64,000 bases of DNA, from the NCBI GenBank assembly GCA_040757835.1, contig JBFLWJ010000008.1:58464-122463 (forward strand), read 5' to 3'. This document shows, piece after piece, positions 1 to 64,000 of this stretch (position 1 is the first letter of the stretch; every line of letters begins with the position of its first letter). Source of the DNA: Actinomycetota bacterium. Its GTDB lineage: Bacteria > Actinomycetota > Geothermincolia > Geothermincolales > RBG-13-55-18. Under the pieces are notes generated by a model that saw only the letters and a program-made list of their open reading frames with translations, was not told where the DNA came from and ran no database searches. The translations under genes and the position numbers were made by a program.

Positions 1-237
1 CGCCATCCTCCTGCTCTCCAGGTGGAGCAGCTCCCGGTAGACCACGGCGAGGGGCAGGCGTTTCTCGGCCGCGCCCATCGCCACCAGCTTTTGCACCAGC
101 GCGTAGCCGTGAGACGGCTCCTCGGCCAGGAGCAGCATGATGCTGGGGAGAAGGAAGCGCCTCGGCATCTGGCGCCTCTCGGACGCGGTGGCCCCGTCCT
201 CCCTGGGGCCCGGTTTCCCGGCTCTCTGTTTGCCCAT
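1..237 (-). CDS. PadR-family transcriptional regulator, partial (5' part only; continues beyond window start)
   Basis: Minus-strand ATG at 237 is preceded by GGAGGAGG. The translation MGKQRAGKPGPREDGATASERRQMPRRFLLPSIMLLLAEEPSHGYALVQKLVAMGAAEKRLPLAVVYRELLHLE matches the PadR winged-helix signature (PSHGY...LY..L..LE). The ORF runs off the window edge. Confidence 0.5.
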   Translation of the reverse strand, partial: MGKQRAGKPGPREDGATASERRQMPRRFLLPSIMLLLAEEPSHGYALVQKLVAMGAAEKRLPLAVVYRELLHLESRRMA

Positions 238-429
238 CGCCTCCTCCTTCCGGTTTGCTTACATCCTGACAATATGCAATATAGTTTAATATTCACAATT
301 TGTCAATATATATTCAGGAGGAATAATTCCGGCGTCCCGGGAACCCGGACGGAAAACCGCCCGCTGCGGGGGCGGGCGGTCCGCGATGTGCCCGGGCGCG
401 CTGCGCCACGGCCCGATGCCTGGGAGCCT

Positions 430-1494
430 CTACTGCAGCGCGACCATCTCGTGCAGGGTGGTGCCGGTCTCCTCGAAGCTGCGGCCCTCGTGCTGCACGC
501 GCAGGGTGAAGTCCGACTCGAAGCGGAACCAGCCCGGGCGCATGAACCTGTTGACCAGCCAGCGCACGGCCGCGTTCATGATGATGGGGTTCATCTCCTT
601 GAGCAGGTCGTTGGCGTCGATGATCCTCTTCACGTCGAAGCGCAGGTACACCTGGCCGGGTATCTCCATCTCCAGCACGGCGGGATAGGTGCGGTTGGCG
701 ACGGCGTTGAAGGTGGCCTTGTCCTCCCTGAGCTCCATCTCGCCCGAGGAGACGATGACCTTGTCCTTCAGGGCCAGCATGAGGGGCTTGGAGGCCACGT
801 TGCCGAAGCGCTTCTGGGTGCGCACGTATGCGTAGAGCAGGGTGAAATCGTCGGTGTAGAGGCGGCCCCAGTACCACCAGGAGATGATGCGCCTGGCGTC
901 GGTGGTGATCACGTTGTGGTCGTGGTACCCGATGCCCTTCGCCTGCAGGGTCTGGCCCGCGAACTTGACCGTACCCTCCACCCTGGCCCGGGGGATGGGG
1001 ACCACCCAGCTGAAGTAGCCGCGGTCGCCGTACCTGGTCTTTCCCTTGCCAGGCTTCCAGCCCGGCACCTCGCTCACGAAGGTCAGGTCCAGCTCCATGC
1101 CGTCCTCGGATATATATAGATGGTGCGTCGGCAGGTCGCCCTCTTCCGGCCAGTCCACCCAGCAGTGGTTCTTGCCCACCCACACGTCGCACTTCTCCTC
1201 CGAGGCGCGCAACTCCGCGGCGTCGAACTTCTTGACCACCGAGAGCTTCTCCCCCGACGGCCTGTAAACATGTATCTCTATCCCCGGCTTGCGCGTCATC
1301 AGCTCCGAGGCCTGCAGGAAACCCACCACCACGTGGCCGTCCTCCAGGCGCGCGTCGAAATACCACCACTCGCCGTAGAACTTGCTCCTGCTGGCCTCGC
1401 GGTTGACGGCGTTCTCCCTGGCGGTGACGGGGACGATGGTGCCGTCCTTCTCCCCCGGACCCGACCACTCATCGATCACCGGCTCTACCCTCAT
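430..1494 (-). CDS. CrtC/AttH-like lipocalin-fold hydratase family protein (hydroxyneurosporene synthase-like)
   Basis: 354-aa ORF with the EWWYFDA...DG..VGF motif characteristic of the CrtC/AttH family. Codon usage is consistent and it lies adjacent to the PadR regulator. Confidence 0.5.
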   Translation of the reverse strand: MRVEPVIDEWSGPGEKDGTIVPVTARENAVNREASRSKFYGEWWYFDARLEDGHVVVGFLQASELMTRKPGIEIHVYRPSGEKLSVVKKFDAAELRASEEKCDVWVGKNHCWVDWPEEGDLPTHHLYISEDGMELDLTFVSEVPGWKPGKGKTRYGDRGYFSWVVPIPRARVEGTVKFAGQTLQAKGIGYHDHNVITTDARRIISWWYWGRLYTDDFTLLYAYVRTQKRFGNVASKPLMLALKDKVIVSSGEMELREDKATFNAVANRTYPAVLEMEIPGQVYLRFDVKRIIDANDLLKEMNPIIMNAAVRWLVNRFMRPGWFRFESDFTLRVQHEGRSFEETGTTLHEMVALQ

Positions 1495-1760
1495 GAGACC
1501 TCCCCTTCCGAATCTGACATAACGTCAGTATTATAGCACCTCGAGCCGGCCGCCTTGCCATGCAGTTCAGGCCATGCGGGACTGGAAAAGCTCCCCTTCG
1601 CATACCGCCGCCGGTCCGCATGGGATATAATCCAGGCACTGCAGTCGTCAGGAGGTGCGCCCATGGAGATGACCCCGCGGGAGAGGTTCCTCGCCACCGT
1701 TGCCTTTGAATCCACGGACCGGCCCTTCGTGTCCGGCGCCGGCAGACCCGAGGAAACGAT

Positions 1761-2321
1761 ATGGAACTGACCGCAGCGAAAACCTGGAGTTCGACGAAGG
1801 CGGCATTCCAGGTCATGCTCGACCCCGGCGGGGTAGTGGGAGAGATGCTCGCCGGCGTGCCCGCCGCGTTCTCCCTCTGCATACCCGCCCTGGCCTTCAC
1901 GCTCCTGTTCCTGCAGGCCGGCCTGGACATGCACCGCGCCGGCGTGAGGAGCTCCGCGGGCGTGGTCGGCTTAACCTTCCTGGGCACCCTCTACGGCCTG
2001 GCCGGTATCGCCCTGGTGGCGGCGGCCGCCTGGGCCGCCGCGCGGGCGTTGGGGAGCGACTGCTCCCTGGGATGGACGCTGCGGGCCTTCGGGATTGGAT
2101 ATACGCCCAGCCTCATCTATGCCGCCTGCGGCCTCTTCTTCAACGCGGCATTCGGCTGGAACACCGCGGCCACCTTCGGGGTGACGGGGCTGCTGTGGTC
2201 CATGAGCCCCCTGATGTCCACGGGCCGAGAGATACTGGGCGGAAGGCTTGGGCTCAGCGTATTGCTGGCGACGGTCTGTGGTGGGCTGCTGCTCTTCGGC
2301 TGGGCCATTCTCGCAATCTGA
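1761..2321 (+). CDS. hypothetical polytopic membrane protein
   Basis: 186-aa ORF with several long hydrophobic segments. It is in the same orientation as the following membrane-protein genes. Confidence 0.4.
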   Translation: MELTAAKTWSSTKAAFQVMLDPGGVVGEMLAGVPAAFSLCIPALAFTLLFLQAGLDMHRAGVRSSAGVVGLTFLGTLYGLAGIALVAAAAWAAARALGSDCSLGWTLRAFGIGYTPSLIYAACGLFFNAAFGWNTAATFGVTGLLWSMSPLMSTGREILGGRLGLSVLLATVCGGLLLFGWAILAI

Positions 2322-2330
2322 GGTGACGTC

Positions 2331-2837
2331 ATGGAGACGACTTCACGGATGACCGGCAGCGCGGGACTCACGAGGTTGCTGTATCCCGCGGCGTACCTGC
2401 TCTCCTTCACGGCCCTCTCTTTACTGAGCGGGCGGTCCATCGATACCGCGGCGGGCTTCGTCGCCGTCTTCACCCTGCTGGGCATGGCGCTCGCATGTCT
2501 GCTGGTTTGCGGTCTTGCCGCCCTGTCCTATGCCACCAATCCCCGCCTGCGCGCGACCTGCGATTACCGCTCCGTCCTCGATCTCTACGCCCGCAGCTTC
2601 GTGATGCTTCTCCCTTTTGCCGTCCTCGCCCTCGCGGGAGAGGTCCTCCTGGACTGGAGCATCGCCCTGGTCTTCACCCAGGCCGGGATCATGACCGCCG
2701 GCACCCTGGCCGGACTGGAGATCGTGAAGCTCAGCGACAACCGCACCTCGCGTTTCATCGTGCCTATCCTGGGTGCGTTCTCGTTTTCCCTGGCGTGGCT
2801 GCTGTTCTGTGCCGCGGCCCAGGCGGTGGTGGGGTGA
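2331..2837 (+). CDS. hypothetical membrane protein
   Basis: 168-aa ORF with at least four predicted hydrophobic helices. It is tightly spaced after the previous gene. Confidence 0.4.
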   Translation: METTSRMTGSAGLTRLLYPAAYLLSFTALSLLSGRSIDTAAGFVAVFTLLGMALACLLVCGLAALSYATNPRLRATCDYRSVLDLYARSFVMLLPFAVLALAGEVLLDWSIALVFTQAGIMTAGTLAGLEIVKLSDNRTSRFIVPILGAFSFSLAWLLFCAAAQAVVG

Positions 2838-2841
2838 TGGC

Positions 2842-3918
2842 GTGAAGATACCAGCGCGTACGGCGGCGGCCATCACGGCCTGGGGCCTTCTGTTTCTCTG
2901 CCTGCTGGCCGTGATCCTGGCCATCGTCTTCTCCTGCGGTGAGACCTGCCGTGCCGAGCCGGCCGGCGGCGATGCAGAGACCTCCCGCGGCGGGTACGGT
3001 TATATACCTCCCTGCGAACCCGAGCAGCCGCCGGGGCCTGCAAAGGACATGGGCTCGCTGCCGGAACCTTGCACCTGGACCCAGGCGGCCGTGGGGATCC
3101 TGCTCCCCGGCCTCATCGGGCTGGGCATCGCCCTGATCCTGAACCAGGCAGGCCCCCGGGGCAGTGCGGCCCCCGCTTTTCCGGTGGCTCCTACTGTGCC
3201 AGCATCGGCGACGGGCGGCGCGGAGCGGGCGGACGCATCCTACCCGGGCCTTTCCTTGCCGCCATCTCCCGCGCCACCGCCGGCAGGCGTACCGCCAGCA
3301 CAGGGGCCGGAAGGCCCGGCGGGGATTCGGGGGTGGGACGAGGCGAAGGCCGGCAAGGCCGCCGCATATATGGATGATGCCGTAAAAAGATCGCTCGAGG
3401 GCGCGGAGGCGGGAGAGCGCGGAAACACCGGAGACGGCACCGGCCGGTCCGGTCTCGTGAAGATGGGCGGCGTGGAGGCGGTGGCCATCGGGAGCGGGAC
3501 CCGCGCTCTCCTCGACCGCATCGCTTCCAGGATCTCCGCGGACGAGGAGCCGCCGCAGCGGGACCGCCAGGCAGCGCCGGTCTTCGCCCAGAGCCTCGAG
3601 ATGCTGGAGGTCCCCGAAACGCACGTCGACCGCGAGCTGTCCGAGACAAGGCAGGCTCTCTCCCAGACGGAGCGCAGCATGGCCAAGCTCGATGCCGCCG
3701 CGGGAAGGGCAGGTGTGGAGGAGGCGCTGCGAGGCCGCCTCGAGAGCGGGGTCCAGGACCACGGTGCCGGGGGCATCGGCGGCGAGGTCCTGGGACAGGC
3801 GGACGAAGCCGCCAAGGAATACCTGGAGTACCTGGCCCTGAGAAGAGACCTCAGGCTCAAGGAGGCGGTCTTCGAGTACAGGAGAAAGTCCACTGAGAAG
3901 GAGGATGAGCGGGCATGA
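2842..3918 (+). CDS. hypothetical membrane-anchored proline-rich protein
   Basis: A GTG start at 2842 lies 4 nt after the upstream stop. There is an N-terminal signal-anchor (AAAITAWGLLFLCLLAVILAIVF), a Pro-rich low-complexity middle and a charged coiled-coil-like C-terminus. It overlaps the next gene by ATGA. Confidence 0.4.
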   Translation: MKIPARTAAAITAWGLLFLCLLAVILAIVFSCGETCRAEPAGGDAETSRGGYGYIPPCEPEQPPGPAKDMGSLPEPCTWTQAAVGILLPGLIGLGIALILNQAGPRGSAAPAFPVAPTVPASATGGAERADASYPGLSLPPSPAPPPAGVPPAQGPEGPAGIRGWDEAKAGKAAAYMDDAVKRSLEGAEAGERGNTGDGTGRSGLVKMGGVEAVAIGSGTRALLDRIASRISADEEPPQRDRQAAPVFAQSLEMLEVPETHVDRELSETRQALSQTERSMAKLDAAAGRAGVEEALRGRLESGVQDHGAGGIGGEVLGQADEAAKEYLEYLALRRDLRLKEAVFEYRRKSTEKEDERA

Positions 3919-4346
3919 GCGAGGGCGCCGTAGAAAGGCGGGCGGAAGGTGGAGGACCAGGCGGGGGCATCACCGGTGAGACCCTGGCCATCAGGGATTC
4001 CATCGTGGTCATACGCCAGAGGTTCAACTATTTAACCGAGCTGTGGCTGGCCGGCGAGTTGGATGTGGACCGCTATGTGAAAGAGCTCTCCAGGCTGGTC
4101 TATTGCGACTCCGGGGGTGCCTGCTGGTATATCTCCCCGCATAACGGCAACTGGTATCGCGTGACGGATACGGGCCAGGAGCCCGGGGAGCCCCCCGAGT
4201 TCCTCTACCGTCCTGCCTCCGATATCGCGTGGGAAGGGGTGCCCGCGCCCCAGGAGCCCCCGGCCGTACGCTTCTGCAAACACTGCGGAGCGCCGCGCGA
4301 GGACGGCGCCGTCTTCTGCTCACAGTGCGGCAGGGGGTTCCCGTGA
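3915..4346 (+). CDS. zinc-ribbon domain protein
   Basis: 143-aa ORF ending in CKHCGAPREDGAVFCSQCG (a C-x2-C...C-x2-C zinc ribbon). It is translationally coupled to the upstream gene. Confidence 0.45.
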   Translation: MSEGAVERRAEGGGPGGGITGETLAIRDSIVVIRQRFNYLTELWLAGELDVDRYVKELSRLVYCDSGGACWYISPHNGNWYRVTDTGQEPGEPPEFLYRPASDIAWEGVPAPQEPPAVRFCKHCGAPREDGAVFCSQCGRGFP

Positions 4347-4420
4347 TCCAGGCCGCCTGATGCCCGCCGTCTAAACGGGCAGGCGGAGGAGGCGGTTGAA
4401 GCGGGGCTCGAGACCCGGGT

Positions 4421-4891
4421 TCAGCCGCCCTTCTCCACCTTGATCTTCCTGGGCGCGCTGTAGTTCAGTGGCCCGCCCGCGACCCACTCGTCCACGCCCA
4501 CCTTCCTTATCTTCCTCAGGTTCTTGACGTGGGCGTCGCCGTGGACGGGAACCAGGAAATCCAGCTTGGAGCAGGCCGCGAAATCTCCGCATTCCCAGCA
4601 TCCCTCGTAACCCTTTTTGGAAGCGCACTGGGCGATATGGCAGAACCGGGAGCGGCTGCTCACCTTGCAGCCCTTACACCTCAGCTTGACCATATTGCCG
4701 AGGTACTCGTAGGTCTCCCGGTACTTCTCCGCGTCGAAGAAGGGGATGACCTCGGCGATCTTGTCAAACCTGACCCGGCGCAGTTCCTTGCGCAGGTCCC
4801 GCGCCAGGTCGGGGATGGTCCCGGTGTTGAAAGCGCAGTCCCCGCAGTACAGCCCGCAGTAGGCGGTCATCTTGACGTTATCGGCGGCCAT
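4421..4891 (-). CDS. DUF3795-type cysteine-rich protein
   Basis: YCGLYCGDCAF...CKGCK...CWECGDF motifs typical of DUF3795. An SD (GAGGGAGGAG) lies directly upstream of the ATG at 4891. An in-frame ATG at 4912 is an alternative start. Confidence 0.55.
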   Translation of the reverse strand: MAADNVKMTAYCGLYCGDCAFNTGTIPDLARDLRKELRRVRFDKIAEVIPFFDAEKYRETYEYLGNMVKLRCKGCKVSSRSRFCHIAQCASKKGYEGCWECGDFAACSKLDFLVPVHGDAHVKNLRKIRKVGVDEWVAGGPLNYSAPRKIKVEKGG

Positions 4892-4950
4892 CTTCCGCTC
4901 CTCCCTCGTCATACCCGGCCATCTTCCACTCCTCCCTCGTTATACCCAGC
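4889..4950. repeat. 31-bp tandem duplication (2 copies, about 90% identity) spanning the SD and start codon of the DUF3795 gene
   Basis: catcttccgctcctccctcgtcatacccggc followed by catcttccactcctccctcgttatacccagc. On the minus strand this duplicates GAGGGAGGAG-N6-ATG. Confidence 0.8.
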
Positions 4951-4952
4951 CC

Positions 4953-6329
4953 TCAAGCCCACTGCCTCAGCAGTTTTTCGAAGAATGCACGCCTGGCCCG
5001 GTCGGCCCTGGCCCAATAGGGCTCTACCCTGTCCCTCCATTCGCCGAACCCGGAGGGGTGCTCCGGATAACGCTCGTAGAACTTCCCGATCGCGATGGCG
5101 TTAAGGCCTGCTTTAACCATGGAGGTGATGGAGGCCGGGCGCAGCTTTGCCGTGGCGATGCCCTTGAGCAAGGCGGGTAGGGACCGCATGCCCGCGGCGG
5201 GGTCGGACTTTACCTCGTATTCCAGGTTGAGGGCCCGTGTCCCCTCCGGGGTGATGATGCCGGGAACGGTGAAGAGGAAATCGATCTCCTCCTCCGACAG
5301 GGACACCACCGCCGGCATGACCGCGGTGAGAAAGGCGAACTTGGCCCCCTGGCCGCGGAAATACCTTACGTTGCAGGGCCACAGGGCTTCCCGGGTGAGG
5401 TCGTCGCGGGCCAGGGCCTCCGCGGCCACCTCGGCCGCGATGGCGCAGGCGGTGAAGGCGGAGGCCACGCCCTCTCCGTTGAAGGGTTTGTTCATGAAGG
5501 CCGCGTCGCCCACCACCATCAGCCCGTTGTCCACGAGCGAATACGGGGGGCGGCGGTAGGGCACCCTCCCCCCGGTAGCCGTCGCCACCTCGCCCGTGAA
5601 AGGAAGGGTCGCCGCGAAGGCCCGCTGCCTTGCCCGGGCCCCCTCGGGGCTGGCCGGCATGCCCACCCCCACGATCTTCTCGTCCCCGTAGCTGGGCGCG
5701 TACCACCCCTGGAAATGGAGATAGGAGTTGATGTCGGGGCCGATGTCCCCCCGCAGGTCTTTCCACGACTCCATATACACGATGAGGGTATCCATGTCCG
5801 AGATGGGGTCACTCTCGAACCAGGGGCTCGCGGGCACCAGGGTGCGCAGCGCCCCGCCGATGCCGGAGGCGTCCACGAGCAGGCGCCCCCGCGCCTCGAA
5901 CCTTCCTTCTTCTCCCGTGCAAGTGAGGCCGCAGGGAAAGCCCCGCTCCGACAAGAGGCCGTCTGCCTCGACTCCCTCCACGATCTCCGCTCCCGCTTCC
6001 CGGGCATAGGAATGGAGGCGGCGCATGAAGAGGGGCTTGTCCATGTCCAGGGTGACCAGGGGGGCCGCAACGCTCACGCTCTGGTTGGGCGACCACATGG
6101 TAAGGGTCTCCAGGCGGTGCAGCAACTCATCCCCCTGTGGCAGCGGGATACCGAACCTCTCGAAGGCCTCCTCCTCCATGTGGAAAGGTCCGATGCTCTT
6201 CCCCAGGTCCTCCAGCCTGTCCCTCTCCAGGACCAGGCAGCTGTATCCCGCCTCGGCCAGCCTCCACGCCAGGTAGGTCCCGGAGGTCCCCGCACCTACG
6301 ATCACCACATCGGCCTTCAAATCCGCCAT
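4953..6329 (-). CDS. FAD-dependent oxidoreductase, geranylgeranyl-reductase family
   Basis: N-terminal DVVIVGAGTSGTYLAWRLAEAGYSCLVLER Rossmann dinucleotide-binding motif. 458 aa with GGGAGG upstream. Confidence 0.7.
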   Translation of the reverse strand: MADLKADVVIVGAGTSGTYLAWRLAEAGYSCLVLERDRLEDLGKSIGPFHMEEEAFERFGIPLPQGDELLHRLETLTMWSPNQSVSVAAPLVTLDMDKPLFMRRLHSYAREAGAEIVEGVEADGLLSERGFPCGLTCTGEEGRFEARGRLLVDASGIGGALRTLVPASPWFESDPISDMDTLIVYMESWKDLRGDIGPDINSYLHFQGWYAPSYGDEKIVGVGMPASPEGARARQRAFAATLPFTGEVATATGGRVPYRRPPYSLVDNGLMVVGDAAFMNKPFNGEGVASAFTACAIAAEVAAEALARDDLTREALWPCNVRYFRGQGAKFAFLTAVMPAVVSLSEEEIDFLFTVPGIITPEGTRALNLEYEVKSDPAAGMRSLPALLKGIATAKLRPASITSMVKAGLNAIAIGKFYERYPEHPSGFGEWRDRVEPYWARADRARRAFFEKLLRQWA

Positions 6330-6589
6330 AGCAGACCTCCCAGGTTGATCCTTTATGACTCGATTCTATCAAGCCACCGCCTTTTTATCTCGCCCACCTC
6401 TAACCGCGCGTCCCGTGCCTGTAAAAACGCCCTTGCATACCTGTTTCAAATGGCATAACGAACATCGGTCGCCAAAATATTCGACCTCGAGTGGAAATCC
6501 GTTTTAAAATAAATTCCGCAAACAAGAGGGGGTGCCGGTGCCGGCGACCATACCCTTACATCGTTTCAAGATCTGCCGTGGGGGGCAGC

Positions 6590-7591
6590 ATGGACGGGGA
6601 TACAACAGTAAGGTCCGACTTTTTCTTCCGTGCCGCTGAGTTCTTTCTGCTTTGCGTATTCCGCTTCACCGGCCTCCTCTTCCGCTACCTGCCACCCCGA
6701 GTGATTGACGCGGTCTTTTCCGCCCTGGGCGCCATGCTCTTCCACGCCCGGCCGGGGATGAAGCGCCGCCTCCTGGCTAAACTGTCCGCCGCCCTGCCGG
6801 AGATAACGGACCAGCGTGAACTGGAGCGCATCGGCAGGGAGGTCTGCTCCTCGGCCCTGCGCCCCATCTACGACCTATTCCTCTTCGGCACCAACGAGGA
6901 GGACTTCATGCGGGCGCTGCGGGTCGAGGGCATGGACAACCTCGAGCGGGCGGAATCCCGCGGCAAGGGAGTGCTGCTGCTCGGTTCTCACCTGGGGGCC
7001 TTCACGCTGCGGCTGGCGGTGATGATGCGGTTGGGAAAGCCGTACGCGCCCGTGATGTACAACCCCGACAGTTCACCCGTACCGCGTTACGTCAGGACCA
7101 TGGCGGAATACGGCAGTTCCCTGGGGTACGATCCCATGCACAACCCCGTTATCTTCGCGGGGGAGGACACGGTGAAGCGCATCGAGGAACACCTGTCCCG
7201 GGGAGGAAAGGTCTCCCTCAATTTCGACGTGGACGGCGGTTTTATCGTGGACTTCATGGGCAAGCCCGCCGCCATGGCCAGCGGCGCCGCGCACTTCGCC
7301 CTCAATACCGGCGCCGCCATCGTGCCCTTCTCCCTGCAGCGCGGGGACGGGGTGTTCGGGCACCGCATGAGGATCTACGAGCCTCTGGAGTACGAACTCA
7401 GCGGCGACCGCGCCAGCGACCTCGAGACGATCATGGCCGAAGTGGTCAAGGCCGGCGAGAGGCCCATCCGCGAGACCCCGGGCCAGTGGATGAGCTGGTT
7501 CGGCCTCTGGCAGTGGTGGGACAAGGCGGCCGAGACAACGGGTAGGCGGGGCGCAGGCGCTCCGGTCCAAACCAACGGGCGGTCGGACTGA
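6590..7591 (+). CDS. lysophospholipid/lipid-A-type acyltransferase (LpxL/HtrB/PatA-like LPLAT family)
   Basis: Single N-terminal TM segment followed by an acyltransferase-like core (GKGVLLLGSHLGAF...). Start ATG at 6590. Confidence 0.5.
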   Translation: MDGDTTVRSDFFFRAAEFFLLCVFRFTGLLFRYLPPRVIDAVFSALGAMLFHARPGMKRRLLAKLSAALPEITDQRELERIGREVCSSALRPIYDLFLFGTNEEDFMRALRVEGMDNLERAESRGKGVLLLGSHLGAFTLRLAVMMRLGKPYAPVMYNPDSSPVPRYVRTMAEYGSSLGYDPMHNPVIFAGEDTVKRIEEHLSRGGKVSLNFDVDGGFIVDFMGKPAAMASGAAHFALNTGAAIVPFSLQRGDGVFGHRMRIYEPLEYELSGDRASDLETIMAEVVKAGERPIRETPGQWMSWFGLWQWWDKAAETTGRRGAGAPVQTNGRSD

Positions 7592-7698
7592 CTTCCTTGC
7601 CGTTCTCGAGCGACTTCCAACGGGGCCGGAAAGCAAGCGATCTCCCGTAGTTATATAATTGTCTTGCAGCCGGGTACGCTCGACACGGGGGGAAACAC

Positions 7699-9384
7699 AT
7701 GATCTCGGAAGGCGCTTATCAGGAACTCGAGGAGGCCCTCGGCCCCGAGAACGTCTCGCGCGAGCCCGCCGTGCTCGACACCTACGCCTGGCAGGCCTTC
7801 ACCGAGGTGGTGGGCGAGACCAGCGGCTGGACCCCCAACCGCCCCGCCGCCGTCGCGCTTCCCGGCAGCACCGCCGAGGTGCAGGAGGTGGTGCGCATCT
7901 GCGGCAGGCACGGCCTGCAGTTCAAGGCCATGTGCACGGGTTGGGGCGTCTGGAACATGGTCGGCGGCAAGGACGTGGTCCAGCTGGACCTGCGCCGCAT
8001 GGACCGCATCCTCGAGATAGACGAGAAGAACATGTACGCGGTGGTGGAGCCCTACGCCATCGGCGCGCAGCTGCAGGCCGAGGCGATGAAGCTGGGGCTC
8101 AACTGCCATATAATCGGGGCCGGCTCCGGCACCTCGCCCCTGGCCAGCGCCACCTCGCTGTGCGGCTACGGGTGGTCGGGACTGACCACCTCCTACAGCG
8201 CCCGCACCCTGCTGGCCACCGAGTGGGTGCTCCCCGACGGCGAGCTGTTGCGGATAGGGACGGTGGGGTCCGATCTCGCGTGGTCCTGCGGCGACGGCCC
8301 GGGGCCAAGCCTGCGCGGCATCGCCAGGGGATATATCGGCAACTGCGGCGGCCTGGGCGTCTTCACCGCCTGCGCGATCAAGCTCTTCCCGTGGCCCGGG
8401 CCACCGGAGCCCGCGGTTAAGGGCACCCTGCTGGACTCCTTCACCGAGGTCCCAGGCACCGGTGCCATGTTCATCTGTGCCTTTCCATCCTTCGAGTCCT
8501 ATAGTGAGGCGGCGTACCGGCTGGGCAACGCCGAGGTCGGGTACATGCACTGCAAGGTCGCCGTCGGCGCTTTTCTCTCCACCATGGTGCCCCGGCTCAT
8601 GGGCAGGATAGTGGCGTATCCCGCCATGAAAGCGGCCCTGCTCACGCAGCAGCACATGTTCGTCTTTCTCATCAACGCGTACTCCCGCGAGGAGTTCGAC
8701 TACCAGGAGAAGGTACTGAAACAGGCCGTGGCGGAGACCGGGGGGATATGCCTCGACCTCCGTGCCATGCCCTCCATGCATGCCGCCATGTGGTGGGGGT
8801 TTGTCCGGGCGTCCCTCCCGCCCCTCATCTTCCGGCGGGGAGGCAGTTTCGGCACCTCTTTCGGGGCGCTGGAGGCCTGGGACCACCCAGTTTTGCAGGC
8901 GAAGATAGCGGCGGAGCTGAAACAGAGCTTCATCGACCAGGGAAAGCTCATCGACGACCTGGCCGACAACGCCTGGGGGGGCATCTACGAGGGCAGTACC
9001 TGCTTCGGCCACCAGGAGGAGCTCTACCTCTACGACCCGCGCGACCCCGCCATGATGGCCAGCGCCACCGAGTACCTGGCCGGTACCTTCATGGCCACGG
9101 TCGGCCACAACCTGGGACCGGGCCTGGGCTTCGCCCTGGGCAACATCGGGGCCGAGCTCTTCGGCCCCATCATCGGCGGCTACCACCACCGCCTGCGCGA
9201 GGTGAAGCAGTCCTTTGACCCCGACGACGTCAGCGACGCCGGGTTCTACATCTCCCTGGACCCGGTGAAGACGATAAGGGAGACCATCGCCAGGCAGCCG
9301 GAGATGGCCCAGTTCCTCGCCCCCCGCCTGGAGGAACTAGGCCTTGAGAGCGAGGGGAAAGGGGTGGGCGAGGATGACGGTTGA
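7699..9384 (+). CDS. FAD-binding oxidoreductase (FAD-linked oxidase, PCMH/GlcD-like)
   Basis: 561 aa with an N-terminal FAD-binding PCMH-type region (PGSTAEVQEVVRICGRHGLQFKAMCTGWG) and a large C-terminal substrate domain. Confidence 0.6.
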   Translation: MISEGAYQELEEALGPENVSREPAVLDTYAWQAFTEVVGETSGWTPNRPAAVALPGSTAEVQEVVRICGRHGLQFKAMCTGWGVWNMVGGKDVVQLDLRRMDRILEIDEKNMYAVVEPYAIGAQLQAEAMKLGLNCHIIGAGSGTSPLASATSLCGYGWSGLTTSYSARTLLATEWVLPDGELLRIGTVGSDLAWSCGDGPGPSLRGIARGYIGNCGGLGVFTACAIKLFPWPGPPEPAVKGTLLDSFTEVPGTGAMFICAFPSFESYSEAAYRLGNAEVGYMHCKVAVGAFLSTMVPRLMGRIVAYPAMKAALLTQQHMFVFLINAYSREEFDYQEKVLKQAVAETGGICLDLRAMPSMHAAMWWGFVRASLPPLIFRRGGSFGTSFGALEAWDHPVLQAKIAAELKQSFIDQGKLIDDLADNAWGGIYEGSTCFGHQEELYLYDPRDPAMMASATEYLAGTFMATVGHNLGPGLGFALGNIGAELFGPIIGGYHHRLREVKQSFDPDDVSDAGFYISLDPVKTIRETIARQPEMAQFLAPRLEELGLESEGKGVGEDDG

Positions 9385-9826
9385 GAGGGAGCTGCTGGCC
9401 CCCTGCGGGCTGTACTGCGGCGTGTGCGCGGTGCGCATCGCCCACGCGGGCGGCAACGAGAAGTTCAAGGAGAAGCTGGTCTCGGTTTATGGCGTTAGCT
9501 CGCCGGACGATATACGCTGCGGCGGCTGTCTCTCGGACGACCTCTTCTTCTATTGCCAGGTCTGCCCCATCCGCGACTGCTGCGCCGGCAAAGGAATAGA
9601 GGGCTGCCACCAGTGCGACGACTGGCCTTGCGAGACCATCGACGCCTTCCCCCTCCCCGTGGGCAAGAAGGTGATCATGCGCGCAATCCCCGCCTGGAGG
9701 GAACTGGGGACCGAGGCCTGGGTGGGAGCGGAGGAGGAGCGCTACCACTGCCCCGAGTGCGGCTATGCCCTCTTCCGCGGCGCCAAGCGCTGCCGTAGCT
9801 GCGGCAGCGCGGTTGACGTCGATTAG
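9374..9826 (+). CDS. DUF3795-type cysteine-rich protein
   Basis: CGLYCGVCAV...CGGC...YCQVCPIRDCC...CHQCDDWPC...CPECGY...CRSCG. The start overlaps the upstream FAD-oxidase stop. Confidence 0.55.
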   Translation: MTVERELLAPCGLYCGVCAVRIAHAGGNEKFKEKLVSVYGVSSPDDIRCGGCLSDDLFFYCQVCPIRDCCAGKGIEGCHQCDDWPCETIDAFPLPVGKKVIMRAIPAWRELGTEAWVGAEEERYHCPECGYALFRGAKRCRSCGSAVDVD

Positions 9827-9835
9827 AAAGCCGCC

Positions 9836-10999
9836 CTACCAGGGCGTCTCCCCCGGAAAGACGACCTCGGTCACCTGCATGAACAGGCGCGTACCCTGTT
9901 CGTCGGCGTCCGAGATGTTGACCATGGTCACGACGGTCGCTTCCTTCTGCGGTAAAAAGTAGACGGCGGACGTGTAACCCGGCTGCATGCCGCCGTGTCC
10001 CAGCCACCCGCCGAAGTCGATGACAGCCAGGCCGTAGAGCATACCGTGGCCGAAGAACTCGGCTATTCCGGGCATCTCGAGCATGCCGGAGGTCATCTCC
10101 TCCCTGAGTCCCGGCGACAGCAGCTGCCCTTCGGCCAGGGCCCGGCCCCAGACGCGCAGGTCCTCGAGGGTGGATACCATGCCGCCGGCCGTCCAGGATA
10201 TCGAGGGGTCGAGGTAGTCGGTGAGGTCGTAACTCTCCCCGCCTTCCACGTCCACCTGGTAGCCGTGCGCGTGATCGCCGCCCAGTCCGGGTCCCTCTGC
10301 CATGTAGGTGCCGTCCAGGCCGAGGGGGCCGGTGATGCGGTCCGCCAGCTCCTCCTCGAAACTACGGCCTGTCACCTCCTCCACGATCATCCCCAGCAGG
10401 ATATAGTTGGTGTTGGAATACATGCAGCCCTCACCCGGCGGGAAATAGGGAGGGCTGGATATGCCCACGTCCACCAGCTCCCGGGGGGTCCAGACCTTGT
10501 GGGGGTCCGCCACGATGGTCTCGTTCAACCCCGTGTCCAGCCCGTAGTTGAAGATGCCCGAGGAGTGGTTGAGGAGCATGCGCACGGTGATGGTCTCCCC
10601 GTCCGGGATGCCGCCCACGAACTTCGAGACGGGGTCGTCGAGGGACAGCTCTCCCTCGTCCACCAGTTGCAGGACGACGTTGCCGGTGAAGGTCTTGGTG
10701 ATGCTGCCGATGCGGAAGCTCAGGTCCTCCCGCATGGCCTCCTCCGTCGCCGTGTCCGCCAGCCCATAGGCCTTGACCAGCACGGTCCCGTCCTCCATCC
10801 ATATGCCTACCAACGCTCCGGGGGCGCCGCTCCTCTCCATCAGGCCGGCCACGACCGCATCGATCTCATCCACCGTCTCGGGGCCGAACGGCTTTGCGCC
10901 ATCCGCCCCCCGCCCACAGGAAGACGCGGTGAGCGCGAGGAGAACCGCCAGCAGGAACGGGAGAAGCAGCCCGCCTCCACCGTGAGTCAGCCTTCGCAT
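9836..10999 (-). CDS. serine hydrolase of beta-lactamase/PBP4* family (lipoprotein)
   Basis: Signal peptide with lipobox (LALTASSCG). SITKTF matches the active-site SxxK motif of class C beta-lactamase-fold hydrolases. Confidence 0.7.
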   Translation of the reverse strand: MRRLTHGGGGLLLPFLLAVLLALTASSCGRGADGAKPFGPETVDEIDAVVAGLMERSGAPGALVGIWMEDGTVLVKAYGLADTATEEAMREDLSFRIGSITKTFTGNVVLQLVDEGELSLDDPVSKFVGGIPDGETITVRMLLNHSSGIFNYGLDTGLNETIVADPHKVWTPRELVDVGISSPPYFPPGEGCMYSNTNYILLGMIVEEVTGRSFEEELADRITGPLGLDGTYMAEGPGLGGDHAHGYQVDVEGGESYDLTDYLDPSISWTAGGMVSTLEDLRVWGRALAEGQLLSPGLREEMTSGMLEMPGIAEFFGHGMLYGLAVIDFGGWLGHGGMQPGYTSAVYFLPQKEATVVTMVNISDADEQGTRLFMQVTEVVFPGETPW

Positions 11000-11147
11000 C
11001 TTGTACCCCCTTATCCATTTAGGGGGTCAGGTCTTGTTTGTTGGATTCCAAAATATGGGATACTATGTAAACTTGCAGCATAATAGGCGGGTTTTGGACG
11101 CATTTCTCTGAAGATACCCCGGTATCCAAAAAACAAGACCTGGCCCC

Positions 11148-11948
11148 CTAGACGTTTATGTCGCGGCGCTCGAAGAAGAGCAGGCTGGTCGCCAGCAGGA
11201 CCGCCGTGATGACGGCGAGCACCAGTACGTGTAACCAGTCCAGGCCGTTGGCCAGGGGATTGTTGGCGTTGTAATAGTAGATGGGTGAGATCTTTCGCCA
11301 GGGCTCCAGTGCCGCGACGATCAGCCCCAGGGAGTTGAGGACCATGGTCCCCAGCCCGAGGGCGGCGGCGATGCCGATGGCAAGGCCCTTGCTGCCGCTG
11401 GCCGCTCCCAGCACGAGCGCGAAGGTACCGAACGCCAGGGCCAGCAGGACCAGGCTGAAGGTCGCCGCAGCCATGTTCAGGTAGTCGATTCCCATATCGA
11501 CGGCCAGCGCCAGCAGGGCCATCCCCGCATAGAGGACCACCGCCTCCAGTGTTACCGCCAGCACCATGGTCGCGAACTTCTCCAATACCAGGCGGCGGCG
11601 GGGCAGCGGCGCCGAGAGGAGCAGGTCCATAGTCCCCCGCCCTTCCTCTCCCGCCAGGGCATCGCTCCCCATGGAGATGGCCAGGATGGAGAGGATGATC
11701 GGGAGCATGATGAAGAAGAGCTGGCTGTTGAGGTAGCCGACGGGTGAAGAGATGTCGGCGGAACCCGCGATGGCCGTCATCAGGTCGGCCGAGGTGTCCG
11801 CGTATTCCTGGATACCCTGGTTGTCCCTCATCGAGGGGTAGACGGCGATGGTCATGGTCACGAAGAGGGTCAAGCCCACGGCCCACCAGATGAGGGAGAC
11901 GCGCCGGTCGCGCAGGCCCTTGAGAAAGACGTTATTGAGCATCTTCAT
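11148..11948 (-). CDS. ABC-2 type transporter permease
   Basis: Six hydrophobic helices. Start MKMLNN is preceded by GGAGGG and overlaps the ATPase gene stop. Coordinates taken from the ORF track. Confidence 0.65.
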   Translation of the reverse strand: MKMLNNVFLKGLRDRRVSLIWWAVGLTLFVTMTIAVYPSMRDNQGIQEYADTSADLMTAIAGSADISSPVGYLNSQLFFIMLPIILSILAISMGSDALAGEEGRGTMDLLLSAPLPRRRLVLEKFATMVLAVTLEAVVLYAGMALLALAVDMGIDYLNMAAATFSLVLLALAFGTFALVLGAASGSKGLAIGIAAALGLGTMVLNSLGLIVAALEPWRKISPIYYYNANNPLANGLDWLHVLVLAVITAVLLATSLLFFERRDINV

Positions 11949-12837
11949 CACCCTCCCCGTAGTAGGCGAGGAAGATGTCCTCCAGGGGGGTCTCATAGCT
12001 CAATATATTCGATACCTCGTAGCGGGCGATGGCCTTGACCAGTGAGTCCATGCTCCCCTGCACCGTGCAGTAGAGGGTGTCTCCCTCCGCACGCAGGTCA
12101 CGCAGGCCGGGTATGCCGGAGAAGTCATCCAGGGGCGGAGCCATGGCGAAATGTATCTCGAGGTGGTGCAGGGCGCGCTGCTTGATGGTGGATATCTGCT
12201 CCACGTCCACGAGGCGTCCTTCGCGGATGATGCCCACGCGGTCGCACAGGCGCTCCACCTCGTGCAGGTTGTGGGAGGAGACGAAGGCGGTACGCCCCTC
12301 CTCCCGGCAGGCCTCTATGATGTGGTAGAACTCCTGCTGCACCAGGGGGTCGAGGCCGGCGGTGGGCTCATCCAGGATGAGCAGTTCCGGCCGGTGCATC
12401 AGTGCCTGGATCAGTCCGACCTTCTGCTTGTTGCCGCGGGAGAGAGAGCGGATGGGCACCGACAGGTCGCTGTCCAGGCGCTGCGCTAGCTCCTCCACGT
12501 AGGACCAGTCCACCCCGCCGCGCAGATTGGCGAAGAAGCGTGCGAGGTCGGCCCCGGTCATCTTCTCGTAGAGGGCCAGCTCGCCCGGGAGGTAACCGGT
12601 GCGGCCGCGGATGGCCACGCTGCCGCTGCGGCTGTCCAGCCCGAAGACGCTGGCGCTGCCTCCGCTTGGGCGGATGAAATCGAGCAACAGGCGTATGGTG
12701 GTGGTCTTGCCGGCCCCGTTGGGGCCGAGGAAGCCGAAGACCTCGCCCGCGCGCACCTCCACGTCCACGTCGATGACGCCACGGCTCTTGCCGTAGAACT
12801 TGGTGAGACCCGCCGTCCTGATGACCACGTCCGCCAT
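11932..12837 (-). CDS. ABC transporter ATP-binding protein
   Basis: Walker A GPNGAGKTT, ABC signature LSRGNKQK and Walker B LLILDEPTAGLD. Start MADVVIR at 12837 with GGAGGG upstream. Confidence 0.8.
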   Translation of the reverse strand: MADVVIRTAGLTKFYGKSRGVIDVDVEVRAGEVFGFLGPNGAGKTTTIRLLLDFIRPSGGSASVFGLDSRSGSVAIRGRTGYLPGELALYEKMTGADLARFFANLRGGVDWSYVEELAQRLDSDLSVPIRSLSRGNKQKVGLIQALMHRPELLILDEPTAGLDPLVQQEFYHIIEACREEGRTAFVSSHNLHEVERLCDRVGIIREGRLVDVEQISTIKQRALHHLEIHFAMAPPLDDFSGIPGLRDLRAEGDTLYCTVQGSMDSLVKAIARYEVSNILSYETPLEDIFLAYYGEGDEDAQ

Positions 12838-13016
12838 ACCGCCCTCCATGTTCCGAGCCGCCGCGGTGTCTCTCTCCCCTGCCTCAAACCGTTCCACTAC
12901 CATATACGGGACGGGGCGGCCCGTTTCCTTTTCGTTACCCTCATTCCCCATCGCCGCCCCACCTACCCGGCCTGGGACTATAACCAGATTGCGGGAGAAT
13001 AATAGAGGGGGTCCTT

Positions 13017-13313
13017 ATGTCGGTACTCCTCTCGCCCTTGCAAATAGGGAACCTGGAGATAAGGAACCGCTTCGTCCATTCCGCCACTACGGAATCCATG
13101 GCCGCGGAGAACGGCGAGGTGATGGAGGTTCTGGAAGAGGTGCTGGAGGACGGGAGCGCCGACCTCATCTCCCTCTCCCGCCCTTTCATCCGGGAACCCG
13201 ACCTGGCCAGAAGGTTCGAGGCGGGGAAGGAGGAGGCGTCCTGCACCTCCTGCAACGGATGTTTCGCATCCATGATCGCGTCTAAGCCCGTCCGTTGCTT
13301 CTGCAGGACCTGA
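13017..13313 (+). pseudogene. internally deleted Old Yellow Enzyme / 2,4-dienoyl-CoA reductase-like remnant (98-aa in-frame mini-ORF)
   Basis: N-terminal LLSPLQIGNLEIRNRFVHSATTESMAAENGEV matches the OYE N-terminus. It is fused directly to the OYE C-terminal segment ADLISLSRPFIREPDLARRFEAGKEEASCTSCNGCF. The roughly 270-aa TIM-barrel core is missing. An intact paralog lies at 48801..50165. Confidence 0.45.
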
Positions 13314-13508
13314 GCTTCCGTTCCCATCTCCATCGCGGCACGCCCGGGGTCAGGCCCGCATGGTGCCAGGGTCCGCTCGCTTGCGGCACGGGCCGGACCC
13401 CAAATGGGCCACGTCTCAAGGGCATCTCCTCCGGCACCGAAGACAAGAAGAAGGGTGGACGCTGGTCCATCCCGGACTCTGCAGCGGTGCCCAACCAGGA
13501 GGTGCGAG

Positions 13509-15239
13509 ATGTTTCTGGATCGCTTTTCGTGGTCGATATTCGGGTCTCCTTTCAAGCGTGACGGCTCCGATCCCGCCGACCTCGTGGTCGCAAACGCGGA
13601 CGTCTTCACCTGCGACCGCGCCAATCCGCGGGCGGGCGCCGTGGCAGTGAGGGACGGGAGTATCGTCTATGTGGGCGATGCCCGCGGGGCGGCGGTACAC
13701 GTGGGACCGGACACGCGGGTAATCGACGGCAGGGGCAGGGTCCTCACCCCGGGGTTCATCGACAACCACTGCCACGTGGTGTGGATCGGCGGCATGATGG
13801 CCTTTATGACCAAGCGTCTCATGGAAGCCGAGAACCTGGACGAGATGCTCGAGATGGTCCTCGAGCAGTCCCGCGCCCATCCCGACCTCCCCTTCGTGTC
13901 CGGCGTGGGCTGGAGGTTCGAATACGCCCCGGGCGGATCTCCCGACCGCGCGGTCCTGGACAGGGTGGTCACGGACCGGCCGGTACTGCTCATGTCCATC
14001 TGCGGCCAGTGCGGGTGGCTCAACACCCGCGCCGCCGAGCTGCTCGGGGAGCGCAATCCCCAGGCGCTGCGGCGTCTGGCGCCCAGGCTCGATGCTTCCG
14101 GGACCTGCACCGGAGCCCTGGACCACTTCCACTCCTTCTCCCCGCTCGATTTCTTCGGCGAGGAGGAGATAGCCCCCGTCTTCGAATCCGCCGTGCCGGA
14201 GGCTATCGCCGCGGTGATGGACGAGGCGGTCTCGGTGGGGGTGACCGCCATGGACGACGTACAGTTCTACCGCCCCTTCGTGCCTTACGTGCTCGCGTAC
14301 CGGGAGCGCGGCATCTTCGACAAGGTGCGCCTGCGCGGCTCCCTCTACGTGGACCCCCACGACCTCGAGGACGAGGGCAGGCTGCGTGAGGACCTGGCCT
14401 GGTGGATGGACATGGGCGGAGAATCGGACGGGCGCCTGGCCCTCGGCCGCTCCGTGAAGTTCTACATCGACGGCACCGTGGGCAACCGCACCTCGTTCCA
14501 GCTCGAACCCTATACGGACGATCCCGGCTACTACGGCAGGCCGGACTGGACCCAGGAGGATTTCGACCGCGTCATCGAGATCGTCGACGCCATGGGACTG
14601 CAGGCCTGCACCCACGCCTGCGGCGACGCCGGCATCCGCCGCGTTATCAACTCCATCGAGCGGGCGCGTGGGCTCAACGGCGCCTGGGACTCGCGCCACC
14701 GCATCGAGCACTGCGAGTTCCCCACCCCGCCGGACCGGGAGAGGATGGCCCGCCTCGGCATGCAAGCCGCCATGCAGCCTGCGCATTCCTTCGGCGACGA
14801 GGTCGTAGAGCGGCTCCTGGGGCACGAGAGGATGCAGGGCTGGCACCCCTGGCGCAGCCTGGAGAAGGCGGGGGTGCCGGTCTCCTTCGGGAGCGACTGG
14901 TGCAACAGCCCCCTTAACCCCTTTTACGGCCTCCTCCTCGCCACCACCAGGATGAACTACAAGGGCAAGACCGACTGGGCGCCGGAGGAGAAGATCGACA
15001 TAGAGGACGCCGTCAGGCACTGGACCATCGACTCCGCGCGCGCGCTGAAGATGGAAGAAAAGATCGGTTCGCTCGAGCCTGGCAAGCGCGCCGACTTCGT
15101 GCTCTGGAACACCAGCCCCCTCAAGGTCAGCTCCTGGTGGTTCATGCTCACCCACGAGATGGAACTGGGAAAGCTCGAGGGCTTCGTGGACATGACCTTC
15201 GTGGACGGAAAGCCCGTCTACGAGAAGCCGCGCAGCTAG
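13509..15239 (+). CDS. amidohydrolase-3 family metal-dependent hydrolase (YtcJ-like)
   Basis: GFIDNHCHV metal-binding motif, HACGD and SDW motifs. 576 aa with AGGAGG upstream of the ATG. Confidence 0.75.
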   Translation: MFLDRFSWSIFGSPFKRDGSDPADLVVANADVFTCDRANPRAGAVAVRDGSIVYVGDARGAAVHVGPDTRVIDGRGRVLTPGFIDNHCHVVWIGGMMAFMTKRLMEAENLDEMLEMVLEQSRAHPDLPFVSGVGWRFEYAPGGSPDRAVLDRVVTDRPVLLMSICGQCGWLNTRAAELLGERNPQALRRLAPRLDASGTCTGALDHFHSFSPLDFFGEEEIAPVFESAVPEAIAAVMDEAVSVGVTAMDDVQFYRPFVPYVLAYRERGIFDKVRLRGSLYVDPHDLEDEGRLREDLAWWMDMGGESDGRLALGRSVKFYIDGTVGNRTSFQLEPYTDDPGYYGRPDWTQEDFDRVIEIVDAMGLQACTHACGDAGIRRVINSIERARGLNGAWDSRHRIEHCEFPTPPDRERMARLGMQAAMQPAHSFGDEVVERLLGHERMQGWHPWRSLEKAGVPVSFGSDWCNSPLNPFYGLLLATTRMNYKGKTDWAPEEKIDIEDAVRHWTIDSARALKMEEKIGSLEPGKRADFVLWNTSPLKVSSWWFMLTHEMELGKLEGFVDMTFVDGKPVYEKPRS

Positions 15240-15524
15240 GCCGCGGCCGCCTGGCATCTGCTTAGGGGAGGCCGGGACTCTTCTTCTGCTCTCTCCGCCC
15301 TCGGGCTCTCAGGCTTTCGTGGTTTCCGGGCTGCAAGGGCGGGTTGAGAATATCCTCGTGAGGCGGGTTTACGCCAACCGGCCCGACCTTCTAGGCGGTC
15401 TTCTTCGATGCCGCCGAGACCCCTCCCTACTCGATTTGCTAATATATAGAGGCCTGCGAAGCCCGCTTTCCCGCAAACCGCGTCGTGCCTCAGTGGGTCT
15501 TTTCCATTGCCAGGGAGGTTTCGG

Positions 15525-16751
15525 ATGGAGACGCTCAAGCCAGCAAAGCAGTTCGACGAGGAGGCATGCACCCGCTGCGGCCTGTGCTTCGGCGAGTGCC
15601 CGGTGATGGGCCTGCCGGTGAAGACGGCGCGGGAGGAGATCGCGCGCCTCATCGCCGGGGAGCCCACGCGGCATGTGCTGCGCAAGTGCGCCAGCTGCTT
15701 CGCCTGCGACCATATCTGCCCCGAGGGGTGCAACCCCACGGAACTGGTGCTGCAGCGCTGGCACGAGCATTACCTGCGCGAAGGCCTCCCGGTCCGGGCC
15801 AGGTACTACTCCCCCCACGAGGAGCTGAACTTCCGCACCTACGTGGTGGCCAGGATGCCCGCGGACGAGCGGGAGCTGCTGCGCAAGTGGGCCGACCACT
15901 CCCCGACCGAGGAGGTCCTCTACCCCGGGTGCAACATCATCACCGCCCCCTTCCTCACCCGCACCAGGGCCCTGGAGGGGCTGGACATCCGCGGCACCCT
16001 CGACTACTGCTGCGGCGAGACCTACTACCGCATGGGCCTCTTCGACGAGGTGCAGAAGGTGGCCCGCCGCCTGGAGAGATACTTCAAGACCCTGGGTGTA
16101 AAGCGCGTGAATATCCTGTGCACCGCGGGATGCAACATGTTCATGAACGTGCTCCCAGCCTACGGCGTCGACTTCGACTTCGAGGTGCGGCCCTACCTTC
16201 CGGTGATCCTCGCGAAGCTGGAGTCGGGAGAACTGGAGATCGTGAAGAAGCTCGAGGGCACCGCCACCATCCAGGAGTCCTGCTACGGCAAGCAGCTGGG
16301 GGATGAATACATGGACGTCCCGCGTCGTATCCTAGAGCTGACCGGCATGGAGGTGGTGGAGGAGAAGAAGCGGGGGGACTGTGCGCTCTGCTGCGGCATC
16401 GCGGGGGGATTCCCGCCAACCTCAGGCTACCACATCATGGACATCACCCTGGCCACCCTGAAGAGCCTGCTGCAGGCGCGGGGCACCGGGGCCGATTACA
16501 CCGTGGGTTACTGCGCGGGCTGCCTGCAGATGCTCTCCACCGGCCGGGTGCTCATGCCCCTGGGCGGGCCCGTCTATCACGTCCTGGAGATGCTCTCCAT
16601 GGCCCTGGGGGAGGAACCCCGGCATCCCATGAAATGGCGTGCCCGGGCTTTCCTTGCGGGCACCCTGCGCAACCAGGGACCCATCACCCTGTCCCGGAAG
16701 AGGTACCGCATCCCGGAGATACCGGAGGTGCCGCCGGCAGTGGATGGCTGA
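15525..16751 (+). CDS. HdrD/GlpC-like Fe-S oxidoreductase, paralog 1 (2x[4Fe-4S] ferredoxin motifs + 2 CCG domains)
   Basis: CTRCGLCFGECP and CASCFACDHICP cluster motifs. Two cysteine-rich CCG domains (YCCGETYY, CALCCGIAGG, YCAGC). RBS GGGAGG. Confidence 0.7.
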   Translation: METLKPAKQFDEEACTRCGLCFGECPVMGLPVKTAREEIARLIAGEPTRHVLRKCASCFACDHICPEGCNPTELVLQRWHEHYLREGLPVRARYYSPHEELNFRTYVVARMPADERELLRKWADHSPTEEVLYPGCNIITAPFLTRTRALEGLDIRGTLDYCCGETYYRMGLFDEVQKVARRLERYFKTLGVKRVNILCTAGCNMFMNVLPAYGVDFDFEVRPYLPVILAKLESGELEIVKKLEGTATIQESCYGKQLGDEYMDVPRRILELTGMEVVEEKKRGDCALCCGIAGGFPPTSGYHIMDITLATLKSLLQARGTGADYTVGYCAGCLQMLSTGRVLMPLGGPVYHVLEMLSMALGEEPRHPMKWRARAFLAGTLRNQGPITLSRKRYRIPEIPEVPPAVDG

Positions 16752-16807
16752 TCCTCCAGGTGATCCCCGGCCGGCAGGCCTGGAACCGGTTGAACGCAGG
16801 AAGGCAT

Positions 16808-18235
16808 ATGGGGGTAGAAGAGATGCATGAACGGCGATTCCGCTTCTTCCGCGAGGACCTCTGCGACCGCTGCGGCGACTGCTTCGCCGCCTGTCCCTAC
16901 CTGGAGCTGCCGCAAGAGGCGGCGAAGCGGGAGATCACCAGGCTCATCGAGGAGGGCGAATCGCTCGCCCTCGACGCGTGCAACACCTGCCACACCTGCG
17001 ACGCCGTTTGCCCCAACGGAGCCGACCCCTACGAACTGGTGCTGGAGCGCTGGAGCGAGAGGCGCCGGGGGGGCCTGCCCACCACCGCCCGCCTGGTGAC
17101 CCCGTCCGAGCCGTGCAACATCTGGTCCTCCCTCAAGGCGGTGATGCCCGAGGAAGAGCTGGCGCTGCTGCGCTCCTGGGACGACTTCAGCCCCCGCGAC
17201 GAGATCTGCCTCACCGGCTTCTACACCAGCGTGGTGCCGTACATCCTGCAGGCGGAGGTCCTCGCGGACCTGCCCAGGGTGGCCGGCTCGGAGGCCCTCT
17301 TCGGCTGCGCGGGGGACATCTACAAGACGGGGCGCTTCGACATGGTGGAGCAGATAGCGCGCCGCCTGGAGAAGGTCTTCGGGGAGATGGGCGTTAAGAA
17401 AGTGGTCTGCTCCATGAGCGCCGAGGGGATGGTGCTCAAACATATCCTGCCCGAGCGGTTCGGGGCCCGCTTCGGCTTCGAGGTGGTGGCCCTGGACGAC
17501 TGGCTGCTGGAAAGGCTTCGGGCCGGGGAGATCGTCCCCGTGAGAGAGCTGGGCATGCGCGTGACCGTGCACGACAACTGCCTCTCCAAGATGGAGGGCG
17601 GGAGGCTGCAGGAGGTCAACCGCGAGATCGTGCGGCGCACCGGCTGCGATATCGTGGAGATGCGGCACAACCGCAAGAACTCCCTGTGCTGCGGCTTCGG
17701 CGCGGCGGCCTCCCGTTTCCGGGTCATGGACATCATGTCCTCGGGCTACCGCAGGCTGAAGGAGATCGAGGCCACGGGGGCGGACGCGGCGGTCGTCTAC
17801 TGCCCCGCCTGCCTCTTCATCCTCTCGGTGATCAAGGAGATGGCCGGGGCCGAGATGCCCTTCTACCACCCCGCGGAGCTGGTGGAGATGGCCGCGGGCG
17901 GAGAGCCGGCGCGCCGCCACGAGGAGAGGGCCTGGGAGATGATGGCGGTGATCAGCAACCACCTGCTCAAGTACGCCCTCTTCCCGGGCCACCGCGGGAG
18001 CTTCCAACCCGCCCGCATCTCTCCCGAGATGCAGCCGCTGCCCGGGCTGCCGCGCTGGGACCGCCTTCGCATGCGGGCCCTGACAGCCCTCTACCGTAGC
18101 CCGGTGGTCCAGAACCGGGCCACGCGGAAGACCGTCTCCCTCGGCTTCAAGGCGGCGGTGGCGGCGTACGGCGCGGCGGCACGTTTGGGGTCAACCCCGG
18201 CCCGCGCCCCATTGAACGGCTTGCGGCATGGATAA
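16808..18235 (+). CDS. HdrD/GlpC-like Fe-S oxidoreductase, paralog 2 (with roughly 70-aa Ala/Arg-rich C-terminal tail)
   Basis: CDRCGDCFAACP, CNTCHTCDAVCP, LCCGFGAAAS and YCPAC. Same architecture as paralog 1 at roughly 40% identity. Confidence 0.65.
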   Translation: MGVEEMHERRFRFFREDLCDRCGDCFAACPYLELPQEAAKREITRLIEEGESLALDACNTCHTCDAVCPNGADPYELVLERWSERRRGGLPTTARLVTPSEPCNIWSSLKAVMPEEELALLRSWDDFSPRDEICLTGFYTSVVPYILQAEVLADLPRVAGSEALFGCAGDIYKTGRFDMVEQIARRLEKVFGEMGVKKVVCSMSAEGMVLKHILPERFGARFGFEVVALDDWLLERLRAGEIVPVRELGMRVTVHDNCLSKMEGGRLQEVNREIVRRTGCDIVEMRHNRKNSLCCGFGAAASRFRVMDIMSSGYRRLKEIEATGADAAVVYCPACLFILSVIKEMAGAEMPFYHPAELVEMAAGGEPARRHEERAWEMMAVISNHLLKYALFPGHRGSFQPARISPEMQPLPGLPRWDRLRMRALTALYRSPVVQNRATRKTVSLGFKAAVAAYGAAARLGSTPARAPLNGLRHG

Positions 18236-18277
18236 GAGCTGACCCCGGAAGTGCCATTGGAACAAGGGGGGTGTGAC

Positions 18278-19477
18278 ATGGCGGATGATGACAGGTACGA
18301 TTTCTTCCGTTACGACGACTGCGACCTCTGCGGCGACTGCCTCTCGCGCTGCCGCTACATGAACCTGGGCAGGGCCGAGGCCGTCGAGGAGATGAAGCGC
18401 ATGCGGGCGGGTGAGCCCACCCGCGTGGTGCACCGCAAGTGCATCAGTTGTTACGCCTGCGACGCCTTCTGCCGCAACGACTGCCGCCCCTACGAGCTCA
18501 TCACCTCGAGCTGGCACCGGCGCTACCGCGAGCGGGGCCTGCCGGTGCGGGCCTCCTACCTCATGCCCGCCTCCATCCCCAACTTCCGCACCGACATGAT
18601 CAGGACAATGCAGCCGTGGGAGCAGGCGCTGCTGCGCGAGTGGCAGGGCACCCCTCCCGAGGGCGAGCTGGTGCTCTACCCCGGCTGCAACGCCCTCACC
18701 ATGCCCCACCTCCTCAAGGGCCCATACATGGAAGGCGTGACGGTTTCCGGCGACTACGACCTCTGCTGCGGCGAGATGTACTTCCGCATGGGCCTCTTCG
18801 ACGTGGTGGAGAAGGTGGCCGAGAAGCTCACCGCCCACTACCGCGGCCGGGACATCGGCACCATGCTCTTCGTCTGCCCCGCCGGGCTCAACATGTTCCG
18901 CAACGTCCTGCCGGGCTCCTTCGGAGCGGAGCTGCCCTTCCAGACGAAGTTCCTCGGCGAATACCTGCTGGAGAAGGTGGAGGCGGGCGAGATCGAGATC
19001 AAGCGGAGCCTGGGCCGTTCCGTGGCCGTGCACGACTCCTGCCACGGGCGCATCCTGGGCGGGGAGATAACGGCCTCGGCGCGCCGGCTCTACGAGCTCA
19101 TGGGGCTGGAGACGCGCGAGATGGTGCGCAACCCCGACGAGGGCCTGTGTTGCGGCATGGCGGCGGGGTGCAACCGCTACCGCCCCGACGATATGTACTT
19201 CGCGGCGGTGAAGGAGCTTCACGCGGCGGCGAAGACCGGCGCGGACGAGCTGGCCACTTACTGCACGGGCTGCCACCTCACCCTGGCGATGATGCGCTGG
19301 CTCTACCCCACCCGCCAGCCGGTGCGGCACCTGCTGGAGTACCTGCAGGAGGCTATGGGGGAGGCGCCCTGTCTACCCGCGCCGAAACGCACCCTGCGCA
19401 TGCTGGGCAACGTGGCGGTGAAGGCCTTCCCGCAGCTACTCTCGCGCAAGACCTACCACATCGAGATCAGCAGTTGA
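18278..19477 (+). CDS. HdrD/GlpC-like Fe-S oxidoreductase, paralog 3
   Basis: CDLCGDCLSRC, CISCYACDAFC, LCCGEMYF, LCCGMAAGC and YCTGC. Third tandem paralog. Confidence 0.65.
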   Translation: MADDDRYDFFRYDDCDLCGDCLSRCRYMNLGRAEAVEEMKRMRAGEPTRVVHRKCISCYACDAFCRNDCRPYELITSSWHRRYRERGLPVRASYLMPASIPNFRTDMIRTMQPWEQALLREWQGTPPEGELVLYPGCNALTMPHLLKGPYMEGVTVSGDYDLCCGEMYFRMGLFDVVEKVAEKLTAHYRGRDIGTMLFVCPAGLNMFRNVLPGSFGAELPFQTKFLGEYLLEKVEAGEIEIKRSLGRSVAVHDSCHGRILGGEITASARRLYELMGLETREMVRNPDEGLCCGMAAGCNRYRPDDMYFAAVKELHAAAKTGADELATYCTGCHLTLAMMRWLYPTRQPVRHLLEYLQEAMGEAPCLPAPKRTLRMLGNVAVKAFPQLLSRKTYHIEISS

Positions 19478-19680
19478 AAATCTTTAGTCGTGGTGCGGCT
19501 TTAACACAGGTAAGTTGAACGGCGCCGCGGCCTGGACGATAATTGTAACGGCCTCGCTGGATGCCTGACCGCCTACGTCGAAAGTTTCTTTGAGAGGCCG
19601 CGTTGCCGCCTCGGTTCGACGAGGAAATCCAACGGAAACGATCATGCCGCATGCCCGGAGCTTGACCAAGGAGGTAGGAG

Positions 19681-20823
19681 ATGGACTTCACGCTCAATGA
19701 CGAACAGAAAGCCCTGAAGCAGACGGTGCACGAGTTCGCGGCCAACGAGATCAGGCCGGTCTCCATGCAGCATGACGAATCGGGCGAATTCGCCTGGGAC
19801 GTGGTGCGCAAGGCGGCCATACTGGAGCTGACCTATTCCGGCGTGCCCGAGGAGTACGGCGGTCCCGGCCTCGGCATGTTGGACAATACCATCGTCATCG
19901 AGGAACTGGGATGGGGTTGCGTCGGCATCGCGTCGGCCATCGCCCTCAACCAGATCGCCATCCTCCCCGTCCTCCTGGCCGGCAGCGAGGAGCAGAAGAA
20001 GACGTACCTTCCCCGCCTCACCGACCCGGACAACCCGCGCCTGTGCGCTTTCGGCCTGACCGAGCCGGAGGCCGGCTCCGACGCCGCCTCCCTCAAGACC
20101 CGGGCGGTGCGCGACGGCGACGACTACGTTATAAACGGCGGGAAGTGCTTCATCACCAACGGCGGCATCTCGGACTTCTACACCATCTTCGCCACCGTGG
20201 ACCCGGAGCGGAAATACCAGGGCATCACCGCCTTCATCGTGGATGCCGACACCCCCGGCTTCTCCATCGGCAAGATCGAGCACAAGATGGGCATGCGCGC
20301 CTCCCAGACCGCTGAGCTCGTCCTGGAGGACGTGCGGGTACCGGCCGCCAACATCCTGCGCGGCGAGGGGCAGGGCTTCTACGTGGCCATGGAGACCCTT
20401 GACACCTCCCGCCCCGGCGTTGGGGCCATCGGCGTGGGCCTGGCGCGCGCCGCCTTCGAGGAGGCCCTGGCCTACTCAAAGCAGCGGGTGCAGTTCGGCA
20501 AACCCATCTGCCGCCAGCAGTCCATCGCCTTCATGCTCGCGGACATGGCCACCAAGGTGGACTACGCCCGCCTGCTCTGCCACCGCGCCGCCTGGATGCT
20601 GGACAACAAGATGGACGCCATCAAGGAGTCGTCCATGGCCAAGTACGTCGGCACCGACGTGGCCATGGAGGTGTGCACGGACGCGGTGCAGATCCACGGC
20701 GGCTACGGATACATGAAGGAGTACCTGGTGGAGAAGTTCTTCCGCGACGCCAAGATCCTGCAGATCGTGGAGGGGACCAACCAGATACAGCGGCTGGTGC
20801 TGTCGGCCCAGCTCATCGCGTAG
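19681..20823 (+). CDS. acyl-CoA dehydrogenase (short/medium-chain type)
   Basis: Full-length ACAD fold with CFGLTEPEAGSD and the C-terminal catalytic-Glu region YGYMKEYLVEKFFRDAKILQIVEGTNQIQ. RBS AAGGAGG. Confidence 0.85.
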   Translation: MDFTLNDEQKALKQTVHEFAANEIRPVSMQHDESGEFAWDVVRKAAILELTYSGVPEEYGGPGLGMLDNTIVIEELGWGCVGIASAIALNQIAILPVLLAGSEEQKKTYLPRLTDPDNPRLCAFGLTEPEAGSDAASLKTRAVRDGDDYVINGGKCFITNGGISDFYTIFATVDPERKYQGITAFIVDADTPGFSIGKIEHKMGMRASQTAELVLEDVRVPAANILRGEGQGFYVAMETLDTSRPGVGAIGVGLARAAFEEALAYSKQRVQFGKPICRQQSIAFMLADMATKVDYARLLCHRAAWMLDNKMDAIKESSMAKYVGTDVAMEVCTDAVQIHGGYGYMKEYLVEKFFRDAKILQIVEGTNQIQRLVLSAQLIA

Positions 20824-20904
20824 GGAACCCCTCGGGAGCACCGCTTCTCAAGCCGGTACCGTCGATGAGAGAACCGGGCAGGCGGTTACGCAACCGCCCG
20901 GGCC

Positions 20905-21996
20905 TCATCCCTTATAGATGTTGGCGTGGCCGAAGCCGGGTGTGCCGAAGGGCAGCGGCAGCAGCGGCTTCTCGCGCTCGGTGAGCTTCACGATGCGGTC
21001 CATCCGCTCCGCGCCGACGAACTGGACGTGCCTCTCCATGCGCCGCACGTTGGGGCGGACGAAGCGCTTCCACAGCTCCTTCAGGTAGAAGCTGCGGCGG
21101 AACCCCGCCAGGAAGCGGTCGAACTCCGCCTGGGCGGCGGCCGGGTCCGACACGGCCATGGCGGCCACTTTGCCGGTGACCAGTGCCCCGCTGATCCCGA
21201 AGCCCATGAAGGGGTCGATGGCCCCGGACATGGTGCCGCACATGATCAACCCGTCGCGGAAGAGCCGGTAATTGTCCGCCCTCGCCAGGGGGACGGCGGA
21301 CGTCTGGTATTCCCACTCGTCGTGCTCCACGCCCTCGTTGCGCACCATGAAGTCCTTGTACCTCTCCAGGCCCCTCTCGTCCACCCGCTTCCCGAACGAG
21401 AAGAGCAGGTCGAAGTAGTAGTTGTTCACCGCAGACAGGTAGCCGTACTCGGTGATGCTCTCGTCGAACCACAACCAGGCCAGGTCGGTGAAGCCGATCT
21501 CTCCCCGCGACAGCCACATATGAACCGGCAGGAAAGGGACGTCCAGCATCTTGTACGCCTTGGGCACGAGGCCGCAGGCGATGATGGTGCCGGGCTTGAG
21601 CCTGGGCACGTCCTCCTCCCGCAGCGGCGACGAGAACTCGAACTCCACCCCCAGCTCCAGGCACTCCCGGTAGAGCAGGGTGTCCAGGCTGCCCGGACGG
21701 TCACCCCTCTCCACCCCGAAGACCTCGTAGACAGGGAACTGGAACGCGGTATCGTGCAGGTAGGCGGGGCAGCGCAGCAGGGCGTGGAAGACGGGGCCCA
21801 CGTCGATGCCGATGTACCGCGATGTCTTTTCGATATCGATGGGGGTGACGTGGGTGGAGGGATTGTAGGCCTTGGTGCCGCCGTAGGAGTCCTCGGTCTC
21901 CCGGATCACCACCCGGTAGTCTTCCCGCGCCAGGTTGATGGCGGCGACCATGCCGCTCATGCCCGCGCCGTAGATGAGTGCCTCTTTTTTCCGCAT
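20905..21996 (-). CDS. FAD/NAD(P)-binding oxidoreductase (function unknown)
   Basis: N-terminal ALIYGAGMSGMVAAINLA GxGxxG Rossmann motif. 363 aa. Confidence 0.55.
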   Translation of the reverse strand: MRKKEALIYGAGMSGMVAAINLAREDYRVVIRETEDSYGGTKAYNPSTHVTPIDIEKTSRYIGIDVGPVFHALLRCPAYLHDTAFQFPVYEVFGVERGDRPGSLDTLLYRECLELGVEFEFSSPLREEDVPRLKPGTIIACGLVPKAYKMLDVPFLPVHMWLSRGEIGFTDLAWLWFDESITEYGYLSAVNNYYFDLLFSFGKRVDERGLERYKDFMVRNEGVEHDEWEYQTSAVPLARADNYRLFRDGLIMCGTMSGAIDPFMGFGISGALVTGKVAAMAVSDPAAAQAEFDRFLAGFRRSFYLKELWKRFVRPNVRRMERHVQFVGAERMDRIVKLTEREKPLLPLPFGTPGFGHANIYKG

Positions 21997-22187
21997 GCTG
22001 CCCTCCCCTGACCGGCACCCCTCCTACCGGGACGAAAGACCCGCAGCGCGAATCCCGTCCCCTGCATTATGCCACGCCCGCGGCCGCATCACCACCACGC
22101 ACGGGATGTCGCTGCCGCGTAGTATTCTTGAGATCGGGGGAAGGCCCGGCCTTCCCGAAAGCATATGGGTTCTACCAGGAAGGATAC

Positions 22188-25100
22188 ATGTTGGAGCACG
22201 GGATCAACCGCCTGGCGGAGGGTCTGCGGGAGCTGTGCGCGTCCCGCGTCTACGAGGAGAAATGGCTGCTGGCCCCCTCCTTGCGCACGGGGTACCAGTG
22301 GCTGGATACGGTGTCGCGGTGCGGCCAGCCCGCACTCAACGTGCGCGTGAAAACCACATCCGCCATGGCCCTGGAGCTAGCGGCCCCGGAGATGGAGCGG
22401 CAAGGCCTGACCCTGCTCGGTGGGATGAGGATGGAGTTGCTCGCCGCCGGCCTCCTCGTTCGCTTGCGCCGTGGCGGCGGCTATCTGGCACACCTGGAGG
22501 CCAGCCCCGGGCTGGTCCGTGCCGCCGTCTCCACCCTGGGCGCCCTGCGCCGCTGCGGGCTCGAGGCAAGCGACCTCTCCATCCGTCACTTCGAGGTCGC
22601 GCAGAAAGGGATGGAGATCATCTCGCTTCTCACCGCCTACGAAGAGGAGCTGTCCACCCGCGGTCTCATAGACCTGGCCGGGGCCATACGCCTGGCGGCA
22701 CAGCGCCTCGAGACCGACTCGGCGGCCCTGCCTGCGCACTGCCTGGTGGCCGCTTCCCGGGACCTGGTGGATGAGCTGCGCGGCCTGGAGCGCCGCATGT
22801 GGGAGGCGGTCCCGGAGGAGAAACGCCTCGTGATCCCCTCTGACCGCCCATGCGAGGAACGAGGCGGCGAAAGCGGCAACGCGGCCCTGCTCGCCTGGAT
22901 CCCCGCCCCACGCGAGGCACCGGCCGCCGGAGATGACGGCAGCGTCAGGATGTTCCGGGCCGTGGGAGAGGCAAACGAGGTGCGCGAGGTGCTGCGGCGC
23001 TGCGGCGCCCGGGGTATCCCCTATGACCGGGTCGAGGTGCTGCATACCGACACCGCCACCTACGTGCCGCTCTTCCACGAGATCTGCTCCGCCGTCAGCG
23101 GGGAAGACGGGGACCTGCTGCCCGTCACCTTCGCCGAGGGCATACCCGTGCTCTACTCGCGCCCGGGGCGCGCCCTCGCCGCCTGGCTCTCATGGATCGA
23201 GGATGGTTTTCCCCAACCTACCCTGGTGAGGATGGTACAGGAAGGGCTCCTCTCCCCCGGCGAGGACCTCCCGGATGGCTGGAGCTTCTCCCGGCTGGGG
23301 GGCATTCTGCGCGCCCTGCCCATCGGCAAGGGACGCGAGCGCTACCTGGCGGCCATCGATGCCGAGCTTGAATCGCTCGTGTGGCGGAGAGCACATCGCG
23401 CCCTCGAGGAAGACGGCGAAGAGGACGTGGAGCGCCCGGAACACCTGGAGCGGCGCGAGAAGATGCTGGGCGTGCTGCGCGGGATGGTGGAGGGGCTGCT
23501 GGACGGCATCCCCGCGGCCGCGCAGGCCGGGTCCGGCCTGCTGCGCGCGGCCGAGGATTTCCTGGTCGCGCGTGCGCGCGTGGTCAGCGAGATGGACGAT
23601 TACAGCCGGCTGCGGCTGCTCGACGGGATCAGGGAGCTCGCTTCACTCCTGCGGACGGAGGGCGTGACCGCTCCCCCGCAGGATATCAACGGCTGGCTCG
23701 AGGACCTGGCCCGCTCGGCCCGCGTGGAGGGCAAGGGACCGCGGCCAGGTTGTCTTTACGTGGCCCCCCTGGCGGGTGGAGGCCACTCCGGGCGCCCGCA
23801 CACCTTCATCGTCGGCCTCGACGACGGGCGCTTTCCCGGGACCGGCCTGCAGGACCCCCTCCTCCTGGACACGGAACGGGCGGCCATCTCCCCGGACCTC
23901 TCAACCGCGGCGGAGCGACTCGCGGCCAGCCTGGATGACTTCGCTCGCCTGGCGGCCGGATTGCGGGGCTCCGTTACCCTGAGCTACAGCTGCCGCGATC
24001 TCGGGGATGACAGCGATATGTTCCCCAGCCCGGTGCTCCTCGCGGCCTACCGCATCGTCAGCGGCAACCGCGAGGGCGTGCAGGACGACCTTCTGGCCTG
24101 GCTCCCCGAACCCGCGTCCTTCGCCCCCCGGGACCCCGTCGACTGCCTGAACAGCTCGGAGTGGTGGCTCTGCCGCCTGTGCGGCGAACCCGCTCCGCAG
24201 GACCCCGAGGGGACCGTCGCCCTGGCCTTCCCCCACCTGGGCCGGGGCATGGAGGCGCGGCGGGCCAGGGAGAGCGACCTCTTTACCGCCTACGACGGCT
24301 ACGTGCCCGAGGCGGGCCAGGACCTGGACCCGGCTGCGCCCGGCGGTCCTGTGCTCTCGGCGAGCCGACTGCAGACATTGGGCAGCTGCCCCCTGGAATA
24401 TTTCTTCTCCTACGTCCTGGGGATAGAGCCACCCGAGGAATATCCCTTAGACCCTACCGCCTGGCTGGAGCCGACCGAAAAAGGCGGGCTGCTCCACGCC
24501 GTGTTTCACGCATTCCTCCTGCGCTTATGCGAGGAGGAGCGCCGCCCCGTGCTGGAGAAAGACTGGGGCCTGCTGCGGAAGCTCCTCGACGATGAGATCC
24601 GTGCATGGACTCGGCGCAAACCGCCCCCCAACCGCGAGGTCCACGAGAGGGAGATCGAGGACCTGCGCCGCACCGCCCGTATCTTCCTGCAGGAAGAAGA
24701 GGGGTACTGCCGCGAATGGCGCCCGCGGTTCTTCGAGGTGGCGGTAGGGTTTGACGTGGAGGAACGGGAAAACCGCATCGATTCCCCGCAGCCGGTAGAG
24801 ATCGCGCTGCCGAGCGGAAAGACGATCCGAACGCGCGGCTATATCGACCGCATCGACGAGCTGGAGGGAGCCGGCAGCCCGCGCTTCTCCGTGTGCGATT
24901 ACAAGACCGGTTCCAGTTACCCCTACAGCCAGGGCAATCCCTTCCAGCAGGGGCGATGCATACAGAACCTCCTCTATCTGATGCAGGCGCAGTACCTGCT
25001 GTCAAAGGATTTCCCCGGCGCCGAGATCGAGTCGTTCCAATACTTCTTCCCAAACACCCGGGAACACGGCAGGCGCATCGCATGGGCGGCCACCGCCCTG

Positions 25101-25322
25101 GCCGACGGCATACACATCCTCGACCGCCTCTGCGAGATGCTCTCCCTGGGATGTTTTTCCTTCACGGATGAAGAAAAAGACGTGAGGTACAGCGACTACC
25201 GGGCCGCCTTCGGATACATCCCGCGGACGCTGGAACAGACGAAGCGTAAACTGGCCAACGCGCAGAACGTTGCCCTCTCGCCCTTCCGGGAACTGCGCAG
25301 CATGAAGAAGGGGGGCGGATGA
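22188..25322 (+). CDS. addB: AddB-type helicase-nuclease subunit (PD-(D/E)xK nuclease with Fe-S cysteines)
   Basis: C-terminal RecB-family nuclease with SRLQTLGSCPLEYFF and GYIDRIDEL...CDYKTG motifs plus flanking Cys (CLNSSEWWLCRLC) as in AddB. It sits immediately upstream of, and overlaps, the AddA-like gene. Start ATG at 22188 with AGGAAGGA RBS. Confidence 0.6.
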   Translation: MLEHGINRLAEGLRELCASRVYEEKWLLAPSLRTGYQWLDTVSRCGQPALNVRVKTTSAMALELAAPEMERQGLTLLGGMRMELLAAGLLVRLRRGGGYLAHLEASPGLVRAAVSTLGALRRCGLEASDLSIRHFEVAQKGMEIISLLTAYEEELSTRGLIDLAGAIRLAAQRLETDSAALPAHCLVAASRDLVDELRGLERRMWEAVPEEKRLVIPSDRPCEERGGESGNAALLAWIPAPREAPAAGDDGSVRMFRAVGEANEVREVLRRCGARGIPYDRVEVLHTDTATYVPLFHEICSAVSGEDGDLLPVTFAEGIPVLYSRPGRALAAWLSWIEDGFPQPTLVRMVQEGLLSPGEDLPDGWSFSRLGGILRALPIGKGRERYLAAIDAELESLVWRRAHRALEEDGEEDVERPEHLERREKMLGVLRGMVEGLLDGIPAAAQAGSGLLRAAEDFLVARARVVSEMDDYSRLRLLDGIRELASLLRTEGVTAPPQDINGWLEDLARSARVEGKGPRPGCLYVAPLAGGGHSGRPHTFIVGLDDGRFPGTGLQDPLLLDTERAAISPDLSTAAERLAASLDDFARLAAGLRGSVTLSYSCRDLGDDSDMFPSPVLLAAYRIVSGNREGVQDDLLAWLPEPASFAPRDPVDCLNSSEWWLCRLCGEPAPQDPEGTVALAFPHLGRGMEARRARESDLFTAYDGYVPEAGQDLDPAAPGGPVLSASRLQTLGSCPLEYFFSYVLGIEPPEEYPLDPTAWLEPTEKGGLLHAVFHAFLLRLCEEERRPVLEKDWGLLRKLLDDEIRAWTRRKPPPNREVHEREIEDLRRTARIFLQEEEGYCREWRPRFFEVAVGFDVEERENRIDSPQPVEIALPSGKTIRTRGYIDRIDELEGAGSPRFSVCDYKTGSSYPYSQGNPFQQGRCIQNLLYLMQAQYLLSKDFPGAEIESFQYFFPNTREHGRRIAWAATALADGIHILDRLCEMLSLGCFSFTDEEKDVRYSDYRAAFGYIPRTLEQTKRKLANAQNVALSPFRELRSMKKGGG

Positions 25323-28300
25323 TGGGCATCGCCCGCGCGGCCGGCCCGCCGCTTCCCCCCGATCAAGAGCAGCGCGGACTCATCGTCAGCGAGCTCGAAC
25401 GCAATATCATCGTGGAGGCCGCCGCGGGGACCGGCAAGACCACGAGCATGATGGAGAGGATGCTGGCCCTGCTGCGCACCGGCAGATGCGAGAGCGTCCG
25501 CACCATGGCCGCGGTCACCTTCACCCGCAAGGCCGCCGCCGAGCTGCGCTCCCGCTTCCAGGTGGCCCTGGAGAGGGCGGTGCGTGAAGCCGCGGACGAG
25601 GAGAAAGAGCGCCTGGAGGCCGCGCTCACCCACATCGAGCAGTGCTTCATCGGCACTATCCATTCCTTCTGCGCCCGCCTGCTGCGGGAGCGGCCGGTGG
25701 AAGCGGGCGTTGACCTCGCTTTCGAGGAGATCGACGAGGACGAAGACAAGCGCCTGCGCGCGGAGGCGTGGGACGCCTTCCTGGCCGAGCTTATCGCCGG
25801 CGACCCCCGCGGTCTTCTCGACGCATTGGGCGGACTGGGCCTGGGGGTCTCCGAACTGCGCCCCGCTTTCGAAAGCTTCGCCGACTTCCCGGATGTGGAG
25901 GACTGGCCGGTACCCGAAGACAAGGTGGAGCCGGAGTTCGCACGTGTACGGGACGAGCTCCGGATTTATACCGCCCATATGTCCGAACTGGCGCCCCGGC
26001 TCTCCTTCGAGTGCGGCACCGACACCCTGGTCCCCACCCTCCTGCGCATGCCCCGCATCATCTCCCATTTCGAGGACCTGGACCGCCCCGACCAGCTCAT
26101 GGAGGCACTGGAGTTCTTCGATTCCAAGCCACAGATCAGATATACCTTGTGGGTCAAAAACGGCGGCTTTTCGAAGGAGGAGGCCCTCGGCGAGATGGAA
26201 CGCTGGGACCGTTTCCGCGATGATGTGGCCATGCCGGCCTTGAGGGCCTGGCGCGAACTCCGGTATGGCGCGGTCATGCCTGTCCTGCACGCGGCCCGCG
26301 CCGTCTATGTCGAGTTACGCGGCGAACGCGGCCAGCTCAATTTCCAGGACCTGCTCATGAAGGCCGCCGCCCTGCTGAGGGAGAACCCTGCCGTCAGGCG
26401 TTACTTCCAGTCCCGCTTCACCCACCTGCTGGTGGACGAGTTCCAGGATACCGACCCCATCCAGGCCGAGGTCATCATGCTGCTCTGCTCCAGCGATCCC
26501 GATGAGACCGACTGGCGGGCCTGCGTCCCCCGGCCCGGCTCCCTCTTCCTGGTGGGAGACCCCAAGCAGTCCATCTACCGTTTCCGCCGCGCCGATATCG
26601 CCACCTACAACGACGCCAAGAGGATCATCCTCGCGGGCGGGGGCCTGGAAGCCAGGCTGTCCGCCAACTTCCGCGCCGCCCCGGACCTCATCGCCTGGGT
26701 GAACGGCGTCTTCGAGCCGGGAGAGCGGACATGCGATGCGCCGGGAGGGGCCATGCTGCGTTTTCCCGCCAGCGATTCGGAGGAGTCGCCCCGTTACGAG
26801 CGCCTCAGTCCCGGCAGGGAGGAGGGCGCAACCGGCATGCTTAGCGGCCTCTACCGCCTGCAGGTCCCGGAGGAATTCACCAACAAGGAGACCGCCGCGG
26901 CGTTTGAGGCGGATCTCATCGCGCGCTTCATCCGCCATGCCCTGGACAGCGCCATGACCGTGCCGCGCGCCCGCAGGCAGCTCGAGGACGGCCAGCGCAT
27001 GGAAGTGGGACCGGGTGATTTCATGGTCGTGACCCGCAACACCGGCTTCCTGGGTACCTACGCGCGTGCCCTGCAGCTTTACGGCATTCCCCACCAGGTG
27101 ACCGGCGGCACCGCCCTCAACGAGCTGGATGAGTTGCGGCTCTTCAAGGCCTGCCTGCAGGCTGTGGTCCACCCCGACGATCCGGTCGCCCTGGTTGCGG
27201 CCCTGCGCAGCGAGCTCTTCGGCCTGAGCGACAGCGACCTCTACGCCTTCAAGAAATCGGGGGGCGTCTTCTCTTACCGCTCCCCATTGCCCGCGGACCT
27301 GGCGCCGCGGAACGTGGAGGCCTTCGTGGACGCCTTCAAGCGCCTGACCCGCTATTCGCTCTGGCTCTCCCGCCTGCCCTACGCGAGCGCCTGCGAGAGG
27401 ATCGCCTCCGACCTGGGCCTGCCCGCCCTGGCGGCCGCCCGTCCCGGCGGGGACATGCAGGCGGGGAGCCTCGGCAAGGCCCTGGAGCTGTTGCGCGGCA
27501 TGCGCACGGAGCAGTGGAGCGCGGCCCAGCTCGTAGAGTACCTGGACACGCTGGTGGAGAGCACCGAGAAACATGATGGCATCTCGGCCCTCTCTGGTGT
27601 CCTTCCCGCGGTCCGCGTCATGAACCTGCATAAGGTGAAGGGCCTGGAGGCCCCCGTCGTCTTTCTGGCCGATACGTCCGGGGAGAACGAGTTCCCGGTG
27701 GACAGGCATATCGACCGCTCAGGGGACACGATCACGGGCTATCTCTCCATCTCGGGTGAGGCTAGGGGGCGTCGGGGAGGGAAGTTGCTGGCGCATCCGG
27801 TTGACTGGGAACGCCTGGCGGAGAGAGAGGCGGCGTTCGAGAGGGCAGAAGCCCTGCGTCTGCGCTACGTGGCCGCTACCCGCGCAGCGTCGGCCATGAT
27901 CGTCTCCCAGCGGGTCAAGGGCAACGAGAGAAACCCCTGGTGCCATTTCGGTCCTTTCCTGGATGAGTGCCGCGACCTCCCCGACCCCGGCCCCCAGGCC
28001 GCACCCGTAAGAAAGACGGTGCCCCTGGCGCCGCAGGAGATAGCGGAAGCGGGGGCGGCGATCACTTCCCGGCTGCGAGCCGTGTGCGCGCCGACTTACA
28101 ACGCCCTTCCCCTCAAGGAGCATTCCCTCTCCCTGCCAGTGGATGCTGTTCCGGTTGAGTCCGCCGTGGACGGCGAGACGCCGCGGCCGATCCCTGGGGG
28201 GGAGCACGGAGTGGAATGGGGAGGGGTCATCCACCTGCTGCTGCAGACGGCCATGTCCGAGCCCGGGGCCGACCTGGTGCGGTTGGCGGAGGCGGCCCTG

Positions 28301-28687
28301 GCCGAGGGGGGGTTGGGGATATCCCTGGCGCCACAGGCCGCGGCGCTCGCGCGCTCCGTGACCGACTCCGAGATATGGCGCCGGGCCCTGCGGAGCGAGA
28401 CCCGGTTCGTGGAGGTGCCGCTGCAGGCGCAGTGGGTGGAGGGCATGGCCGTGCCCACCATCCTGCGCGGGGCCATCGACTTGGTCTTCCGCGAGGACGG
28501 GGGTTGGGTGCTGGTCGACTACAAGACCGACCTCCCGGGGAGCGGGGGCCTGGAAGCGGTGGCAAGAAGATACGCGGCGCAGGTGCGCCTCTACTCCGAA
28601 GCGTGGGAGAAGTGCACCGGCGAGCCGGTGAGGGAGGCCTTCCTCTACTTCACCGCCGCCGCCGCGCTGGTGAAGATCGACCTGTGA
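25319..28687 (+). CDS. addA: AddA-type ATP-dependent helicase/nuclease (UvrD-family helicase + RecB nuclease domain)
   Basis: Walker A AAGTGKTTS, DExx-box VDEFQDTD, motif III LFLVGDPKQSIYRFRRADI and C-terminal nuclease GAIDLVFRE...VDYKTD. Confidence 0.8.
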   Translation: MMGIARAAGPPLPPDQEQRGLIVSELERNIIVEAAAGTGKTTSMMERMLALLRTGRCESVRTMAAVTFTRKAAAELRSRFQVALERAVREAADEEKERLEAALTHIEQCFIGTIHSFCARLLRERPVEAGVDLAFEEIDEDEDKRLRAEAWDAFLAELIAGDPRGLLDALGGLGLGVSELRPAFESFADFPDVEDWPVPEDKVEPEFARVRDELRIYTAHMSELAPRLSFECGTDTLVPTLLRMPRIISHFEDLDRPDQLMEALEFFDSKPQIRYTLWVKNGGFSKEEALGEMERWDRFRDDVAMPALRAWRELRYGAVMPVLHAARAVYVELRGERGQLNFQDLLMKAAALLRENPAVRRYFQSRFTHLLVDEFQDTDPIQAEVIMLLCSSDPDETDWRACVPRPGSLFLVGDPKQSIYRFRRADIATYNDAKRIILAGGGLEARLSANFRAAPDLIAWVNGVFEPGERTCDAPGGAMLRFPASDSEESPRYERLSPGREEGATGMLSGLYRLQVPEEFTNKETAAAFEADLIARFIRHALDSAMTVPRARRQLEDGQRMEVGPGDFMVVTRNTGFLGTYARALQLYGIPHQVTGGTALNELDELRLFKACLQAVVHPDDPVALVAALRSELFGLSDSDLYAFKKSGGVFSYRSPLPADLAPRNVEAFVDAFKRLTRYSLWLSRLPYASACERIASDLGLPALAAARPGGDMQAGSLGKALELLRGMRTEQWSAAQLVEYLDTLVESTEKHDGISALSGVLPAVRVMNLHKVKGLEAPVVFLADTSGENEFPVDRHIDRSGDTITGYLSISGEARGRRGGKLLAHPVDWERLAEREAAFERAEALRLRYVAATRAASAMIVSQRVKGNERNPWCHFGPFLDECRDLPDPGPQAAPVRKTVPLAPQEIAEAGAAITSRLRAVCAPTYNALPLKEHSLSLPVDAVPVESAVDGETPRPIPGGEHGVEWGGVIHLLLQTAMSEPGADLVRLAEAALAEGGLGISLAPQAAALARSVTDSEIWRRALRSETRFVEVPLQAQWVEGMAVPTILRGAIDLVFREDGGWVLVDYKTDLPGSGGLEAVARRYAAQVRLYSEAWEKCTGEPVREAFLYFTAAAALVKIDL

Positions 28688-28798
28688 GTCCGGCGTGCCT
28701 GACGTGATTCCTTATACCTCATCATTCTATACGATAGAATGAATGGCGGAAGACCGGTCGCAAATGGCCCCACGGACGGGCCGGGGGAGGTCAACAGG

Positions 28799-29431
28799 AT
28801 GGAACACCATATACGGCCGGCGGGGCCCGAGGACGCTTCCGCGGTGGCCAGGCTCATGTACCTGGCGGGCAAGAGCCATGTAGAGACCTCCATCTACGAC
28901 CTCACTTTCCCGGGGAGCATGGAGGACAGGCTCTCGAAGCTCGCCGCGCTCTTCACCGCCCAGACCCGGTCGTGGTATCACTACTCCCACTACCTGGTGA
29001 GCGAGTCGGACGGACTCATCGCGGGCTGCCTGTGCGGCTTCAACGAGCTGGAGTCAGGGGGCAGGAAGATGCAGGAAGCATATATCGAGATCGGCACGGA
29101 CCGCGCCGAGGGCAAGGCCATGTTCGCGCGCCTGCAACCCTTCCACCGCGTGAACCCCAAGCATTACGAGGACTCCTGGGTGGTCGAACACGTCGCCGTC
29201 TTCCCGGAATTCCGGGGCAGGGGGATCGTCTGCGACCTGCTGCGGGAGATACTCGAGCGGGGACGCGAACGCGGTTTTGCGAGCGCCGAGCTGAATATGC
29301 TCATCGGCAACACGCCCGCCCTGGGGGCTTACGAGAAAGCCGGTTTCTTCATCGTGGAGGAGAACACCGACGAGGAGTTCATGGGTATATTCGGAAGCCC
29401 CGGTATGGCCAGGTTGTATATGCAGCTGTGA
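28799..29431 (+). CDS. GNAT family N-acetyltransferase
   Basis: VAVFPEFRGRGIVCDLL acetyl-CoA binding motif (Q/RxxGxG/A). Confidence 0.6.
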   Translation: MEHHIRPAGPEDASAVARLMYLAGKSHVETSIYDLTFPGSMEDRLSKLAALFTAQTRSWYHYSHYLVSESDGLIAGCLCGFNELESGGRKMQEAYIEIGTDRAEGKAMFARLQPFHRVNPKHYEDSWVVEHVAVFPEFRGRGIVCDLLREILERGRERGFASAELNMLIGNTPALGAYEKAGFFIVEENTDEEFMGIFGSPGMARLYMQL

Positions 29432-29537
29432 CACTATGGGCCGCGGTCCCGAGCCATCGGCCGGGTCCCAGGGGGTGTAGAATACTGTTATGGCCGGTTT
29501 TGTCCGAGCGACGGCCCGGAGCCGTAAGGAGGGCGCC

Positions 29538-30110
29538 GTGAAACGGACTGTTGTCTTTCTCATCCTGCTGGTGTCGCTCTCCCTCACGATCCTCGGGGGC
29601 GGCTGTGGCGGATCGCAGGAAGGCGACCAGGAAAACGGCGGCCATACCGGCGGGGAGGTCGATCTCGCCGAGTACGAGAGGGGCATCTCGGAAGGGCAGG
29701 CACGAGGATACGAACGGGGCTTTTCCGACGGCAAGCAAGGCGTCTACGATCCCGGGGTGGAGGTGCCGTCGGACCTGGACGAGGACTACGCGGCGGGCTA
29801 TAAGCAGGGCTGGGTAGAGGGCTACGAGGACGGGCACGCGGATGCCGTCGCGGAAGCGGAGGACGCGGGAGGGGAGCTGGCCGAGGTGGAGGCGGCCATG
29901 CTCGCCTTCGTCAGACAGAACTCGGCGCCCGGCATGGAATTCAGGATCGAGAACATCGTCATCCACGGCAACCAGGCGGCGGGTATAGCCGTGTGCACAA
30001 GCGAGAAACTGGAATCGCCCCTGGTGGTCATGGAGAAGACGGCGTCCGGCTGGAGCGCGGTGGACTTCGGCACCGGCATCGAGCCTCCCTCGTGGTACGA
30101 GTACCGATGA
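29538..30110 (+). CDS. hypothetical acidic lipoprotein
   Basis: GTG start after AAGGAGGG. Signal peptide with lipobox LTILGGGCGG. Acidic low-complexity body. Confidence 0.4.
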   Translation: MKRTVVFLILLVSLSLTILGGGCGGSQEGDQENGGHTGGEVDLAEYERGISEGQARGYERGFSDGKQGVYDPGVEVPSDLDEDYAAGYKQGWVEGYEDGHADAVAEAEDAGGELAEVEAAMLAFVRQNSAPGMEFRIENIVIHGNQAAGIAVCTSEKLESPLVVMEKTASGWSAVDFGTGIEPPSWYEYR

Positions 30111-30205
30111 TGCACGGCGGAGATCGCACAGGGATCAGGACCGCCGGACAAGGTCCGATACAACGACAGGCGGAAGCAGGCGTGCGCTGGTTCCCGGGGT
30201 AGAGT

Positions 30206-32584
30206 ATGAAGCGTTCTAAGAGGGGCGGTAAGAGGTCCGGCGAGCCGGCAGCCGGAACCGCGGGTCCGGCACAGCCGGGCTCGGGCGGATCACGGCCACC
30301 CGGGCGGAAGGGCGGCCCCGAGCCCGGCGAACGCTTCGCCCTGTCCCTGCTGGAGTACTCCTTCGACCTCATCCTGCTAGTCGGACGGGACGGCAGCATC
30401 AACTACGTCAGCCCCTCCGCCGAGCGCATCCTCGGTTACCCGCCCTCCGAGGTCACCGGCTCCACCATCTTCGAGTTCATCCACCCCGATGACCTCGAGC
30501 GCGCCCGCGGCTTCTACTACACCCATACGGACAGCAAGACCTTCTCCCGCCTCATCACCCTGCGCGTGCGGCACCGCGACGGCTCCTGGCGCGAGCTGGA
30601 GGCCGTCGGCAATAACCTCCTCCACGACCCCGGCGTCAGGGGCATCGTGATCAGCGCGCGCGACATCACCGAGCGCCGCCTCCTGGAAGAGGACCTGCGC
30701 AGGAGCGAGGAGTACTTCCGTTACATCACCGAGAACACCCACGACATTATCTCTGTGCTCGACGCGGACGGCGTGCTGCGCTACGTAAGCCCCTCCATCA
30801 AGAACATCACCGGCTACGAGGCGGAGGAGATAATCGGTCAACGCGCCTTCGACTTGATCCATCCCGATGACATCGCCAATACCATGAGCATCTTCACCGA
30901 AGGCGTCCGGGAAAGCGCTCCCGCGGCCCGCGCCGAATACCGCTGGATGCACAAGGATGGGACCTGGCACATCCACGAGGCATTTGGGATAAACGCCCTC
31001 GACAACCCATCCATGCACGGCGTGATCGTGCATGCCCGCGACATTACCGAGCGCAAGAGATGGGAGGGGGCACTGCGCGAGTCAGAGGAGAAGTACCGCC
31101 TCATCTACGATTTCACCGGGGAGGCCATCTACACCTACGACACGGACTTCGTGGTCATCGGGGTCAACAAGAAGGCGTGCGAGCTCATCGGCTACGAGGA
31201 ACACGAGATACTAGGACGCAACATGCTGGAGCTGAACATCCTGCATCCGGACGACTACGAGCGGACCATGCGGGACATCCAGAGGCTGTATGCGGGCGAA
31301 GTGGTCAGGGACGAGCTGCGCTTCATCAGAAAGGACGGCAGCGTCGCCATCGGGGACGTCACCGGCGCTCCCCTCTATAACCATGAAGGGCTGATCATCG
31401 CCTTCACCAACGTGGCGCGGGACATCACCGAGAACCGGAATATGGAACTGCGGCTGGAGAGGTTCAACCAGTGCCTGCTCGAACTCGGACCGGACCCCCT
31501 GGAGAACATCAGGAAGATAGTCCTCACCGGCTCAGAGGTCCTGGAGGGATTCGGCCTCATATACGCGAGGATGGACAAAGGCCGCCTGCTGGTGTACTCC
31601 GCCGAAACCGCGGGGGACTTCATCGTCTGCGAGGACCCCGAGCGCTATCTCTGTTACGGCCTCATCAATGCGGGCCTCGAATCGTCCTTGAGCGTGGAGC
31701 AGATCGCGGGAACGCCGTACGAGGGCGACCCCTTCGCGACCGCCGGAGGTTTCCGCTCCTTCCTCGCCTACCCCACCCATTTGAGGGGCAAGATAGCCGG
31801 CTCGCTCTGCCTCTTCTCCACCGAACCGGGGTCGTTCAACCGTGACGACGTCAACCTCATGGGCATGCTCTCACGCGCCCTGACCATCGAGGAGGAGCGG
31901 CTCGCCCACGAGGAGAGCATCCGCCATTTCGTGGACATCGCCTCCCACGAGCTGCGCACTCCCCTGTCCATCATCAAGGGCTACGCCGACGCCTTCCAGT
32001 TCGGCGACCTCATGGAGCTCAACGATTTCCAACTGGAGAAGATACGTATCATCAACAGTAAAGCGGACAAGATGGCCAAGACCATCAACGACCTTCTCGA
32101 CCTCTCGCGCATCGAGCGGGGCCACTTCGTGGCCGAGAAGATGCTGGTGGAGGTCGAGCCCCTGGTGCGCAGCGCGGTCAGGCAGATGCAGGAGAAGGGC
32201 GCACCCAACGTGTTCGAGGTGGAGTTCTCCGACGGACTGGGGGAGTGGGAGATGGACCCGGAGCAGATCGTCGATGCCCTGCTCATCCTCCTGGACAACG
32301 CCGCACACTACTCTCCGCCCTCATCGAACATACGCATCGAGGCCGGGCCTTGCGAGGAGGGCATCTGTCTCTCGGTGCTGGACCGCGGAGCGGGGGTCCC
32401 GGAGAAGGACCGCGAGAGCATCTTCGAGCGTTTCTACCAGCTGGAGGACTCCCGGCACCATTCAGCCACCGGCATGGGGCTGGGCCTTTACATCGCCTGG
32501 GAGATCGTAAGGGCGCATGACGGCCGCATCTGGTACGAACCCCGCGACGGCGGCGGTTCCATATTCAGCATCGTCATCCCCTGA
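30206..32584 (+). CDS. multi-PAS sensor histidine kinase
   Basis: At least three PAS-like segments (GSINYVSPSAERILGY..., GVLRYVSPSIKNITGY..., VVIGVNKKACELIGY...). HisKA H-box SHELRTPLSII. HATPase N/G boxes LDNAAHYS, DRGAGV, GLGLYI. No adjacent response regulator. Confidence 0.8.
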   Translation: MKRSKRGGKRSGEPAAGTAGPAQPGSGGSRPPGRKGGPEPGERFALSLLEYSFDLILLVGRDGSINYVSPSAERILGYPPSEVTGSTIFEFIHPDDLERARGFYYTHTDSKTFSRLITLRVRHRDGSWRELEAVGNNLLHDPGVRGIVISARDITERRLLEEDLRRSEEYFRYITENTHDIISVLDADGVLRYVSPSIKNITGYEAEEIIGQRAFDLIHPDDIANTMSIFTEGVRESAPAARAEYRWMHKDGTWHIHEAFGINALDNPSMHGVIVHARDITERKRWEGALRESEEKYRLIYDFTGEAIYTYDTDFVVIGVNKKACELIGYEEHEILGRNMLELNILHPDDYERTMRDIQRLYAGEVVRDELRFIRKDGSVAIGDVTGAPLYNHEGLIIAFTNVARDITENRNMELRLERFNQCLLELGPDPLENIRKIVLTGSEVLEGFGLIYARMDKGRLLVYSAETAGDFIVCEDPERYLCYGLINAGLESSLSVEQIAGTPYEGDPFATAGGFRSFLAYPTHLRGKIAGSLCLFSTEPGSFNRDDVNLMGMLSRALTIEEERLAHEESIRHFVDIASHELRTPLSIIKGYADAFQFGDLMELNDFQLEKIRIINSKADKMAKTINDLLDLSRIERGHFVAEKMLVEVEPLVRSAVRQMQEKGAPNVFEVEFSDGLGEWEMDPEQIVDALLILLDNAAHYSPPSSNIRIEAGPCEEGICLSVLDRGAGVPEKDRESIFERFYQLEDSRHHSATGMGLGLYIAWEIVRAHDGRIWYEPRDGGGSIFSIVIP

Positions 32585-32589
32585 GGGCG

Positions 32590-34908
32590 CTACCTGCCGG
32601 TGTACATCTCGGCAAAGAACCAGCGCACTGACGCGCTGCTCACCCCCATGGAGACATGGCCGCCCTGGATGGGCTCCCGGCCGCGGCTCCCCCTGCCCAT
32701 GTCGAAATACATGACCCTCTCGCATGCGATGGGCTGGTCCGAAGTCAGCTCCAGGGCCACCTGGGAGGGACTCCCAAAAGCCGCCAGCTCGGAATTGACG
32801 CTCACCGTCGCGCGCGAGCGCGCACCTACGGTGTACACCTCGGCGTGGGTGCCCTCGCCCGGCCCCAGCATGTAGGTAGCCCTGACCGTGGCGACCTCGT
32901 CTCCCGGGTTCACCAGGAGGACGTACTCGTGGATGCCGGGGTACACGCTCCCCTCGGCGAACATCCACTTCCGGGCGGGCCTGGTGTTGCCGGGAGAGAC
33001 GTGCCCGTCGTCCCAGCCGCCGTTGTAGTCGAAGTACATCACCCTCTCGCAGGCGATGGGGCGGTCGCTGTCAACCACCACCGAGACGTCGCTGGCCGTG
33101 GCGAAGCTCTCGTTCACCAGGACGCTCCGTCGCGACCGGGGCGGCAGCACGACCCGCCGCGACCCGCGCTTCCCCGCCGGCGTGACGAAGGTGACCGTCG
33201 CTTCCGCCGCCTCCGGTGCCGGGTTGGCCAGGGATATCCATTCCTCGAAGTCCTCGCTCACATGGCCCTCGGCGAAGTACCACTGGGAGGAGAGGGCGCT
33301 GATGCCGGGCTTGGTGTGGCCGCCGTCCGCGATGAACCCCCCGTTCATGGCCGCATAGCGGAAGTAGACGGAGCGTTCGGCGACCACGGGCTGGTCCGTC
33401 TCCACCTTCACCGCCACCTCGCCCTTGACATACGAGTTGATGCAGTAGGTCCGGCGGGCCCCCGCCGCGACGCTCAGGTCGACCTCTACCGGGTCGCCGG
33501 AGAGCGGCATGAGGGTCATGGTCCCACTGGCCGTCCGCGTGCCGAAGTTGCCCAGGCAGATATATTCCTGGAAGGGGCCGGCATCGGACGTATAGCCCTC
33601 GGCGAAGTACCAGGTCGTGTTGGACTGCCGCGACCCGAAGGCGTCGGAACCTCCGTCCATCCACCCGCAGTAGCGGAAGTACATGGGACGCTCGGCCAGC
33701 AGGGGCGTCCCGTCGACGGAACGCACCCTCACCGACAGGTTCCTGTCCCGCAGGTAACGGTTGGCGTTGCAGTCGATGGTGATGCGCGCGTCTCCCGGGA
33801 CCTCGCGGTAGATGGTCAGGTACTCTCCCTGCTCGTCGCAGAAGGTCACCTCGGCCCAGGTGGACGCGTCATTCGGATTGGCGATGCAGACGAAGGGAAA
33901 GAAGTTGTAGGAGGTGTCCTCGGCCTTGAAGACGTCGCGGCTGTCGTGGGGAAAGCAGGGCTCTCCCAGGTCGGTATTGTCTCCGTCGCCGTTCTTGTCC
34001 CCCGGTGCCACCCCGAAGACTTCCTTTGCGGTAAGCCCGGGGTCGCCCGCCCAGGCGGGCTGGCTCCAGACGTCCCGGTTGGTGCTGCCGGGGAAACGGT
34101 TCTTGCGATAGGTGATGCCGTAACCGCCCAGATAATAATGGGCGCCGGTGATGAACTGGTAGCCACTGCCGGCCGCGAAGGAGGTGGAGAGGTCGGGCAC
34201 CGTGAGTTCGGCGATGGGGGTCGCGTAGTTCTTGAAGAGGTTTCTCAGGTAGGCGGGAGTGCCGCCGACGATCGCCGTGGCCGTGTAGGACCCTATCGCG
34301 GTCGAGGGGTGCAGGAAGGTGTACGAGTACTCGTTTATCCTGCGCATGACCTCGCTCTGCGGCAGCAGTCCCGCGCCGCTGTTCAAGTCGAGGGCCTCGA
34401 CCCCGGTGGAGAAACAGGTATGCCGCATGACCACCATGGCACCTGGCGCCAGGCGTATCTCCTCCGCCCAGTGGTTGCGGTAGTCCCCGAACAACCTGGC
34501 CTCGTCCCATCCCTGCGGAGTGCCTGTCTGACCTGCCCATGCCGCGTCCTGGGGCAGGTGGAAAGCCCATCGGCTCGCGTCGCCGTGACCGTAGTAGATG
34601 AGGAGGTTGTAGCTCTTGCCGTCCACTCGCTGGTGCAACTGGTAATGCGGACACGGGATGATGCCGCCGCTCTCGTTGTAGGCGTCGAGTATCTCAACGT
34701 CGAAGCCGAACTCCCACAGCGTCCTCACCGTCTCCTGCAGGTCGGAGACGCAGCTGGACCTCAGGCTCTCCCCCGGTGCGAAGGCGAGGACCAGGAGGGC
34801 TCTGGGGGTCACGGCGGCTTCGGCGGCCCGGTCCGCCGGCAGGGGCACCGCCAGGACCATGGTCAGCGCCAGGAAGGTCGCCACCAACGGCAGCGCTTGC
34901 TTTCTCAT
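32590..34908 (-). CDS. secreted multi-repeat protein (N-terminal putative caspase-fold/C25-like peptidase domain + 4 tandem roughly 115-aa repeats)
   Basis: Signal peptide MRKQALPLVATFLALTMVLAVPLPA. N-terminal domain has LLIYYGHGD and RHTCFSTG (a His-Gly / Cys dyad pattern). There are four repeats, each with ER(P/S/V)MYF(R/D)Y ... W(Y/M/F)FAEG. Confidence 0.55.
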   Translation of the reverse strand: MRKQALPLVATFLALTMVLAVPLPADRAAEAAVTPRALLVLAFAPGESLRSSCVSDLQETVRTLWEFGFDVEILDAYNESGGIIPCPHYQLHQRVDGKSYNLLIYYGHGDASRWAFHLPQDAAWAGQTGTPQGWDEARLFGDYRNHWAEEIRLAPGAMVVMRHTCFSTGVEALDLNSGAGLLPQSEVMRRINEYSYTFLHPSTAIGSYTATAIVGGTPAYLRNLFKNYATPIAELTVPDLSTSFAAGSGYQFITGAHYYLGGYGITYRKNRFPGSTNRDVWSQPAWAGDPGLTAKEVFGVAPGDKNGDGDNTDLGEPCFPHDSRDVFKAEDTSYNFFPFVCIANPNDASTWAEVTFCDEQGEYLTIYREVPGDARITIDCNANRYLRDRNLSVRVRSVDGTPLLAERPMYFRYCGWMDGGSDAFGSRQSNTTWYFAEGYTSDAGPFQEYICLGNFGTRTASGTMTLMPLSGDPVEVDLSVAAGARRTYCINSYVKGEVAVKVETDQPVVAERSVYFRYAAMNGGFIADGGHTKPGISALSSQWYFAEGHVSEDFEEWISLANPAPEAAEATVTFVTPAGKRGSRRVVLPPRSRRSVLVNESFATASDVSVVVDSDRPIACERVMYFDYNGGWDDGHVSPGNTRPARKWMFAEGSVYPGIHEYVLLVNPGDEVATVRATYMLGPGEGTHAEVYTVGARSRATVSVNSELAAFGSPSQVALELTSDQPIACERVMYFDMGRGSRGREPIQGGHVSMGVSSASVRWFFAEMYTGR

Positions 34909-35937
34909 ATCATCACCCGCTCACGATGCGGCATCTCCGGATAAATCGCGGCAATACTATATCATCGCGGTCTTTTTGTACATGTCTTCTAGCAACGGCC
35001 GTGGAATCCTGTCTCCTACGTGAAAAACGGGCACCCGTATGGGAAATGGCGGGCATCAGGAAGGCATCTGCCAGGCAAAACGCTTTCTCAACGGGCTTGT
35101 GACAGGCGTGTTACCATTATGTATAAAAGATGTTACGACTGTATGAAAACGCTAAAGAACGGGGACCCCACTGCCGATACATTCGTTGTCTGTATGTATG
35201 ATCGTGCGGACTGCAAAGAAGGTGTGAGGATGCAAAGGAAACCGGCAAGAGACCTCTTCATCGACTCTTCCTGCAGGCGGACGGGGCTCCTCAAGACCCT
35301 GCTGCAGAGGCACAGGCACAAGCAAGCCCAGGACGTGTCTGGGGACGGACCGAACACGCACGGAGACTGCGCTTTCCTGTCCACGGGAATGGCGGAGTGC
35401 AAGGGCGAGAACGATAAGTCCCCCATGCGAAAAGTGGTCAGCCTGTAGCTCCCGACCACACTGGAAGAAGGAGTGGCGGCCACACGGCTGGACACCCGAC
35501 CCCCCGGACAGGCCGGAGGAGGCCGTGAAGCGCCGTTACGCATAATCTTCCCCCCTGGCACGCCGACTGCAGCTCCCCCCATGGGCGGTCTCCAAACACC
35601 CAAATCCCTGGTGATACTGGGCCTTCTCACAAATGATCTTTATCATTCCCCGGGAATGAACCTTTTTTGTTCTGGCGCGTCATAAGGGGCAGAAGGAGGT
35701 TTCAGAAGGCCATGAACAAGAGCAGAGAACAAGAGGTTTACATAAACCCCAGCCTGCGCCGATCCCGTGCGCTAAGATCGATGCTGCCCGTGTTGCTCTC
35801 CAGGCGTGCCGAGACCGGGAACATCCGTTCCTTTCACGGCGAGCCTGACAAGAAGACGCGCTAGAGGAAGTCCTTGACCCCGTCCCACCCCCGAGTATCC
35901 CCTCACTTATAAGGGGCGGGGTCCCCCTATGTATCGG

Positions 35938-36030
35938 AGGGGGTCAGCCCCTGACAAGTGACATTGTGCTGCGTTACTGCAACCAGAGCTTCGAGTATGC
36001 TTGGCATGTCACATGTCTGGGGCTGACCCC
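35938..36030. repeat. large imperfect inverted repeat (26-bp arms, 2 mismatches, roughly 40-nt loop)
   Basis: GGGGTCAGCCCCTGACAAGTGACATTG ... CATGTCACATGTCTGGGGCTGACCCC. It lies immediately downstream of the minus-strand uxaA-like gene. Confidence 0.7.
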
Positions 36031-36042
36031 ATAGGAGACCCC

Positions 36043-37218
36043 TCAGAAGGAAGGGGTGACGGTGTAGAGGCAGAGGATGCCGTCCTGGCGGTTGATCTCC
36101 GCTTTGGTCAGCTCACCGCCCAGTACCCGCACGACGAGGCCTATTATCTCCTCCGCTACGTCCCCCAGGGTCTTCCCCTCCAGCACCGCGCCGGCGTTCA
36201 CGTCCATATCGTCCTCCATGGCGCGGTAGAGGCGGCCGTTGCTGGCCACCTTGATCACCGGCAGCAGGGGGAACCCGATGGGGTTGCCGCGTCCGGTGGT
36301 GAAGATCATGAGCTGGCATCCCGACGCCGCCAGGCCGGCGATGTTCTCCGTGTCGTAACCGGGACCGTCCATGATCACCAGGCCCTTCTCGCGGGGAGGT
36401 TCGGCGTAATCCACCACCTCGTTGATGGTCGAGCTGCCACCTTTGAGGATGCATCCCAGGGACTTCTCGCGGATGGAGCTCATGCCCCCGTCAATGTTCC
36501 CGGGCGCGATGACCTGGCTGGCCAGGGGGCCAAGGATCTCGTGGGCGCGGCGCTCCGCCGCCGCTATTCGAGAGGCGATCTCGCGCGCCACATCCTCGTT
36601 GCGGGAGCGGCGCTCCAGGATGTGGCTGGTGCCGATCATCTCCGTGGTCTCGCTGAAGATGGCCGTGCCGCCGCGTTCCACCAGCCAGTCTGCGACCAGC
36701 CCTACGCTGGGGTTGGCGGTGACGCCGGAGAAGGCGTCGGAGCCGCCGCACTCCAGGCCCAGGACCACGGCGCTCAAGGGGAAGGTTTCCCTCTCCTGCT
36801 TCGCCGCCGCGTCCAGCATGCCACGCGCTATCTCGACTCCCTTTGCCGCCGCCCGCCGCGAGCCCCCCACGTCCTGGATGTTGAAGTACTCCACCGGCTT
36901 GCCGGTGTGGGACATCCGCTCCGCCAGGTACTCCGCCTTGATCACCTCGCACCCCAGGCCCACCACGAGGACGCTATAGACGTTGGGGTTGCGTGCCAGG
37001 TTGGCCAGGGTCTTGAAGTGGAGCCCCAGGTCCTCGCCGCCCCGGCCGCAGCCGTGGCCGTGGGGCAGCGGTACCGCCCCCGGCAGCTCCCTGGCGATGG
37101 CGGCGACGACCCCGTTGGCGCAGGCCACGGAGGGGATGACCGCGACGTGGTTCCTCACCCCGGCGGAGCCGTCCGGCCTGGCATATCCCTCGAAGCCGTC
37201 CACGTCCATCTCTGTCAC
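36043..37218 (-). CDS. UxaA-family (altronate/galactarate dehydratase-like) large subunit
   Basis: 391 aa with Cys/His-rich metal site (PHGHGCGRGG) and the GD/AltD-like C-terminal domain (VIMDGPGYDTE...MIFTTGRGNP). Confidence 0.65.
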   Translation of the reverse strand: MTEMDVDGFEGYARPDGSAGVRNHVAVIPSVACANGVVAAIARELPGAVPLPHGHGCGRGGEDLGLHFKTLANLARNPNVYSVLVVGLGCEVIKAEYLAERMSHTGKPVEYFNIQDVGGSRRAAAKGVEIARGMLDAAAKQERETFPLSAVVLGLECGGSDAFSGVTANPSVGLVADWLVERGGTAIFSETTEMIGTSHILERRSRNEDVAREIASRIAAAERRAHEILGPLASQVIAPGNIDGGMSSIREKSLGCILKGGSSTINEVVDYAEPPREKGLVIMDGPGYDTENIAGLAASGCQLMIFTTGRGNPIGFPLLPVIKVASNGRLYRAMEDDMDVNAGAVLEGKTLGDVAEEIIGLVVRVLGGELTKAEINRQDGILCLYTVTPSF

Positions 37219-37227
37219 CCGCCGCCC

Positions 37228-37491
37228 TCAATCCTCGACCACCAGGTTGTGGGTGTGCACCCAGTCCCCCTCGGGGATGTCCCGGCTGGCCTGCCCGATG
37301 ACCTCGCCGTACTTGATGATGTCCTCGCCGCGCTCGAAATGCCGCAGGGCGACCTTGTGGCTGTAAGGGATGCCGTCCGCGGCCGTTATCTCCCGCCCGT
37401 CGGGGAGGCAAACCTTCCCGCCCTTCGCGACGTCCTCCAGGGTCACCGCCACGTTGTCGGCTTCGATGATGATGAGCGCGTTGGGCTTCAC
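37228..37491 (-). CDS. SAF-domain protein / UxaA N-terminal small subunit
   Basis: GTG start preceded by GGGAGTGAGGGGG. The 88-aa beta-clip-like sequence VKPNALIIIEADNVAVTLEDVAKGGKV is typical of split UxaA N-terminal SAF domains. Confidence 0.5.
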   Translation of the reverse strand: MKPNALIIIEADNVAVTLEDVAKGGKVCLPDGREITAADGIPYSHKVALRHFERGEDIIKYGEVIGQASRDIPEGDWVHTHNLVVED

Positions 37492-37505
37492 GGCATGCCG
37501 CCCCC

Positions 37506-38630
37506 TCACTCCCAGCGGAAGAACTTGATCGACGCAAGGAGGGCGATGATGCCCATGGCCACCAGCACCAATATGTCCACCCACACGTCCATCAGGCTTG
37601 CCGAGTCGATCATCACCTGGCGCAGGGCGTCGCCCAGGTAATAGAGGGGCAGGCACTGGGCGATGACCTTGAGGGGAGCGGGCACCCATTCCACCGAGAA
37701 GAATATGCCGGAGAGGAACATCATGGGCATGGCGATGGCCTGGGAAGCCAGGCCGGCGCTGCGCATGTTCTTGGTCAGGGAGGCGATGAGGAAGCCCAGG
37801 GCCAGGAAGGAAAGGGCGCCGATGATCACCAGCACGAAAATGTAGAGATAGCTGCCGTTGATGTGCAGGTTGAAGGCGAAGACCCCCACCAGTAGCAGCA
37901 GTACGGACTGGACCAGGGTGAAGATGAGCACCGATAGTATGCCGCTGGAGAGGTAGGTGGCCAGGGAGAGGGGCGACACCTTGATGCGGCGCAGGATGCC
38001 CTTCTCGCGGTAGGAGGCTATCTCCAGGCTGTAGCCCGCCAGCCCCCCGAACATGAGCACCATGGCCAGGATGCCGGGGACCATGAAATCGATGTACTCG
38101 AAGTCCTTGACGTCCTGGGCCGCCTCCTCGTTGACCGCTATCATCTGCAGGGACCCGGACATCGCCTCGTCGAGGTTGTACAGGACCCCGCTGAGGGAGG
38201 AGAGGATACCGTTGAGCGTGGCCGTGGTTATCTGGGCGGTGGAGACCTCGGACTGGTTGACGATGATCGTCACCTCCGCCTGCTCTCCCGCCGCGACTTT
38301 CTCCCCGAACCCCTCTGGTATGATGACGACGGCGTTACGGTCGCCGTCCTTGATGGCGGCCCTTTCCTCCTCCTCGCTGCCCGTCTCCACCACCAATCCC
38401 TCCTTGATGCGGGGATCATCTCCGGTGAAGGCGCCCATGACGATCTGGCTCTGAAGCGAACCGTCCAGGTCCACAATCCCGACCTTCAGCTTCACCTCCC
38501 CGCTGGAGCCGAAGACGAAACCCAGGATGACCATGAGCAGGACGGGGAAGAGGAAGAGCCAGAAGAGGGCCTCGCGCTGGCGCAGGGTCATCTTCACGTT
38601 GTAACCGAAGATCTTGAAGAACTTGCTCAC
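37506..38630 (-). CDS. ABC-2 type transporter permease
   Basis: N-terminal TM, large periplasmic loop and five C-terminal TM helices. Overlaps the upstream ATPase gene. Confidence 0.7.
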   Translation of the reverse strand: MSKFFKIFGYNVKMTLRQREALFWLFLFPVLLMVILGFVFGSSGEVKLKVGIVDLDGSLQSQIVMGAFTGDDPRIKEGLVVETGSEEEERAAIKDGDRNAVVIIPEGFGEKVAAGEQAEVTIIVNQSEVSTAQITTATLNGILSSLSGVLYNLDEAMSGSLQMIAVNEEAAQDVKDFEYIDFMVPGILAMVLMFGGLAGYSLEIASYREKGILRRIKVSPLSLATYLSSGILSVLIFTLVQSVLLLLVGVFAFNLHINGSYLYIFVLVIIGALSFLALGFLIASLTKNMRSAGLASQAIAMPMMFLSGIFFSVEWVPAPLKVIAQCLPLYYLGDALRQVMIDSASLMDVWVDILVLVAMGIIALLASIKFFRWE

Positions 38631-39541
38631 TCCCGGATCCTCCTGCCCGTTATCTTGAGGAAGACGTCCTCCAGGGTGGCCCGCTTCATGTTGATGTCGT
38701 CCGCCTGCACCCCCAGCTCGTGGGCCATGGCCACGATGCCGATGAGGGTCTCCTGGGGCACGGCGGTGGTGACCCTGTAATCCCCGCCGTCCGCATCCAC
38801 GCCGATGACGCCGTGAAGTCCCCGCACTACCTCCTCCTCCACCGGCGGGGTGAGGCGGAAGGTGATGATGCTGTCGGACACGTACGCGTTGATTAGCTCG
38901 TCGGGGGTGCCCCGGGCGATGATGTGTCCTTGGTCCATCACCGCCACGCGGTCGCAGAGGTACTCGGCCTCCTCGATGTAGTGGGTGGTGATGACCACCG
39001 TCTTGTCCTGCTCCCGCAGGTGCTCCACCATCTCCCAGATGCGGCGCCGCGCCTGGGGGTCGAGGCCGGTGGTGGGCTCGTCGAGGAAGACGATGCCGGG
39101 GTCGTTGACCAGGGCCAGGGCTATGGACAGGCGCTTGTGCTGTCCCCCCGACAGCGAGTTGACCCGCGCGTCCGCTTTATCCCGCAGTTCGGCCAGGGCG
39201 ATGAGTTCGTCCACGGGAAGGGTGCGGGGGTAGAAGGCGCCGAAGAGGTCGATGGTCTCGCGCACCGTCAGCTCGTCGAAGAAGACGGTGGTCTGGAGCT
39301 GTACGCCGATGATCTCCTTCACCGCCCGGGGGTCGGCGCGCACGTCCAGGCCCATGACCTCGATCTGCCCGGAGTCGGGTTCGCGCAGGGTCTCGACCAT
39401 CTCCAGGGTGGTGGTCTTGCCGGCGCCGTTGGGCCCCAGGATGCCGAAGATCTCCTTCTCCTCGATCTCCAGGTCTATCCCGTCCACGGCCTTGATGTCG
39501 CCGTAGTATTTCTTCAATCCCCGTATGGATATGGACGGCAT
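38627..39541 (-). CDS. ABC transporter ATP-binding protein
   Basis: GPNGAGKTT, LSGGQHKRLSIA and VFLDEPTTGLD motifs. Confidence 0.85.
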   Translation of the reverse strand: MPSISIRGLKKYYGDIKAVDGIDLEIEEKEIFGILGPNGAGKTTTLEMVETLREPDSGQIEVMGLDVRADPRAVKEIIGVQLQTTVFFDELTVRETIDLFGAFYPRTLPVDELIALAELRDKADARVNSLSGGQHKRLSIALALVNDPGIVFLDEPTTGLDPQARRRIWEMVEHLREQDKTVVITTHYIEEAEYLCDRVAVMDQGHIIARGTPDELINAYVSDSIITFRLTPPVEEEVVRGLHGVIGVDADGGDYRVTTAVPQETLIGIVAMAHELGVQADDINMKRATLEDVFLKITGRRIRE

Positions 39542-39587
39542 GGCCTCCCTCTCTACGCGGTCAACGTCCCATATTATATACGAGGTC

Positions 39588-40595
39588 CTACCTGTTCTTC
39601 TCCACGCACTCCCGCACCGCGGCGGCGATGGTCTGCGCGGTGGGCGCGCAGGCCGCCTCCAGCACCGGGGAGAAGGGAACGGGCTGGTCCTTGGCCGCCA
39701 CCCGCACCACCGGCCCCTTGAGGTCGCTCCAGGCTTCCGCGGTGACCAGCGCGGAGATCTCCGCCCCCACCCCGCCGGTTAGGCACCCCTCCTCCACGGT
39801 GACCAGCCGGCCCGTCTTGCGCACGGAAGCGAGCAGTGCCTGCTTGTCCAGCGGTACCAGGGTGCGCGGGTCTATGACCTCCGCACTGATGCCGTCCCTG
39901 GCCAGGGAGTTGGCGGCGCTCACGGCCGAGGAGACCATGCCCGACACCGCGAAGACGGTCACGTCCTCGCCCTCCCGCAGTACCGCGGCCTGGCCCATGG
40001 GGACGGTGAACTGGGGGTCCGTAGGCACTTCCTCCGATGCGAAGTAGAGGGCTTTGTGCTCGAAGAAGAGGACCGGGTCGTCGTCCCTGATGGCCGACTT
40101 GAGCAGCCCCTTGGCGTCCACCGGACCCGAGGGCACGCATATCTTCAGCCCGGGGATGTGCATGAACAAGGCCTCCAGGCACTGCGAGTGCTGGGCCGCG
40201 GAGGAGGTGAGCATGCCCCCCGGGGCCCGGATGACCAGGGGCACTTTCACCTGCCCGCCGGTCATGAAGCGGATCTTGGCGGCCTGGTTTATGATCTGGT
40301 CCATGCACACGGTCATGAAGTCGGCGAACATGATCTCCACCACCGGGCGCATGCCGGTGATGGCCGCGCCCACCGCCGCCCCCACGAAGGCGCTCTCGGT
40401 GATGGGAGTGTCCAGCACCCGCGACTCGCCCACCTCGAGGTGGAGGTCCTTGGTGGGGCCGAAGATGCTGAAGCGGATGTCCTCCCCCATGAGGAAGACG
40501 GACGGGTCCAGCTCCATCTCCTCCTTCAGGGCCAGCCTGACGGCCTGGAAGTAGGTGAGGAACTCGGTCTCGGCAGCCATGGTCTCCGCCATCAC
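39588..40595 (-). CDS. TPP-dependent 2-oxoacid/acetoin dehydrogenase E1 component, beta subunit
   Basis: Transketolase-like pyrimidine-binding and C-terminal domains. 335 aa. Overlaps the E1 alpha stop. Confidence 0.8.
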   Translation of the reverse strand: MMAETMAAETEFLTYFQAVRLALKEEMELDPSVFLMGEDIRFSIFGPTKDLHLEVGESRVLDTPITESAFVGAAVGAAITGMRPVVEIMFADFMTVCMDQIINQAAKIRFMTGGQVKVPLVIRAPGGMLTSSAAQHSQCLEALFMHIPGLKICVPSGPVDAKGLLKSAIRDDDPVLFFEHKALYFASEEVPTDPQFTVPMGQAAVLREGEDVTVFAVSGMVSSAVSAANSLARDGISAEVIDPRTLVPLDKQALLASVRKTGRLVTVEEGCLTGGVGAEISALVTAEAWSDLKGPVVRVAAKDQPVPFSPVLEAACAPTAQTIAAAVRECVEKNR

Positions 40596-41569
40596 CGCTC
40601 ACCCCCCGCGAAGACGAGGCCCGCGTCGTCCTCGGGGGAGGGCTCCTCGCTCTCCTCGGCGAAGGCGCAGGCCCGCGCGATCTCCTCCTCCACCTCCGAG
40701 CGGATGCGCTCAAGTTGTGCGGTGGAAGACAGCCCCTCTTCTATGCAGCGGCGCTCCAAGAGCGCTATGGGGTCATGGGCGGGGAACGTGGCCTTCTCCT
40801 CCGCGCTGCGGTAATCATCATCGTCGTCCTCGAAGTGGCCGTGCCAGCGGCAGGTGGTGGCCTCCAGCAGCGTCGGGCCTCCTCCGCTCCGAGCGCGCTC
40901 CACCGCCCAGGACGCGGCGAGAAAGACCTCCATGACGTCGTCGCCGTTCACGGTGATGCCCGGCATTTCGTAAGCTTCCGCCCGCCTGGAGATGCGCCCT
41001 ATGGACTGGTGCGCCCTCTGGGGAGTCGAAAAACCGTATCCGTTGTTCTCACACACGAAGACTACCGGGAGCTTCCAGGTGGCGGCCAGGTTCAGGCCCT
41101 CGTGGAAGGTGCCCTGGTTTGAGGCCCCGTCCCCGAAGAAACAGACCGCCACCTGGTCGGTCCCCCGCATCCTGGCCGACAGGGCGGCACCCGGGGCTAT
41201 CACCAGACCGGCCCCCACGATACCGTTGGCCCCCAGCCCGCCCACCTCCACCGAGGTGATGTGCATGGAACCTCCGCGCCCCCGGCAGTACCCGGCCTCC
41301 TTGCCCTTCAATTCGGCCATCATCCTGTCCGTGCGGGCCCCCTTGGCGATGAGATGTCCGTGCCCGCGGTGGGTGCTGACGATATAGTCGTCCTCGCGCA
41401 GGGCGGCGCATACCCCGGCCGGCACGGCCTCCTGGCCCACGGAGAGGTGGATCATGAAACCCGGCACCATGCCCGTACGGGCGTATTCGCTCACCTTCTC
41501 CTCGAAGCCGCGGATGGTGTACATGGTCTTGTACAGGCGTATGACCAGTTCTTCAGAAAACTCCGGCAT
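40592..41569 (-). CDS. TPP-dependent 2-oxoacid/acetoin dehydrogenase E1 component, alpha subunit
   Basis: GDGASNQG...NNGYG TPP-binding motif. 325 aa. No E2 or E3 gene adjacent. Confidence 0.8.
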   Translation of the reverse strand: MPEFSEELVIRLYKTMYTIRGFEEKVSEYARTGMVPGFMIHLSVGQEAVPAGVCAALREDDYIVSTHRGHGHLIAKGARTDRMMAELKGKEAGYCRGRGGSMHITSVEVGGLGANGIVGAGLVIAPGAALSARMRGTDQVAVCFFGDGASNQGTFHEGLNLAATWKLPVVFVCENNGYGFSTPQRAHQSIGRISRRAEAYEMPGITVNGDDVMEVFLAASWAVERARSGGGPTLLEATTCRWHGHFEDDDDDYRSAEEKATFPAHDPIALLERRCIEEGLSSTAQLERIRSEVEEEIARACAFAEESEEPSPEDDAGLVFAGGER

Positions 41570-41726
41570 CTCCCCCTCCTTTAACCTGTTACCGTGTCGC
41601 GGCGTACCGAATAACGTACTGGGTCATGATATCGGGTTGACTGCGTGGACCTTGGGAACGCATATATTATACCGCCTGCTGAGGGAATAATATCGTGTGT
41701 GCATTTAATAGAAAGGGTGATCGACC

Positions 41727-42083
41727 ATGAAGATCAGATATGCCACCATGGCTGTTGCGGACATGGATGAGTCGACCAGGTTCTACACGGAAGTCTTGGG
41801 ACTTGAAGTAGAAAGCCGGCACAATCCCCGCCCTGGGTTGACGATCACGTTATTGAAGGGGGAAGGGGATGCGATGATAGAACTCATAGAGGATACCGAG
41901 AATCCCCGAGAAACAGGCCTGTTTTCGGTGGGAATGGAAGTCGAAGACATACGCGCCACAGTGGAGGAACTCAGATCTAAAGGGGCCAAGATCACCATGG
42001 AACCCATACCGATAACCGTTGGGACCCTTGCTTTCCTGGAAGACCCGAACGGGGCCCAGATAGCGTTGATCCAGCACCACTGA
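41727..42083 (+). CDS. VOC-family (glyoxalase/bleomycin-resistance fold) protein
   Basis: 118 aa with the paired beta-alpha-beta-beta-beta modules typical of VOC proteins ([21 protein letters not shown]...). Confidence 0.65.
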
Positions 42084-42160
42084 AGCCACGGAATCTTCGG
42101 CTATTTCTTCGCCTGCCATTTTCATAAAGACAAAATGCTGGTCGCGATGATCAGGGTCAG

Positions 42161-42332
42161 GGCCCGTCCTGCCCGAAAGGCGGTGTGCTTTGCCGCAAGC
42201 CCCCTGGGTCTTAACTCGGCTCCCTTTGCTAAGACACTGTTTTACTGGAAATATGCCTTTTGGAATAGAATATGCCTGGAGCTACCCGAGAAAGGCCGAT
42301 CTTGCGGCTGTGTCCAACTTGTGCCCATTTCC
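42161..42332 (+). repeat. intergenic repeat family copy A (box1 ggcccgtcctgcccgaaaggcggtgtgctt; box2 gctgtgtccaacttgtgcccatttcc)
   Basis: Two conserved boxes about 125 bp apart, shared with copies at 53527, 54296 and 56450. The 30-bp box1 is identical to copy B. Confidence 0.75.
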
Positions 42333-42377
42333 GGAGAGTGGGAATTGCCTTCATCGCCATTGAAAGCTGCGCAACCG

Positions 42378-43220
42378 TTACAAGTCGGTTCTCTTAAGGC
42401 CTTTCAAGATCTGCTCTATCTGATCCAGGCATTCCTGCTTATCGTAGTTGCCGAACATGTGATATAACTCGGCCATGTATTCCCCTATTCCCATGAATGC
42501 GAAACCCAGGATCTCGGGGTTGGCATCTTCCTTTATCTCCCCCTGTTCCACTGCTTGTCTGATATCCCATATGACCGGCTGCACGATATAGTTGAGGCTC
42601 TCCTTATACTTCTCCACAAAGGTCTGGTTGTCGGAAACGGCTATCCCTCTCAGTTGGTTCATCATGTCCCGCCATTTGGGATAGGCGTCGATGAAAGCAT
42701 CCCCCCTCTTGAGCAGTCGGGGGACTGCCTCCTTTTCCTGCCTGATCCCATCCCATACCTCGTTGAACATCTGGTGGAATATATAGTCCGTGCATTCCAG
42801 GAACAACTCCTCCTTATTGTTGAAATACGTGTAGAACGTGGACTTGCTCATCTGTAACTCGCCGACGATATCCTGGATGCTGACCTTATCGTAACCCTTC
42901 TGCGTGAAGAGCTTCGCCGTTGTATGTATTATCTCTTGCCTCCTGTCGATAGATTTGCCCTTGTTTTCCGGCTGCGATTTCTCCGCCTCAAAACGAGCCA
43001 GCTCATCCTTGATGAACCTTATCGGCATCTTCTCCTCTTCCCGCAGTTTCCTTATAAGCTCGAGCCTCTTCACCTCCTCCTCGGTGTAATAGGCCATGGT
43101 CTTTCCGGTCCGCACATGGGGGGCTATCAGGCCCTCCCTTACGTAATACCTTATGGTGGATTTGGGGATGCCCGTCGATTTCTCGAGCTCGCTTATGGTC
43201 AGGTATTTATGCTTTTCCAA
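42378..43220 (-). CDS. dual-HTH transcriptional regulator (N-terminal MerR-type HTH fused to TetR-type HTH/ligand domain)
   Basis: LTISELEKSTGIPKSTIRYYVREGLI (MerR HTH) followed by RRQEIIHTTAKLFTQKGYDKVSIQDIVGELQMSKSTFYTYFNNKEELF (TetR HTH). GC content is markedly lower than the surroundings. Confidence 0.6.
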   Translation of the reverse strand: MEKHKYLTISELEKSTGIPKSTIRYYVREGLIAPHVRTGKTMAYYTEEEVKRLELIRKLREEEKMPIRFIKDELARFEAEKSQPENKGKSIDRRQEIIHTTAKLFTQKGYDKVSIQDIVGELQMSKSTFYTYFNNKEELFLECTDYIFHQMFNEVWDGIRQEKEAVPRLLKRGDAFIDAYPKWRDMMNQLRGIAVSDNQTFVEKYKESLNYIVQPVIWDIRQAVEQGEIKEDANPEILGFAFMGIGEYMAELYHMFGNYDKQECLDQIEQILKGLKRTDL

Positions 43221-43394
43221 TTCGACTCCTCACAACAGACAATGACTATACTTATTTAAGAGCTATATGCACTGTAAAGTCAAGCGCTAAATACTATCTA
43301 GACAGATGGGAAAGTAAGTAAATTACCATATAGAATGGGGTTTAAAAGCAGTAAACAATGCCCTTGACATATAGCCAAAGCTCTTATAAACTAC

Positions 43395-43430
43395 AGTAAT
43401 GTACCGTACCGTACTATTTATAGTACATGG
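43395..43430. promoter_or_regulatory. operator-like site in the divergent promoter: GTACC direct repeats plus the 7-2-7 inverted repeat GTACTATttATAGTAC
   Basis: atgtaccgtaccgtactatttatagtacatgg lies in an AT-rich region between the regulator gene and the thiolase operon. Confidence 0.4.
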
Positions 43431-43489
43431 AATTACCCGAAATTGCCGGTTATTTTCGAAGGTTTCACGCCGGAGGGAAGGAGGCCCAC

Positions 43490-44692
43490 ATGGAAAAGGG
43501 CGAATTCGCTATCATCGGCACCGGCGAGGTGCCCTGCGGCAACTACCCCGCGCGCTCGGAGTTCGAGATCGCGTACACCGTGGCCCGGGATGCCATCCGC
43601 GATGCGGGGATCGACAAGGACGAGATAGGGGCGGTGGTCTGCGCGCAGCACATCATGTCCAATCCCGACAACGACTACAACACGGAGATGGTCTTCGGGC
43701 GCCTCCCCGAGGCCATCGGCGCCAGGGGCTGCAAGATAACCTGCATGACCTCGTCGGGGGGCGCATCCAGCTTCTCGCTCAGGAAGACCGCGGAGGGCAT
43801 ACTCAGCTCTGGAGAGACGGACACGGTGCTCGTGGTGCACGCTCAGCGCTTCTCGACCTTCACCCCCAACGAGCAGGCCAAGTATTTCTCAATCGCCGGT
43901 TCGGATGTGGAGTGGGAGGTCCCATACGGGATGACCTACAACGCGCTGGCGGCTATGGTCACCCAGGGATACATGGCCTACACGGGCACCACTATGGAGC
44001 AGGTGGCCGCGGTGTGCGTGGCCAACCGCAAATGGGCCATGCTGCAGCCCAACGCCATGTTCAACCAGAAGGAGATCACGGTGGAGAAGGTGCTCTCCAG
44101 CCGCATGGTGGCCTATCCACTCACCGCCTTCATGTGCAACGTGCTGGGGGACGGGGGCACCGCCTTCGTCATGACCACGGCTGAGAAGGCTAGAATGGTT
44201 TCCGACCGTCCGGTATATATCCTCAGCGATTCCTCCAGCTATTCCCACCGCACCATCACGAGGTCGAAGTCCAGGGACCTGGGCAAGATGGGCGAGAACA
44301 TGGCACCGGTTGCCAACGCCGCCTACGAGAGAGCCGGCCTGGGGCCTGAGGACATGGACATCTACCAGGTCTACGGTTCTTACCCCACCCTGCAACTCAT
44401 CGTCATGGACGCCCTGGGCATCTGCGAGCCGGGGAAGTCGGGCGCCCTGGTGGAATCCGGCGAGACCTCGCCCGGCGGCAAGTACCCGGTGACCACCAAC
44501 GGGGAGGCTCTCTCCTTCGGGCATACAGGGACCGGGGTGGGCATCGCCCTCCTGGCCGAGTCGGTGCGGCAGCTCCAGGGCAAAGCGGGCAAGGCCCAGG
44601 TGGAGGGGGCGAAGTTCCTCATCGAGAACACCGGCGGCGGCGCCTTCATGGACTGCCACTTCACCGTCCTGGGCAGCGAGATACCTGGTTGA
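43490..44692 (+). CDS. SCP-x-type thiolase-like protein (lipid-transfer protein)
   Basis: Thiolase fold with a Cys-containing N-terminal region (IIGTGEVPCGNY), C-terminal GHTGTGVG and NTGGG. RBS GAAGGAGG. Confidence 0.75.
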   Translation: MEKGEFAIIGTGEVPCGNYPARSEFEIAYTVARDAIRDAGIDKDEIGAVVCAQHIMSNPDNDYNTEMVFGRLPEAIGARGCKITCMTSSGGASSFSLRKTAEGILSSGETDTVLVVHAQRFSTFTPNEQAKYFSIAGSDVEWEVPYGMTYNALAAMVTQGYMAYTGTTMEQVAAVCVANRKWAMLQPNAMFNQKEITVEKVLSSRMVAYPLTAFMCNVLGDGGTAFVMTTAEKARMVSDRPVYILSDSSSYSHRTITRSKSRDLGKMGENMAPVANAAYERAGLGPEDMDIYQVYGSYPTLQLIVMDALGICEPGKSGALVESGETSPGGKYPVTTNGEALSFGHTGTGVGIALLAESVRQLQGKAGKAQVEGAKFLIENTGGGAFMDCHFTVLGSEIPG

Positions 44693-44746
44693 GCAGGAGG
44701 CGGCGGCAAGAACGTGTTGATCTGAAGATATTAGGAGGATCGTGAG

Positions 44747-45205
44747 ATGAGCGAAGAAAAGGTGAGCATCAAGGACCTGCTGGGCCTTTCCGACGAGGAG
44801 ATGCGGAAGCCGCTGCCCGTCCCGACCAAGTGGTCGCAGCCCTTCTGGGACGCGGCGAAGGAGCACCGTCTTGTCCTCAAGAAATGCTCCGCGTGCGGCA
44901 ATATCGACCACCCGCCCTACCTGTACTGCACTGCCTGCCAGGCGGACGAGCATGAATGGATCGAGGCTTCGGGCAAGGCGACCCTCTACTCATATGCCGT
45001 GAACCACTTCGGGGTGCCCTTCCCCTTCTGGGATGATATGCCGTATGTCCTGGCCATGGTCGACCTCCCGGAAGGTGTGCGCATGATCTCCAACATCGTT
45101 GAGTGCGACCTCGAAAAGCTCGTAAACGGCATGGAGCTGGAGGTGGTCTTCGAGGAAGTTTCCGGCGATATCACCTTGCCCAAATGGAAGCCGGCCAAAA
45201 AGTAG
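44747..45205 (+). CDS. DUF35 OB-fold/zinc-ribbon protein (thiolase partner)
   Basis: CSACGNIDHPPYLYCTACQ rubredoxin-like zinc ribbon followed by an OB-fold. The canonical partner of SCP-x thiolases. Confidence 0.7.
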   Translation: MSEEKVSIKDLLGLSDEEMRKPLPVPTKWSQPFWDAAKEHRLVLKKCSACGNIDHPPYLYCTACQADEHEWIEASGKATLYSYAVNHFGVPFPFWDDMPYVLAMVDLPEGVRMISNIVECDLEKLVNGMELEVVFEEVSGDITLPKWKPAKK

Positions 45206-45227
45206 ACGGCGCGAGAAAGGAGCGGGT

Positions 45228-46022
45228 ATGCAAGATTATCAATACCTCATCTACGAGATAGAAGAGGATATCGGGAAGATAACCCTGAACCGACCCAAGA
45301 AGCGCAACGCCCTCAACGCGGAGCTCATCGCCGAGCTCAAGGACGCGGTGCCGCGCATGAACGCGGAGCCCGAGGTACGCTGCGCCATCATCACCGGCGC
45401 CGGCGAGAAAGCATTCTGCGCCGGCGCGGACCTCCCCATCTTCGACACCCTGCAGGAGGTCGAGAAGGCCTACGCGTACCTTCGCAACGACGGCGGGACC
45501 ATCACCCGTGCCCTGGAGACGGCGGAGTTTCCGTGGATAGCGGCGGTGAAGGGTGCCTGCGTGGCGGGCGGATTGGAGCTGGCCTTGTGCTGCGACATGA
45601 TCGTGGCGGGCGAGAACTCCTTGTTCGGCGTGCTTGAGATAAACATCGGGCTGCTTCCCGGGTGGGGAGGTACCGTGCGCCTGCCCAGGGCTATACCGGT
45701 GCGCAAGGCCAAGGAGCTTCTCCTCACCGGGGCCATGATCGACGCCCAGGAGGCGTACCGCCTGGGATTGCTGAACAAGGTGGTCGCGGTGGAAAAGGTG
45801 GAGGAAGAGGCCATGAACATGGCGCGCAGCGTCGCCTCCAAGTCAAAGGCGGCCGTACGCGCCGGGATGAACATCGTCAACAACTCGCTGGCATGTGCCT
45901 CCATAGACGCCGCCCTGGCCCTGGAGCGTGGCACCATCATGACCCTGGTCGGCGCGGAGGAGACGCGCAAGTACCTGGAGCCGGCCATCCGCATGATGCA
46001 GGACATGGAGAAGAAGGACTGA
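45228..46022 (+). CDS. enoyl-CoA hydratase/isomerase (crotonase family)
   Basis: ITLNRPKKRNALN...GAGEKAFCAGADL...AAVKGACVAGGLELALCCD crotonase motifs. Confidence 0.85.
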   Translation: MQDYQYLIYEIEEDIGKITLNRPKKRNALNAELIAELKDAVPRMNAEPEVRCAIITGAGEKAFCAGADLPIFDTLQEVEKAYAYLRNDGGTITRALETAEFPWIAAVKGACVAGGLELALCCDMIVAGENSLFGVLEINIGLLPGWGGTVRLPRAIPVRKAKELLLTGAMIDAQEAYRLGLLNKVVAVEKVEEEAMNMARSVASKSKAAVRAGMNIVNNSLACASIDAALALERGTIMTLVGAEETRKYLEPAIRMMQDMEKKD

Positions 46023-46035
46023 GAAGGGAGCGTAT

Positions 46036-47196
46036 ATGGACTTCTTGCTGACGGAGGAACAGAAGATGCTCCGGGAAACGTTCCGTGAGTTCTGCCGGAA
46101 AGAGATCACCAAGGAGTATGTGCGGTGGCTGGACGAGAACTGCGACTTCCCCCCCCAGGACATGGTCGAGAAGATTGCGGACCTCGGGTTCTTCGGTATC
46201 TCCATCCCTGAAGAATATGGAGGAGCGGGCGCGGGCATGTTCGACCTCTGCGTGGCCCTGGAGGAGCTGGCCACGGCGAGCGTCGCCATGGCCATATCCA
46301 TGGGGCTCACGCCCGCCTTCGGCGGCAGGCCCGTTGCCGAGCTCGGCACGGAGGAGCAGAAGCGGACGTACCTCCCGCCGATCGCCGAGGGGAAGGAGAA
46401 GTGGTGCATGGCCCTGACGGAGCCCGCCGGGGGAACCGATATCCTGGGCGCCATCGCCACCACCGCTGAAAGGGACGGGGACGAATACGTGGTGAACGGC
46501 GCGAAGATGTTCATCTCCGGTGCCCACGTGGCGGACTGGATACTGCTGGTCGCCATCACCGACAAGGAAGTCAAACGCTCGAAGGGCCTCTCCGTCTTCA
46601 TCGTCGATGCCCGCAGCCCAGGCATCACCATCAACCTCGTCCGCAAGGTCGGCATACACGCCTGCGGCACCACGGAGATATTCTTCGAGGACGTGAGGGT
46701 CCCGGCGGCCAACCTGCTGGGGACCGAGAACATGGGCTGGTACCACATCCTGGGGACCCTGAACCCGGAACGTATCGGGACCTCCATGCTCTCGCTGGGT
46801 ATCGCCAAGGCGGCCTTCGACGACGCCCTGCAGTACGCCAAGGAGCGCACGGCCTTCGGCAAGCCCATCGGGCAGTTCCAGATCATCCAGTATTACCTGG
46901 CGGATATCGCCATCGAGATCGAGAACGCCCGCAACCTCATCTACAAGTGCGCGTGGCTCTGCGACGCGGGGGAACGCTTCGACGTGGAGGCCACCATGGC
47001 CAAGATCGTGGCCTGCCGCGCCTCGGAGAAGGCGGCCCTCCACGGCATGGAGATATTCGGCGGGTACGGTTTCACCATGGAATACGATATGCAGCGGCAC
47101 TTCCGGGACTACAAGCAGATGATGTTCAGCCCCATCTCCGACGAGATGAGCATGAACTATATCGCTCAGAGCTGCGGCCTGCCTAAATCATATTGA
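46036..47196 (+). CDS. acyl-CoA dehydrogenase
   Basis: ACAD fold with ALTEPAGGTD and C-terminal IFGGYGFTMEYDMQRHFRD. Confidence 0.85.
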   Translation: MDFLLTEEQKMLRETFREFCRKEITKEYVRWLDENCDFPPQDMVEKIADLGFFGISIPEEYGGAGAGMFDLCVALEELATASVAMAISMGLTPAFGGRPVAELGTEEQKRTYLPPIAEGKEKWCMALTEPAGGTDILGAIATTAERDGDEYVVNGAKMFISGAHVADWILLVAITDKEVKRSKGLSVFIVDARSPGITINLVRKVGIHACGTTEIFFEDVRVPAANLLGTENMGWYHILGTLNPERIGTSMLSLGIAKAAFDDALQYAKERTAFGKPIGQFQIIQYYLADIAIEIENARNLIYKCAWLCDAGERFDVEATMAKIVACRASEKAALHGMEIFGGYGFTMEYDMQRHFRDYKQMMFSPISDEMSMNYIAQSCGLPKSY

Positions 47197-47226
47197 GACT
47201 GCTGAGGGAAAAAGGAGGGGACCTGG

Positions 47227-48783
47227 ATGTATACATTAGGGGATGTGCCAAGAAAAGGGAATACGCTCTATCCACACAAGGAGGCGATGGTCTTCGGGGA
47301 TGTCAGGATCACCTACGCGCAGATGGAGGAACGGGTGAACCGCCTCACCAATGCCATCCTGGGCCTCGGATTCAAGAAGGGCGACCGCCTGACCATACTC
47401 GCAGAGAACACTTTCAAATACATGGAGGTCTATTTCGCGGCAGGTAAAGCCGGGATGAGCGTCACCCCACTGAACTTCCGCCTTTCCGACGGGGAGATCG
47501 TCCATATCGTCAACGACAGCGAGGCTGTCCTCCATCTGGCAGGCGAAGGGTATGAGGAGCGGTCGCTCGGCTTGAAGAAGGAGCTCGAGAAGATCAGGGG
47601 ATGGATATCGCTGGACAAGGAAAGCGAAGGCTACCTCTACTACGAGGACCTCCTTTCCGGTGCCTCACCCGACGATCCCTGGATCGATGTGGACGAGGAC
47701 GAGATGGCGATACTCATGTACACGGGGGGCACCACCGGGCTCCCCAAGGGGGTCATGCTCTCCCACCGCAACCTGATGACCGCGGCCTACGGCTGCATCC
47801 TGGTGTCGGGCTTCGATGCCGACGACGCCACCTGCTTCGTCCTGCCCCTGTTCCATATCTCCCTGTGGCCTGCCCTGTGCCTGCTCATGATGGGGGGCAA
47901 GGTGGTCATAATGCCCCGGCCAGACCTGGTGGAGATATTGCGGCTGATCCAGGACGAGAAGTGCACGCATATCAACCTCGTACCCACCATCTACGGCTGG
48001 CTCCTGAACCTCCCCCAGGTCGATGAGTACGACCTCTCCAGCCTGAGGATCATGACCTATGCCGGGAGCCCCTTCCCGCCCGATGTGCTCAAGCGGTGCA
48101 TCAACAAGTTCGGCAACATCTTCGCGCAGGGGTACGGGCTGACCGAGGCGGCGCCGGTGGTTTCATTTCTCATACCCGAGGACCACGTGCTCGAGGGGGA
48201 TGAAAGGCTTACCAGGCGGCTTACCAGCGCCGGCAAGGAGGCCCACGTGGTGGAGGCCAGGGTGGTGGATGAGAACGACGAGCCGGTCAAGGTGGGCGAG
48301 ATCGGAGAGATCGTGGCCCGCGGCAGGAACATCATGATGGGCTACTGGAAGAACCCCGAGCTCACGGCGCAGGTGCTCAGGGGCGGCTGGCTGCATACCG
48401 GCGACATGGGCACGGTCGACGAGGACGGATACATATACCTCATGGACCGCAAGGCGGACATGATCATCACCGGCGGCGAGAACGTCTATCCCAAGGAGGT
48501 CGAGGACGTGCTCTACGAGCACCCGGCGGTACTGGAAGCCGCGGTGGTGTCCGCGCCGGACGAGAGGTGGGGAGAGAAGGTCCAGGCGGTGGTCGCCCTG
48601 AAGGAGGGGGCCTCCGCCAGCGAGGAGGAGCTCATCGCTCACTGCAAGAAGGGTCTCGCCGGTTATAAATGCCCTAAAGCCGTGCAGATATGGGATTCCC
48701 TTCCCAAGACCCCGATCGGAAAGATCGTCAGAAAGGATATAAAGAAAGCTTTCTGGGGCGACCAGGAAAAGAAAATCGGATAA
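47227..48783 (+). CDS. AMP-dependent acyl-CoA synthetase/ligase
   Basis: AMP-binding motif MYTGGTTGLPKGV, a C-terminal GWLHTGD segment and the conserved Lys region (PKTPIGKIVRK). Confidence 0.85.
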   Translation: MYTLGDVPRKGNTLYPHKEAMVFGDVRITYAQMEERVNRLTNAILGLGFKKGDRLTILAENTFKYMEVYFAAGKAGMSVTPLNFRLSDGEIVHIVNDSEAVLHLAGEGYEERSLGLKKELEKIRGWISLDKESEGYLYYEDLLSGASPDDPWIDVDEDEMAILMYTGGTTGLPKGVMLSHRNLMTAAYGCILVSGFDADDATCFVLPLFHISLWPALCLLMMGGKVVIMPRPDLVEILRLIQDEKCTHINLVPTIYGWLLNLPQVDEYDLSSLRIMTYAGSPFPPDVLKRCINKFGNIFAQGYGLTEAAPVVSFLIPEDHVLEGDERLTRRLTSAGKEAHVVEARVVDENDEPVKVGEIGEIVARGRNIMMGYWKNPELTAQVLRGGWLHTGDMGTVDEDGYIYLMDRKADMIITGGENVYPKEVEDVLYEHPAVLEAAVVSAPDERWGEKVQAVVALKEGASASEEELIAHCKKGLAGYKCPKAVQIWDSLPKTPIGKIVRKDIKKAFWGDQEKKIG

Positions 48784-48800
48784 GGATTCAGGAGGTTATC

Positions 48801-50165
48801 ATGGCTAAGAAAGACAATCCCTTCAAAAACCTGCTCAAGCCGATCAAGATCGGTCCGGTCGAGCTCAAGCACCGTATGGTGCTGGCTCCAATGAACGACA
48901 CCCTGTCCGGCCACAATGGCGAGGCGACTGAGCAGATGATCTCCTATTACGCCGCGCGGGCTAAGGGCGGGGCGGCAATGGTCATCACCGGCGCGATCAT
49001 GGGGACAAAACTGGCATCGCAATTCGTATGGGGGCGCAACCTGTACTGTTTCCATCCCGGGCACATCCAGGGGCTGAAGCTGCTGACCGACCGCATCCAT
49101 TATTTCGGTTCGAACGCCTGCGCCCAGATCACCATCGGGTTCGGACGCCAGGGACATTCCGCCGACCACCACGAGCTCGCTCCCGCTGCCACCGGGGGCC
49201 TTCCTTATGAGATAGCGCTCGAAAAAGGCCCCAAGGCCATCGAGATCTCCTGGAGGAACATCGAGCATCCCCGCTCCTTCCTGGTGGGCCAGATGACCCG
49301 GGAGATGACCATCGACGAGATCCACAGCGAACAGAAGGAGTTCGCCCGCAGCTGCCAGTTGCTGGTCATCGCCGGGTTCGATGCCATCGAGATCCACGCG
49401 CCGCACGGATACCTCGAGCACCAGTTCCTGTCGCCCTTCTCCAACAAGCGGACGGACATGTACGGGGGGGAATGGAGAAACCGCAAGCGCTTCCTGAACG
49501 AGGTCACCGAACAGGTACGTTATGCGGTAGGCTCGGGCGTCGCCCTGGGGGTGCGCATCAGTGCCGAGGAGCACATGGAGGGAGGTCTTACCCGCGAGGA
49601 GATGATCGACGTCGGTAGAGACCTCGAGGAACGCGGTATCGATTACCTGAGCCTCTCCGACGGCGGCGGATACGAGGAGGGCGGGCACCTCGTCCCCGAC
49701 AAAGACCGGGCCAAGCATATTCCTGAACACGGCAGGGACTTCAAGAAGGCCATCAAGATCCCGGTGATGGTCGCCTCCCAGCACGACCCGGTCAAGGCGG
49801 ACAAGGATATCGGGGACGGGATGTTCGATCTCTCGGCCCTGGGACGCCAGCTGTTCATCGACCCCGAGTACCCCAACAAGGTAACGGAGAACCGCCCCGA
49901 TGATATCAACAGGTGCCGTTACTGCCACACCTGTCTTGGCATATCCCTGGCCGGGGCCGGTATCGCATGTCCGTACAACCCGGAACTGGGCCGTGAGTAC
50001 GCCAACCCGGAGTACATGATCGGACCACGCGCGGAACACGAGATCATCATCCCGCGCGGCATGCTCGCCGGTGACATGCCGGCCTTGGACCGGCCCTGGT
50101 GGAAGCCGGAATATCCGGTTATCGAGAAGGCCTGGAGACCTTTCCGCGGCCCGGGCAAGAGATAG
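48801..50165 (+). CDS. NADH:flavin oxidoreductase, Old Yellow Enzyme family (enoate/2,4-dienoyl-CoA reductase-like, with C-terminal Cys cluster)
   Basis: FKNLLKPIKIGPVELKHRMVLAPM N-terminus, HAPHGYLEHQFLSP active-site region and C-terminal CRYCHTCLG...CPYN cysteines. Confidence 0.75.
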   Translation: MAKKDNPFKNLLKPIKIGPVELKHRMVLAPMNDTLSGHNGEATEQMISYYAARAKGGAAMVITGAIMGTKLASQFVWGRNLYCFHPGHIQGLKLLTDRIHYFGSNACAQITIGFGRQGHSADHHELAPAATGGLPYEIALEKGPKAIEISWRNIEHPRSFLVGQMTREMTIDEIHSEQKEFARSCQLLVIAGFDAIEIHAPHGYLEHQFLSPFSNKRTDMYGGEWRNRKRFLNEVTEQVRYAVGSGVALGVRISAEEHMEGGLTREEMIDVGRDLEERGIDYLSLSDGGGYEEGGHLVPDKDRAKHIPEHGRDFKKAIKIPVMVASQHDPVKADKDIGDGMFDLSALGRQLFIDPEYPNKVTENRPDDINRCRYCHTCLGISLAGAGIACPYNPELGREYANPEYMIGPRAEHEIIIPRGMLAGDMPALDRPWWKPEYPVIEKAWRPFRGPGKR

Positions 50166-50223
50166 GGAGGATACCGGCAAGAGTCGGGGGCTGTTAATCG
50201 CCTCAGGATAAAAGGAGTAGATC

Positions 50224-51237
50224 ATGAGCGACGGATTCGAGAAGGACGGTTTCTTCAAGATCGACCCCGAGGCTCACCTGCTGGGGGAGATGGAGCCCAT
50301 CAACCACTTCCCCGGGGTGCAGATGTGGTGGCGGGCGATAGAGAGCATCAGGCGTCCCTTGTTGTTGGGCTTGAAGCCCCCCGTATTCGAGGGATTGGAA
50401 CCGAAGGAGTTGAACAAGGACGAGGACCCCGAAGCCCTGCTGGAGTACATGGACAAGTACGGGGTGGACATCGCCTGCTGCCTGCCCGAGTCCATGATGG
50501 ACACCACCGGCTACACCAGCCGCTGGATGTCGAACGGGGCCATGGCCAGGGTGGTGGACGCCCACCCCGACCGCTTCATGTACCAGCCCAACATCAGCCC
50601 CATCAAGTTCAAGGGCGTGAAGAACACCATCTGGGAGCTGGAGTACTGGGTGAAGGAGCGGGGGGCGAAGATATTCAAGTTCTATCCCCCCGAGGATACC
50701 TACATCAACGACCCCGACCTCTGGCCCTTCTACGAGAAGGCGGAGGAGCTCCAGATCGTGCTCGACATCCACACCGGCTTCTGCTGGGTGCCCCCCGGAA
50801 AGAGCAAGTACGCCCTGCCCCTGCAGCTGGACGACGTGGCCCGGGACTTCCCCGACTTAAAGCTCGTCGCCTTCCACATGGGCTACCCCTACTGCGACGA
50901 CCTCAACATGGTGGCCATGGGGCACCCCAACGTCTACCCCTGCCTCAGCCTGCTCATCCCCTGGGCGATAGGGGCGCCGCGCAAGTTCGCCAAGATCCTG
51001 GGGGAGGCCATGCGCTTCGTGGGCCCGGACCGCATCATCTGGGGATGCGACTATGCCGGCTTCGGCGTGCAGATAAAGACGGCGGTGATGGGCCTGCGCG
51101 AGTTCCAGTTCCCCGAGGACATGCAGGAGGATTACGGCTATCCCGCCCTCACCGACGAGGACCGCGCCAAGATCTTCGGGCTCAACCTGGCCGGCCTGCT
51201 GGGGGTGGACGCATCGAAGCGCAGGATCAAGACGTGA
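50224..51237 (+). CDS. amidohydrolase-2 family TIM-barrel hydrolase/decarboxylase-like protein
   Basis: 337 aa with HTGF, FHMGYPY and CDYAGFG metal-ligand-like positions typical of PF04909. Confidence 0.6.
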   Translation: MSDGFEKDGFFKIDPEAHLLGEMEPINHFPGVQMWWRAIESIRRPLLLGLKPPVFEGLEPKELNKDEDPEALLEYMDKYGVDIACCLPESMMDTTGYTSRWMSNGAMARVVDAHPDRFMYQPNISPIKFKGVKNTIWELEYWVKERGAKIFKFYPPEDTYINDPDLWPFYEKAEELQIVLDIHTGFCWVPPGKSKYALPLQLDDVARDFPDLKLVAFHMGYPYCDDLNMVAMGHPNVYPCLSLLIPWAIGAPRKFAKILGEAMRFVGPDRIIWGCDYAGFGVQIKTAVMGLREFQFPEDMQEDYGYPALTDEDRAKIFGLNLAGLLGVDASKRRIKT

Positions 51238-52205
51238 TGAGGCAAGAGCGCCGACTGGATGTTCATCACCATCTTCTCCCCCCGGAGTACCTGTCCGCCC
51301 TGAACAAGAGAGGCATAACCGAGTTCGCGGGCCGTCCCTTTCCCGAGTGGAGCCCGGAGGTCTCCCTCTCGCTCATGGACCGGCATGGTATAGAGGCCGC
51401 TATAACATCGGTTTCATGCCCGGGAGTATATTTCGGGGACATGGGGCTTGCCAGGGACCTCGCCCGCATGTGCAACGAATATGCCGCGGAGCTTTGTCGC
51501 GGAGAAGACAAGCGATGGGGAGCCTTCGCCGTGCTCCCGCTGCCTGACCTGGATGCCGCGATGGCGGAGCTCGAGTATGCGCTCGATACCCTGCAGCTCG
51601 ACGGCGTCTCCCTGCTCGCGAGCATCGGCAGGCGATATCTTGGCGACCCCTGCTTCGATGAAATATTCGCCGAGCTGAACAGGCGGAGGGCCGTGGTGTT
51701 CATACACCCCAGCGTCCCGCCGGGAAGCGATGTCCCGGAGTTGGACCTGCCATATTTTCTCGTGGAGTTCGTCTTCGATACCACCCGGGCAATAGCCAAC
51801 CTCCTTTTCGGCGGAACCATGGAGAGATGCGCGGACATACGCTTCATCGTGGCTCATGCCGGTGGGACTGTTCCCTACCTGGTGTTCAGGCTGTCCCTGG
51901 GGCAGTTTCTTCCCGGCCTGCAGGAGAAAGTGCCTGAGGGAGTCGCGGCCTATCTCGGCCGCCTTTACTACGACACCGCCCTTTCGGCGTCACCCGCCGC
52001 CCTCCGTTCGCTGCAGGAGCTGGTGGATAGCTCTCGTATAGTCTTTGGTAGCGATTATCCTTTCGCTCCCGAGCTGGCGACCGCGATCACCATCTCAGGC
52101 CTGGAGGACTACGACGGGTTCGACGAGCGGGAACTGAGAGCGGTCTATGGCGAGAACGCTCTATCTCTATTCCCCCGCCTGCAACCGACGGAAAGGAGAG
52201 GATAG
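51237..52205 (+). CDS. amidohydrolase-2 family protein (second paralog)
   Basis: LDVHHHLLPPEY N-terminal His motif, HPS, VAHAGG and GSDYPF. Start overlaps the upstream stop (TGATG). Confidence 0.65.
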   Translation: MRQERRLDVHHHLLPPEYLSALNKRGITEFAGRPFPEWSPEVSLSLMDRHGIEAAITSVSCPGVYFGDMGLARDLARMCNEYAAELCRGEDKRWGAFAVLPLPDLDAAMAELEYALDTLQLDGVSLLASIGRRYLGDPCFDEIFAELNRRRAVVFIHPSVPPGSDVPELDLPYFLVEFVFDTTRAIANLLFGGTMERCADIRFIVAHAGGTVPYLVFRLSLGQFLPGLQEKVPEGVAAYLGRLYYDTALSASPAALRSLQELVDSSRIVFGSDYPFAPELATAITISGLEDYDGFDERELRAVYGENALSLFPRLQPTERRG

Positions 52206-52208
52206 CCC

Positions 52209-53399
52209 GTGAGGGAGACCGAGATAGTCAATACTTCCACCCCGGACGGCCCCTTCAAGGTAGGGGTAAGGACCGAGTGGCTGGAGTTCGAGGGACGCGA
52301 CCTGCGCGTGGTCATCTGGTATCCCGCCCGGGAGGTGGAGAAAGCCGAGCCCCATGTATTCCGGAGCGATGATCTGGGATCCGCGGTGAGAGGGTCGGCG
52401 GTGCTGGAGGCCCCGCCCGACAGGTCGGGCGCGCCCTACCCCATGATACTCTACTCGCCGGCCCTGACCGCTCCCGCGGACGCCTCGGTATTCTATACCC
52501 AGAACCTGGCTAGCCACGGCTATGTCGTCGCCGCCGTCGATCACCTGGATGCAAACCACTTGGACCTGGTCGTCCGGGACGGGAACTGGAAAAACCTCCT
52601 CCGATACTTTCCGAGGATGTTCAAAGAGTTCGTCACCGGCGATCCGAGCGTAACGGTCCTCGTGATGTTCAGCGGCCATTTTCGCAGTACCGAGTTCGGG
52701 CTGAAATACCGGCCGCATGAGGCGAGGCTGGCGATCGACAATGCCGCTATATGGAACGGGGACGCCTCATCGCCGCTGTACGGCATGATCGACCTCGATA
52801 CAATAGGCATGACCGGTCATTCCCTCGGGGCGTGGACCACCCTCCTACTCGGGGGCATGTCCCTCAAGTACGACGAGAGCTTATGTGCCGGCGACTCCGA
52901 TATCAACAGTGGGTGCATCGCCGATCATGACCCCGTCTGCACCCGGTCCGCCAGATCCCTTGAGAGCCCCTACGCGCTGCGGGACGAAAGGATCAAGGCG
53001 ATACTCCCCATGGCTTCGCCGATCTTCCACCACGATGCGCCGGATAACGCAAGGGAGATCAAGGTACCGTTGATGTTCCTTACCGGCGATGATAAGAGAT
53101 GGGAAGCCACTTTCTACCGCCAGAAAGAGGTGTACGACAGCGCGCCAGGCCCCAAACATTTCGTGGTCATCCGGGACACCGATCACTATGTGATCTGCGA
53201 CATGTGGCTGAAATCCCGCGTTATCCTTGCTAGATTCCGGCTACCCAAATTCAAGCAGAATTTCCAGGAGAAGGCCCAGGCTTACAAGGATTACTCAGTG
53301 GCTTTTTTCGATCTCTATCTCAAGGGCGATGACAGTAGAGCGGACGTCCTGCAAGCGCCGAACCAACCTCTTGTAAAACAGGTATGGAGCGAGATATGA
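52209..53399 (+). CDS. alpha/beta-hydrolase fold enzyme (PAF-acetylhydrolase/dienelactone-hydrolase-like)
   Basis: GHSLG nucleophile elbow (IGMTGHSLGAWTT). GTG start after AGGAGAGG. Confidence 0.6.
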   Translation: MRETEIVNTSTPDGPFKVGVRTEWLEFEGRDLRVVIWYPAREVEKAEPHVFRSDDLGSAVRGSAVLEAPPDRSGAPYPMILYSPALTAPADASVFYTQNLASHGYVVAAVDHLDANHLDLVVRDGNWKNLLRYFPRMFKEFVTGDPSVTVLVMFSGHFRSTEFGLKYRPHEARLAIDNAAIWNGDASSPLYGMIDLDTIGMTGHSLGAWTTLLLGGMSLKYDESLCAGDSDINSGCIADHDPVCTRSARSLESPYALRDERIKAILPMASPIFHHDAPDNAREIKVPLMFLTGDDKRWEATFYRQKEVYDSAPGPKHFVVIRDTDHYVICDMWLKSRVILARFRLPKFKQNFQEKAQAYKDYSVAFFDLYLKGDDSRADVLQAPNQPLVKQVWSEI

Positions 53400-53526
53400 A
53401 ACACCTGAAGGAGGGGGATGCCCTCATCCACATCCTCTATGAAGTGGAGCAAGCGGCGGCAGGCCGTATAGATTATATGCCGTGGGACCGTCTTTATCTA
53501 TGCGTCTGGCTTCAGTGGCTATATAT

Positions 53527-53697
53527 GGCCCGTCCTGCCCGAAAGGCGGTGTGCTTCACGGGTACCCTTGTTGCATGTGGCCTCTCTTCTTGTCAGATGC
53601 AGCTCTTGAGCTGGTAATTCAAGGATGATCTGCTGGATGTCGTCAGCATCCTGAAATGACGGGATTGCCCACTGTGTTTAAAACGTGCCCATTTTCG
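53527..53697 (+). repeat. intergenic repeat family copy B
   Basis: box1 ggcccgtcctgcccgaaaggcggtgtgctt (identical to copy A). box2 cactgtgtttaaaacgtgcccattttcg lies about 127 bp downstream. Confidence 0.75.
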
Positions 53698-53786
53698 ATG
53701 GCCAACCTGGCCGGCCTGACAGTCATATAGAATTGGTATAATTATCGCAGAGCGGAGAGCAAAGTAATCGATGGGTAAGAAAGCAT

Positions 53787-53918
53787 GGAGATCAACGACC
53801 TGGTTCATGATTATTTCAACGTTGATGCCGATGAAGTATGGTCGACCGTGGAGAAGGATCTGCCTGCCCTCAAGGCCGACATACTCACCATCCTAAGGGA
53901 TATTGAAGCTTGACAATT
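53787..53918 (+). CDS. possible 43-aa acidic small protein
   Basis: ATG preceded by AAGAAAG. Translation MEINDLVHDYFNVDADEVWSTVEKDLPALKADILTILRDIEA. It lies downstream of an extended -10 promoter (TGGTATAAT near 53735). Too short for the ORF track. Confidence 0.25.
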
Positions 53919-54030
53919 CTCACGCAATCCAATGCAACTGCATGAATATAGTTACTGGTAGAACGAACTTGGATTTCGTTGGAAACGCCAATGCGGTGGC
54001 TGCCTAAAAACCGAAAAAGGAGGTTCGGCG

Positions 54031-54243
54031 ATGCCTGAATCAAGCAATTGTCCCAAGTGCGGCGGGGCTATGATCCCGGGGTCGCTCAAAGAGCGAACGT
54101 TATATGGTCCCTCTCCATACCAGTGGGTTCCATCAGATGATGCTCCTTTCCCCATGAAGGGAGCTCCAAGCAATCGACATGATATCTCGATATATCGTTG
54201 TGAGGATTGTGGATACCTGGAATTATATGCAATATCCGGCTGA
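54031..54243 (+). CDS. 70-aa zinc-ribbon protein
   Basis: Strong RBS AAAAAGGAGG. CPKCGG...CEDCG tetra-Cys ribbon. Confidence 0.5.
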   Translation: MPESSNCPKCGGAMIPGSLKERTLYGPSPYQWVPSDDAPFPMKGAPSNRHDISIYRCEDCGYLELYAISG

Positions 54244-54295
54244 TATAAATGACTTGTCTGGTTCTCTATGACGAGTAGATCAGAAGACTCACATG

Positions 54296-54458
54296 CCTCG
54301 AAAGGCGCTGTGCTTGGCAAAATATCTGGCGGAACGGTGTTCTTTGCTCTCCGCCTATGTATATCTTAAGCGGCGTTTTTTCGGCTAAAGGCTGCAAAAT
54401 ACATAGGAGCTTGGAAACCGCCCGATTCCCGGCTGTGTCCAGATTGTGCCTATTTTCT
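54296..54458 (+). repeat. intergenic repeat family copy C
   Basis: box1 cctcgaaaggcgctgtgctt and box2 gctgtgtccagattgtgcctattttct. TGTCCA-N18-ATAATT forms a plausible sigma70 promoter about 100 bp upstream of the AbiEi start. Confidence 0.7.
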
Positions 54459-54555
54459 GATAATTGCTGAGTGTCCAAGATATTCGGATAAGAACCTTTA
54501 CAAAACATGTCTTTATAGCTAATATTATTAATTATAAAAGCATGATACGTAAAGG

Positions 54556-55371
54556 ATGAAAGAGATGGTTGTCAATGAGTTCCTGGAACGGCACCCGGTG
54601 TTCACCCTTACAGAGTTCAAGGCTTTCCTGGATGAGAACGCATCGGTGAACAAGTGGACGCAGCAAAACCTCCTCGCATATTACAAGAAGAAAGGGAGAA
54701 TACTCGGGGTCAAGCGGGGGCTTTACGCCGTGGTACCCCTAGGCATGGAGCCGGACAGCTTCCTTCCCGATCCATTCCTTCTTGCGGCCAAGATGGCGGA
54801 GGATGCAGTGCTCTCATATCATACGGCCCTGGAATTCTACGGTTCTGCCTATTCCGTTCACAATCGCTTCATATACTTGTCTGGGGTTCAGAGAAAAGAA
54901 CTATCCTGGAGGGGATACGTTTTTAGAAGCGTCCCCTTCCCGGGAGCCCTGCTCAAGAAGAGGAAAGAGTCGTTCGGTATAAATGCAGAAGACCGAAGGG
55001 GTCTTGGAGTGAAGGTCACGGGCTTGGAGCGCACCATGGTCGACGTTTTCGACCGGCCCGACCTCGGGGGCGGCTGGGAAGAGATATGGCGCAGCCTGGA
55101 CCTCGTGGACTATCTGAAACTGGAAGAGGTGGTGAGGTACGCCCTGCTCCTCGACAACTCCACGACGGTGGCAAAAGTCGGCTTCTACTTAGAGCAGAAC
55201 AAGGAACGCCTGATGGTGGATGACTCGCATCTCGATCGCCTGAGGAAAAAGATGCCCCTTTCCCCCCGCAAAATGGAGCGCACAGGAAGCCAGCCCGGCA
55301 AATTCGTATCCGCTTGGAACCTGGCAGTTCCCAGGCCAGTTTACGAAAAGGTATGGGAGGAGGTCACATGA
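54556..55371 (+). CDS. abiEi: AbiEi-family type IV toxin-antitoxin system antitoxin (transcriptional regulator domain)
   Basis: N-terminal AbiEi_4-like winged helix (VFTLTEFKAFL...GRILGVKRGLYAVVP). 271 aa. Overlaps the downstream gene by ATGA. Confidence 0.7.
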   Translation: MKEMVVNEFLERHPVFTLTEFKAFLDENASVNKWTQQNLLAYYKKKGRILGVKRGLYAVVPLGMEPDSFLPDPFLLAAKMAEDAVLSYHTALEFYGSAYSVHNRFIYLSGVQRKELSWRGYVFRSVPFPGALLKKRKESFGINAEDRRGLGVKVTGLERTMVDVFDRPDLGGGWEEIWRSLDLVDYLKLEEVVRYALLLDNSTTVAKVGFYLEQNKERLMVDDSHLDRLRKKMPLSPRKMERTGSQPGKFVSAWNLAVPRPVYEKVWEEVT

Positions 55372-56336
55372 TCCTTTCCCGGGAAGGGCTTGCGCGGGCG
55401 GTGGCCTCGAGCGGCTTCCGCGAGGATTACCTGGAGAAGAGCATCAGGTTGCTGTATCTCCTGGAGGCGATCAAGGATAATCCGTTCCTGAGATCGAGAT
55501 TGGTTTTAAAGGGAGGAACGGCACTGAACCTCTTTATCATGGAACTGCCCCGCCTTTCCGTGGACATCGACCTCAATTACATCGGCTCTCCGGAAAGGGG
55601 GGTCATGCTGGAGGAACGGCCCCTGGTCGAACGCACCCTCCAGGCTATCTGCGGCCGCGAGGGATTCCGGGTGAGGCGCATACCAAGCGATCATGCGGGA
55701 GGTAAGTGGTTATTGAGGTTTGATAGCACGCTGGGGAGAGGAGGCTCTCTCGAACTCGACATCAACTTCCTTATGAGAATCCCTCTTTGGGATCCAAATA
55801 CTATTGATTCTCAAGCCCTAGGCGATCATCAAGTAGGTGGCATCGCTGTACTGGACAAACATGAGCTTATGGCGGGTAAAGCCGTTGCCCTGCTGTCGCG
55901 CAGGGCGGCCCGTGACCTCTTCGATTGCCATGGGTTGCCAAGAGCCCTATCCCTTGTTGCCGACAAGCTGCGTCTGGCCTTTGTCGTAAATGGAGGCATG
56001 AGCCGGAGGGATTGGCGCGATGTATCGCTTGACGACATAGGATACGACATCAATGAATTGCATAACGTTCTCCTGCCCACTCTCCGCAATGATTATGCAT
56101 CGGGTATCAAGGATGTCAGTTCTTGGGCAGACCGCCTGGTGCTCGAGTGCCGGGAAGAGCTTTCGGTCCTCTTGCCCTTGCGAGCGAACGAGGTCGATTT
56201 TCTCACGTCTTTGAACGAGGAAGGAGAGATACTCCCAGGGCTGCTGACATCAGATAAATATCTGGCACGTAAGATCGAGAGGCAACCTGGGTTGCTCTGG
56301 AAGGCTCAAAATGTCAAGGAATACAGAAGAACATAG
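55368..56336 (+). CDS. abiEii: AbiEii/AbiGii-family nucleotidyltransferase toxin (DUF1814)
   Basis: Hallmark LKGGTALNLF...RLSVDIDLNY nucleotidyltransferase motif. 322 aa. Confidence 0.8.
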   Translation: MILSREGLARAVASSGFREDYLEKSIRLLYLLEAIKDNPFLRSRLVLKGGTALNLFIMELPRLSVDIDLNYIGSPERGVMLEERPLVERTLQAICGREGFRVRRIPSDHAGGKWLLRFDSTLGRGGSLELDINFLMRIPLWDPNTIDSQALGDHQVGGIAVLDKHELMAGKAVALLSRRAARDLFDCHGLPRALSLVADKLRLAFVVNGGMSRRDWRDVSLDDIGYDINELHNVLLPTLRNDYASGIKDVSSWADRLVLECREELSVLLPLRANEVDFLTSLNEEGEILPGLLTSDKYLARKIERQPGLLWKAQNVKEYRRT

Positions 56337-56449
56337 TTGCTCAACACAAAATGTACCCTCACTTTATCTGTTCTCGAGATATAATTCACTGCGCATCGTG
56401 AATATAATACGATATGGTAATATATGTTAAGCTCGTGCACCTCGAAAGG

Positions 56450-56602
56450 CGTTGTGCTTACCCACCAATCCTGCGAATCCAATAATTGTAGGCACCACAA
56501 ACACATGCTTTTAGCTGGGACAATATGTCCGTTGTGACCTATTCCGTTTTTTTCTCGAAAAGTGTGATTTGCCCTGCTGTGTCCATATTGTGCCCATTTT
56601 CG
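56450..56602 (+). repeat. intergenic repeat family copy D
   Basis: box1 cctcgaaaggcgttgtgctt and box2 gctgtgtccatattgtgcccattttcg. TGTCCA-N17-TATATT forms a promoter-like element upstream of qatA. Confidence 0.7.
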
Positions 56603-56762
56603 TATATTTGGGCATTTACTAGGTACTCTTGTGGATTAATTGCGCTAATTGCCTATCTGACACCTGAATCAATGGTGTGCTTTCAGCACCACAGATGTAT
56701 CCTATACTCTGTAGAAGGGGTTGTAGAATACTGTAAAACCTATTTTACATGAGGGGGATGCT

Positions 56763-58562
56763 ATGTGGCCTGATAATGAGACGTCGATCGACCTTCTAGG
56801 CTTTGAACATCTTGTCGATGCACTTGAAATTGTGCTGACAGACTCGAAATTGCTCCCTGTGACAGTGGGCGTAGTTGGTGACTGGGGGTCTGGAAAAACG
56901 AGCCTAATACGGATGGCTGAGGAAAAGCTCAAGCAGATTCCCGGAATCGTAACTGTATCTTTTAATCCTTGGCGTTTTGAGGGTTACGATGATATGAAAG
57001 CTGCTTTGATGTCGGCAGTTATTTCTGAAATTGAAAGGAAAATTGAGGATAACCCTACCGTATTCGAAAAAGTCGCTAGAGGCTTGAAAAGACTTGCGCG
57101 AATAATCGGTTTAGTTCGAGCAGCACCTATAGCTGCTGCAGCACTTGCCTCTGCAGCGCACGCCCCAACTGCTGTGGCGTTAATGTTAGGCGAAATGGCT
57201 GGAGCAGTTGCCGAAGCAGCTACAGAGGAAAAGGAAGATGAAGATACGGAATTAGTATTATCTATCGCTGAATTCCATCAGGAGTTCGAGCGAATAATGA
57301 AAGAATTGGGCGACGAAGTTGAAGCAGTCATCGTTTTTGTAGATGATCTCGATCGCTGTTTGCCAGAAACGATCATTAATACTTTCGAGGCCATCCGATT
57401 GTTCCTCCATGTTAACAAGACTGCATATGTAATTGCAGCCCACCCAAGGATAGTGGAGGCGGCAATTGAAGCTAGATACATTGACAACAGACGCGGGGAT
57501 GAGAATCTAGGGCGCGACTATTTAGAAAAGATCTTCCAAATGACAATAACGGTGCCAGCGCTTTCGGAACCAGAAGTTGAAAGCTATATTAACTTACTTC
57601 TGTCTGAGCAATATCTGGAGAGAGAAGAGTTAGACAAACTGCGTGAGGAAGCTAGTAAGCGGCGGCGTGAGGGCCAATTCGGTGTAGTAATGAACTATGG
57701 AATCGCAAGTGGGATAATTGGAGGCTCAAAGGAACTCGATTCTGACTTTGCTCTAGCAAATCAAATTGCGCCCGTGCTTGCTAGGGGTTTACGCGGAAAT
57801 CCACGGCAGATTAAAAGATTCCTCAATACATTTATGCTACGACGGCGTACTGCGGAGCGGCGGGGTATAGACTTGGACCCTGCAATTTTGGCGAAATTAA
57901 TGATACTTGAGTTAAATCTGGAAGAGTTTAAGCAACTCTTCTTATGGCAGCTTGTGCAGGATGGTCAACCCAACGAACTGGTTGAAGCGGAGGAAAAAGC
58001 GCGCTCGAATGCTATACAGGAACTAGAAGGAGAAGTCGCAACTTGGGCAGCCAGACCCAATGTGTTGGAATGGTTGTGTCTTGATCCACCTCTAGCCGAT
58101 TTACCGCTAGGTAGATATTTCTATTTCTCCCGCGACAGACTATCTCCGGCTGCTCCTGCAGCAAGATTATCAGCTGCTCTACAGGAACTCCTGGCACGGC
58201 TACAAGTTGATTCAGACGCACTACGTCGGGCTGCCATCAATGAAGCAGTAAGTCTGCCGAGGGAGCAAATTGTTCAGGTCTTCGATGCTCTTCTTGAGAA
58301 GGCAATTCGTAAGCCAGAGGGACCTGCAATGGATAGCAGCTTGGAACTCGCGGCGAAACAACAAACGCTCATTGATGATTTTGCTAATGCACTTGAAAGA
58401 ATCCCTGTCGCGAGCGTACCAATTCATCTGCCCTTGAAAATCCGATTAACTTTCGGGGATCAGAATCCACGTCTCGAAGCAGTATTAGATTCTTGGGATA
58501 AATGCGGGTCTGGGGATCTAAGAAATGCTATTGTCCAAGCCCGAAGCAAGGGAGATACGTAA
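56763..58562 (+). CDS. qatA: QatA, KAP-family P-loop NTPase of the QatABCD anti-phage system
   Basis: Walker A GVVGDWGSGKTSLI and KAP-type Walker B VIVFVDDLDRCLPE. 599 aa. It is the first gene of a four-gene translationally coupled operon. Confidence 0.8.
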   Translation: MWPDNETSIDLLGFEHLVDALEIVLTDSKLLPVTVGVVGDWGSGKTSLIRMAEEKLKQIPGIVTVSFNPWRFEGYDDMKAALMSAVISEIERKIEDNPTVFEKVARGLKRLARIIGLVRAAPIAAAALASAAHAPTAVALMLGEMAGAVAEAATEEKEDEDTELVLSIAEFHQEFERIMKELGDEVEAVIVFVDDLDRCLPETIINTFEAIRLFLHVNKTAYVIAAHPRIVEAAIEARYIDNRRGDENLGRDYLEKIFQMTITVPALSEPEVESYINLLLSEQYLEREELDKLREEASKRRREGQFGVVMNYGIASGIIGGSKELDSDFALANQIAPVLARGLRGNPRQIKRFLNTFMLRRRTAERRGIDLDPAILAKLMILELNLEEFKQLFLWQLVQDGQPNELVEAEEKARSNAIQELEGEVATWAARPNVLEWLCLDPPLADLPLGRYFYFSRDRLSPAAPAARLSAALQELLARLQVDSDALRRAAINEAVSLPREQIVQVFDALLEKAIRKPEGPAMDSSLELAAKQQTLIDDFANALERIPVASVPIHLPLKIRLTFGDQNPRLEAVLDSWDKCGSGDLRNAIVQARSKGDT

Positions 58563-59266
58563 TGGGAACATCGTCTGATTATTCCGGATCAACTGGAGGC
58601 CCTTGGACTCGTTTCAAACGAGCGGCAACAGATTTCGCGAAATACGGCGGTGAGGAACGTGCCCGTCGCGTTATGGCTCGCCACGTTGCCACATTAGGTG
58701 GCGCAAGAAGAGCGTCAGAATCTGCAAAAGCTGGCATATCAACTGCTCAGAGATTAGGCGAGGCATTAACAAGGCTTGGGACATTAGGATTAGATGCAAC
58801 ATTACAATCATATAATCTTGATTACTTGATCGGCAAAGACAGATTCGATGTTCTGCAAGCCCTTATTGAAATAATTGCTCCGCCAGGTACAGATCTAGAA
58901 AGTGAAGCAGCCCGCAATGCAGCTTTAGATGTTATTGAAGAAGTATTCGGCGAGGGTAATTCTTATGAAGATTTGTCGTCTACTCAGTTTGACCACGATG
59001 GGCTTGTCAATGCATTAGAGTTGTTTATTGCAGCATATGTCTATAACCGGGCCATTCCACTTATCGAAAAGCGGCTTAGCGAGTTAAGTGCAGGCGAGGC
59101 TGATAATCGTGATAAAGCTCTACATATCTTCATTAAACAACTTGTCAGGCTGAGGTTAAAAGACATGGATCCTTTGCAGATAGACTGGAAGGGGACAGAA
59201 GGTCATAGCATTATCCAACGGCTAATCCGTGGCTTATATAGCCAATTGGAATCTTGGGATGAATGA
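58562..59266 (+). CDS. qatB: QatB (unknown-function component of QatABCD)
   Basis: 235-aa ORF overlapping the qatA stop (TAATG) and the qatC start (ATGA). Its position and size match QatB. Confidence 0.55.
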   Translation: MGTSSDYSGSTGGPWTRFKRAATDFAKYGGEERARRVMARHVATLGGARRASESAKAGISTAQRLGEALTRLGTLGLDATLQSYNLDYLIGKDRFDVLQALIEIIAPPGTDLESEAARNAALDVIEEVFGEGNSYEDLSSTQFDHDGLVNALELFIAAYVYNRAIPLIEKRLSELSAGEADNRDKALHIFIKQLVRLRLKDMDPLQIDWKGTEGHSIIQRLIRGLYSQLESWDE

Positions 59267-60585
59267 CAATGCTATTCCAGCTAAGGATTCACTTAGATGA
59301 GCCGATTGAGACGGAATCAGTCGTGCTTGATTGGTCAAGAACACAAGGGACGATTGATTATAAGGGTGCGCTCTTTGATCGACTGCACCAACCTTCTATG
59401 GCATTGGACCTCCTACGATTTGGAGCGGTAGTGCATTGCGCCGACAAGTTAACTTCTCGTGAGGCCACGGAAAACGGATGGGAGCGTGAGATTTCCTTGA
59501 GTATCCCGGCGATGGACCCTGTCCAATGGCAATCTGCCACAGACACATTGACCGAGGCCCTTTGCTTTCTAAGCGGAGATCGATGGAGTTTGAGGTTTAG
59601 GGAGAGTTGCGAACAAGAGTCAGGAGCTCGAGTTCGCCAATCTTGTGATGCTATCTGCCTTTTTTCTGGAGGGCTTGATTCGCTTGCTGGTGCAATTGAT
59701 CTCTTGGAGGATGGCTTATCAGTGTGTCTTGTTGGTCATTACGACACCGGTCTTACACATGGCAGGCAACTTGAACTTGCCGAAGAACTTGGGAATCACT
59801 ATGGCAACAAGAAAGTGACCCTATTGCAGGTCTTCTTGCGTCCCTCGCCAAGAAGGGATAATCAGGTAGAGCCATTACCCCATGTAACCGAGAAAAGTAC
59901 AAGGGCGCGCTCATTTCTATTTATTGCGATGGGTCTTGCAGTTGCGAACACAATTGGTGATTCAATTCCCTTGTATGTTCCTGAAAATGGATTTATTGGC
60001 ATTAACGTTCCTTTAACGGCGGCCCGAAGGGGTAGTCTAAGCACGAGAACCACCCATCCATTCTTTCTGAGACGCCTTGAAGATGCATTTGCCCAGCTGG
60101 GAATTATGAACACAATCCGAAACCCTTATCGATTAAAGTCTAAAGGAGAGGTAATTGCTGAAAGTCGGAATCGAGGTCTCTTAGCTCGGCTTGCTCCGAG
60201 AACTATTTCATGTGCACATCCAGAAGCATCGAGATTTTCTGGCCAACCACAGGGCAACTGTGGCTATTGTTACCCTTGTCTTATCCGTCGTGCTTCGTTG
60301 CATCACGCTCATCTCGATTCTGCTGAGGGATATGCATATGATGTCCTTTCTGAACAAGGATTCGTTAGCTCCCAAAGTAGTCGGCCTTCTACACTTAAGG
60401 CTGTTATGAGAAACCTATCCAGGACATATAAATGGAGTGATGTGCTTCGGAACGGTCCAATACCCGGAAATGAACGTATTGAGTTCGAGGGGGTATTTCG
60501 TCGCGGGCAAGAGGAGCTGCGTGAGTGGCTACTTAGCTCACCTGAAAATAGCCTTAGAAGGCTACTTCCCGAGAGCATGCCATGA
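59263..60585 (+). CDS. qatC: QatC, QueC-like PP-loop ATPase
   Basis: PP-loop ICLFSGGLDSLAGA and C-terminal zinc motif CAHPE...CGYCYPCLIRR as in QueC. 440 aa. Confidence 0.8.
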   Translation: MTMLFQLRIHLDEPIETESVVLDWSRTQGTIDYKGALFDRLHQPSMALDLLRFGAVVHCADKLTSREATENGWEREISLSIPAMDPVQWQSATDTLTEALCFLSGDRWSLRFRESCEQESGARVRQSCDAICLFSGGLDSLAGAIDLLEDGLSVCLVGHYDTGLTHGRQLELAEELGNHYGNKKVTLLQVFLRPSPRRDNQVEPLPHVTEKSTRARSFLFIAMGLAVANTIGDSIPLYVPENGFIGINVPLTAARRGSLSTRTTHPFFLRRLEDAFAQLGIMNTIRNPYRLKSKGEVIAESRNRGLLARLAPRTISCAHPEASRFSGQPQGNCGYCYPCLIRRASLHHAHLDSAEGYAYDVLSEQGFVSSQSSRPSTLKAVMRNLSRTYKWSDVLRNGPIPGNERIEFEGVFRRGQEELREWLLSSPENSLRRLLPESMP

Positions 60586-61346
60586 TGGAATATCTTGATA
60601 CTCATTGCCATATAACGAAATATCGTCAGCCGCTACGTATTATAGAGAGTGCAGAAGAGAGCAAGGTTGGCATTATTGCAGTGACTGAGCTTCCGAGCGA
60701 ATTTAGAGCATTGGTGTTGAAGTTGGGTTCAAGGCCAGGAGCAATGCCAGCTTTGGGGTTGCACCCTTTGCTTGCTAAGAAGGCTTCACCTATTGAAATG
60801 AGCCTTTTTAAACACATGCTAGCTAGAACAAAGTTTGTAGGAGAGGTTGGACTTGACTTCTCACAGCAAGACATTTCTACGCGAAGACGCCAGATAGAAG
60901 TATTTGAAGCGATACTAATGCAACCTGGAATACAAGAGAAAATCCTAACAGTGCACTCTAGGCGAGCTGAGACGGAAACAATTGATTACATTATCCAGTC
61001 TCATGTCGCAGCCGTATTGCATTGGTACTCAGGCCCTGTTAAGTACATAGAGCGTGCACTTGATGCCGGCATCTATTTTTCAATAAATCTAGCAATGATG
61101 CGAAGCTCTCATGGAAAGCGAGTTCTAGCTGCCGTGCCCCAAGATAAAATACTGCTTGAGACAGATGGGCCATACATTAATATCGGGCCAAGACCGATAG
61201 AGCCCAAGGATATTCCATCGGTAGTCAACATGCTAACTAATTGTTGGGATTTGACACCAAAAGAAGTCTTAGAACAAGTCCGTAACAATATACTAGCGTT
61301 AAGAATGCGGGTGAAAACTGAAGACGAAATTGTAGATGACCCTTAA
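60582..61346 (+). CDS. qatD: QatD, TatD-family metal-dependent DNase
   Basis: TatD motifs DTHCH, GEVGLD, HSR and ETDGPY. 254 aa. Confidence 0.85.
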   Translation: MMEYLDTHCHITKYRQPLRIIESAEESKVGIIAVTELPSEFRALVLKLGSRPGAMPALGLHPLLAKKASPIEMSLFKHMLARTKFVGEVGLDFSQQDISTRRRQIEVFEAILMQPGIQEKILTVHSRRAETETIDYIIQSHVAAVLHWYSGPVKYIERALDAGIYFSINLAMMRSSHGKRVLAAVPQDKILLETDGPYINIGPRPIEPKDIPSVVNMLTNCWDLTPKEVLEQVRNNILALRMRVKTEDEIVDDP

Positions 61347-61356
61347 AGATATAGGG

Positions 61357-61877
61357 TTAATTCAAGGGAGAAGGAAAGCCATTTATATCTAGGATTGAAG
61401 GTGGGCTCTCTACCAAGGGATCTAAGCGGCTTGCTTGATCTGCTGCCCATTCGAGCCATCGCCCTAGTTCGCTATCGGCGTGAATCCCCCCATCAGTTTC
61501 TATCGCTTGCTGTCTGGCTGCATCGATGAAATCCCTGAGGATGTTGCTCTTGTGCCAGTTTTCGGCGAGCCCTATAAGACAATCCACGCGCATCCTCTCC
61601 CCTTCAACTAACTGCTGCTTCTCTTCCCAGAGGCGGTGTCGTTCCTGACTCTCCTTCTCTTCCAGTTCACGCTGGCGGGTTACGCCCACCAGAACCAGGC
61701 GATGTCGGGGTCGGTGAAGACAATGAAACGCTTGTGCTCCGAAAAATGCCCGCCCTGGAGTATCTCGATACGCCCGGGCTGCTTCACCACGCGGTGGTGG
61801 GGGAGGCCGGCTTCATTGTCGGGGTCTGAGTGGAGATATTTGGCCTGTACCAGGCCCACTTGGCCAAGCCTTATCAA
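61357..61877 (-). pseudogene. possible small gene downstream of the GHKL ATPase, apparently split by a frameshift (65-aa + 110-aa ORFs in different frames)
   Basis: Two minus-strand ORFs (61680..61877 and 61357..61689) abut near 61680-61689. The upstream one overlaps the ATPase stop (TTGA). Neither has a convincing RBS. Confidence 0.2.
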
Positions 61878-63871
61878 CTGGTACTGGCAATAAGCTCCAC
61901 CACCTTCTTGAGCTCAATTACAGGCAGAGAGTGGCCGTCCTCCACGCCTTTACGGGTGAGGATATGAGTCACCCCGAAAAGCTCCCGGCTGGCAACGACA
62001 CAGTCCTCCACGAGGTCCGCAAGGTCGAAGTTGCGACTCCACTTCCGGCCCACCTCCCAGACCACCACGAGCGCCAAGCTCTCGAACTTCTTGGGCGAGT
62101 GGCAGTCCGTTACCTCCTCGATGAGGCTGTCCAGGTTGACCTTGAACTCCAGCATGGCCGGGGGGTACCGCACCTCATCACGGCGGGCAAACGCGGCCGG
62201 GGACAAGCCCAGGGGGTTCGCTTTAGGTTCGTAGAGCGCCTTGGGGTGGTCCTTCTTCAGCTGGAATCCGAACACCCCGTCATAGGTAGCGGAGTGATAG
62301 GCACCATATAGGTCGTAACCGACAAGCTCCCCTTTCCCGCATAGCTCGGAGAAAAGCCATATCACCTCGGGCTCGTGCTGGGGTAGTGAGCGCAGGCCAT
62401 ATCCTCCGCCCAGGGGCGTCTTCTCCGCCCGCGCTTCGGCCTCCCTTATCCTCTGGTGTTGGGCCATTTTGTCGGCGGCCTGGGATGCCTGGACGCCGGC
62501 GGGCTTGAGGTGCTTCCGCCGGGCCACGTAGTAGCGGATGAGCGCATCCCCGAGCTTTTTTATCTCGTCAACGAGGTCGGGGTTGAAGCCCTTCCTTCCC
62601 AGGTCGGGCCTGACATCCGCAAGCTGCACCAGCATGAAGAAGCGGTCCTCGTTGCCGGCGGCATAACCCAGCTCCAGGGGTATCGGCTCTCCCACCACGG
62701 CGTTGTGGGCGACCACCCATGCCCCCGGCTTGATGGCCTTCAGCGACTTATCCCCCACCTCCAGCTCACTAAGCAGTTGAAAAAGGCCTGCCGAGAAGGC
62801 GAAGAAGGAATATGCAGCTTCGAGGTCCTTTCTGAGGATGGGAAAGTCATTCCTGTTCAGGATGCCCCGCTGGGGGTGGAATAGCTGGTTCTTGGTCCAT
62901 ATCCTGTACAGGGCATCCTGGTTCAGGTGCTTCGTCGCTACCGGAGAGCCCTCCTGGTGCTCCTGGTAGTAGCGGCCAAGGTCCAGGTAGTTGAAGGTGC
63001 CGATGGTGTGGGGCAGCGGGTAGCTGAAGGGTATCTCCCAAGAAGCCGTAGACCCCGCTCCGTCCATGAGGATAAGGTTCACTCTGACCTGCCTGTTCCA
63101 CCGCTCCCTGCGCAGCAGGTCCACGAAGCCTATGGCGGTCTTAGTGCGCAGGATAGCCTCCCACTTCTTCGGGGTCACCCCCAGGTGGGAGAGGGCTGCC
63201 GGCCGGGTTCCATCACCCAAGCGCAAGGTGACTGCTGTGCCCCTGCCGAGCTGGTTGAATATATTGCAGGTCTCCACCGCCGGGCGCGCTGCCGGTTGCT
63301 TCTGGCTCCCGTCTCCCATGGCCCAGCTCCGGCCGCCAGTAACCTCGAAGGAGAGGAAGCCGTCCTCTCCCATGGTAGAGACCCTGATATAGTCAGTGGC
63401 ATGTGCGAGGAAGGTAGCGCCCACCCCAATGTGACCCCGCAGGATCAAGCCCAGGTCGCTTGCCACCCGCTGCTTCAGGCTCAGGTTGGGAACCAGGATC
63501 TGCATGAGCTCGGTCTTCGTGAGCCCGAGCCCACTATCCACTACGGTCACCTCATTATCTCTGAGGTTGAGGATAAGCCAGATCTCGGGCTCTTCGGCGA
63601 ACTCGATATCCTCGCCCGACCAGATAAGTTTCACCCGGTGCTCCAGGGCATCGACGGCGTTCTGCGTGGCCTCGATGAAGAGGTCGTAGCTTCCCTGGTA
63701 GCTGTTCAGGATGTTCCTGACCGTCGCCCGTTTTAGAGCCTCCTCATCGGGCATCAGGTTCCAGAAGCCGAAGTGGTCGAAGGGCTTGGTTATGCCATTG
63801 GCCCGGGACCTCCTCGACCCTCTGGGCATGGGGACAACCGTCCCCAACAATAGGTTTGTGTTGCCGTTCAT
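61874..63871 (-). CDS. GHKL/Bergerat-fold ATPase (HATPase_c, MORC/Hsp90/MutL-like N-domain) with long uncharacterised C-terminal region
   Basis: Motif I FIEATQNAVDALEHR, motif II VVDSGLGLT and motif III GHIGVGATF. Start ATG at 63871 preceded by AAGGAGG. 665 aa. Convergent on qatD. Confidence 0.65.
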   Translation of the reverse strand: MNGNTNLLLGTVVPMPRGSRRSRANGITKPFDHFGFWNLMPDEEALKRATVRNILNSYQGSYDLFIEATQNAVDALEHRVKLIWSGEDIEFAEEPEIWLILNLRDNEVTVVDSGLGLTKTELMQILVPNLSLKQRVASDLGLILRGHIGVGATFLAHATDYIRVSTMGEDGFLSFEVTGGRSWAMGDGSQKQPAARPAVETCNIFNQLGRGTAVTLRLGDGTRPAALSHLGVTPKKWEAILRTKTAIGFVDLLRRERWNRQVRVNLILMDGAGSTASWEIPFSYPLPHTIGTFNYLDLGRYYQEHQEGSPVATKHLNQDALYRIWTKNQLFHPQRGILNRNDFPILRKDLEAAYSFFAFSAGLFQLLSELEVGDKSLKAIKPGAWVVAHNAVVGEPIPLELGYAAGNEDRFFMLVQLADVRPDLGRKGFNPDLVDEIKKLGDALIRYYVARRKHLKPAGVQASQAADKMAQHQRIREAEARAEKTPLGGGYGLRSLPQHEPEVIWLFSELCGKGELVGYDLYGAYHSATYDGVFGFQLKKDHPKALYEPKANPLGLSPAAFARRDEVRYPPAMLEFKVNLDSLIEEVTDCHSPKKFESLALVVVWEVGRKWSRNFDLADLVEDCVVASRELFGVTHILTRKGVEDGHSLPVIELKKVVELIASTS

Positions 63872-64000
63872 GGCAACCTCCTTTCGGTCGTTCCCCATTA
63901 AGGGGAATGGTTTACGGATAAACTTGTGGCGGCCTCACGGGAGACCGCCACCTCGAGACAGGCATCCCTTCCTGCCTGGTGGCGCCCTGCCCCGATATGG

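Follow-up and report, generated by a model that had tools for sequence, protein, structure and literature searches.

A GHKL ATPase gene with a probable nuclease domain and a conserved RxPP leader beside an actinomycetotal QatABCD operon

Gene, domain architecture and neighbours

The window, by which we mean the whole 64,000-nucleotide stretch of Actinomycetota DNA that was analysed, ends in a minus-strand gene for a GHKL-type ATPase with a probable nuclease domain, flanked by a structured leader and by two small open reading frames (Table 1). The reading-frame list gives an unbroken frame of 674 aa (61874..63898). The second ATG, at 63871, is the likely start, because an AGGAGG sequence lies 6 nt upstream of it and the N-termini of homologues fall at that position; the 13 homologues that align over the full length do so at 27-78% identity. 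The initial annotation of an intact GHKL reading frame with its own ribosome-binding site is thus upheld. Residue numbers refer to the 674-aa form, counted from the upstream in-frame ATG at 63898.

Table 1 Features of the GHKL locus within the window
Feature	Coordinates	Strand	Basis or remark
110-aa ORF, remnant or short form of an unrelated family	61357..61689	-	tblastn, homologues P0014/P0015
65-aa TTG-start ORF, probably not a gene	61680..61877	-	no homologue, no family match
GHKL ATPase-nuclease CDS	61874..63871	-	665 aa plus stop; full-length alignment to 13 homologues
C-terminal domain, probable PD-(D/E)xK nuclease	61877..62410	-	aa 497-674; AF2 model and invariant residues
Hsp90-like middle (transducer) domain	62411..63118	-	about aa 261-496; Foldseek alignment to Hsp90 N and middle domains
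GHKL (Bergerat) ATP-binding domain	63119..63745	-	about aa 52-260; profile, fold and motif matches
Shine-Dalgarno AGGAGG of the GHKL gene	63877..63882	-	read in the sequence; kept in all leaders
Small hairpin UUCCCC-UUAAU-GGGGAA	63891..63907	-	CCC/GGG core in 7/7 aligned leaders
Hairpin T, terminator-like, GUGGCGGUCUC-CCGU-GAGGCCGCCAC	63926..63951	-	GC-rich, 11 bp
Leader ORF, 3' part (...PYRGRAPPGRKGCLSRGGGLP*)	63935..64000	-	start beyond the window
Alternative long hairpin AT	63941..63988	-	predicted in 7/7 leaders, -21 to -34 kcal/mol

The N-terminal part carries the motifs E76-x3-N80-x2-D83, D121-x-G-x-G125 and G155-x2-G158-x-G160, each of whose residues is either invariant or conserved to at least 95% across 86-99 family members. 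Profile and fold searches agree with these motifs. The Hsp90 N domain was matched in the PDB both by phmmer (E 2.5e-5) and by the family profile (E 5.8e-6), and Foldseek aligned the first ~470 aa to the N and middle domains of Hsp90 (E 3.7e-14, ~470 aligned columns). Pfam HATPase_c_3 matches 60 of the 67 family members; the window protein itself falls under the Pfam thresholds for GHKL domains. The Bergerat-fold ATPase originally recognised from E-x3-NAxDA, DxGxG and GxxGxG signatures is therefore borne out, and the nearest profile and fold neighbours of the GHKL-middle part are Hsp90, sacsin and TopoVI-B rather than MORC or MutL. Because the window protein carries substitutions at two sites of the ATP-binding motifs that are nearly invariant in the family (N122S and K157I), its ATPase may be altered. 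The middle domain contains a loop, D432-L-G434-R435-K436, that is invariant in the family; by analogy with R380 of Hsp90 and the MutL/GyrB lysine, R435/K436 is a candidate for the basic residue that senses the gamma-phosphate.

The remaining C-terminal ~180 aa were modelled by AF2 at a pLDDT of 93 and show the order alpha-beta-beta-beta-alpha-beta, which fits a restriction-endonuclease core. Residues E509, D540, E584-x-K586 and K603 are invariant in the family alignment. Judged from this model and these residues, the domain is probably a restriction-endonuclease-like (PD-(D/E)xK) nuclease. As an isolated domain it gave no significant Foldseek match in PDB or BFVD (the E values for DUF4365, MspJI and Mrr, 0.67, 0.9 and 1.0 respectively, are all non-significant) and no match in a PDB profile search, and it is covered by no Pfam, PADLOC or NCBIfam model. 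An hhalign comparison with a NOV_C/DUF3883 protein from locus L006 found no link, the single-sequence template making this a weak test. The ~450 aa of C-terminal sequence that had initially been left unassigned thus divide into an Hsp90-like middle domain and a probable nuclease domain.

QatABCD and AbiE adjoin the GHKL gene in the window. The Qat operon proposed as a neighbour was confirmed, since four genes at 56763..61346 match the PADLOC models for QatA to QatD in order (E 1.5e-96, 1.9e-17, 4.8e-106 and 2.7e-58). The further claim that the GHKL gene lies inside the same island is doubtful, as its GC content is 0.61, whereas the backbone has 0.64 and Qat 0.46.

The 5' leader and the upstream cassette

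In the close clade, a leader of ~130 nt precedes the GHKL gene, and part of it is visible here (63872-64000). The small hairpin ttcccc-attaa-ggggaa reported earlier in this region was confirmed, with a loop and flanks that vary among the seven aligned leaders. It forms one element of a larger conserved leader, which could not be seen from the window because the promoter and most of the leader are situated at its end or past it.

Two further hairpins were predicted. Hairpin T is paired in 100% of the alignment cells of seven leaders, where one G-C to A-U change is compensatory and three changes are of the wobble type. Its energy is -20 to -26 kcal/mol; its covariation is weak with the 7-8 related leaders at hand, the observed value being reached in 38 of 500 shuffles. 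A canonical U-tract follows T only in loci L010 (CUUUUUAUC) and L002 (UUCUCUCUUUG). The tail in the window, AAGUUUAUCC, fails the terminator rule of the tool used, and terminator calling over 61300-64000 of the window returned none; termination at T is uncertain because the window copy has no canonical U-tract. The longer hairpin AT takes the RAPP-coding segment AGG-GCG-CCA-CC as its 5' arm and GGUGGCGGUCUC as its 3' arm. Since T uses GGUGGCGGUCUC as its own 5' arm, the two structures are mutually exclusive. Such exclusive hairpins overlapping the leader ORF are predicted in all eight close-clade loci, including L002, where the topology is the same and the arms are shifted.

The leader ORF itself recurs in the same eight loci as a short RxPP-containing frame with, where visible, a ribosome-binding site and a start codon. 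The window copy, with RAPP codons at 63977-63988 and a TGA stop at 63935-63937, runs past the window end; six loci have complete frames of 12-30 aa, and that of L094 has no stop before the GHKL start. The motif reads RAPP in three loci, RSPP in three, RGPP in one and RPPP in one, and RxPP with G, A, S or P as x is a documented arrest motif (PMC12992588, PMC10951233). A covariance model of the leader recovered the untrained copies L002-L004, which represent one L002 locus on three contigs, and found no match in 76 distant loci nor elsewhere in the window. A search of Rfam returned no family. Matches to the pattern CCACCAGG...GTGGCGGYCTC numbered 120 in metagenomes and 40 in viral sequences and were due to chance throughout, the second hairpin arm being absent; a stricter leader pattern had no match in viral contigs. 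R.PP occurs in 13 of 76 upstream regions of the wider family, and inspection by eye put 12 of these cases down to chance, which leaves the close-clade Geothermincola locus L001, also labelled L013.

Upstream of the leader, homologous divergent XRE genes were found in 7/7 close loci, and close-clade loci have a locus-specific palindrome just after the promoter. From these seven homologous loci, the window locus would likewise have an XRE repressor and a palindrome, both situated beyond base 64000.

The leader resembles the arrest peptides ApdA, ApdP, ApcA and CruR (PMC10951233, PMC12992588) in being a short upstream ORF with RxPP near its C-terminus, at a position where a ribosome that stalls would reshape the downstream mRNA structure. 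Most known RAPP/RGPP peptides are secretory or membrane peptides; they sense Sec/YidC or metal status and act by exposing a ribosome-binding site (PMC10951233, PMC12992588). The present leaders differ in that the six complete ones are too short to exit the tunnel before the stall, in having no obvious signal sequence (judged by eye), and in being coupled to a terminator/antiterminator pair ahead of a candidate immune nuclease. A translated leader with two exclusive hairpins, one of them terminator-like, also recalls attenuators of the trp or msrD type (PMC10314930); here, however, the stall is expected to be intrinsic to RxPP rather than dependent on an amino acid or a drug, and in the predicted logic a stall turns the gene off.

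We infer from these features that the leader is a conserved ribosome-stalling peptide switch, which is unreported for such genes in the literature searched. A stall on RAPP would leave the ribosome sitting over the 5' arm of AT, the antiterminator-like hairpin; with AT blocked, the shared segment would fold into T and the nuclease gene would be off. If translation of the leader failed or lagged, as might happen once a phage has taken over translation, formation of the antiterminator would allow read-through. The direction in which a stall means off is the one suggested by this arrangement. That the leader works as a translation-surveillance switch, with RAPP arrest favouring the terminator in a healthy cell and induction following when host translation is disabled or diverted by a phage or a toxin, is a tentative proposal.

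A structured RNA switch or protein-binding site (a riboswitch or operator-like RNA), in which RxPP is a by-product of GC-rich pairing, is a possible reading as well, though a doubtful one. It would account for the RxPP codons themselves forming one hairpin arm, with CCACCA codons possibly kept for pairing, for the conservation of the leader nucleotides alongside that of the peptide, and for the varying position of the leader stop codon. Against it, a ribosome-binding site and a start codon stand at the right distance in every locus where this part is visible, and x is confined to G, A, S and P, precisely the residues that permit arrest (PMC12992588). Moreover, L002 retains RGPP though the hairpin arms have moved off those codons, a synonymous codon in L093 keeps Ser while weakening the pairing, and the Rfam result also speaks against a known structured RNA.

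Family distribution and relation to known systems

The family comprises at least 404 clusters (50% identity) at E<1e-30 and 901 at E<1e-10. Among species-representative genomes, 151 relatives were found in many bacterial phyla and in archaea, nine relatives lie on viral or prophage contigs, and three plasmid homologues are all annotated as 'hypothetical protein'; a profile-based word-indexed search for further homologues yielded none new. No Pfam, NCBIfam or PADLOC model reaches its own cut-off for the GHKL-nuclease. The loci often lie on integrative elements or next to defence genes, and integrases, excisionases, restriction-modification genes, HepT/MNT, AbiEii, PARIS, Gabija and others occur nearby; many distant members are located among housekeeping genes. 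The defence-type context suggested at the outset agrees with this patchy distribution across phyla and with these neighbourhoods. No neighbour cluster is shared by more than five of 76 family loci, and across the wider family the GHKL-nuclease gene is stand-alone, without a conserved neighbour.

A housekeeping role as HtpG, MutL or gyrase can be set aside; the NCBIfam HtpG model NF003555 scores only 18.1 bits against a cut-off of 371, in a match confined to aa 78-135, and an HtpG paralogue was rejected. The window protein differs from Hsp90/HtpG further in having no Hsp90 C-terminal dimerisation domain and in not being a core-genome gene. Membership in the Tiamat system was also considered and rejected. 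TmtA, a sacsin-like GHKL protein, shares the sacsin/Hsp90-type GHKL motifs I-II, and its model matches 24 of 67 family members weakly; these matches span only ~70 aa of profiles with 1538-1782 positions, and the window protein has none.

The initial annotation held that the protein could not be placed in a named system. In architecture it nevertheless corresponds to paraMORC3 and Shedu type I-D, while the sequence models by which Shedu is defined do not recognise it. The paraMORC3 proteins combine GHKL, S5 and a restriction-endonuclease fold with E-D-ExK, and are stand-alone and sporadic in bacteria and archaea (PMC2292703). The window family, compared with their published description, likewise has GHKL with a middle-domain basic residue, E-D-ExK and a stand-alone gene; it differs in that its GHKL-middle part is nearest to Hsp90 and sacsin by fold and profile. 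VcSduA of Vibrio cholerae (Shedu type I-D), in which the ATPase Glu and the nuclease Lys are both needed for phage defence, is so far the only tested protein of the GHKL-plus-nuclease design (PMC12137116). Like the window protein, it joins an N-terminal GHKL domain, an Hsp90-like middle and a C-terminal PD-(D/E)xK-type motif in one polypeptide, and the spacing from catalytic Glu to nuclease Lys is 510 aa in the window protein and 530 aa in VcSduA (E27, K557). In contrast, the Shedu-defining Pfam model DUF4263 matches 0/67 full-length members at E<=0.01. It also matches 0/24 isolated C-terminal domains even at E<=10, PADLOC SduA matched 0/67 members, and no solved Shedu chain was among the best 50 of 127 Foldseek matches to the C-terminal domain. 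Descriptions of VcSduA (PMC12137116; Gu et al. bioRxiv 10.1101/2023.08.10.552793) mention no XRE partner or leader peptide.

Proposed function and significance

We favour, with moderate confidence, a stand-alone immune effector that unites a GHKL clamp and a nuclease in one polypeptide, within a cassette that adds XRE and leader control. Its functions are inferred throughout, and we read it as a tightly gated immune effector because of the defence and mobile context, the VcSduA precedent and the two control layers. If it works as VcSduA and other GHKL enzymes do, the protein would dimerise through its ATPase domains, and ATP binding and hydrolysis would open and close the clamp, licensing the C-terminal nuclease to cut invading DNA. 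The divergently transcribed XRE-family repressor would provide the first layer of control, and the leader peptide with its RxPP arrest motif the second.

The same cassette could instead be an addiction or toxin module, in which XRE and leader silence a GHKL-nuclease toxin that stabilises the element or excludes competitors rather than acting against phage. Close-clade loci do reside on integrative elements with integrase, excisionase-like HTH_17 and Replic_Relax genes, the control of the GHKL-nuclease is tight and multi-layered, and the closest homologue is shortened to 383 aa, as expected of a costly gene. Yet an XRE partner and a leader are absent from most of the wider family, and the sole tested protein of this architecture defends directly without the host being killed (PMC12137116), so that we regard a toxin as rather unlikely. 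We give still less weight to an accessory motor that serves a restriction-modification or DNA-repair system with genes elsewhere and that would act in a MORC/paraMORC-like manner with unlinked methylases, helicases and endonucleases. Iyer et al. place paraMORCs chiefly in restriction-modification operons (PMC2292703), methylases or restriction genes lie near some loci, the scanned neighbours include CfrBI-type restriction-enzyme matches, and a Chloroflexota subclade has a conserved adjacent gene of ~300 aa; against this, the family-wide neighbourhoods hold no partner conserved in more than five of 76 loci, and the protein has a candidate nuclease of its own.

The downstream small ORFs had been taken for one frameshifted gene and a possible partner. 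The GHKL stop does overlap the 65-aa TTG-start ORF by 4 nt, as described, and the 110-aa ORF follows in another frame. A homologue search with the 65-aa ORF was empty, and the ORF is not homologous to the DNA downstream of any GHKL relative. By tblastn, only 61387-61674 of the small ORFs has matches, corresponding to residues 178-273 of the 281-aa P0014; the homologues of the 110-aa ORF are P0014 and P0015 (116 aa), and the P0014 locus has no GHKL gene and lies next to a GmrSD_N gene. The idea of a frameshifted gene thus fails, as the 65-aa part contributes nothing recognisable. A two-gene system with a frameshifted downstream partner of the GHKL protein is, apart from that 4-nt overlap, highly improbable: the 110-aa ORF resembles only the C-terminus of an unrelated family, neither ORF lies beside a GHKL homologue in any homologous locus examined, and DNA homology to relatives ends at the GHKL stop codon. 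The true conserved partners in the close clade are the upstream XRE repressor and the leader, not the downstream ORF.

Taken as a stand-alone immune effector, the GHKL-nuclease family represents a large unnamed branch of the GHKL-plus-nuclease single-gene defence design, and a dedicated family model would make this branch visible to defence-finding tools. We rate the regulatory cassette as the more interesting part, since it is a candidate for the way in which costly immune nucleases are silenced and later let loose. If the proposed switch is real, immune gene expression would respond directly to the condition of the translation machinery, and this would be the first defence gene gated by an arrest peptide. 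RAPP arrest would also gain a new, non-secretory use, in which it acts on transcription attenuation instead of unmasking a ribosome-binding site, and RAPP arrest peptides would extend past protein-localisation and metal-homeostasis genes.

The GHKL gene and its predicted product

The GHKL ORF is open throughout, and its first ATG sits within the small hairpin ttcccc-attaa-ggggaa, which had been reported in the initial annotation and was confirmed. The second ATG (63871) lies 6 nt 3' of an AGGAGG sequence (63877-63882) and at the position where the homologues begin; a product of 665 aa, the length already proposed, is therefore the most likely. Residues are numbered here in the 674-aa form (subtract 9 for the 665-aa form). 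All three Bergerat motifs that had been claimed were found: E76-x3-N80-x2-D83, D121-S-G-L-G125 and G155-H-I-G-V-G160. On its own, the window protein reaches none of the curated thresholds of Pfam, PADLOC or NCBIfam. Residues 62-193 align with the Hsp90 N domain in a phmmer search of PDB sequences (E 2.5e-5), a profile search with a 12-sequence family profile backs the GHKL assignment (E 5.8e-6), and Pfam HATPase_c_3 is matched by 60 of 67 diverse relatives. These profile and PDB searches support a GHKL ATPase. Two positions that hardly vary in the family are changed in the window protein: N122S in motif II (Asn 90% conserved) and K157I in motif III (GHKGVG, Lys 98% conserved). Its closest relative carries Leu at the position of residue 157. 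ATP handling may differ in this subclade.

An AlphaFold2 model built from the family alignment (mean pLDDT 75) matched full-length Hsp90 structures over about 470 columns comprising the N and middle domains (Foldseek E 3.7e-14, TM about 0.4). The last 178 residues, modelled separately (pLDDT 93, pTM 0.90), form a domain ordered helix, three strands, helix, strand. Counting invariance in 86-99 full-length family members gave three groups: the GHKL motifs, a middle-domain D432-L-G-R435-K436 loop, and C-terminal E509, D540, E584-x-K586 and K603. The loop is a candidate for the phosphate-sensing basic residue by analogy with Hsp90 R380. In the C-terminal domain E509 is on the first helix, D540 at a strand start and E584-x-K586 on the next strand, and these residues read as the E-D-ExK signature of restriction-endonuclease-fold nucleases. 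The structure prediction suggested by the initial annotation thus yielded a confident domain with this signature, but no significant nuclease-fold match (best relevant hits: MspJI, E 0.9; a DUF4365 protein, 0.67; an Mrr domain, 1.0). No sequence model searched covers the domain either. It is a putative nuclease, assigned on well-motivated grounds rather than by a fold match.

Downstream ORFs and the adjoining island

The 4-nt overlap of the GHKL stop with a downstream TTG-start ORF is real. This region had been interpreted as a frameshifted small partner. A merged query of the 65-aa and 110-aa ORFs found two proteins, both aligning to the 110-aa part only. By tblastn that part matches the C-terminus of one of them, the 281-aa P0014, whose residues 1-177 have no counterpart in the window; the room for them is taken up by the end of the GHKL gene. 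Neither ORF occurs downstream in any GHKL locus examined, and DNA similarity to the closest relatives ends at the GHKL stop codon. On these grounds the disrupted-partner reading is rejected. Because the second protein, P0015, is a homologue of 116 aa, the 110-aa ORF could be a naturally short family member and not a remnant, although an evident RBS is lacking. P0014 itself adjoins a GmrSD_N gene in a TIR/SLATT island without a GHKL gene. The P0014-type small family has a strongly conserved tail, W(L/V)EWAxxQAxRLDPLVESPPS(I/V)LD, preceded by a charged coiled-coil-like stretch, and at locus L011 its gene comes after those for a 113-aa protein and a GmrSD_N (DUF262) protein, within a TIR/SLATT/QueC-like island.

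The GHKL gene had also been placed inside the Qat island. Its GC content (0.61) is close to the backbone (0.64) and contrasts with the adjacent block (0.46-0.55), so the cassette is a separate acquisition, or a resident gene, adjoining the Qat island and not part of it. The same contrast makes the 'island' a mosaic built from two or more acquisitions. By sequence, the AbiEi/AbiEii genes just upstream of QatABCD are a predicted type IV toxin-antitoxin, abortive-infection pair.

Coordinates of features in the window and at homologous loci
Feature	Position	Strand	Remarks
396-aa ORF	52209-53399	plus	weak PAF-acetylhydrolase / PETase-like hydrolase matches; last backbone-GC gene ahead of island
Low-GC block	53400-61350		GC 0.46-0.55; holds AbiE and QatABCD
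Zinc-ribbon ORF, 70 aa	54031-54243	plus	DUF6487 E 1.6e-6; left edge of low-GC block
AbiEi-like antitoxin (271 aa) overlapping AbiEii nucleotidyltransferase toxin (340 aa)	54556-56336	plus	Pfam AbiEii E 3.9e-24
QatABCD	56763-61346		in low-GC block
110-aa ORF	61357..61689		
P0014-type match	61387-61674	minus	P0014 residues 178-273
65-aa ORF	61680..61877		
GHKL ORF	61874..63898	minus	674 aa
Small hairpin	63891-63907		
P0014-type gene	L011 6001-6846		
Gene of ~300 aa	L036, L043, L056, L062, L071; about 7890-8900		Chloroflexota subclade
Shortened GHKL gene and toxin-antitoxin pair	L093 5338-7152		
Perfect palindromes	L001 698-720; L005 2327-2347; L009 1147-1165; L010 5971-5993		19-23 bp, directly 3' of TATAAT-like box
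Leader ORF open towards GHKL gene	L094 2612-2750		

Family distribution and relation to known systems

A word-indexed search returned 13 relatives only, and an exhaustive profile search of cluster representatives returned 1909 at E<=0.001, 901 at 1e-10 and 404 at 1e-30; most among the matches listed are 620-690 aa and align end to end. A scan restricted by pattern, with each species represented by one genome, gave 151 relatives in Actinomycetota, Chloroflexota, Acidobacteriota, Pseudomonadota, Bacteroidota, Cyanobacteriota, Bacillota, Planctomycetota, Patescibacteria and a Methanolinea archaeon, and 9 further relatives lie on viral or prophage contigs. The commonest neighbouring gene family occurs in at most 5 of 76 loci with an intact GHKL gene, all five being related Chloroflexota. 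Neighbours include restriction enzymes, MADS, PARIS, Gabija, AbiL and integrases as well as plain housekeeping genes, a pattern that points to a laterally mobile, stand-alone gene.

In a Chloroflexota subclade a conserved gene lies directly 3' of the GHKL gene (gap of 6 nt or less, or overlap). The one such gene examined, in L043, has no Pfam match, and the pair there is flanked by a fumarase gene and a solute-binding-protein gene. CfrBI-type restriction-enzyme matches came from four or five scanned neighbour genes, not assigned to particular ones. At L093 the closest homologue (78% identity) is shortened to 383 aa, and a HepT/MNT toxin-antitoxin pair comes next; the XRE regulator gene and the full leader are retained. 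An N6_N4 methylase, a ResIII helicase and AbiEii flank the homologue. This arrangement suggests decay of a costly gene within a defence island.

Precedents for the architecture exist. ParaMORC3 proteins combine GHKL, S5 and a C-terminal RE-fold domain with E-D-ExK, and are often stand-alone and sporadically distributed (Iyer et al., PMC2292703). Shedu homologues with a GHKL fold and Hsp90-like middle domain have been listed (Gu et al., bioRxiv 10.1101/2023.08.10.552793), and one of this architecture, VcSduA, protects against T1-like phages and requires E27 and K557 (Adams et al., PMC12137116). The window protein has the architecture of VcSduA, with a Glu-to-Lys spacing of 510 aa against 530 aa, and as far as sequence can tell would work like these proteins. 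However, the Shedu-defining DUF4263 model has no match among 67 family members or, with the limit relaxed to E<=10, among 24 isolated C-terminal domains. The PADLOC SduA model matches no family member tested, TmtA matches span only about 70 aa of the GHKL motifs, and the NCBIfam matches, to Hsp90, sacsin and TopoVI-B, all fall below threshold. Plasmid copies are annotated 'hypothetical protein'. Given the shared architecture and these missing matches, we regard the protein as a variant of the single-gene GHKL-nuclease defence design and possibly as a sister branch of it. The initial annotation is for the most part right in what it observed, and its idea of a defence candidate is favoured, as a predicted function, by architecture, precedent and phyletic pattern.

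A conserved, putative control region

All seven close-clade loci (L001, L002, L005, L009, L010, L093 and L094; 40-78% identity) carry a divergent XRE/HTH_3 gene of 102-115 aa, 180-350 bp upstream of the GHKL gene. The seven XRE proteins are colinear homologues (29-72% identity to that of L001); in the window its start would fall past base 64000. One order is common to the intergenic regions: a TTGACA-17-TATAAT-like promoter, a perfect locus-specific palindrome, an RBS with a short ORF, a GC-rich structured stretch, a small hairpin and the GHKL RBS. The palindromes differ in sequence between loci and are likely operators co-varying with their XRE proteins. The final 130 nt of this plan are visible in the window. 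A covariance model of seven leaders scored the window copy at 141 bits and also picked up, where they were expected, the L002-L004 copies, which are one L002 locus present on three contigs and had no part in training (22.9 bits, E 0.015). Neither 76 distant loci nor the remaining 64 kb of the window yielded a match. The leader has no Rfam match.

All eight leader ORFs encode R-x-P-P, with A, S, G or P as x. That of L094 reads on in the GHKL frame with no stop before that gene starts, which could be a natural fusion or an assembly error.

Leader ORFs and their arrest-like motifs
Locus	Leader ORF	Motif
L001	MADRQIGLAAVPRRGRSPPGGP (stop)	RSPP
L093	MVGRIRLAIMPCRGRSPPGMLACVS (stop)	RSPP
L005	MCSFICVSVPCRSRAPPGRHRCLSQGGGLA (stop)	RAPP
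L009	MYSFICVSVPCRSRAPPGRRR (stop)	RAPP
L010	(M)LDSQQPIERPPPR (stop)	RPPP
L002	MVKGPLKRGPPW (stop)	RGPP
L094	...GFPPSGRSPPG...	RSPP
Window	...PYRGRAPPGRKGCLSRGGGLP (stop)	RAPP

RAPP and RGPP are EF-P-refractory ribosome-arrest motifs, Ser or Pro at x is partially permissive for arrest, and random-library screens recovered RxPP with G, A, S or P (PMC12992588; PMC10951233). RAPP/RGPP upstream ORFs precede genes of diverse function, with defence, restriction and toxin genes unmentioned (PMC12992588); a full-text search of a limited literature collection found no precedent joining an arrest peptide to anti-phage function.

A long antiterminator-like hairpin, AT (-21 to -34 kcal/mol), has the Arg-x-Pro-Pro codons (AGG-xCG-CCA-CC) as its 5' arm. 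The 3' arm of AT, GGUGGCGGCCUC, doubles as the 5' arm of T, an 11-bp terminator-like GC hairpin (-20 to -26 kcal/mol), and because of this common segment the two are mutually exclusive. In T every cell is paired across seven leaders, with one compensatory change (G-C to A-U) and three wobble changes; the observed covariation was reached in 38 of 500 shuffles, which in few, related sequences is not decisive. In the most distant member, L002, the arms differ in sequence but the topology is retained; its AT 5' arm lies just 3' of the leader stop, still inside the ribosome footprint.

With the two Pro codons in its P and A sites, a stalled ribosome would mask some 15 nt of downstream RNA. This stretch is the entire 5' half of AT, and the shared segment would then be available to pair in T. 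In the simplest logic, whose direction is inferred, a stall would favour T and turn the GHKL gene off, and absent or delayed leader translation would favour AT and read-through. A canonical U-tract follows T in L010 and L002 only; the window T tail is AAGUUUAUCC, and the scan tool predicts no terminator there. Possibly the hairpins act on translation or RNA stability rather than termination. We consider the main interest of this locus to be its conserved XRE and RxPP-attenuator control cassette of predicted function, the distal part of which lies in the window.
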